This document shows, one piece after another, positions 1 to 64,000 of a stretch of DNA of 64,000 bases. The notes below the pieces were generated by a model. That model did not search any database and had not been told where the DNA came from. It saw only the letters and a program-made list of their open reading frames with translations. A program made the position numbers and the translations under genes. The stretch is from Eledone cirrhosa (lineage: Eukaryota). Positions within the stretch are counted from its first letter, which is position 1; every line of letters starts with the position of its first letter. The stretch is from assembly GCA_964016885.1 (NCBI GenBank), contig OZ024740.1, positions 272,056,001-272,120,000 of the forward strand. The letters run 5' to 3'.

Positions 1-1337
1 CCATTCTTCCATACAGACTGTTCATTAACCGAGAATCCCCAAGAGATATGTGAAATACTGAACGAACAGTACAAAAGTGTGTTCACATGTCCACTGAGGC
101 ACATGCAAAGCCATAACAAAGCCAGAGGAGTTCTTTGATGCCAAAACACTACATGAAGAAATGGCGACCATCAACCACATAGACATAACGAAGGAGGATG
201 TGGTATACGCCATAGATGAAATTAGAAGAGACTCAGCTGCTGGACCTGATGGATTCCCAGCAGTCCTCTTAAAAACATGTAAGCGGGCCTTAGCAACTCC
301 ACTGAAGATGCTCTTCAGAAGCTCCTTGGCTAGCGGTATACTACCCAGGGAGCTGAAAGAAGGCACAATATGCCCTATCCATAAAGGAGGTAGCAGAGTG
401 GAGGCCAAAAACTATAGGCCAGTCTCCCTGACGTCGCATATCAGTAAGGTCATGGAGCGAGTCGTCAGAAAGAAACTGATCACTTTCCTCGAGGAAAATG
501 ACCGCCTGACTAGCACGCAGCATGGCTTCCGCCCAGGAAGAAGCTGCCTTTCACAGCTGCTACATCACTACGACTGGGTACTGAAACAACTGCTAGACAG
601 CTCACATGTGGACGTGATATATCTTGACTTTGCGAAGGACTTTGACAAGGTCGACCACGGAATGATATGTCACAAACTACACGGACTCGGCATAACTGGA
701 AAAGTAGGTGAGTGGCTGCATGACTTCTTAAAGGACAGAAGCCAGACAGTCGCAACAAACGGGGCCCTCTCAAAGGAAACAGCAATAAGAAATGGCGTGC
801 CCCAAGGGACAGTCCTGGCACCACTACTGTTTTTGGTGGCTCTCTCAGACATGCCCTCTGTAGTACATACAACAATATCCCTCACTAGCTATGCTGATGA
901 TACTAAGATAGCACAAGCAATCAAAAACCCGGCTGACGCTGCCCTTTTACAACAAGATCTGGATGCCATATACAAATGGGCAGAAGAAAACAACATGCAG
1001 TTTAATGCTGGCAAATTCTAAGCCCTACAATACAAACCTGCAAACACAAATATAGTACAACACAGTTACGCAGGACCAGGAGGGACCGATATCCCCATGT
1101 CAAAATCGATACGAGACCTGAGTATAGACATGAGCGATGATGCATCTTTTTCCTCACACATCTTGAAAGTGGCGACAATGTGCAGACGACTCGCTGGCTG
1201 GATCTTGAGGACTTTCCGGACAAGAGACCGAGACACCATGTTGACACTATGGAGGCATTTGTCCTAAGCCTCCTGGACTATTGCTCCCAGTTGTGGTCAC
1301 TCCATAGTTTCAAACTAACCACGGAGCTCGAGGCAAT

Positions 1338-1340
<3 letters not shown>
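1..1340 (+). mobile_element. Non-LTR retrotransposon (CR1/L2/Jockey-group) reverse transcriptase region, disrupted and 3'-truncated
   Basis: ORF 161-1021 has AGPDG, NYRPVSLTS, QHGFRPGRSC, YLDFAKDFDKVDH, GVPQGTVL and YADD. After a premature TAA at 1019-1021 homology continues (IRDLSI..., WILRTF, then a frameshift to LDYCSQLWS) until it breaks into (TA)n at ~1340. Confidence 0.93.
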
Positions 1341-1390
<50 letters not shown>

Positions 1391-1404
1391 ATAATATATA
1401 TATA

Positions 1405-1606
1405 TTGACATTGCACTCAGTGCTCCTGTGGGAACCCCTACATGGACACACTAGAAGAGGAAGACCAAAGTTAACGTATGTTGATGCCCTAAGGACAGAC
1501 ACTGGTCTGTTGGAGACGCAGGACATGGCAGCGATAATGAGGGACAGAGACCGCTGGAGAGAACTCGTCCATGGATCTCGGGAATTTTACCCGCCTTAGA
1601 TAGATA
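1405..1606 (+). mobile_element. 3' end of an RTE-like LINE
   Basis: Translates LLWEPLHGHTRRGRPKLTYVDALRTD...DRDRWRELV, the typical RTE C-terminal motif, then a stop and a short tagatagata tail. Confidence 0.75.
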
Positions 1607-1614
1607 TATACACT

Positions 1615-1681
<67 letters not shown>

Positions 1682-1951
1682 TATCATTATAATATTCATA
1701 TACTATAATTTTAATATATATATATATATAATATCTTACATCCTTACGGGGTCGATAAAATAAAGTACCAATAATGTATTGTGATAATTGCTGGCCTTGT
1801 GCCAAAAGTAGAAACAATTATAATATATATATATTATCATTCCCAAAGTATTCTCTAACATATAGATTATACATACACTAGCATTCCGATATTCTAGATT
1901 ATATAGGGTTGTTTGGTTTACACGAAACAACATTTGATCGACAAGCAACAT

Positions 1952-1988
<37 letters not shown>

Positions 1989-2017
1989 AATGATGATGAT
2001 GATAATGATGATGGTGG

Positions 2018-2073
<56 letters not shown>

Positions 2074-2083
2074 GTGATGGTGG

Positions 2084-2123
<40 letters not shown>

Positions 2124-2185
2124 ATTGATGATGATGATGATGATGATGATGATAATGATGATGGTGGTGATGGTGATGATGATGG

Positions 2186-2226
<41 letters not shown>

Positions 2227-2275
2227 CTGATGATGATGATGATAATGATGATGGTGGTGATGGTGATGATGATGG

Positions 2276-2319
<44 letters not shown>

Positions 2320-2329
2320 GTGATGGTGG

Positions 2330-2369
<40 letters not shown>

Positions 2370-2370
2370 A

Positions 2371-2401
<31 letters not shown>

Positions 2402-2538
2402 TGATGGTGATGGTGGTGATGATATTGATGATGATGATGATGATGGTGGTGATGATGGAGATAGTGGTAGCAATGATTGTGATGATGATGATGATGATGA
2501 TGATGATGGTGGTAATGATGATGGTAATGATGATGGTA

Positions 2539-2577
<39 letters not shown>

Positions 2578-2646
2578 GTGATGATGATGGTGATGATGGC
2601 GATGGTGGCGATGATGGTGATGATGGCGATGATGGCGATGATGGTA

Positions 2647-2688
<42 letters not shown>

Positions 2689-2759
2689 TTGATGATGGCG
2701 ATGCTGATGCTGCTGCTGCTGTTGCTGATGGCGATGATGATGATGATGGCGATGATGAT
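1952..2759. repeat. (GAT)n microsatellite, degenerate
   Basis: About 800 bp of gat with ggt/aat/gct variants. Explains the poly-M and poly-S ORFs. Confidence 0.97.
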
Positions 2760-2880
2760 TGGGTCAAGTCAATAATCTTAATTTTAGCGTTGCAGTTCAT
2801 AGTTTAAACTTGATATAACGCCTGTCTGTTTCGTTGTTTATTTGCAAACCACTCTGCAACTCTGGACATACCAACCTACA

Positions 2881-3682
<802 letters not shown>

Positions 3683-3689
3683 TGGTTAC

Positions 3690-6600
3690 GTGAGAGTGGT
3701 GGTAATAGTTGTTGTGGTGATAGTGGAAGCGGTGGTTATAGTGGTGATGATGGTAGTGGTGGTCATGGTGGTAGTGGTGGTCATGGTGGTAGTGGTGGTA
3801 GTGGTGGTCATGGTGGTAGTGGTGGTCATGGTGGTAGTGGTGGTAGTGGTGGTCATGGTGGTAGTGGTGGTCATGGTGGTAGTGGTGGTAATGGTGGTAG
3901 TGGTGGTCATGGTGGTAGTGGTGGTAGTGGTGGTCATGGTGGTAGTGGTGGTCATGGTGGTAGTGGTGGTAATGGTGGTAATGGTGGTAGTGGTGGTAAT
4001 GGTTGTGATGGCGGTAGTGGTTATGGTGGTAGTGGTGGTAATGGTGGAGATGGTGGTACTGTTGATGGCGGTAATGATGATGGTGGTAGTGGTGGTAGTG
4101 GTGGTGATGGTGGTAGAGGTGGTGATGATGGTGATGGTGGTAGAGGTGGTGATGATGGTAGTGGTGGTCATGGTGGTAGTAGTGGTAGTGTGGTAGTGGT
4201 GGTGATGGTGGTAGTGGTGGTGATGGTGGTGATGGTGGTAGAGGTGGTGATGATGGTGATGGTGGTAGAGGTGGTGATGATGGTAGTGGTGGTCATGGTG
4301 GTAGTAGTGGTAGTGTGGTAGTGGTGGTGATGGTGGTAGTGGTGGTGATGGTGGTGATGGTGGTAGAGGTGGTGATGATGGTGATGGTGGTAGAGGTGGT
4401 GATGATGGTAGAGGTGGTCATGGTGGTAGTAGTGGTAGTGGTGGTGATGGTGGTAGTGGTGGTGATGGTGGTGATGGTGGTAGAGGTGGTGATGATGGTG
4501 ATGGTGGTAGAGGTGGTGATGATGGTAGTGGTGGTCATGGTGGTAGTAGTGGTAGTGTGGTAGTGGTGGTGATGGTGGTAGTGGTGGTGATGGTGGTGAT
4601 GGTGGTAGAGGTGGTGATGATGGTAGTGGTGGTCATGGTGGTAGTAGTGGTAGTGTGGTAGTGGTGGTAATGGTGGTAGTGGTGGTGATGGTGGTATTGG
4701 TGGTAATGGTGGTAGGGGTGGTAATGGCGGTGATGGTAATAGTGGTGATGGTGGTAATGGAGGTGGTGGTGATGGTGGCAGTAGTGGTGATAGTGGTAGT
4801 GTTGGAGATGGTGGTAGTGGTGCTGATGGTGGTAGAGGTGGTGATGGTGGTAGTGGTGGTGATGGTGGTAGTGGTGGTGATGGTGGTAGTGGTGGTGATG
4901 GTGGTAGTGGTGGCAATGTTGGTGATGGTGGTAGTGGTGCTGATGGTGGTAGTGGTGGTGATGGTAGTGGTGGTGATGGTGGTAGTGGTGCTGATGGTGG
5001 TAGTGGTGGTGGTGGTAGTGGTGGTAATGGTGGTAGTGTTGGTAGTGGTGGTGATGGTGGTAGTAGTGGTGATGGCGGTAGTGGTGGTAGTGGTGGTGAT
5101 GATGGTAGTGGTGGTGATGGCGGTAGTGGTGGTAGTGGTGGTAGTGGTGGTGATCGTAGTGATCGAAGTAGTGGCTATGATGGTGATGGTAGTAGTGGTG
5201 GTGATGGAGGTAGTGATGGTGGTATTGGTGGTAGTTGTAGTGATAATGGAGGTAGTGGTTGCGGTGGTGATGGTGGTAGTGGTGGTGATAGTGGTAGTAG
5301 TGGTGGTGATGGAGGTAGTAGTGGTGGTGATGGAGGTAGTGGTGGTGATAGTGGTAGTAGTGGTGGTGATGGAGGTAGTAGTGGTGGTGATGGAGGTAGT
5401 GGTGGTGATAGTGGTAGTAGTGGTGGTGATGGAGGTAGTGGTGGTGGTGGTAGAGGTAGTGGTGGTGATGGAGGTAGTGGTGGTGATGGTGGTAATGGTG
5501 GTGATGGAGGTAGTGGTGGTGGAGGTAGTAGTGGTGGTGATGGAGGTAGTGGTGGCGATGGTGGTAGTAGTGGTGGTGATGGAAGTAGTGGTGGTGGTGG
5601 TGGAGGTAGTGGTGGTGATGGAGGTAGTGGTGGTGGAGGTAGTAGTGGTGGTGATGGAGGTAGTGGTGGTGGTGGTAGTGGTAGTGGTGGTGATGGAGGT
5701 AGTGGTGGTGATAGTGGTAGTAGTGGTGGTGGTGGAGGTAGTGGTGGTGATGGAGGTAGTGGTGGTGATGGTGGTAGTGGTGGTGATGGAGGTAGTGGTG
5801 GTGGTGGAGGTAGTGGTGGTGATGGAGGTAGTGGTGGTGGAGGTAGTAGTGGTGGTGATGGAGGTAGTGTTGGTGGTGGAGGTAGTGGTGGTGGTGGTGG
5901 TAGTGGTGGTGGTGATGGAGGTAGTGGTGGTGGTGGTGGTAGTGGTGGTGATGGTGGTGATGGTGGTAGTGTTGGTGGTGGAGGTAGTGGTGGTGATGGA
6001 GGTAGTGGTGGTGATGGAGGTAGTGGTGGTGATAGTGGTAGTAGTGGTGGTGGTGGTGGTAGTGGTAGTGGTGGTGGTGATGGAGGTAGTGGTGGTGGTG
6101 GTGGTAGTGGTGGTGATGGTGGTGATGGAGGTAGTGTTGGTGGTGGAGGTAGTGGTGGTGATGGAGGTAGTGGTGGTGATAGTGGTAGTAGTGGTGGTGG
6201 TGGAGGAAGTGGTGGTGGTGGTAGTGGTGGTGGAGGTAGTGGTGGTGGAGGTAGTGGTGGTGGTGGTGGAGGTAGTGGTGGTGATGGAGGTAGTGGTGGT
6301 GGTGGTAGTGGTGGTGATGAAGGTAGTGGTGGTGGTGGTGGTAGTGGTGGTGGTGGTGGTGATGGTGGTGATGGTGGTAGTGGTGCTGATGATGGTAGTG
6401 GTGGTAATGGCGGTGATGGTGGTGATGGTGGTAGTGGTGGTAGTGATGGAGGTAGTGGTGGTGATGGTCGTAGTGGTGGTAGTGGTGGTGGTGGTGATGG
6501 AGGTAGTGGTGGTGGTGGTAGTGGTGGTGGTGGTGGAGGTAGTAGTGGTAGTGATAGAGGTAGTGGTGGTGGTGGTAGTGGTGGTGATGGAGGTAGTAGT

Positions 6601-7050
6601 GGTAGTGATGGAGGTAGTGGTGGTGGTGGTGGTAGTGGTGGTGATGGAGGTAGTAGTGGTAGTGATGGAGGTAGTGGTGGTGGTGGTGGTAGTGGTGGTG
6701 ATGGAGGTAGTAGTGGTAGTGATGGAGGTAGTGGTGGTGGTGGTGGTAGTGGTGGTGATGGGGGTAGTGGTGGTGGTGGTGGTAGTGGTGGTGATGGAGG
6801 TAGTAGTAGTGGTAGTGGTGGTCGTGATGGAGGTAGTGGTGGTGATGGTGGTGATGGAGTTAGTGATGGTGGTAGTGGTGGTAGTGGTAGGGGTAATGGA
6901 GGTAGTGGTGGTTGTGGTAGTGGTTGTGGTGAAGGTAGTAGTGGTGGTGGTGGTGGTAGTGGTAGTGGCTGTGGTGGTGGTAATGGAGTTGGTGGTGGTA
7001 GTGGTAGTGGTGGTGGTGGTGGTGGTGGTGGTGGTAGTGGTTGTGGTGGA
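3690..7050. repeat. Degenerate (GGT)n/(GAT)n/(AGT)n trinucleotide tract
   Basis: About 3.4 kb that mostly keeps a 3-nt register. Source of the poly-V, poly-T and poly-G ORFs. Confidence 0.96.
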
Positions 7051-7125
7051 AACGGAAAGGTAGCGGTGATAGCGGGAGGACGAAGAAGCAGCCATGCTGT
7101 AATATATTTATTCTCTTTGACACCA

Positions 7126-7581
7126 TAGTCATCACCATCATGATCATGATCATGATCATGATCATGATCATGATCATCATCACCACCATCATCACCATCA
7201 TCATCACCATCACCACCATCACCCTCACCATCACCACCATCACCATCATCATCATCACCATCACCATCACCATCATGATCATCATCACCATCATCACCAT
7301 CACCATCATCATCATCATCATCATCATCACCATCATCACCATCATCATCACCATCACCATCACCATCACCATCACCACCATCACCATCATCATCACCATC
7401 ACCATCATCACCATCACCATCCTCATCATCATCATCATCATCATCATCACCATCATCACCATCATCGTATCATCATCATCATTGTCATCATTGTCATCAT
7501 CATCATCACCCCCTCCTCCTCCTCCTCCTCCTCATCGTCATTCTCATCATCATCGTCATCATCATCACCATCATCATCCTC

Positions 7582-7630
<49 letters not shown>
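7126..7630. repeat. (CAT/CAC)n microsatellite followed by (TA)n
   Basis: Read directly from the sequence. Confidence 0.95.
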
Positions 7631-7637
<7 letters not shown>

Positions 7638-7927
7638 GTGCACTCTGCTTTCCTTTTTGGTTGCTACCTTAATGATGCTGGCTTACTTAAAGTATGGAGG
7701 GAATGAGAAATCGGTCGCAGATACAGAGATACATCGGTTATTCCGATGACTTCGTTTCAATATCGTATTCCCCTCTTGGACGCAACTCACCTCCCCAATT
7801 TCTCTAATACCTCGTCCATTATCACACCCCTAGATTCCTATCGCTTCCTCTTGATCATTAACATCTTCTCTTACAACTAATACATGCCGACTATATATGC
7901 TCACTCCACTTTTCCCTTCACTGCTCT

Positions 7928-10900
7928 GTATACACACATACACACCCTTATATTAACATACTTTTGCTCATAGTTTCGTACTTACATGTATATACACATA
8001 CACACCCTTATATTAACATACTTTTGCTCATAGTTTCGTACTTACATGTATACACACATACACACCCTTATATTAACATACTTTTGCTCATAGTTTCGTA
8101 CTTACATGTATACACACATACACACCCTTATATTAACATACTTTTGCTCATAGTTTCGTACTTACATGTATACACACATACACACCCTTATATTAACATA
8201 CTTTTGCTCATAGTTTCGTACTTACATGTATATACACATACACACCCTTATATTAACATACTTTTGCTCATAGCTTCGTACTTACATGTATACACACATA
8301 CACACCCTTATATTAACATACTTTTGCTCATAGTTTCGTACTTACATGTATACACACATACACACCCTTATATTAACATACTTTTGCTCATAGTTTCGTA
8401 CTTACATGTATATACACATACACACCCTTATATTAACATACTTTTGCTCATAGTTTCGTACTTACATGTATACACACATACACACCCTTATATTAACATA
8501 CTTTTGCTCATAGTTTCGTACTTACATGTATATACACATACACACCCTTATATTAACATACTTTTGCTCATAGTTTCGTACTTACATGTATACACACATA
8601 CTCACACTTATATTAACATACTTTTGCTCATAGTTTCGTACTTACATGTATACACACATACACACCCTTATATTAACATACTTTTGCTCATAGTTTCGTA
8701 CTTACATGTATACACACATACTCACCCTTATATTAACATACTTTTGCTCATAGTTTCGTACTTACATGTATACACACCCTTATATTAACATACTTTTGCT
8801 CATAGTATTGTACTTACATGTATACACACATACACACCCTTATATTAACATACTTTTGCTCATAGTTTTGTACTTACATGTATACACACATACACACCCT
8901 TATATTAACATACTTTTGCTCATAGTTTTGTACTTACATGTATACACACATACACACCCTTATATTAACATACTTTTGCTCATAGTTTCGTACTTACATG
9001 TATACACACATACACACCCTTATATTAACATACTTTTGCTCATAGTTTTGTACTTACATGTATACACACATACACACCCTTATATTAACATACTTTTGCT
9101 CATAGTTTCGTACTTACATGTATACACACATACACACCCTTATATTAACATACTTTTGCTCATAGTTTCGTACTTACATGTATACACACATACACACCCT
9201 TATATTAACATACTTTTGCTCATAGTTTTGTACTTACATCTATACACACATACACACTCTTATATTAACATACTTTTGCTCATAGTTTCGTACTTACATG
9301 TATACACACATACACACCCTTATATTAACATACTTTTGCTCATAGTTTCGTACTTACATGTATACACACATAGTCACCCTTATATTAACATACTTTTGCT
9401 CATAGCTTCGTACTTACATGTATACACACCCTTATATTAACATACTTTTGCTCATAGTTTCGTACTTACATGTATACACACATACACACTCTTATATTAA
9501 CATACTTTTGCTCATAGTTTCGTACTTACATGTATACACACATACACACCCTTATATTAACATACTTTTGCTCATAGCTTCGTACTTACATGTATACACA
9601 CATACACACCCATATATTAACATACTTTTGCTCATAGTTTCGTACTTACATGTATACACACATACACACCCTTATATTAACATACTTTTGCTCATAGTTT
9701 CGTACTTACATGTATACACACATAGACACCCTAATATTAACATACTTTTGCTCATAGTTTCGTACTTACATGAATACACACATTCACACCCTTGTATTAA
9801 CATACTTTTGCTCATAGCTTCGTACTTACATGTATACACACATACACACTCTTATATTAACATACTTTTGCTCATAGTTTCGTACTTACAGGTATACACA
9901 CATACACACACTTATATTAACATACTTTTGCTCATAGTTTCGTACTTGCATGTATACACACATACACACCCTTATATTAACATACTTTTGCTCATAGCTT
10001 CGTACTTACATGTATACACACATACACACCCTTATATTAACATACTTTTGCTCATAGCTTCGTACTTACATGTATACACACATACACACCCTTATATTAA
10101 CATACTTTTGCTCATAGTTTCGTACTTACATGTATACACAAATACACACCCTTATATTAACATACTTTTGCTCATAGCTTCGTACTTACATGTATACACA
10201 CCCTTATATTAACATACTTTTGCTCATAGCTTCGTACTTACATGTATACAGACATACACACCCTTATATTAACATACTTTTGCTCATAGTTTCGTACTTA
10301 CATGTATACAGACATACTCACCCTTATATTAACATACTTTTGCTCATAGCTTCGTACTTACATGTATACACACCCTTATATTAACATACTTTTGCTCATA
10401 GTTTCGTACTTACATGTATACACACATACACACACTTATATTAACATACTTTTGCTCATAGTTTCGTACTTGCATGTATACACACATTCACACCCTTGTA
10501 TTAACATACTTTTGCTCATAGCTTCGTACTTACATGTATACACACATACACACTCTTATATTAACATACTTTTGCTCATAGTTTCGTACTTACATGTATA
10601 CACACATACACACCCTTATATTAACATACTTTTGCTCATAGTTTCGTACTTACATGTATACAGACATACTCACCCTTATATTAACATACTTTTGCTCATA
10701 GCTTCGTACTTACATGTATACACACATAGACACCCTTATATTAACATACTTTTGCTCATAGTTTCGTACTTACATGAATACACACATACACACCCTTGTA
10801 TTAACATACTTTTGCTCATAGCTTCATACTTACATCTATACACACATACTCACCCTTATATTAACATACTTTTGCTCATAGTTTCGTACTTAGATGTATA

Positions 10901-13105
10901 CACACATACACACCCTTATATTAACATACTTTTGCTCATAGCTTCGTACTTACATGTATACACACCCTTATATTAACATACTTTTGCTCATAGCTTCGTA
11001 CTTACATGTATACAGACATACACACCCTTATATTAACATACTTTTGCTCATAGTTTCGTACTTACATGTATACACACATACTCACCCTTATATTAACATA
11101 CTTTTGCTCATAGTTTCGTACTTACATGTATACACAAATACACACCCTTATATTAACATACTTTTGCTCATAGTTTCGTACTTACATGTATACACACATA
11201 CACACCCTTATATTAACATACTTTTGCTCATAGTTTCGTACTTACATGTATACACACATACACACCCTTATATTAACATACTTTTGCTCATAGTTTCGTA
11301 CTTACATGTATACACACATAGACACCCTTATATTAACATACTTTTGCTCATAGTTTCGTACTTACATGAATACACACATACACACCCTTGTATTAACATA
11401 CTTTTGCTCATAGCTTCGTACTTACATCTATACACACATACACACTCTTATATTAACATACTTTTGCTCATAGTTTCGTACTTACATGTATACACACATA
11501 CACACCCTTATATTAACATACTTTTGCTCATAGTTTCGTACTTGCATGTATACACACATACACACCCTTATATTAACATACTTTTGCTCATAGCTTCGTA
11601 CTTACATGTATACACACATACACACCCTTATATTAACATACTTTTGCTCATAGTTTCGTACTTACATGTATACACACATACTCACCCTTATATTAACATA
11701 CTTTTGCTCATAGTTTTGTACTTACATGTATACACACATACACACCCTTATATTAACATACTTTTGCTCATAGTTTCGTACTTACATGTATACACACATA
11801 CACACCCTTATATTAACATACTTTTGCTCATAGTTTCGTACTTACATGTATACACACATAGACACCCTTATATTAACATACTTTTGCTCATAGTTTCGTA
11901 CTTACATGAATACACACATACACACCCTTGTATTAACATACTTTTGCTCATAGCTTCGTACTTACATGTATACACACATACACACTCTTATATTAACATA
12001 CTTTTGCTCATAGTTTCGTACTTACATGTATACACACATACACACCCTTATATTAACATACTTTTGCTCATAGCTTCGTACTTACATGTATACACACATA
12101 CACACCCTTATATTAACATACTTTTGCTCATAGTTTCGTACTTACATGTATACACACATACACACCCTTATATTAACATACTTTTGCTCATAGCTTCGTA
12201 CTTACATGTATACACACATACACACCCTTATATTAACATACTTTTGCTCATAGTTTCGTACTTACATGTATACACACATACACACCCTTATATTAACATA
12301 CTTTTGCTCATAGTTTCGTACTTACATGTATACACACATACACACCCTTATATTAACATACTTTTGCTCATAGTTTCGTACTTACATGTATACACACATA
12401 CTCACCCTTATATTAACATACTTTTGCTCATAGTTTCGTACTTACATGTATACACACATACACACCCTTATATTAACATACTTTTGCTCATAGTTTCGTA
12501 CTTACATGTATATACACATACACACCCTTATATTAACATACTTTTGCTCATAGTTTTGTACTTACATGTATACACACATACACACCCTTATATTAACATA
12601 CTTTTGCTCATAGTTTCGTACTTACATGTATACACACATACACACCCTTAAATTAACATACTTTTGCTCATAGTTTCGTACTTACATGTATACACACATA
12701 CACACCCTTATATTAACATACTTTTGCTCATAGTTTCGTACTTACATGTATACACACATACACACCCTTATATTAACATACTTTTGCTCATAGTTTCGTA
12801 CTTACATGTATACACACATACACACCCTTATATTAACATACTTTTGCTCATAGTTTCGTACTTACATGTATACACACATACTCACCCTTATATTAACATA
12901 CTTTTGCTCATAGTTTCGTACTTACATGTATACACACATACACACCCTTATATTAACATACTTTTGCTCATAGTTTCGTACTGACAAGTATACACTCTCT
13001 TATATTAACATACTTTTGCTCATAGTTTCGTACTTACATGTATACACACATACACACCCTTATATTAACATACTTTTGCTCATAGTTTCATACTTACATG
13101 CACAT
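7928..13105. repeat. 60-bp tandem satellite, about 86 units
   Basis: Unit gtatacacacatacacacccttatattaacatacttttgctcatagtttcgtacttacat; successive 60-nt lines are near-identical. Occasional 52-bp units lack 8 bp of the CA-rich part. Confidence 0.98.
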
Positions 13106-13552
13106 ACACTCTTTCACTCACATATACACACACATTTCTCCTTAGCTTCATACGGACGTATAATAACCCCCCCCCCCCCCCCCTCCACACACCCACGCTT
13201 ACGCACGTGCACAAATCTAGTTCTTTTTACAAAACGGTTATTTTTCCATTTCAGGTAGACGCGCTCCATTATCCACTTTTCTAAAAAGATAAATCATATA
13301 CCAAACTCCAGCACCAACAGTTTTGCAAGAGATGTCAACATGAATGGACCTGTTATTATTATCTAAAGACATTTTTTCCAATTCCAACCCGCCCGTCCCT
13401 TCAATCTATCTTATTTCTCATTCTTTCTTCTGATGAAGGACTAGCGTCAGACACGTTAAAACCCTCTTCCTGCTATATCAAGCGTTAACCTAATATATAT
13501 CCCTTCCATATACTGTACCGACCGATTGTGTTATTATTTCTGTTTACATTTT

Positions 13553-13587
<35 letters not shown>

Positions 13588-13607
13588 CATACATATATAT
13601 ATATATA

Positions 13608-13660
13608 GGGACCGTCCTGATGAAGACCACTCAAGTCTGAAATGTATAGACGGTTGTCCC
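13608..13660 (+). ncRNA. Minimal type I hammerhead ribozyme, intact core
   Basis: gggaccgtc-CTGATGA-agac(cactcaa)gtct-GAAA-tgta-TA-gacggttgtccc. Helix I accgtc/gacggt (extends ggga/tccc across a bulge), 4-bp helix II, self-complementary helix III ATGTAT. Predicted cut after A13648. Confidence 0.8.
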
Positions 13661-13787
13661 CCAATGTGCGTTAGCCCCGGTGTTTGCATAGTTCGGCTTC
13701 TTAAATGCATCCTGTAAAGATACCGTGTTTCTTTAGAATACATAATTTCTATAGATATCTGTATAAAACTATTCTTGAAGCTAAATC

Positions 13788-13914
<127 letters not shown>

Positions 13915-14052
13915 AACTCGTAAACTCGTATTAACGCCTACAGAAAGGTCACTATTTTGATGCCTCTCGTTTTCTTGTGGTATGATCAAATTTGAGCCAA
14001 GAAACCTTGGGTAGCGCCTTTGTTCCGCGTATAAACATAAATTAATAATATA

Positions 14053-14124
<72 letters not shown>

Positions 14125-14635
14125 GAGGAAACATAATAGTACCACTGATGATGTTGCAAATGTGCAACAAAAGAACTTTCATAGACTATATATATATATA
14201 TTTATATCTGTTTTTTAAACAACTGGTCAATCAATGATAAACATTGATTGCCCCAAATAAATTAACTATTGAAATATAAAAGACACCGTAGCGAAAACCA
14301 ATCAAACAATGAGTGTGTTCTGTTATTATTTCTGGCAATATTACAACAGTATGACCCTCCCCAAATATAACAATATATATTTATAGATATCCTGAATTAT
14401 TGCTACGAGAATCTTTTGTGTGATGATAAAAGACTTTAAAAATGTCTTTATTTCTGTTAATGTTATATTACAAAATTTTGATTTTTTTCGTATGTTATGT
14501 TTATAAAGTTTATTTATGTATATGAAGCATTAATTATAAAATGCTGTGTGTGCAGACCTGTGACGTTGGGAAGGAACATAATGGTATTTCCTGTTTTTAT
14601 TGCTCATATTACTTGGTATTGTTATTGATGGAATT

Positions 14636-15080
14636 AAAGGTGGTTGATTGGCAGTATCGGTAGAGGGTCGGACGCCATGCTTTTCAGCATAGAGTTACGG
14701 CTCTTTACGTTCAAATTCCGCCGAGGTTAACTTTACCTTTCACCCTTAGTGGGTTGATAAAATAAAGCACTGCGGTCGATTTAATCGACTTTCCCCTCTC
14801 CCAAATTGCTGGCCTTGTGCCTATACTAGAAATCATTGTTATTGCTGGAATTAGGGCGGTGGATTATTGGCAGTGTCAGTAGAGGGTCGGACGCCATGCT
14901 TTGCAGCACAGAGTTACGTCCCTTTACAGTCTGAGTTCAAATCCCGCCGAGGTTAATTTTGCCTTTCATCCTTACGGGGTCGATAAAATAAAGTACCAGT
15001 CACGCACTAGGGTCGATTTAATCGACTTTCTCCTTCCCCCCAAAGTTGCTGGCCTTGTGCCTATATAAGAAAACATTGTT
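14636..15080 (+). mobile_element. Two tandem copies of the dominant tRNA-derived SINE (family A, Nin/Deu-like core)
   Basis: A-box-like tggcagtatcggtaga, B-box gagttcaaatccc, core gccgaggttaactttgcctttcatccttacggggtcgataaaataaagtaccag, tail gctggccttgtgcc...attatt. Confidence 0.88.
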
Positions 15081-15311
15081 ATTGCTGGAATTGCTCCTCT
15101 AAAGTCGGTTATTTTTCAGGGGTATTTTTAAATGTTGCTGTTTGTGTGCGCATTTTTGTAGACTTACACCTGTAGTGTTTTAGGGATTACTTCATAGCTA
15201 TTAACGTCCTTGACGGTGTTAGTATGAGGGGCGGTTGAAAGTTTCATAGGCTGACTATGAAGGAGTGATGCTAAAGCTGTGAAATCTTGCGTGCATTAAT
15301 TTCAACTATTC

Positions 15312-15484
15312 AGTGGGTTGGCAGTATCGGTAGAGATTCGGACGCCATGCTTTTCAGCATAAAGTTACGGTCTGAGTTCAAATCCTGCCTAGGGTCATTT
15401 TGCCTTTCATGCTTACGGGGTCGATAAAATAAAGCACCAGTAATGCACTGGGTAATTGCTGGCCTTGTGCTAAAAGTAGAAATA
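15312..15484 (+). mobile_element. SINE family A inserted in the MITE with a 17-bp target-site duplication
   Basis: attaatttcaactattc at both 15295-15311 and 15485-15501. Confidence 0.9.
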
Positions 15485-15520
15485 ATTAATTTCAACTATT
15501 CTTATGGATAACTGATTTGT

Positions 15521-16277
15521 TTCTTCCTAGAGACTATGTTGAAAAATAAACCTCATGTGGTTAATCCATGGCAGTTCTTTCTAGGGAGTATGTTGAAAAA
15601 TAAACCTCATGTGGTTAATCCATGGGAGTTCTTTCTAGGGAGTATGTTGAAAAATAAACCTCGTGTGGTTATTCCATGAGAGTTCTTTCTAGGGACTATG
15701 TTGAAAAATAAACCTCATGTGGTTAATCCATGGGAGTTCTTTCTAGGAACTATGTTGAAAAATAAACCTCGTGTGGTTATTCCATGAGAGTTCTTTCTAG
15801 GGACTATGTTGAAAAATAAACCTCATGTGGTTAATCCATGGCAGTTCTTTCTAGGGAGTATGTTGAAAAATAAACCTCATGTGGTTAATCCATGGGAGTT
15901 CTTTCTAGGGAGTATGTTGAAAAATAAACCTCGTGTGGTTAATCCATGGGAGTTCTTTCTAGGGAGTATGTTGAAAAATAAACCTCATGTGGTTAATCCA
16001 TGGGAGTTCTTTCTAGGGACTATGTTGAAAAATAAACCTCATGTGGTTAATCCATGGGAGTTCTTTCTAGGGACTATGTTGAAAAATAAACCTCGTGTGG
16101 TTAATCCATGGGAGTTCTTTCTAGGGACTATGTTGAAAAATAAACCTCGTGTGGTTATTCCATGAGAGTTCTTTCTAGGGACTATGTTGAAAAATAAACC
16201 TCGTGTGGTTATTCCATGAGAGTTCTTTCTAGGGACTATGTTGAAAAATAAACCTCGTGTGGTTATTCCATGGGAGT
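15521..16277. repeat. 54-bp minisatellite, 14 units, MITE-derived
   Basis: gaaaaataaacc recurs every 54 nt from 15541 to 16243. Confidence 0.96.
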
Positions 16278-16445
16278 ATCTTGGTCAGCCTATGAACTTT
16301 TCAGTCAATTAACTTTTGAGCCGACCCTCGTATGAGCAGAGAAAAATATTTATGTGTCGAGGGCACAACGTCAGACTGGCTTTCTAGCCGCGACCATCTT
16401 ACCTTTTTTCTGGCTTATTATATCGAATATTATTTATCTTGTGTA

Positions 16446-19125
16446 GGGCAGTGGATTGTCAGTATCGGTAGAGAGTCGGACACCATGCTTTGCAGCATAG
16501 AGTTACGACCCTTTATGATCTGAGTTCAAATCCTGCCGAAGTTAACTTTGCCTTTTATCCTTATGGGGTCGATAAAATAAAGTACCAGTAATGCACTGGG
16601 ATAATTTGCCTTTCATCGTTACAGGGTCGATAAAATAAAGTACCAGTAATGTACTGGGTAATTGCTGGCCTTGTGCCAAAAGTAGAAACAATTATTATCG
16701 GTGGATTGGTAGTATCGGTAGAGGGTCGGACGCCATGCTTTGACGCATAGAGTTACGGCCTTTGTCATTCTGAGTTCAAATCCCACCGAGGTTAACTTTG
16801 CCTTTCATCCTTACGGGGTCGTTAAAATAAAGCACCAGTAATGCACTGCGGTCGATTTAATCGACTTTGCCCTCCCCCAAATTACTGGCCTTGTGCCTAT
16901 ATAAGAAACCATTCTTACAGATATTGAAGAACATTTCACATATAAACGTATTGAACGATATGTTTAGTGAAGGTTAAATATCATAAAAAGGAGATTGATA
17001 GAAAAAACAACAACAAAAAGACATCGGTGGAAAGAAACAGGTCAACAACGAGGATTCTTGGATTCTTGGATTTATGGATCTAGCTGCACTTCAATGTTCA
17101 AGCCCTCCCGCCTCAAGCCCCGGGCTCTATAATGTTAATAATAGGCTTATACTCTCATCTTAAGGCACATAGATATAGTTGGAATAAAATTCTCGACAGT
17201 GAAAGATGCCAATAATTATGATGATGATGATGATGATGATGATGATAATGATGAGGGTGATAAGATATTTATTCAGTTTATTATTATGATTGTGAAAAGG
17301 ACAGTAGATTAGCAGTGTCGGTAGAGCGTCGGACAACATGCTTTGCAGAATATAGTTTGGTTCCTTTACGTTCTGAGTTCAAATCCCACCGAGGTTAGCA
17401 TTGCCTTTCTACCCACAGGGTCGATAAAACAAAATACCAGTCACTCCCAGGGTCGATTTAATCGACTTTCCTCTCCCCTTAAATTGATGGCCTTGTGCCT
17501 ATATTTATAAAAATTTCATACTTGATGACCCAATAATTTAGTTGTAGTTATGTTTTTTAATCTTTCACAATGATAATAATGGTTTCTGATTTAGGCACAA
17601 GGCCAGCAATTACCCAGTGCATTACTGGTACTTTATTTTATCGACCCTTTGGGGATGAAAAGCAATGCTAAGCTCGGTGGGATTTGAACTCAGACCATAA
17701 AGGGCCGTAACTGGTCTGAGTTCAAATCCCACCGAGGTTAACTTTGCCTTTCATCCTTACGGGGGTCGATAAAATAAAGTACCAGTAATGTACTGGTTAA
17801 TTGCTGGCCTTGTGCCAAAAGTAGAAACAATTATTATCATTGTGAAACATAATTACAACTAAATTATTGGGTCGTCAAGTATGAAATTTGTAGAATTTTT
17901 CTACAAATTTCATACTTGACGATCCAATAATAATGGTTTCATATATAGACACAGGGCCAGCAATTTTTTTTTTTTTTGGTCGATTAAATCGACCCAAGTG
18001 CGTGACTGGTACTTTATTTTTATCGACCCTGAAAGGATGAAAGGCAAAGTTAACCTCGGCGGGATTTGAACTCAGATCATAAAAGACCATGCTGCAAAGC
18101 ATGGCGTCTAACTCTCTACCGATACTGCCAATCTGCTGCCCTTGAGGATCCAATAATAATTATTTCTACTTTAGGCACAAGGCCAGCAATTACCCAGTAC
18201 ATTACTGGTACTTTATTTTATCGACCCCGTAAGGATGAAAGGCAAAGTCAAACTCGGCGGGATTTGAACTCAGATCGTAAAGGGACGTAACTATGCTGGA
18301 AAGCATGGCGTCCGACTCTCTACCGATACTGCCAATCTGCTGCCCTTGACGATCCAATAATAATGAAATCAAGAATTCAGCAACCACGATAGTAGTTGAT
18401 GTTGTTTAGCACCAGATCAGCATTAATCGAACAAATCAAGTTTCAGTCAAGCTAAATTCCAACGTCTTTAAACAAATGTTCATCGTACCTGGTCTTTGGT
18501 GTTTTGTCTGTGGAAACATAAGACATGATCACTGCAGGGAATGTTGATGGGGGGTTGAAAAACAACAACGACGACAACAATAACAACCACAACAACGACA
18601 ATAAAAATAACAACAACAACAACAACAACGACGACAATAACAACAACAACAACGACGACAATAACAACAACAACGACGACAATAAATAACAACAACAACA
18701 ACAATAACAACAACAACAACAACAACAACAATAACAACCACAACGACGACAATAAATAACAACAACAACAACAATAACAACAACAACAACGACAACAACA
18801 GAAACAACAATAACAACGACGACAGCGACGGCAGCGACGACAACAACAACAACAACAACAACAACAACGTAGTCGTCGACAGCAACAACAGCAATGACAA
18901 CAACAACAATAGTGACAACAACAACAACAACAATAATAAGTGTTTCTACTTTTTGGCACAAGGCCAGCAATTATCCCAGTGTATTACTGGTACTTTATTT
19001 TATCGACCCCGTAAGGAGGAAAGGCAAAGTTAACCTCGGCGGGATTTGAACTCAGAATGGCAAGGGCCGTAACTCTTTGCTGCAAAGCATGGCGTCCGAC
19101 TCTCTACCGATACTGCCAATCCACC
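16446..19125. mobile_element. Cluster of SINE family A copies
   Basis: Same consensus as above. Copies at +16446-16912, +17298-17505, a fold-back pair at 17577-17835, -17930-18346 and -18935-19125. An (AAC)n tract lies at ~18560-18935. Confidence 0.87.
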
Positions 19126-19344
19126 AATAACGACGACAACAACAACAATGACAAAAACAAGAGCAATGAAGTCGACGACAACGGCAGCGAGAAACGTTAA
19201 AACTACCGAAAGCAATATATTTTCTTTTCACCTTAACATTTACATTTAATTGCAGAAGGTGGTGCAGTAATGCACCAGCTGCTGCATTAGGTAATCAGAA
19301 GAAGGGAGGTAAGTGTAAAAACGCAAACGCACTATCTTCAATTC

Positions 19345-20095
19345 GATATCCGTGCCAACCCTTACCTATGATCATGAATCTTGACCGAAAGAATACGATC
19401 ACGAATAGAAACGGCCGAAATGGGGTTCCTCCTCCGATGGGTCTTTCAGACTCAGACTCAGAAGCTCCCGCATCTTGCGACGCATGAGGCAATCATAGTG
19501 TTCCACCGCGTTTGGTCAGCAACCAGTTGCACAGCGTCCCGCCATTGTCTGTTTGTCGCTCGCAGGTCCCTCTCAACTGTCTGGCGCCAGTTCATTTTGG
19601 GTCGCCCTCTCCGTCTGCTTCCCTGTGGGTTCCATTTAAGTACTTGGTTCGCCAGTCTTTCCGGGGGGGAAGTCTCAAAGCGTGCCCAAACCAGCCCAGG
19701 CGTCGCTTGCAGATGGCAGAAGATGGGTTTTTGGAGTAGCGTTAATCAATAGAGTGCGTAGCTTGGAGATCTGAGAGGTTTCCCAGGTAGAGCCGCTACT
19801 TCTCCGTATCGAGAGATTACAGACATGTGGTTAGAATGTCTCAGGAAAGAATCGCTGGACAGATTTTACGGGCAAAGCCAACCGCCAGGAGACCTAGAGG
19901 TAGACCCCCCGAGCAAGATGGTTAGATAACATCTATGAGCTCGGCTGGTCTCGTTTGGGGATCCAGCCGGATCAGTTGGAGAGGGTTGCTTCTGACAGGA
20001 CCCACTGGAAGGAGTGTTTGAGGACTCTACCTCCATGACTCTCTCAGGAATAAGGGGGCGAAGAAGAAGAAGAAGAAAAAGAAGAAGAAGAAAGA
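19345..20095 (+). mobile_element. Degenerate RTE LINE 3' portion with (GAA)n tail
   Basis: VPTLTYDHE..TERIRSRIETAEMGFL, then after the insertion EPLLLRIER..HVVRM..RRPRGRP, and a gaagaa tail at ~20060. Confidence 0.8.
19446..19721 (-). mobile_element. Second RTE-family 3' end nested antisense in the first
   Basis: Minus strand reads RRLGWFGHALR..WNPQGSRRRGRPKMNWRQTV, with a (GAGTCT)n tail. Flanked by gatgggtctt (19436) and gatgggtttt (19722). Confidence 0.8.
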
Positions 20096-20499
20096 GGAGG
20101 GGTAATATGTCACGTGATTATGTGAATGATTCAAGAATGACTTAATTGTAGACAGAATGAAGACCCTTGATGGGTCGATGCTTATTTGGTTATAAGCCAA
20201 ACTAAAGGGAAAAACAAAAGCCAAAACAACCAACAAACTAACTGTAAAATATCCCCAGAAAAAAAGACTCCAAAAAAAAAAAAAAAAAAAAAAAAAACTC
20301 GGAAAAGGATAAGGAAAAAAGAAGAAACATAGGATATAGGTAGACAGAAATACGTGGGAAGATGTTTTTGTTGTTATTTTACTTCTTAAGGTCCAACATC
20401 ATCATTTATACAGCATCACTTAATCTCAGTCACTACCTCTACAGTCCACACACACACACATGCACACATGCGCGCGCGCGCACTATCCCCCCCCCCCAC

Positions 20500-22345
<1,846 letters not shown>

Positions 22346-22772
22346 TTGTGTCTGGATTAGGCGCAATTTAGGAGGAAGTGAAAGTTGATTAAATCGACCC
22401 TAATAAATGACTGGTACTTTATTTTATTTACTCTGGAAGGTTATGAAGCCAATGAATGGTAATTGAACTCAGAACGTAACGAGCTAGAAGAAATATGGCG
22501 ACGTATTTTATCATACACCCTACAGATTAATAGCTATCTTCTGGCAGGTAGACTCTGTAGTTGCTATTTAATCCCTCGCCTTAATTTTGGCAAATGTCTA
22601 AATTAACCAATAACACATTCACTCTAACATCACGTCCAATCATCACAAACAAATATATACACTCATACGTAAATATAACCCACACACGCACACACAATCA
22701 CGCACAATCACGCACAAACACGCACACACACGCTCAAACACGCACACACAGGCACACATATAAGAATGGATT

Positions 22773-23356
22773 CTACAAGGCCAGGAATTTTAGGTGAGAG
22801 AGAAAGTCGATTAAATCGACCCTTAGTGCATTTTTATCAAGCCCGTAAGTATGGAAGGCAAAGTTAACCTTGGCGGGATTTAAACTCAGAACGTAAAGGA
22901 ACGTAACTCTATGCTGCAAAGCATGTGTCCGACGCTCTACCGATACTGCCAATCCACCGCCCTTAATAATTGTTTCTACTTTTGGCACAAGGCCAGCAAT
23001 TATTCCAGTGTATTACTGGTACTTTATTTTATCGACCCCGTAAGGATGAAAGGCAAAGTTAACCTTGGCGGGATTTAAACTCAGAACGTAAAGGAACTTA
23101 ACTCTATGCTGCAAAGCATGTCGTCCGACGCTCTACCGATACTGCCAATCCACCGCCCTTAATAATTGTTTCTACTTTAGGCACAAGGCCAGCAATTATT
23201 CCAGTGTATTACTGGTACTTTATTTTATCGACCCCGTAAGGATGAAAGGCAAAGTTAACCTCGGCGGGATTTGAACTCAGATCATAAGGGGTGTAACTCT
23301 ATGCTGCAAAGCATGTCGTCCGACCCTCTACCGATACTGCCAATCCACTGCCCTTA
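22773..23356 (-). mobile_element. Three head-to-tail SINE family A copies
   Basis: Roughly 188-bp period, junction ccgcccttaataattgtttctac. Confidence 0.9.
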
Positions 23357-23466
23357 ATAATAATAATAATAAGTTTTACAAATGGAAACAGAAGACGCTA
23401 CGGTGCAAGCAAATTGAGCAAATAGTATCGCAGGAAGGGAGAAATATATTTTCAGTAGCTCTAACA

Positions 23467-23549
23467 GTTGGCAGGTGAACAGTGAACTGCACTGATGAAG
23501 GGTAATCACCCAGAAACATTAGTGTCTGCAGTTCTGTTTACATGCCAAC
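23467..23549 (+). ncRNA. Type I hammerhead ribozyme with extended bulged helix I, intact core
   Basis: gttggca-g-gtgaacag-tg-aactgca CTGATGA a-gggt(aatc)accc-a GAAA ca(ttag)tg TC tgcagtt-ctgtttac-a-tgccaac. About 22 bp of helix I; GUC triplet at 23524-23526. Confidence 0.88.
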
Positions 23550-23704
23550 ACAAGAGCAAGAATGAGGGGTTCATTCTACTGACATGGCTATAAAATTGAG
23601 GCTTGTTTGCATAATAGCAAACGAATCGAATATTATTATTAATATTCGAAAAACTCAGATTACATTTATTGTATTCAGTCATGTAGAGCGGTAACTTTTT
23701 TTTG

Positions 23705-23749
<45 letters not shown>

Positions 23750-23822
23750 TACATACATACATACATACATATATATATGTATTCATATATACGTATATAT
23801 ATATATATATATATATTCCTAT

Positions 23823-23853
<31 letters not shown>

Positions 23854-23969
23854 CATACATATATATATTCATATATATATATATATATATTCCTATATAT
23901 ATATATATATATATTCATATATATATAGGTAAACATAGTCATAGGAAATATGTTCTATGGTCCCGGTTG

Positions 23970-24043
<74 letters not shown>

Positions 24044-24055
24044 CACGCGCGCGCA

Positions 24056-24112
<57 letters not shown>

Positions 24113-24638
24113 GTATATAGCCATATATATGTATGTGTCTGTCTCTCTGTCTGTCTGTATATATAATTCAATTAATTTTTCATAAATCATATTTATAATA
24201 TATATTGTGTTTAAAAGTACAATATATTTAAAAAAAAATAATTTAAGTTATGTAATCCTTTGTTTTAAAATCACACACAACTTCCGGTAGTTTTCGTGAG
24301 TGAAAATGAAAATGTTTTATCAATTTTATCAACATAACTCTTATCTTCACCTAATACGTCTCTCTGCAAGACATGTTTTATTAAGAAAGTTTTGAGGAAA
24401 CCATTTATTTTCCCATCATCTATCAATCCATATGCGTCTGTCGGTGTTTCCATCTCTTTGTGTCTATCTATAACTATCTATCTACATATCTATGTATATC
24501 TACCTATTTATTTATTTCTCACTCTCTCTCATTTCATTTTCTCTCTCTTCTATTTATGCCTGTCTCTTTATAACTCTATACATACGTATATGTAAGAAAA
24601 CAAGTATACTACTTGTAAGATAGAGAGTTCATGCGCTG

Positions 24639-24670
<32 letters not shown>

Positions 24671-24679
24671 CAGCACCAA

Positions 24680-24718
<39 letters not shown>

Positions 24719-24982
24719 CAAATATATTATTCCAAGTAAAAAGTGTTAGTTGATCAAGCAATCGACCGACCTGGTACATATATCTATGTATACACACACA
24801 TATATATATTTAATATATGTACGTATCTATGTATGTTTGTATGGATGTATATATATATGTAAAGAGGGACAGGTAGCTTCTGGTGGAGTCATATGGTCAT
24901 CATATTTACATACGGCGTTTCTTGGGCATTTCAAACCTGGTGGAGTTCATGCCTATCAAGGCTTGAACAGAGGCAATTTCTT

Positions 24983-25044
<62 letters not shown>

Positions 25045-25391
25045 TGGGGGAAGAATATACCCCAGTACTAGACTGGTACTTTTTTTATCGACCTCGAAAG
25101 GACGAAAGGCAAAGTTAACCTCGGCTCGGCGGAATTTGAACTCCGACCATAAAGAGGCGTAATTCTATCCTGCAAAGCATGGCGTCCGACCTTCTACCGA
25201 TACTGCCATTCCTCCGCCCTTAAGATAATAATAAACATATTTTTATTAGATCAATTATGACCCGAAACTCTTTCCATTTAGTTGAATTTAGATCATGACC
25301 TTTAACTGGATCAATAAGAGCATTATTTTTAACTACTCGATTATCATCATGATTTCATAATTATGGAACCTTATGAATTCTTGGACTCTCT

Positions 25392-25608
25392 TTAACCCTT
25401 TAGCATTTACATTACTATATATTTACTATTGTATTTTTGTGGTAAAGGCTTTATCTTACATTTTATCTCGCATAATATCGAATCTATGAGATTTTGATAT
25501 TGTTTATTTTGAGAAAATACCTTAACATCAGCATGAGTGGCCAGTTTGAACTGAAAGAGGTGAGAGAGTTCAGGCCGGATATGGCCGGTTTAAATGCTAA
25601 AGAGTTAA
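25392..25608. mobile_element. piggyBac-type MITE (TTAA-CCC ends)
   Basis: ttaaccctttagcattt ... aaatgctaaagagttaa. An inverse copy is at 57018-57246 and a partial copy at ~55213-55415. Confidence 0.8.
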
Positions 25609-25972
25609 TAATTTTAACAATAATCTAATGACAACGAGATAGAATACGGTAAGGAATAATTCTATTTATTGTCTCAGAAATTTGCTCTGTTTTTGCTTTT
25701 TATTTATAGCTTATTTTTATAGAAGATTAGTTGCTAACATAGATATTGTTATTCGCTTCGTATACAGGAATAATAAGAGATTGCTTGACAGCAAATTAAG
25801 TGTTTATAAGAAGACAATTACGCATATACGAAGGTGGCTAAAAAAGTTCATAGGATGACCAAGATACTCTCATAGAATGACCAAATGAGACATAGTCCCT
25901 GGAAAGAAACAATGCAGTTATTAATAGTTAGCTTTGAACTTTTCAATAGTTACCTATGAACTTTTCAACCGA

Positions 25973-26041
<69 letters not shown>

Positions 26042-26072
26042 ACACACACACACACCCACACACACACACACA

Positions 26073-26156
<84 letters not shown>

Positions 26157-26199
26157 CCCCCCCGCACACATATATATATATATATATTATGTATATATA

Positions 26200-26402
26200 T
26201 ACGAGGGTCGGTTGAAAAGTTCATAGGATGACCAAGATACTCTCATGGAATGACCAAATGAGGTTTATTTTTCAACACAGTACCTGCAAAGAAAAAAATG
26301 CAGTTATTAATAAAAATAGTTGAAATTAATGCATGCAATATTTCACAGCTCTAGCATCACTCCTTCATAGCCAGCCTATGAACATTTAAACCGACCCGTG
26401 TA
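26200..26402. mobile_element. Tc1/mariner-type MITE, unexpanded ~200-bp copy
   Basis: TAcgagggtcggttgaaaagttcatagg ... cctatgaacatttaaaccgacccgtgTA. Partial copies at ~25827-25972 and ~58033-58192. Confidence 0.85.
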
Positions 26403-26637
26403 CGTTAGGTTACATTTATTTAAACATGGAATACTAAGTAACAGAAGTAATTCGCATTCACATAGAACGGTTAAAGTCGGCTAAGATTGGAGTTGTTTTG
26501 AATTAAATAAAACAAAAGGCAATGAATAAAAGTATCTCATAGGAAAACGTTATTGTAAAGCTATAATTAATATTTTGTTAATGGTGTATATATGTAAAAG
26601 ATTGTATATCAGTAGACAGAATCAAAGAATATACACG

Positions 26638-26702
<65 letters not shown>

Positions 26703-26708
<6 letters not shown>

Positions 26709-27431
26709 GTTGAAAAGGTATCAATAAAACAGGGATAAAACCCCCAGTGTATGGAATCTATAACCTATGAAAGGCAGAGTATAGACACGATAATTAAAAA
26801 TATAAATTAAAGCGTAAATAAATACCTCTATAACTATATAACACAGGTACAAATCCAAAGTGATCTGTTTCGCCAGTAAGTTGTTGACATAAATGAAATA
26901 ACCCAGGTTCATCAGCGTGTGTAAGGCTATACATTTCAGACAACACTAAGAGAATTTTTAAAGCGACCTTCCAGCTACACGTGGGAGAGAGAAGTCACAG
27001 CGTGTTTAAGGGCAGTGAAGATACAGAGAGATACAGTGCGCTATCAATAAAACAGGGAAAAACCACCAGTGTATGGAATCTATAACCTATGAAAGGCAGA
27101 GTATAGACACGATAATTTATAGACACTGTTTTATTGATAGCGCACTGTATCTCTCTCTAGTGTGTTACCTTTTCAACATATTGTATTTTAAAGAGCTCAG
27201 GATTTCCTCTCCTTTGAGCACATTATTTACAGGGAACGGCGAGAGTCTATGGCTCCGTTAATGTATCGTGATATTTCGCTCCTTATAACAGCCTTTCTCC
27301 TCTTTCTCTGTTTGGTTGAGCACACTTCTCTGAGTGGTTTTGGGCTGCCCTTTCTAGCAGCTCGTCCCTCAGAGGCCACTGGTTCACTGCCATTAAACAC
27401 GCTGTGACTTCTCTCTCCCACGTGTAGCTGG
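26703..27431. mobile_element. (TA)n-flanked element made of direct and inverted self-copies (PLE pseudo-LTR-like)
   Basis: Direct repeat ~26719-26794 / 27042-27117. Inverted pairs 26971-27019 / 27382-27431, 27026-27054 / 27127-27156 and 26704-26720 / 27168-27183. CTGATGA...GAAA on the minus strand at 26863-26915. Confidence 0.65.
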
Positions 27432-27521
27432 TATATATACATATATAATTATATACATCTATATCTATATCTATATATCTATCTATCTATCTATGTGTCT
27501 ATATATATATTTATATATGTA

Positions 27522-27597
<76 letters not shown>

Positions 27598-28595
27598 CAC
27601 ACACACATATATGTACAACTATTTAAGTTCCGATCTTATGGAAATTCTTTCTTGAGCTTTATTTTGTCTTGGAACCAACCAAATTCACGTGACCATGTTT
27701 CCTACACGCGCTCACATACATCCATACTGACAAATGTATGTTTGTATGTATATATGTACGTACATATGTATATACGTACGTACGTATGTATGTATGCATG
27801 TATGTATGTATGCATGTATATATATATATATATATACTATATATAGATGATCTATATATATGATATATATATATATATATACACACACATATATATATAC
27901 ATACATATATATATATATATGTATATATTATGTATATATATATATATATGTGTAAATATATACACACATACATATATATGCACATATCTATACACATATA
28001 TACATGACATGCATATATAGACAAGCACACACACACACACACACGCACACATACACACACACACGCGTGCGTATAATATATATTTGTACATATAAAGTAC
28101 AAAGTATAAAATTTAAAAGAAAAAGAAAACGGAAACGAAAAAGAAAAAGAAAGGGAAACACGCAAACGTAATAAAGAAAAGCTAAGACAAGGTAAAGAAC
28201 CGTTGGAAATATAGTAAGTGAAAGTAATCGCTCTAAGCCATGATTAGTGAAACAGAAGTCAGTTAAGTAAGTAACGAGTGCAAATCAGTGTAAACGTGGA
28301 GTAAGTGAAAAACTAAAGGGCTCTTGTCCATGTTTGCATCAGTGACGGTTTTTATACACTGCCGCTCTCGTACCAGCTTAGTTCGTGAAAGTGGGAAGCA
28401 AGGCAGCGGCGTTACATTGTACGTTAAAGTGTAGACAATCCAGACGATGTCTTTCTGTAAAGGAATGAATATTCATTAGATTTGTGTGTCTCTTGTCAGT
28501 TGCTTGTCACCAGCTTTGCCCGAGTTCAGCTTGTCAGTGAACAAGTGAATACATAACATAACACAGCAGACGAAGACAACAAACATGCTGTCACT

Positions 28596-28695
<100 letters not shown>

Positions 28696-28973
28696 TATAT
28701 ATACTGTATATTTATATCTCAGTTTCTCACAATCACTCTCTCTCTCTCACAGTCTCTTCCTCTCTCTCTCACAGTTTCTCTCTCTCTCTCTCTCTCAGTC
28801 CCCCTCCCTCTCTCACAGTCTCTCTATCTCTCTCCCAGTCTCTCTATCTCTCAAACAGTATCTTTCTCTCCCCAACTTTTCCCTAATCCCTCTTTCTTTC
28901 ACTGTGTCTCTTTTCTACCTTTTGCTATACGTACGCACACTGACAGACTCATGCGCAGACGTATACACACACG

Positions 28974-29096
<123 letters not shown>

Positions 29097-29492
29097 GTGC
29101 AAATGCACACACATTCACTCATTTTCTTTCACTGTCTTCCTACTATCTCTTCTATCTTCTGTTTCTATCTTGTTTCTACCTTTATTTACCTCCCTTGTGG
29201 TATCATTCTCAGGAAGCTGAAGTGCAATTGTATCGTCTGCTGCCACAATTTATTGAACACCTCGCAAACGTACATACATACATACGTACATATATATATA
29301 CAAACATATATATATACATATATACATACATATATACATACATACACACAAACTATACATACATGCATACTTACGTACATACATACACAATACACACACA
29401 CACAAACATACACATAGACACATACATGCATATATACATAGACATATACATACCTGCATACACCTACATACATAATACATACATATATACAT

Positions 29493-30790
29493 AATGGTGG
29501 CTGCCAACTCGTTTTCGAGTACGGCCACCACTTTATATCCATGTAGGAGAACCCCTACCGATGCATTCTGGTACAAACACTACACTTGTGACAATTATTG
29601 ACACAGTGCTGGGCCCATAGTACCATGTGACGACAAGTGCAGAGAGATCTCCAGATATAAAGCAATGCCTGTGCCGTGAAGCTTTTATAGTGAGCAAAGG
29701 CACTGCACAAAGCCAGTCCCACTCTCTTAACCAAGATGATATTTACCAAAAAGAAGAACAAGTCAACATCATTGGATACCATCAGGGCTGCAGGTGTTAT
29801 ATCAGAGTTTTCCTTCTCCTAGAATTCTGCCCTGACAAAGGCTAAGGGGTCATCTCTCCCGGTGATTTTGGATGGCCAAGAGCTCCTTTGACAGGTTTTG
29901 TTTTTACTCCTGCAGGATGTCCAAAGTCACCCTCCTCACCAAGAAACCTTGGTGGGGTTGCCAGTTTAGTCGCCAACGACCCGACCATGAGACAGGTTGT
30001 ACTGGGATATATGTTACCAGTAGCACCAACTGGTGACCTGACATAATACATACACACATATATATATACACACATATATACACATACACACATATACATA
30101 TATATATACATACATACATACATACATATATAGATACATACATACATATACATATACACACATACATATATATATACATGGTGGCTGCCAACTCGTTTTC
30201 GAGTACGGCCACTACTTTATATCCATGTAGGAGAACCCCTACCGATGCGCTGAACGAGTGGGACTTTTTAGTCCAGCCAGCGACTTGAAAACTCTGGTAC
30301 AAACACTACACTTGTGACAATTATTGACACATAGTGCTGGGCCCATGGTACCATGTGACGACAAGTGCAGAGAGATCTCCAGATATAAAGCAATGCCTGT
30401 ACCGTGAAGCTTTTATAGTGAGCTAAGGCACTGCACAAAGCCAGTCCCACTCTCTTAACCAAGATGATATTTACCAAAAAGAACAAGTCAACATCATTGG
30501 ATACCATCAGGGTTGCAGGTGTTATATCAGAGTTTTCCTTCTCCTAGAATTCTGCCTTGACAAAGGCTAAGGAAGGGGTAATCTCTCTCGGTGATTTTGG
30601 ATGGCCATTGACTCTTAAGAGCTCCTTTGCCCTTTGACAGGTTTTGTTTTTAGTCCTGCAGGATGTCCAAAGTCACCCTCCTCACCAGGAAACCTTGGTG
30701 GGGTTGCCAGTTTAGTCGCCAACGACCCGACCATGAGACAGGTTGTACTGGGATACATGTTACCAGTAGCACCAACTAGTGACCTGACAT
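29493..30790 (-). repeat. Two diverged tandem copies of a ~550-610-bp interspersed element separated by (TACA)/(TA) microsatellite
   Basis: 29493-30045 and 30178-30790 are colinear with small indels. The minus strand resembles a LINE (RTE-like) 5' UTR; that assignment is tentative. Confidence 0.8.
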
Positions 30791-46528: not shown

Positions 46529-49500
46529 TTGAGAGTTGGCTGTTTGAACGCGCGTGGCCTGGGCTCAGCTTGGAAGCAAGCAAAGCTTCTAAGTGACCTC
46601 AGGTCACAAAGTATAGATGTGATGGTTGTTTGCGAGAGTCGGATCAGCAGCGTGAGACAGCTGGCACCCGCCTTCGATGACTTTGAGATGCACGCATCTC
46701 TCTGTCAACCCGGAGGCGGGGGGGGGGGGGGGAGTTGCCGTACTGCTGGATAAACGTCTGACTCTCGACGTACAGATTGTTCACTCGGACCCGGGGGGTC
46801 GATTACTGGTGCTGGACGTCGGAGGCGGTGAAGGCGGGGCTTTCAGACTGGTCGGTCTTTATGCTCCCTTCGGGGCGGAAAGAGCCGACTTCTTCCAGCG
46901 TCTGGAGACTTTTCTAGGAACGTCGCGTTCCCTGCTTTTAGTGGGGGACTGGAATGGAATCCTAGATGCGCGTTGGGACTATGCAGGGGCATGTCCCGAT
47001 AGAGGGGGGTGTAGCAGCCTCAAGGGGTTACTCGATCGATTCGACCTGGTCGATAGATTTCGACTAGATTGTCCAACTGCGCCAACCTGGACCTGGGCAA
47101 ACCGCAGTGGACAATCTAGATCGTACCTAGATAGGTTTTTGGTTAGGAGTAAGGATAGGGACGTATTTAGTTGTCCAGAACTGATCATGGTTGGCTATTC
47201 AGATCACAAATTAGTGACCTGCGTGGTCAACCTTGATAGAACGCATAGACAGGGTCCCGGTTACTGGAAGATGAACTTGTCCTTACCGACAAAGAAAGAT
47301 TACAGAAACCGGATTAGTAGCTTAGTTAAGATGCGGTTGACGGGAGCGATCGTCAACAGTAGGTGGTGGGTATCTCTAAAGAGAGAGATTAGAGTAAGTT
47401 CGATAGGTTACAGTAAGGAACTAGCGGCGAATAGAAATAGGAGGGAAAGGGAGTTAACAGATAAACTAGAAGAGGCGATTAGGAGCGGAGACGTAGCCAG
47501 AGCGTTAGCGACGAGAACGGCGTTGAGCCAGTTCTTTGACGCGAAGCACGAAGGCTGCGTTGTCCGAAGTAAAATACGTGCTTTAGGAAACGAGGGGACC
47601 AAAGCTGTTAGCTGGGCCCGCGTGACAGAAGCCAAGAGTGGGATTAAATCCACCATTCGGTCTTTGCGAGACCAGGATGGACGGGTGATCCTTGAACCTG
47701 AGCGAATGTGCGAGACCTTTCAAAGGCACTTTGCTCGACTGTTCGGAGGTGGCGGGGGGCCGGACGGGGATGTGGACTTCGGTCCATACCTCGACGGTCT
47801 ACCGCGTCTTTCGAGCGGCGAAGCGGAGTGCTGCGAAAGGCCAATCACAGCCACTGAAATCGGGGAAGCGCTCAGCCAATGCAGCAGACGCAAATCCCCG
47901 GGTCTCGATGGTCTACCATACGAACTTTATTTAGCTATGCCGGTCTTGTTCTCCGAACTCCTCGAGGCTGTCTATTGCAACTGGCAACAGAACGGGAGAA
48001 TTCCCTGTTCTGTGACCAAGGGCGTGGTCACGCTAGTGAGGAAGGACGAGAGCAAGGGGGACGACTTAAGTAACTTTAGGCCCATAACTCTGCTGAATGC
48101 AGAGTTACAGATTTTGGCCAAGGTGTTGGCGAAGAGGTTGGCGCTTGTGGTGGGTGGTTTGGTGGGAGACGCGCAGACATGCGCTATCCCGTCCAGGTCC
48201 ATTCACGACAACCTCCACCTCATGCGATACATCATAGAGAGGGTTGGCTACGAACCCGGCTTTGGTGGGGCCCTGATCAACTTGGATCAATCTAAGGCGT
48301 TCGATAGGGTCGACCATGGTTACCTGGATGCGGTGCTAGCGGCGGCGGGCTTCGGACCCGTTTTCAAGGGCTGGATTTCTGCCATGCACAGTGGCAACAT
48401 CTACTCTAGGATTAAAGTAAACGGCTACCTCTCGGAGCCGTTTCAAATCACCCGATCCATCAGACAGGGGTGCCCCCTCTCCTCCCTTCTGTACGTATTG
48501 ACTCTCGAGCCACTGCTGCGGAAGTTGGAGTTGCTGCGGGGCATACCCCTGGAACCGGGATTGCACAAAGCGGTCTCGGCCTATGCCGACGACGTAACAG
48601 TAATGGTGGCGGACGCCTCGGAAATCGGGGCGATCGCCACCCTACTGGAGGAATACGAAAGGCTGACGGGGGCTAAGCTGAACCAGGACAAGTCAGTCGG
48701 TTTGCAACTCGGAACGTGGAGGGGCAAACCGATGCCGTTAGACGGTGTCGTCGGGCGGTGGACGGAGGGCCCGGTGAAGCTGCTCGGGGTCTGGTTCGGA
48801 CCGGACCTCCAGGTGGAGAAGAATTGGGACGAGGTGACGAGCAGGGTGTTTGCGCTGACCCAGAAGTGGGCCAAGTGCAAACTATCACTGAAAGGTCGGG
48901 CGGAGGTGACGAACGCTTACATAGCGTCCGTCATCTACTACCGCCTGACCGTCGTGCCTTGCCCCAAGGAAAAGCTCACCATCATGGAACGCATGCTCTT
49001 CCAGTTCCTCTGGAAGAAGCGGCCTCCCATGGTGAGGAGATCCATCTGCTGCCAGCACCCTTCGAAAGGAGGGCTGGGTATGCCGTGGCTGTTGATGCGT
49101 AGGCACGCATTGAGGCTACGGCATCTACAGGTATTCCTCAACGGTCAGCCGGTGTGGGCCCCGTTTGTGAGGCGAGCCTTCCCACAGCTCGTCTCGCTCA
49201 CCGAACTGCAATCCTGGGTGAAGCAAAGACCGAGAAAACTGGGCAACTGGCACACCGAGTCTGCCCAGGCGCTCACGGCTATCTGGCAAGCGGACCCGAC
49301 TGTCAGTGGAGAATCCACCTCGACATTCTATAGAGGGTTGGTGGCTAGCAGGGGCGACGACACCCTTGGAGAGTCGCTAGGCATGGAGGAGGACGAACTG
49401 GCCAGCCTGTTCGGTAGAACTTTCGGCCCGGGACCCATGGACAACTTCCAGAGGTCCCTAGCCTGGCAGTGTTACCGGGGGGCTCTGCCCGTTCGAGAAA

Positions 49501-49597
49501 AGCTCTACAGACACGGGCGCCCGGGCAGGGATCCCGCGAAAAAGATCTGTCCCAGATGCGTGCGCGACGAGGAAACCGTTGCGCATGCACTGGCATG
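46529..49597 (+). CDS. Tx1-like ORF2p: AP endonuclease, reverse transcriptase and partial C-terminal zinc finger; frameshift in the G-run at 46718-46732
   Basis: VGCLNARGL, GGVAVLL, GDWN, YLDRFLV, SDH, GPGYWKMN, KSPGLDGL, FRPITLLN, LDQSKAFDRVDH, RQGCPLS, YADD, CPRC..ETVAHAL. Confidence 0.92.
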
Positions 49598-50615
49598 TTT
49601 ATCCCTCCTTTCTGAAACAGAGAAGTACGGAATACCTCGGCCTGAGGATGGTGTCTACATTTTGTGCTTATAAAAAAAATTCGTTGTAGATTAGCAGGAG
49701 TTTAACTTAATTGGGTGTCTGAGTTCAACCCACGAAAGCCTAGACGATAGGCATTCGACAAACCGAACATGTATTTGTTGTGCTATGGTCCAATGAAAGC
49801 AATAGTTACAGAGCAGTAAGCATGTGGGACTGCAGTGGTGGAGAGCATGAAGGAATTTAGTTGGATACTTTTAAGGTTACAAAAATCTACCCAATCTGAT
49901 ATAGACCGAACTGTTATATCGGATGCCGAACGCCTCGGAGTTACTATTGGGGTCACCATCAACAATTTCAAGGGATGTACGTTTAAGTATGGATAATATA
50001 GTCTATAAAGAGAGGTAATTCTTTCAAAATACTAAAGAGCTGTCTCTCTTGAACATTGTAGATGAAATTTCCGAACTAACTGACAAAAAGGGCTTAAAGT
50101 TTTAGTGAAAAAAAAACGCCTTTAACAACAGAAAATTGAAAAATAAAAGGTGCAATTAATATCTTTAGACCGCAAGGAATATATAAATGCAAGTTTGAAG
50201 TCAATCGGAGTAGAAATGTGGATTTGTATAGACTTTGGCAAAATTAGGACACACACACACACACAGACAACTTCAGTTTTATATATATGTATAGATATAT
50301 ATATACATGCACATGTCAACTCAAAATATACAAGGTTTATTTCCCTTTCGATAACTCTCATATACTCTGACCCAAACTTACCCACAATGGCTGATTAAAA
50401 GCACACGTGCTTTCCCCACGAAAAATATTTTTCCGTTTCTCCCCCTTCTTACTCCCGTCTATCTTTTTATTTCTTTATTTATCTCTCAGTTTATCTTTTG
50501 ATAAAGAACTGATGTCCGAAACGTTAAGATTCTTTTCCTAGAATATTAAGTGTTAAAATAATATATATTTTCATTGTACTGTATCGTTACCCTGTAATTT
50601 TCCGTTCACCTTTCG

Positions 50616-50698
<83 letters not shown>

Positions 50699-50707
50699 AC
50701 ACACACA

Positions 50708-50813
<106 letters not shown>

Positions 50814-50967
50814 ATCGGAGAGGAGTTAAGCCCTATACGTATATCTGAACTGACACTGATAAGAGTCACATAAGCAAACCTCAAATACACTCGGTCGAGA
50901 ACAACAAAACAACAGTAATTATACAGGCGTAGGTATAAATGAGTATATATGAATAAAACTATATTAT

Positions 50968-51435
50968 GATATTGTTATACTTTGGGAGGGTCATGTTGCC
51001 AATAAGAAACACACGCACCAGTTGCTTTCACTCCAATTTATTATAAATTAAATTTATAAATTTAAGAATTTATAAATTTCCGGTTGGTTGGTTGGTTCCA
51101 CAACCGGACGGTTGTTCATATATTGTCAAAGTTCTTTTGTCACACATCTTGTTTTAAGATGGCGTAGGACAGAACAAAGAAGAGGCACAAAACAAAGAAA
51201 AGAATCCCCAGTCACTGAAGAGGTCACAGAATGTGTGACAAAAGAACTTTGACAATATATGAACAACCGTCCGGTTGTGGAACCAACCAACCGGAAATTT
51301 ATAAATTCTTAAATTTATAAATTTAATTTATAATAAATTGGAGTGAAAGCAACTGGTGTGTGTGTTTCTTATTGGCAACATGACCCTCCCAAAGTATAAC
51401 AATATCGGTTTCAACACACGTTTTCAGATAAAGAA
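50968..51435 (+). mobile_element. Second copy of the 36929 PLE 3' UTR with a ~178-bp inverted duplication and a mutated hammerhead
   Basis: Arms 50968-51147 / 51231-51406. gtca CTGAAGA ggtcaca(gaatg)tgtgac AAAA gaac TT tgac at 51211-51253. Confidence 0.85.
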
Positions 51436-51559
51436 TCTTGTTAAACAAATTCAGAAACGAAATATTTTATGATAAATTCCAGTCATATACGCAAACATGT
51501 AGATACACGGTAAAATGTTCAAACACCAATCAAAATTCAATCCTGCAAAAAATTAATTT

Positions 51560-54675
<3,116 letters not shown>

Positions 54676-55415
54676 ACAGTCCAAATATTATATTAAATGT
54701 TCCCGTTCGGATAAAGTCTAAATGAAAATGTATGAGTGAGAGACAGAAAGAGGGCGAAAAAGAGAAGCGGAGAAATATAGAGAGAGTGACAACGTGATGG
54801 AGTTTCTATATTGAAACATGTATTCTGAAGAAACGATAGTTTATTTAAACAAAAAGAACCGACAGAAGTCACCCAGAAAGGATATTGATGTAGAAGTCTC
54901 CAGCAATCCATTTAGTGACACTTGTGTACACTGACGCCCGATGATGCTAGTTTGAGTAGTCTTTGTGAGCTTACTCCTGTGTATGTGTATGTATACATAT
55001 GGTTCTGTGTATGGGTGTTCCTGATATTGGATAATATGTTTTGCGGGCGTGAATATATATATATATCGTAAGTATAAAGAACATATATTTTATTTTTCAG
55101 ATATAGTTTGAGTGATCCAGTGTGAATCAATGCATCTTTAAATATGCTCTAAGCGAATGATAAATGTTAGTATTCTAAGCAATGTGTGATAAAAACACAG
55201 TTCCATAGATTTCACCCTTTAGCATTTAAACCAGCCGTATCCGGCCAGAATTATCTCACCTCTTTCTGTTCAAACCGGCTGTAACTGGCTGCTTATACTT
55301 ATGTTAAGGTATTGTTCTCAAAAGAAATAATATCGAAATGTCATAGATTCGATATTATGAGATAATTATGTGAGATAAAGCCTTTACCGTGAAAATACAA
55401 TAGTAAATATAGAGT

Positions 55416-56070
55416 AATAATTGTTTCTACTTTAGGCACAAGGCCAGCAATTACCCAGTGCATTACTGGTACTTTATTTTATCGACCCCCGTAAGGATGA
55501 AAGGCAAAGTCAACCTCGGCGGGATTTGAACTCAGATCGTAAAGGGACGTAACTATGCTGGAAAGCATGGCGTCCGACCCTCTACCGATACTGCCAATCC
55601 ACTCGCTGTCGTTGTTCTCCGACTCAACATTCTGCGGGGAGAGTAATGGTTAAAGAAAACGTGGTTAATAACCACCTTTCCATCCGAACAATAATCGACC
55701 CCGTAAGGATGAAAGGCAAAGCTAACCTTGGCGGGATTTGAACTCAGAACATAAAGGGCCGTAAATCTATGCCGCGAAATATGGTGTCCGACGCTCTACC
55801 GAGACTGCCAATCCACCGCCCTTAACATCTGAACAATAATGATTTCTAGTATAGGCACAAGGCTAGTAATTTGGGGTGGGGGGTGTTGAGGAAAAAGTCG
55901 ATTAAATCGACCCCAGTACGTTACTGGTGTTTTATTTTATCGACCCTGTAAGGATGAAAGTCAAAGTTAACCTAAGCGGGATTTGAACTCAGAACGTAAA
56001 GGACCGTAACTCTATGCTACTAAGCATGGTGTCCGACACTCTACCAATACTGCCAATCCACCGCCATAAC
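55416..56070 (-). mobile_element. SINE family A cluster (three copies)
   Basis: Reverse complement of the family A consensus. Further copies at +1737-1821, -25060-25222, +31555-31732, +57470-57730, -59780-60122 and -61422-61637. Confidence 0.87.
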
Positions 56071-57017
56071 ATCCGAACAATAATAACATGAAATAGCGCA
56101 AAGCTACATTTAAAAGGCTGAAGTACGTACACGCGGCCTTGCACCACAGACTACATTGAATTAGTTATCACAATTCTACATCAAAATGTATTCAAGAAAA
56201 ATGTATAAAGAATATTCACAAATATCTGAGAAAATATTCTGGGGCAACATTCAAATGTATTAGTTATGACGTAACAAAATTTAATAAATTTAGCTACCTC
56301 TAATCTGGACCAATCGTTTGGAATCATTTTGTGTGCAAAGATGTAACTCTTTCAGAGATGTAAAAAAATATAAAAAAAGATACCGTTGAATAATCAACAA
56401 ACCTGTTTGTGGTAAAAACCTAAAAACATTTTCCGTACCTGATAACTGATGTTATTCTTCTTAAAATAACAGGAATTTAGCGTTTTATCAAAAATTACTG
56501 GCCACTTTGTTAAACGAATATTTATTATACGAAATACTGGTTAACCGTACACTAACTTTTTTCACAAAATTATTTATAATTGGAAGTAGGTTATTTGAAG
56601 TGGTATTTAGCTACAGTAACTTTTCATTTGGCTTTTAAAATAGGTAATATTTATTGATATCTAAATTTAATATAGTAAGACATTAAATATATATAAGTTT
56701 GTATGAGCAGCAATCGTTAGGTGTAATTCTTAAAAAACAAAATCATAGATTATTTTTTCTGAAATTATATATTTGTTGGGCACTCATATTGCTTGAAATA
56801 ATGAGCCAGCCAATGTAATTTGCAGTTTAGCGACTGTAAATTATTGAATGTATTATGTAATAAATGTAAAATATAAAAACCAATAGCTTCTCAAGTTTCA
56901 GCGAAGTCTTGACATCCCACTACAACATCAATAAAAGTATCACCATTCTCCTAACTCAATTTTAGTTGTATTTATTAACCTGAAAATGGATTATTAATAA
57001 AATTATGCTCATAATCT

Positions 57018-57246
57018 TTAACCCTTTAGCATTTAAACCGGCCGTATCCGGCCAGAATTCTCTCGTCTCTTTCTGTTCAAACCGGCCGTAACTGGCCATT
57101 CATACGTATGTTAAGATATTGTTCTCAAAATAAATAATATCAAAATCTCATAGATTTGATATTATGTGAGATAATTATGTGAGATAAAGCCTTTACTGTG
57201 AAAATACAATAGTACATATAGAGTAATGTAAATGGTAAAGGGTTAA
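57018..57246. mobile_element. piggyBac-type MITE
   Basis: TTAAccctttagcattt ... aaatggtaaagggTTAA. Confidence 0.83.
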
Positions 57247-58566
57247 ATGCTATATAAGGTCTTCATAAAACAAATATTCAACTCCGTCATCTATTTCTAA
57301 CTTAGTAGCTTGTTGCTTAGCTACTTAGAAACTCTTAGGAGAGCTGGATAGAAGAAGGGTTTCAGAGAAGATACCTCACCCAAGGAAGTGTTTCCTGCCT
57401 TAACTTCTGAACGCCAGTAACTAGTTGCTTAGCTACTAAATCAATGAAATCGAAAGTAGTATCATTATTTGTGTTGATTGGCAGTACCAGTAATGCACTG
57501 GATAATTGCTGGCCTTGTGCCTAAAGTAGAAACAATTATTTGTGTTGATTGGCAGTATCGGTAGAGAGTCGGACACCATGCTTTCCAGCATAGAGTTACG
57601 TCCCTTTATGGTCTGAGTTCAAATCCCATCGGGGTTAACTTTGCCTTTCATCTTTACGGGGTCGATAAAATAAAGTACCAGTAATGCACAGGGATAATTG
57701 CTGGCCTTGTGTTAAAAGTGGAAACAATTATTTGTTTGTATACATGTTAGTTCGAAAATGTGTTAAAGTGTCGCCGTTAATCTCTTAGGAATGGTTAAAA
57801 ATTAAAAGGTTTTTAAATAAATTTTAAATTTATGTTGAAATCTGTGGTTCGTTCTTTTGAATTGTATGTATGATCCCGTAACTCATGAGGAAGTCGTAAT
57901 GGCGCCGTATTGACATACAGCATTTCTAGGGCATTTTAAAAATCTGGCGGAGCACATCTCTCCAGGTCTAAATACAGCAGTAAATACTCCCAATAATGGA
58001 TAGAGAGAGTGAGAGAATGAAAGTGAGAAATACAACGGATGTCGACTGAAAAGTCCATAGGCTGACCAAAATATATCATGGAATGACCAAATGAGGTTTA
58101 CTTTTCAACATCGAAAGAAACAATGCAGTTATTATTAAGAAGATTTGAAATTAATTCATGCAGGATTTCACAGCTCTAGATTCATTCCTTCATGTAATGT
58201 TTAAATGTTCGCTATTCGAGAAATGCGAAGTTCGATTCTCGCTGGCACATCTCTGACCGCACTTTTTTTTCCATCTCCAGGGCTTAACATTTAAAGCTTC
58301 TAAAAGGGCGGTAATTGGCAGTTAGAATCGCACTTGTGTACTGATTAATGCGTCCATGCATTCATCTGCGGCAAGAAATGCATGACCCAGCTTCCGTAGG
58401 TGTTTTTCTACCTTCAGGGGTAGTTTAATCGACTTACTCAACTATTATTAATAGTAATTTCCATTGTGGCTCACATTTTAAAATACATACTTACATACAA
58501 AAACACACACAAACACACACACTTACAAGTGTGTGTAGTTTGTGTGTATGTGTGCATATGTGTAAA

Positions 58567-58642
58567 TATGTAAGTTTATATCGATGTATAAGTAAATATG
58601 CCTAATGGCATATTTACTTATACATCGATATAAACTTATATA
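58567..58642. repeat. ~36-bp hairpin next to a TG/TA microsatellite
   Basis: taagtttatatcgatgtataagtaaatatgcc(taat)ggcatatttacttatacatcgatataaactta. Confidence 0.85.
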
Positions 58643-59197
58643 CGGCATAATCTCACGTACACATCCGATTAAATAGATACAATCATCAGTGGACTCCATA
58701 CTGTGTCCTCTGAATATTATAGATATTTACTCAGATACCTAATGATATAGATTTAATGGACTAGTTATCTATGGACCATCAAATATAATTTACTATAAGC
58801 ACGCCCCTGCCACAAACTGGATGTTGAAAGCTTTAATGTTTTTGCTTGTAAAATCTTAAATACAAACTTGATAAATGCCTTAGCACTTTAGTAATGACGC
58901 GTCCATTTTCAGTTAATAAGTATTTGCAACATTTGAAATAGGAAATGAGTGAGTCCCAATTCAAATGTCCATAATAATCTCTGGGGGAGATGAGGAGTTC
59001 GAATCCTCATTGGAGTCTCTGTCCACTTTTTTTCCGTCTCCAAATTTTCTTTATTCCATTTTCTTAACTATTATTAATAGTGATCGACTATTATAATGGT
59101 AATTTGTGTTGAGACGCACATATACACATACGTATACGCACACATACATATATATATCTACATATATACACACATATATATCTATACACACACACAC

Positions 59198-59312
<115 letters not shown>

Positions 59313-60837
59313 GTAGATATATGGTAGACAACACATTAATCTATCACAATGTCAGTCCATTTATGCTGTAATACTTTGTCTATATTTTAATTCTGTGCGG
59401 CATTAGTACATTTGAAATCCGATCATCATAAATATATATACTTTTGCCTGAAGTACAAGAGGACACGAGCAATTGTAATGTTGCCTGTAGTCACGCTATA
59501 GATCATACATACACACATACATACACACACCAATACAACCTTGTAAAACATATAAAAACTCACACAAACATAGCAACACGCCAACGAACGAGCGAGTGAT
59601 CACCTACGTGGCTGCTCGAAGTGTTAGAAACAGGAGAAAATCTCATTCATATTACACCATATCGTCTAGAAAAAGTGAAGGACACACTGGATAATGTAAG
59701 CAGTCAGCTGAAAAATACATGACAGAATGATCAATTCTGGGAAGATTTTGAAAATAGGTCTGCTAGACCTATGGTTAAATAATTGTTTCTACTTTTGGCA
59801 CACGGCCAGCAATTATCCCAGTGTATTACTGGTGCTTTATTTTATCTACCCCGTAAGCATGAAAGGCAAAATGACCCTAGGCAGGATTTGAACTCAGACC
59901 TTAAAGAGCCGTAACTCTTTGCTGCAAAGTTTGGCGTCAGACCCTCTATCGATCTGCCAATCCACCGTCCTATGGTTAAATAATGATTTCTACTATAGGC
60001 ACAAGGCCAGTAATTTGGAGGATGGGAAATTCGATTAAATCGACTCCAGTACGTTACTGGTGCTTTATTTTATCGACCCATAAGGATGAAAGGCTAAGTT
60101 AACCTCGGCGGAATTTGAACTCTCTATGGTTAAATAATAACAACAACAACAACAACCACAAAAACTCTACAAATACAAAGTAACAGAAATACTCACGTAA
60201 TATATATCATTTTTATGGGTTTTATTGTGAGTCTGTCTCAAGCTCGCAGGCTCATCAGTCCGGTGCTTATCCAGGTTTCCATGGCGTTAAATGACTGAGA
60301 GTACAAGACTCCCTCCTTGGACAAGACGCCAGTCCATCGCAAGGTTAAACTCCCAGCCATTGCTGGTACTTATTTTCAGCTGAGCATACTGGAGCCACGT
60401 GAAATGAAGTGTTTTGCTTAAGGACACAACACGCAACTCAGTTCAAGAATTGATTCCACGACATTATGATCGTAAATCCAACATCCCTACCACTAGTCCA
60501 CGCGTCTTCACTATTTTGAAGAAAGAACACATTTAGATAATCGATAAAACGATAACTTCGATAAGGGTTTTACCTGGAAATAAACAACAACAAAAACAAC
60601 ACTTACTCGAATGAGAACAGCAATTTACTAGATATTGCAATCATATTTCCCTTAACTTACACCATTTGATCTTAAAACAGTAAAGAAACATTGGATTAAT
60701 GTAATCCAAGATAAACCTTAACAAAAAAAAAAAAAATGACACGATGGTTACAGATGGAACACTTTTGATCATAGATGTGCACATTAACTGGAGTGCTTGA
60801 TCACAGGGTTTTGAATCATAGGAACGCTCAATCATAG

Positions 60838-61033
60838 TACGAGCTGGAAAGTTCATAGGTTGACCAAATTACTCTCATGGAATGACTAAATGAAGTTTAT
60901 TTTTAAACGTAGTCCCCGGAAAGAAACAATGCAGTTATTAACAAGAAGAGTTTAAATTAATACATGCAAGATTTCGTAGCTCTAGCATCACACCTTCAGA
61001 GCCAGCCTATGATCTTTCCAGCCCATCCTCGTA
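60838..61033. mobile_element. Tc1/mariner-type MITE, diverged full copy
   Basis: TAcgagctggaaagttcataggttgacc ... cagcctatgatctttccagcccatcctcgTA. Confidence 0.8.
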
Positions 61034-62177
61034 ATGCTCAATCGTAGAAGCACTTGAGCATATTATTACTCGATTAAAGTTGAGCTGGGATTTAAAACAA
61101 ACAAACAAACAAAACACATAAGATCAGAAACAACAATTACCTACAAAAGTTAACGTTGAACATCCCTCGTACCAAATTTACCAGTCTGGGGTCTGGGAGT
61201 TACTGCGAAGGGCTATGATTTGTATAGCTGAGGATACGATGAGGGTTGATCCCATGATTGTTGCAGGATATTCGAGAGGTGAGAGAGATCCATGGATTAT
61301 GGGCTCCTGTTAAGCATTATCTGGATCCTGTAAATAGAACAATTGGAAACCATGTGTGTATAGCCTGTCAGTAAATAGAGAAGCCACCGGAAAACCAATT
61401 TCACCTGTTCCCAATAACAAATAATTGTTTTTATTTTAGGCACAAGGCCAGCAATTTGAAAGGGAGGGGAAAGTCGATTAAATCGACCCCAGTGCATTAC
61501 TGGTGCTTTATTTATCGACCCCATAAGGATGAAATGCACAGCTAACCCTAGCGGGATTTGAACTCAAAACGTAAAGGGCCGTAACTCTATTCTGTGAAGC
61601 ATGTTGTCCGACGCTCTACCGATTCTGGCAATCCACAATGACACTACATAAAAGAGTGCAAGGTGGTGGTTTTAAACAGAATGATATCTTAGTCTCTTTT
61701 CTTATTAGTTCAGTGACAGGAAGGTGCTGTGACCTTGGCTTTCTCAAGTCATACGAAACTGTTGAGATCGACATTGTTAAGGTTCCCCCTGAATAGTTGC
61801 TTGTACGTTTTTGCTAAAAATAACATAACACAACAGCAACAACAAAAGCCAAACATTTCCCATATTACTTAAGATGGCTGCTCAGATTCAAACATATAAG
61901 CAGGCAAGTAGCCAATGCACGGATAATCCAGTTTTAATAAAGTCTAGCCAGTTACATAGACACATTGACTCACTATATACAAATAGCACCATTAACATCC
62001 TCCAGATGTTCCCTACTCCAGTTTTGTGGCCTTGGAAACATTCCCATCCCTAAACATCACAACCATCATACTTCTACTTAATCAGGGCTTAATATAAAAA
62101 TAACAAGCAAACGAAAACCAAGCGTTATAAAATAAAAGATTGAATCCCAAGTAAAGCTCTTTGGATAAAGATAGTTA

Positions 62178-62453
62178 ATTGTTGCAGTTGTTGTTGTCAT
62201 TGTTGTTGTTGTTGTTGTTATTGTTGGTATTGTTGTTGTTGTTGTCGTCGTCGTCGTCGTCGTCGTTGTTGTTGTTGTTGTTGTTGTTGTCGTTCTTGTT
62301 GTTGTTGTTGTTGTTATAGTTGTTGTTGTTATTGTTGGTATTGTTGTTGTTGTTGTTGTCGTCGTCGTCGTCGTTGTTGTCGTCGTTGTTGTTGTTGTTG
62401 TTGTTGTTGTTGTCGTCGCCGTCGTTCTTGTTCTTGTTGTTGTTGCTGCTGCT

Positions 62454-62515
<62 letters not shown>

Positions 62516-62601
62516 GTCGTCGTTATCGTTGTCGTTGTTGTTGTTGTCGTTGTTGCTGTTGTTGTTGTCGTCGTTGCTGTTGCTGTTGTTGTTGTCGTCG
62601 T

Positions 62602-62632
<31 letters not shown>

Positions 62633-62766
62633 ACTGTTGTTATTGTTGTTGTTGTCGTTGTTGTTGTTGCTGTTGTTGTTGTTGTTGATGTTGTTGCTGT
62701 TGTTGTTGCTGTTGTTGTTGTCGTCGTTGTTGTTGTCGTCGTTGTTGTTGTTGTTGTTGTCGTTGC

Positions 62767-62817
<51 letters not shown>

Positions 62818-62942
62818 CGTTGCTGTTGTTGTTGTCGTTGTTATCACCGTTGTTACTGTTGTCATTGTTTTTGTTGTTATTATCGTCATTGTTGTTGTTA
62901 TTATCGTCATTGTTGTTGTTGTTAGTGTTGTCATTGTTGTGG
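62178..62942. repeat. (GTT)n/(GTC)n microsatellite
   Basis: Read directly. Confidence 0.96.
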
Positions 62943-64000
62943 TTTTAACCAGGTCAGCTCTGATTGAGCTGACCATTGACCACATATTGTAGCATAATTA
63001 CCTGTTTTGTTTTGTTTGTTTCAGACATAATATATGCAAGACAATCGTTGATAAAAGAGGGACAAAAGACGGCTACTGCTGTTGTTTAGCCTGAACCCCA
63101 CTTGAATCAAGTAGAATATGATCAAAAGCGTTTTAATCATAGCCATTATATCTTTTAAGGGTTATGCAAGATTATATGAAGGGTCCGAATTGGCAGAGTC
63201 GTTAGAAAATCAGATAGAGTGCCTCATGTAATTTGTTCTGGGTCTCTGAGCTCTGATTTTAAATTCCACTGGAGTCAACTCGCTTTTCATTTATCTTGGG
63301 TCAATAACTAAATTACCAGTTAAGCAAATTATTTTCCCCTCTTTCTCCCCGCTGTCTTTATCTCTAAATCGGCTAAGTTGTGTTGCGTGAAGAGTCGTGG
63401 GCGACCATTGACAATGTCCTTTTATCCCGAAATGTAGAAGGATTGAGCAAAGGACTAGGAACAGTCTCTTATAGAAAGAAATAATGTGCACGGAGTGGAA
63501 ATTAGGATTAAGAATTAAGGATTATATTATCTAGTATGTCCTTCATGTTTTTGAAGGTGTGTGGCTTAGTGACCAGAGTGCTGGGCGCACGAGTGTAAGG
63601 TCATGAGCTCGATTCTCGGATTGGATGGCGTATTGTGCCCTTGAGCAAGACACTTTAGTTCACGTTGCTGCAGTTTACTGATTCGGGTTGCGACGACACT
63701 GGTGTTAAGCTGCATCGGCTTTGGCTTTTCCCTTGGACAGCATCGGTGTGATAAGAGAGCGGATAGTTTCATACACGGCCGATTGCTGATCTTCCACAAA
63801 ACAGGCTTGTGCCTCGGAGTGACGAACCCATGATCAAGCAGTCATGGATAGAAAAGTCATGAACGAATTTAAGATAGTTAGGTATGATTAAGAATGATCC
63901 AGCTGTTATTTCTAGTAGATAGAGACGCCTCCTTGTTAGTTGAGCATCCAGATGATGACCAAAAAGATTCAAGCCTAAGAATGCCAACTTTTTTCTAATG

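What the first reader, a model, noticed from the sequence alone, without database searches (positions are those of the whole stretch)
23364..23705. Best-formed ribozyme: extended hammerhead with bulged helix I and a GUC site
Seen: about 22 bp of helix I with a TG bulge 7 bp from the core, a 4-bp helix II, a real 3-bp helix III and a GUC triplet. The island ends in (TA)n and has no ORF. Established: a helix I bulge/loop II contact is what makes natural type I hammerheads fast. Unusual: the positions flanking helix II are A and A rather than a canonical pair. Inference: possibly active as a monomer and able to cut any plus-strand transcript here.
Basis: partly seen in the sequence, partly recalled or inferred. 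Interest (0 to 1): 0.72.

Follow-up and report, generated by a model that had tools for sequence, protein, structure and literature searches.

The report
Retrozyme hammerhead with fixed A·A mismatch
This is a real hammerhead-ribozyme motif in a cut-short copy of an abundant non-coding repeat that has lost its likely promoter; an A·A mismatch stands where hammerheads normally have a G–C pair, in over 1,400 copies here and in unrelated hammerheads from metagenomes, and the RNA is predicted to lock itself off as a single unit and likely cuts only in pairs.

Summary
The hammerhead is there as described: 22-bp helix I, UG bulge, intact core, GUC at C23526. It lies in a 5'-truncated copy (23444-23705) of a ~440-nt non-coding repeat. 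Copies form head-to-tail partial tandems, inverted 5' arms and two fixed 3' ends on microsatellites: a non-LTR retrozyme with Penelope-type insertion scars. Complete units carry an element matching this genome's U1/U2 promoters; this copy has lost it. The A/A is no private defect: 1,489 exact cores have it, none has the canonical join. Rfam HH9 places it at 10.1·11.1, the usual G–C. It recurs in 11 of 28 distinct metagenomic matches that form complete type I or III hammerheads (null 2%). Monomer activity is doubtful: helix III is a 10-nt palindrome that also pairs with the catalytic core, a fold predicted 5.9 kcal/mol more stable. Pairing two copies narrows but does not close that gap. Cleavage, transcription and the partner enzyme are untested. 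The scan already noted this class, promoter and end signature on other DNA of this genome. I did not find the A·A variant in print, though key newt satellite 2 papers were not held.

The parts
23444..23705 (+). 5'-truncated copy of the ~440-nt retrozyme unit (unit positions 180 to the end); promoter part missing
   Evidence: paralogues match from 23444 on; 94.7% to the L008 unit
23444..23453 (+). remnant TATA-like tail of the snRNA-type promoter element
   Evidence: complete copies carry the element; best score at this locus 4.8 bits against 21.5
23467..23491 (+). helix I, 5' strand, with the UG bulge at 23483-23484; predicted transcription start of complete copies falls at 23472-23477 (inferred)
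23492..23498 (+). catalytic core C3-A9 (CUGAUGA); predicted to be sequestered by loop III in the monomer
23499..23512 (+). helix II arm: A23499·A23512 mismatch at position 10.1·11.1, three G–C pairs, loop UAAUCA (or a fourth U–A pair and a four-base loop); C23507 is present in 8 of 69 copies
23513..23516 (+). core G12-A15.1 (GAAA)
23516..23525 (+). palindromic helix III/loop III: +1.7 kcal/mol as a hairpin, -8.8 as a 10-bp duplex between two copies; also complementary to 23491-23497
23526..23526 (+). C17 of the GUC triplet; predicted cleavage after this base
23527..23549 (+). helix I, 3' strand; U23533 is U1.7 in the HH9 alignment, present in 69 of 69 copies
23648..23662 (+). weak look-alike of the 3' box of this genome's U1/U2 genes (inconclusive)
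   Evidence: 6.1 bits; 142 of 127,970 window positions score as high; 7 of 8 true boxes score 10.6-18.2
23696..23705 (+). T-rich end of the unit; the 'long' one of the family's two fixed insertion ends
23706..23927 (.). (TA)n microsatellite, the likely insertion target
   Evidence: 98 of 132 copies ending at unit position 395 or later have a microsatellite within 40 nt

Best explanation
The motif is a type I hammerhead in a 5'-truncated copy of a ~440-nt non-coding repeat, a non-LTR retrozyme that is likely copied by a Penelope-type enzyme, and it is predicted to stay locked as a single unit and would cut mainly when two units pair through their palindromic helix III. Shown: the anatomy, the copy number, the fixed A·A, the tandem and inverted arrangements, the two fixed ends, and the likeness of the upstream block to this genome's snRNA promoters. 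Inferred: a complete unit starts transcription about 50 nt before the cleavage site; read-through across a head-to-tail junction gives an RNA with two hammerheads; the palindromes pair and free the cores; cleavage gives unit-length RNA that may circularise; in the unit-length RNA loop III pairs with the core and prevents further cutting; a Penelope-type RT/GIY-YIG protein, acting in trans, copies it into (TA)n. The A·A likely stacks under the G12·A9 pair as a tolerated replacement of G10.1–C11.1, probably at some cost in rate. This particular copy has no promoter and no same-strand partner, so it is probably silent.
For: Family: 2,443 candidates; 1,489 exact cores, control 0. Of 138 loci, 39 have a head-to-tail junction, 10 hold two same-strand ribozymes and 62 have an inverted 5' arm; of the 35 two-armed loci with both ends classed, 34 have one short and one long end, the Penelope tail signature (PMC8557442, PMC11167929). 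Unit spacing 418-444 nt in six natural tandems; the L008 circle has 37% GC and folds at z -7.8 against 60 shuffles. Promoter: a model from 9 U1/U2 promoters scores the unit's site 21.5 bits (true promoters, leave-one-out, 10.9-26.9); 0 of 127,920 window positions score as high; 109 of 190 cores have such a site 72-82 nt upstream; two U6 promoters have an octamer at -76/-77 and TATA at -30, a spacing close to the unit's. Lock: core pairs with loop III at P 0.99 or more; hammerhead fold -33.2 against -39.1; only 5 of 216 self-complementary loops lock as well. Dimer: double hammerhead -75.6 against -75.2 for two locked monomers. A·A tolerated: 11 of 28 distinct metagenomic matches form complete hammerheads with unrelated helices I and III, null 177 of 8,061.
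Against: No cleavage or transcription data. A cross-locked dimer is predicted 3.4 kcal/mol below the active dimer, and in six natural tandems the palindrome duplex has probability 0 to 0.22, so the energy model does not show the dimer active either; it ignores core and loop-loop contacts. The control is mixed: two long-helix-III A·A hammerheads fold correctly (core paired 0.10, 0.18) but five others score 0.28-0.69, against 0.85 here. No two-sided compensatory change in 46 copies; paired cells 95.3%, matched by 299 of 500 shuffles. No partner Penelope element sharing this end was found. Only 10 of 138 loci have two ribozymes in one chain. In print, 8 of 9 Xenopus retrozyme dimers did not cleave (10.64898/2026.07.22.740005), and hammerhead mutants did not affect insertion by an anole Penelope protein (PMC11167929). 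Polymerase II versus III is unresolved.
Confidence: 0.6

Rival explanations
1. Same retrozyme family, but the extended hammerhead cuts efficiently as a monomer because the helix I bulge/loop II contact and core contacts outweigh the locked fold.
For: Canonical extended geometry in the HH9 alignment; this copy has the six-base loop II; helix III has 3 bp and a tetraloop; coral and mussel retrozyme monomers cleave at about 0.8 and 0.1 per min (PMC7229834); the energy model misfolds several genuine hammerheads.
Against: 5.9 kcal/mol gap and helix III probability 0.0; palindromic loop III; mismatch at the most conserved helix II pair; the axolotl family with a U·U mismatch at the base of helix II cleaves only 22% in an hour as a monomer.
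Confidence: 0.18
2. The family spreads with a crippled ribozyme: the A·A and the lock make it nearly inactive, and the Penelope enzyme copies uncut tandem transcripts.
For: U·U is reported as the best-tolerated mispair at 10.1·11.1, so A·A should be slower (PMC3088659); 8 of 9 Xenopus dimers were inactive; ribozyme mutants did not block insertion in vitro; the cross-locked dimer is the predicted minimum.
Against: The core, the GUC site and the palindrome are intact in 1,489 copies across loop II subfamilies; the common helix polymorphisms are all pairing-compatible (23486 A/G with U, 23490 C/U with G, 23477 G with U/C); A·A recurs in unrelated complete hammerheads.
Confidence: 0.15
3. The unit is only the terminal repeat (pLTR) of an autonomous Penelope-like element whose coding part was not sampled.
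For: [quoted passage not shown]
Against: The unit's start is preceded by the unit's own end, an inverted piece or unrelated flank in the 30 loci fetched with the 5' part; Penelope fragments near copies that were inspected are separate nested insertions, some with a different hammerhead; the unit has its own snRNA-type block. Only about 170 loci of thousands were examined.
Confidence: 0.05
4. This copy is domesticated to cut a host transcript on the plus strand.
For: Intact core in this copy.
Against: It differs from paralogues about as much as they differ from one another (92-95%); no host exon seen in the window, only transposon frames; predicted locked.
Confidence: 0.02

Closest known systems
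Metazoan non-LTR retrozymes (coral, mussel, axolotl: Cervera and de la Peña 2020, PMC7229834; Li, Clavereau and Pollet 2026, 10.64898/2026.07.22.740005)
   Same: Non-coding unit of a few hundred bases, GC under 50%, one type I hammerhead per unit, highly self-paired predicted circle, tandem and solo copies, link to Penelope-like elements.
   Different: A·A at 10.1·11.1; mostly dispersed, truncated and two-armed copies rather than long arrays; no target-site duplication seen; RNA not shown.
Axolotl HHR_Amex2 and the natural U10.1·U11.1 variant (PMC7229834; Perreault et al. 2011, PMC3088659)
   Same: Mismatch at the base of helix II in a natural, high-copy family; weak as monomer, better as dimer in the axolotl.
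   Different: Purine-purine A·A instead of U·U; 3-bp helix III within a 10-nt palindrome that can also pair with the core.
Newt satellite 2 (Coats et al. 1994, seen only as cited in PMC2220036; dimer and extended-monomer cleavage as summarised in PMC6155905)
   Same: Hammerhead repeat with an internal snRNA-type promoter, palindromic helix III and internally looped extension of helix I.
   Different: Octopus-like host (recalled inference), 440 versus about 330 nt. From memory only and unverified: the newt helix II may also be closed by A·A; the primary papers were not held.
Minimal hammerheads of Penelope pLTRs (Cervera and de la Peña 2014, PMC4209133)
   Same: Palindromic helix III, unpaired base after A9, dimer-type action, (TA)n targets, tail signature.
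   Different: Those keep G12 directly after a conserved G10.1–C11.1 and lack the helix I extension; here there is an A on both sides, a long helix I and no ORF.
Rfam Hammerhead_HH9 (RF02275)
   Same: Helix lengths and loop positions align end to end.
   Different: 22.4 bits against a cut-off of 52; HH9 is an ultraconserved intronic family (recalled), this is a mobile repeat.

Membership tests
Type I hammerhead ribozyme | Core CUGANGA, GAAA, NUH joined by three helices, helix I open | tested here: met
Type I hammerhead ribozyme | Base pair at 10.1–11.1 (usually G–C) directly between A9 and G12 | tested here: not met
   A·A in 64 of 69 copies, 1,489 versus 0. The pair is strongly conserved but not invariant: natural U·U is known.
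Type I hammerhead ribozyme | Self-cleavage at the NUH site | not testable with these tools
   needs a cleavage assay
Extended (fast) type I hammerhead | 6-bp helix I, internal loop, four-step helix II with loop able to contact it | tested here: inconclusive
   geometry fits HH9 for this copy but not for the five-base-loop copy L029; contact itself untested; no covariation
Rfam RF02275 HH9 | Score at or above 52 bits | tested here: not met
   22.4 bits
Non-LTR retrozyme | Non-coding unit of about 150-450 nt, GC under 50%, one type I hammerhead per unit | tested here: met
   418-444 nt spacing, 37% GC; no maintained frame
Non-LTR retrozyme | Head-to-tail repeats with two or more hammerheads | tested here: met
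   family: 10 of 138 loci; this copy is a solo fragment
Non-LTR retrozyme | Transcribed into linear and circular unit-length RNA | not testable with these tools
   needs northern blot or divergent RT-PCR
Non-LTR retrozyme | Target-site duplication, when present, longer than 4 bp | not tested
   no search was run; microsatellite targets hide duplications
Penelope-mobilised insertion | 5' truncation, inverted 5' arm, 30-40 nt tail at one end only, microsatellite target | tested here: met
   (34 of 35 two-armed loci have one short and one long end)
Autonomous Penelope-like element | RT and GIY-YIG frame between the terminal repeats | tested here: not met
   none joined to the unit in the loci examined, a small share of the family
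snRNA-type promoter | Upstream element like that of host U1/U2/U6 at the same spacing | tested here: met
   complete units; absent in this copy
snRNA-type promoter | 3' box downstream | tested here: inconclusive

The most novel reading that the evidence does not exclude
A10.1·A11.1 followed by three G–C pairs is a recurrent, working hammerhead variant that current models miss, used by an animal retrozyme and by unrelated type I and type III hammerheads in metagenomes; and in this family one 10-base palindrome is a two-state switch, pairing with the ribozyme's own core to protect the unit-length RNA and with a second copy to turn cutting on.
Probability: 0.3. Interest if true: 0.6.

Novelty: new variant of a known kind. 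Interest (0 to 1): 0.38.

Why it matters
The class is known and this copy is probably silent. Two points are worth a bench day. First, G10.1–C11.1 is the most conserved helix pair of the hammerhead after 15.1–16.1; a fixed natural A·A, seen in several unrelated lineages, would widen the consensus and explain why Rfam models miss such families. Second, how retrozyme RNA avoids cutting itself once unit-length is usually put down to a weak helix III; here there is a specific, testable lock in which loop III pairs with the core. The internal snRNA-type block extends the newt satellite 2 layout to another animal lineage, as earlier notes of this scan also reported.

Tried and rejected
Rfam at gathering level on the window and at E 10 on 501 nt: no hammerhead. 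23364-23443 as part of the element: rejected. A linked Penelope ORF: fragments near L016, L073, L126 and L269 are separate insertions; Pfam gave no useful hit on them; a Pfam family search for Penelope proteins could not be run because the accession was not in the library. Other A·A families in this genome: the 426 and 63 near-variant matches were mostly, and by their helix II arm all, the same family among those listed. Sister families with the same upstream element and G at 10.1: 31 matches; of the 30 fetched, 13 were point variants of this family that still have A at 11.1, one had a rearranged arm, and the rest were other sequences. A·A in viral contigs: 0, and none among 64 distinct matches of a capped sample of 80. 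In GTDB genomes 1 of 7 passed weakly, not above chance. Covariation: none. Antisense open frame across the L008 unit (141 codons, 0 of 1,500 shuffles): not maintained, since stops segregate in 46 of 85, 40 of 131 and 94 of 181 copies at three codons, and no Pfam hit. Sequencing runs: no RNA holder listed. Three contig sets of one sample, kind not on record, list no other letter at 23499 or 23512 and leave 23385-23435 without cover. Papers not held: Lünse 2017, Garrett 1996, Pabón-Peña 1991, Epstein 1991, Luzi 1997, Denti 2000, Coats 1994, Cremisi 1992 and two reviews tried by PMC id. Supplement of PMC7229834 could not be read; bioRxiv supplements are closed. These may show the A·A in amphibian or mollusc hammerheads.

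Full report
Observation. The stretch folds far better than shuffles (z -5.08; 0 of 200). Rfam finds nothing at gathering level or on 501 nt. On 88 nt the HH9 model aligns end to end at 22.4 bits, E 6.7e-4, cut-off 52. That alignment gives a 6-bp inner helix I followed by U1.7, an internal loop holding UG, a four-step helix II whose first step is A·A, and a six-base loop ending in A. So the A/A can be read as a mismatch at 10.1·11.1, or as two extra bases around a 4-bp helix; the sequence alone does not decide. A copy with the commoner five-base loop gave no hammerhead hit.

What it sits in. The genome is 3.0 Gb and looks octopus-like (recalled inference from size and repeats). A search with 23364-23705 gave 2,443 candidates, 40 scored, matching from 23444 on at 92-95%; 23364-23443 is unrelated flank. 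Other copies carry about 180 nt more at the 5' side, and that part is usually preceded by the unit's own 3' end: a head-to-tail unit spaced 418-444 nt in six natural tandems. Of 138 loci (ten duplicate or overlapping loci and those over 4 kb left out), 39 have a head-to-tail junction, 10 hold two same-strand ribozymes and 62 have an inverted 5' arm. In 35 two-armed loci both ends could be classed, and 34 have one short and one long end; 27 had an end elsewhere. 98 of 132 copies reaching the 3' end have a microsatellite within 40 nt. These loci were chosen by similarity or by pattern, so the shares are not genome-wide rates. Partial tandems, inverted arms, a 30-40 nt tail at one end and (TA)n targets are the described scars of Penelope-like elements (PMC8557442, passages; PMC11167929, passages). 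I looked for the end signature after reading earlier notes of this scan. No RT or endonuclease frame is joined to the unit; Penelope fragments near the copies inspected are separate insertions. The partner enzyme is unidentified.

The A·A. It is present in 64 of 69 aligned copies. Genome-wide, 1,489 sites match the exact core with A·A (control 0), and none matches the same arm joined directly to GAAA. Outside this genome, a metagenome scan for core plus A-GGG...CCC-A gave 35 stretches, 28 distinct; 11 form complete hammerheads, six of type I and five of type III, against 177 of 8,061 with shuffled flanks. By eye they fall into about eight unrelated groups. One (L154) has a near-identical viral relative with C at 11.1 (L218) and may be a point variant. 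Viral contigs gave none and GTDB genomes 1 weak pass of 7. In print I found the extra base after A9 with G10.1–C11.1 kept (PMC4209133, parts 1-2 of 4), a natural U10.1·U11.1 said to be the best-tolerated mispair (PMC3088659, passages and section 8), and an axolotl family with U·U at the base of helix II (PMC7229834, parts 2-3 of 6). Searches for A·A found nothing (supplement searches). From memory only, newt satellite 2 may have the same closure; those papers were not held.

Monomer or dimer. The ten bases 23516-23525 are self-complementary: +1.7 kcal/mol as a hairpin, -8.8 as a duplex of two copies. Such palindromes mark hammerheads that cut as dimers (PMC4209133; PMC6765202, passages). They are also complementary to 23491-23497. 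In the monomer the core pairs with them at probability 0.99 or more, in all three longer contexts helix III stays at 0.0, and the hammerhead fold lies 5.9 kcal/mol above the minimum. Only 5 of 216 self-complementary loops would lock as strongly. The double hammerhead (-75.6) matches two locked monomers (-75.2), but a cross-locked dimer is lower still (-79.0), and in six natural tandems the palindrome duplex has probability 0 to 0.22. The penalty per site thus falls from 5.9 to about 1.7 kcal/mol, which unmodelled core contacts might repay. As a control, two metagenomic A·A hammerheads with long helix III fold correctly and five do so only partly, so the model is a guide, not proof. Covariation gives no help: 0 two-sided changes in 46 copies, although the common one-sided changes in helix I keep pairing.

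Transcription. The 5' part missing here has three 33-nt repeats with octamer-like motifs (the octamer label is recalled) and then a block resembling the element found 57-59 nt before this genome's U1 and U2 genes. A model from nine such promoters scores it 21.5 bits, within the leave-one-out range of the true ones (10.9-26.9), and no window position of 127,920 scores as high; 109 of 190 cores in the fetched loci have it, and this copy scores 4.8. Two U6 promoters have an octamer at -76/-77 and TATA at -30, near the unit's spacing, and lack the U1/U2 block at that place. Either reading puts the start at the equivalent of 23472-23477, about 50 nt before the cut. The polymerase is open, and the 3' box match is weak. 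Newt satellite 2 is reported to use an snRNA promoter (cited in PMC2220036, passage). Earlier notes of this scan describe such promoters in retrozyme families of this genome; I had reached the U1/U2 match before reading them, and the U6 comparison was partly prompted by them.

Verdict. A real extended type I hammerhead in a promoterless fragment of a non-LTR retrozyme family (PMC7229834; 10.64898/2026.07.22.740005, parts 1-3 of 5). The window shows only transposon frames, so nothing supports cutting of a host transcript. What is new is narrow: a fixed and recurrent A·A at the base of helix II, and a predicted core lock. An Octopus vulgaris repeat annotation does not mention ribozymes (PMC13282606, passages). 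Class: new variant of a known kind; interest 0.38.

Noticed in passing
window 13430-13465 (+): Minimal hammerhead of another family with A before GAAA and a G·A at the base of helix II; 59 exact matches to a 22-letter pattern genome-wide. The window copy has a broken GAAA core.
   Followed up: partly
window 13609-13655 (+): Minimal hammerhead with A and U flanking a 3-bp helix II and a palindromic helix III, directly after (TA)n.
   Followed up: no
window 22832-23361: 2.7 tandem copies of a 195-nt SINE-like repeat just upstream; tRNA-type boxes read on the minus strand (label recalled), so it would transcribe away from the ribozyme.
   Followed up: no
window 37122 region (-): Hammerhead core of the abundant Penelope family with a mismatch in helix II, the same type as seen beside GIY-YIG fragments in L126, L131 and L277.
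   Followed up: no
window 44652-49670 (+): Two long frames (453 and 1,005 codons) that look like ORF1 and an endonuclease/RT ORF2 of a LINE (judged by eye).
   Followed up: no
L008:1322-1744 (-): 141-codon stop-free antisense frame across a whole unit; not kept in the family.
   Followed up: yes
L145, L147, L149, L152, L168, L176 (metagenome contigs): Type III hammerheads with A·A flanking helix II, several followed by G-rich runs; L147 missed the strict test by a mismatch in helix I.
   Followed up: partly
L157, L158 (metagenome contigs): A·A arm with a six-base palindromic helix III and GUC, AT-rich flanks; possibly an animal Penelope-type minimal hammerhead. Did not pass the helix I test.
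   Followed up: no
L177-L256 (viral contigs): An extra U after A9 with G10.1–C11.1 kept is common in phage hammerheads: 22 of 64 distinct matches, 19 complete.
   Followed up: no
G000:C3:307.35-307.45 Mb; C2:180.97-181.00 Mb; C19:31.78-31.84 Mb: Tandem arrays of U2, U1 and U6 snRNA genes; U1/U2 share an upstream block that the U6 genes lack.
   Followed up: partly
window 7927-13100: 87 copies of a 60-nt satellite, 95% matches.
   Followed up: no
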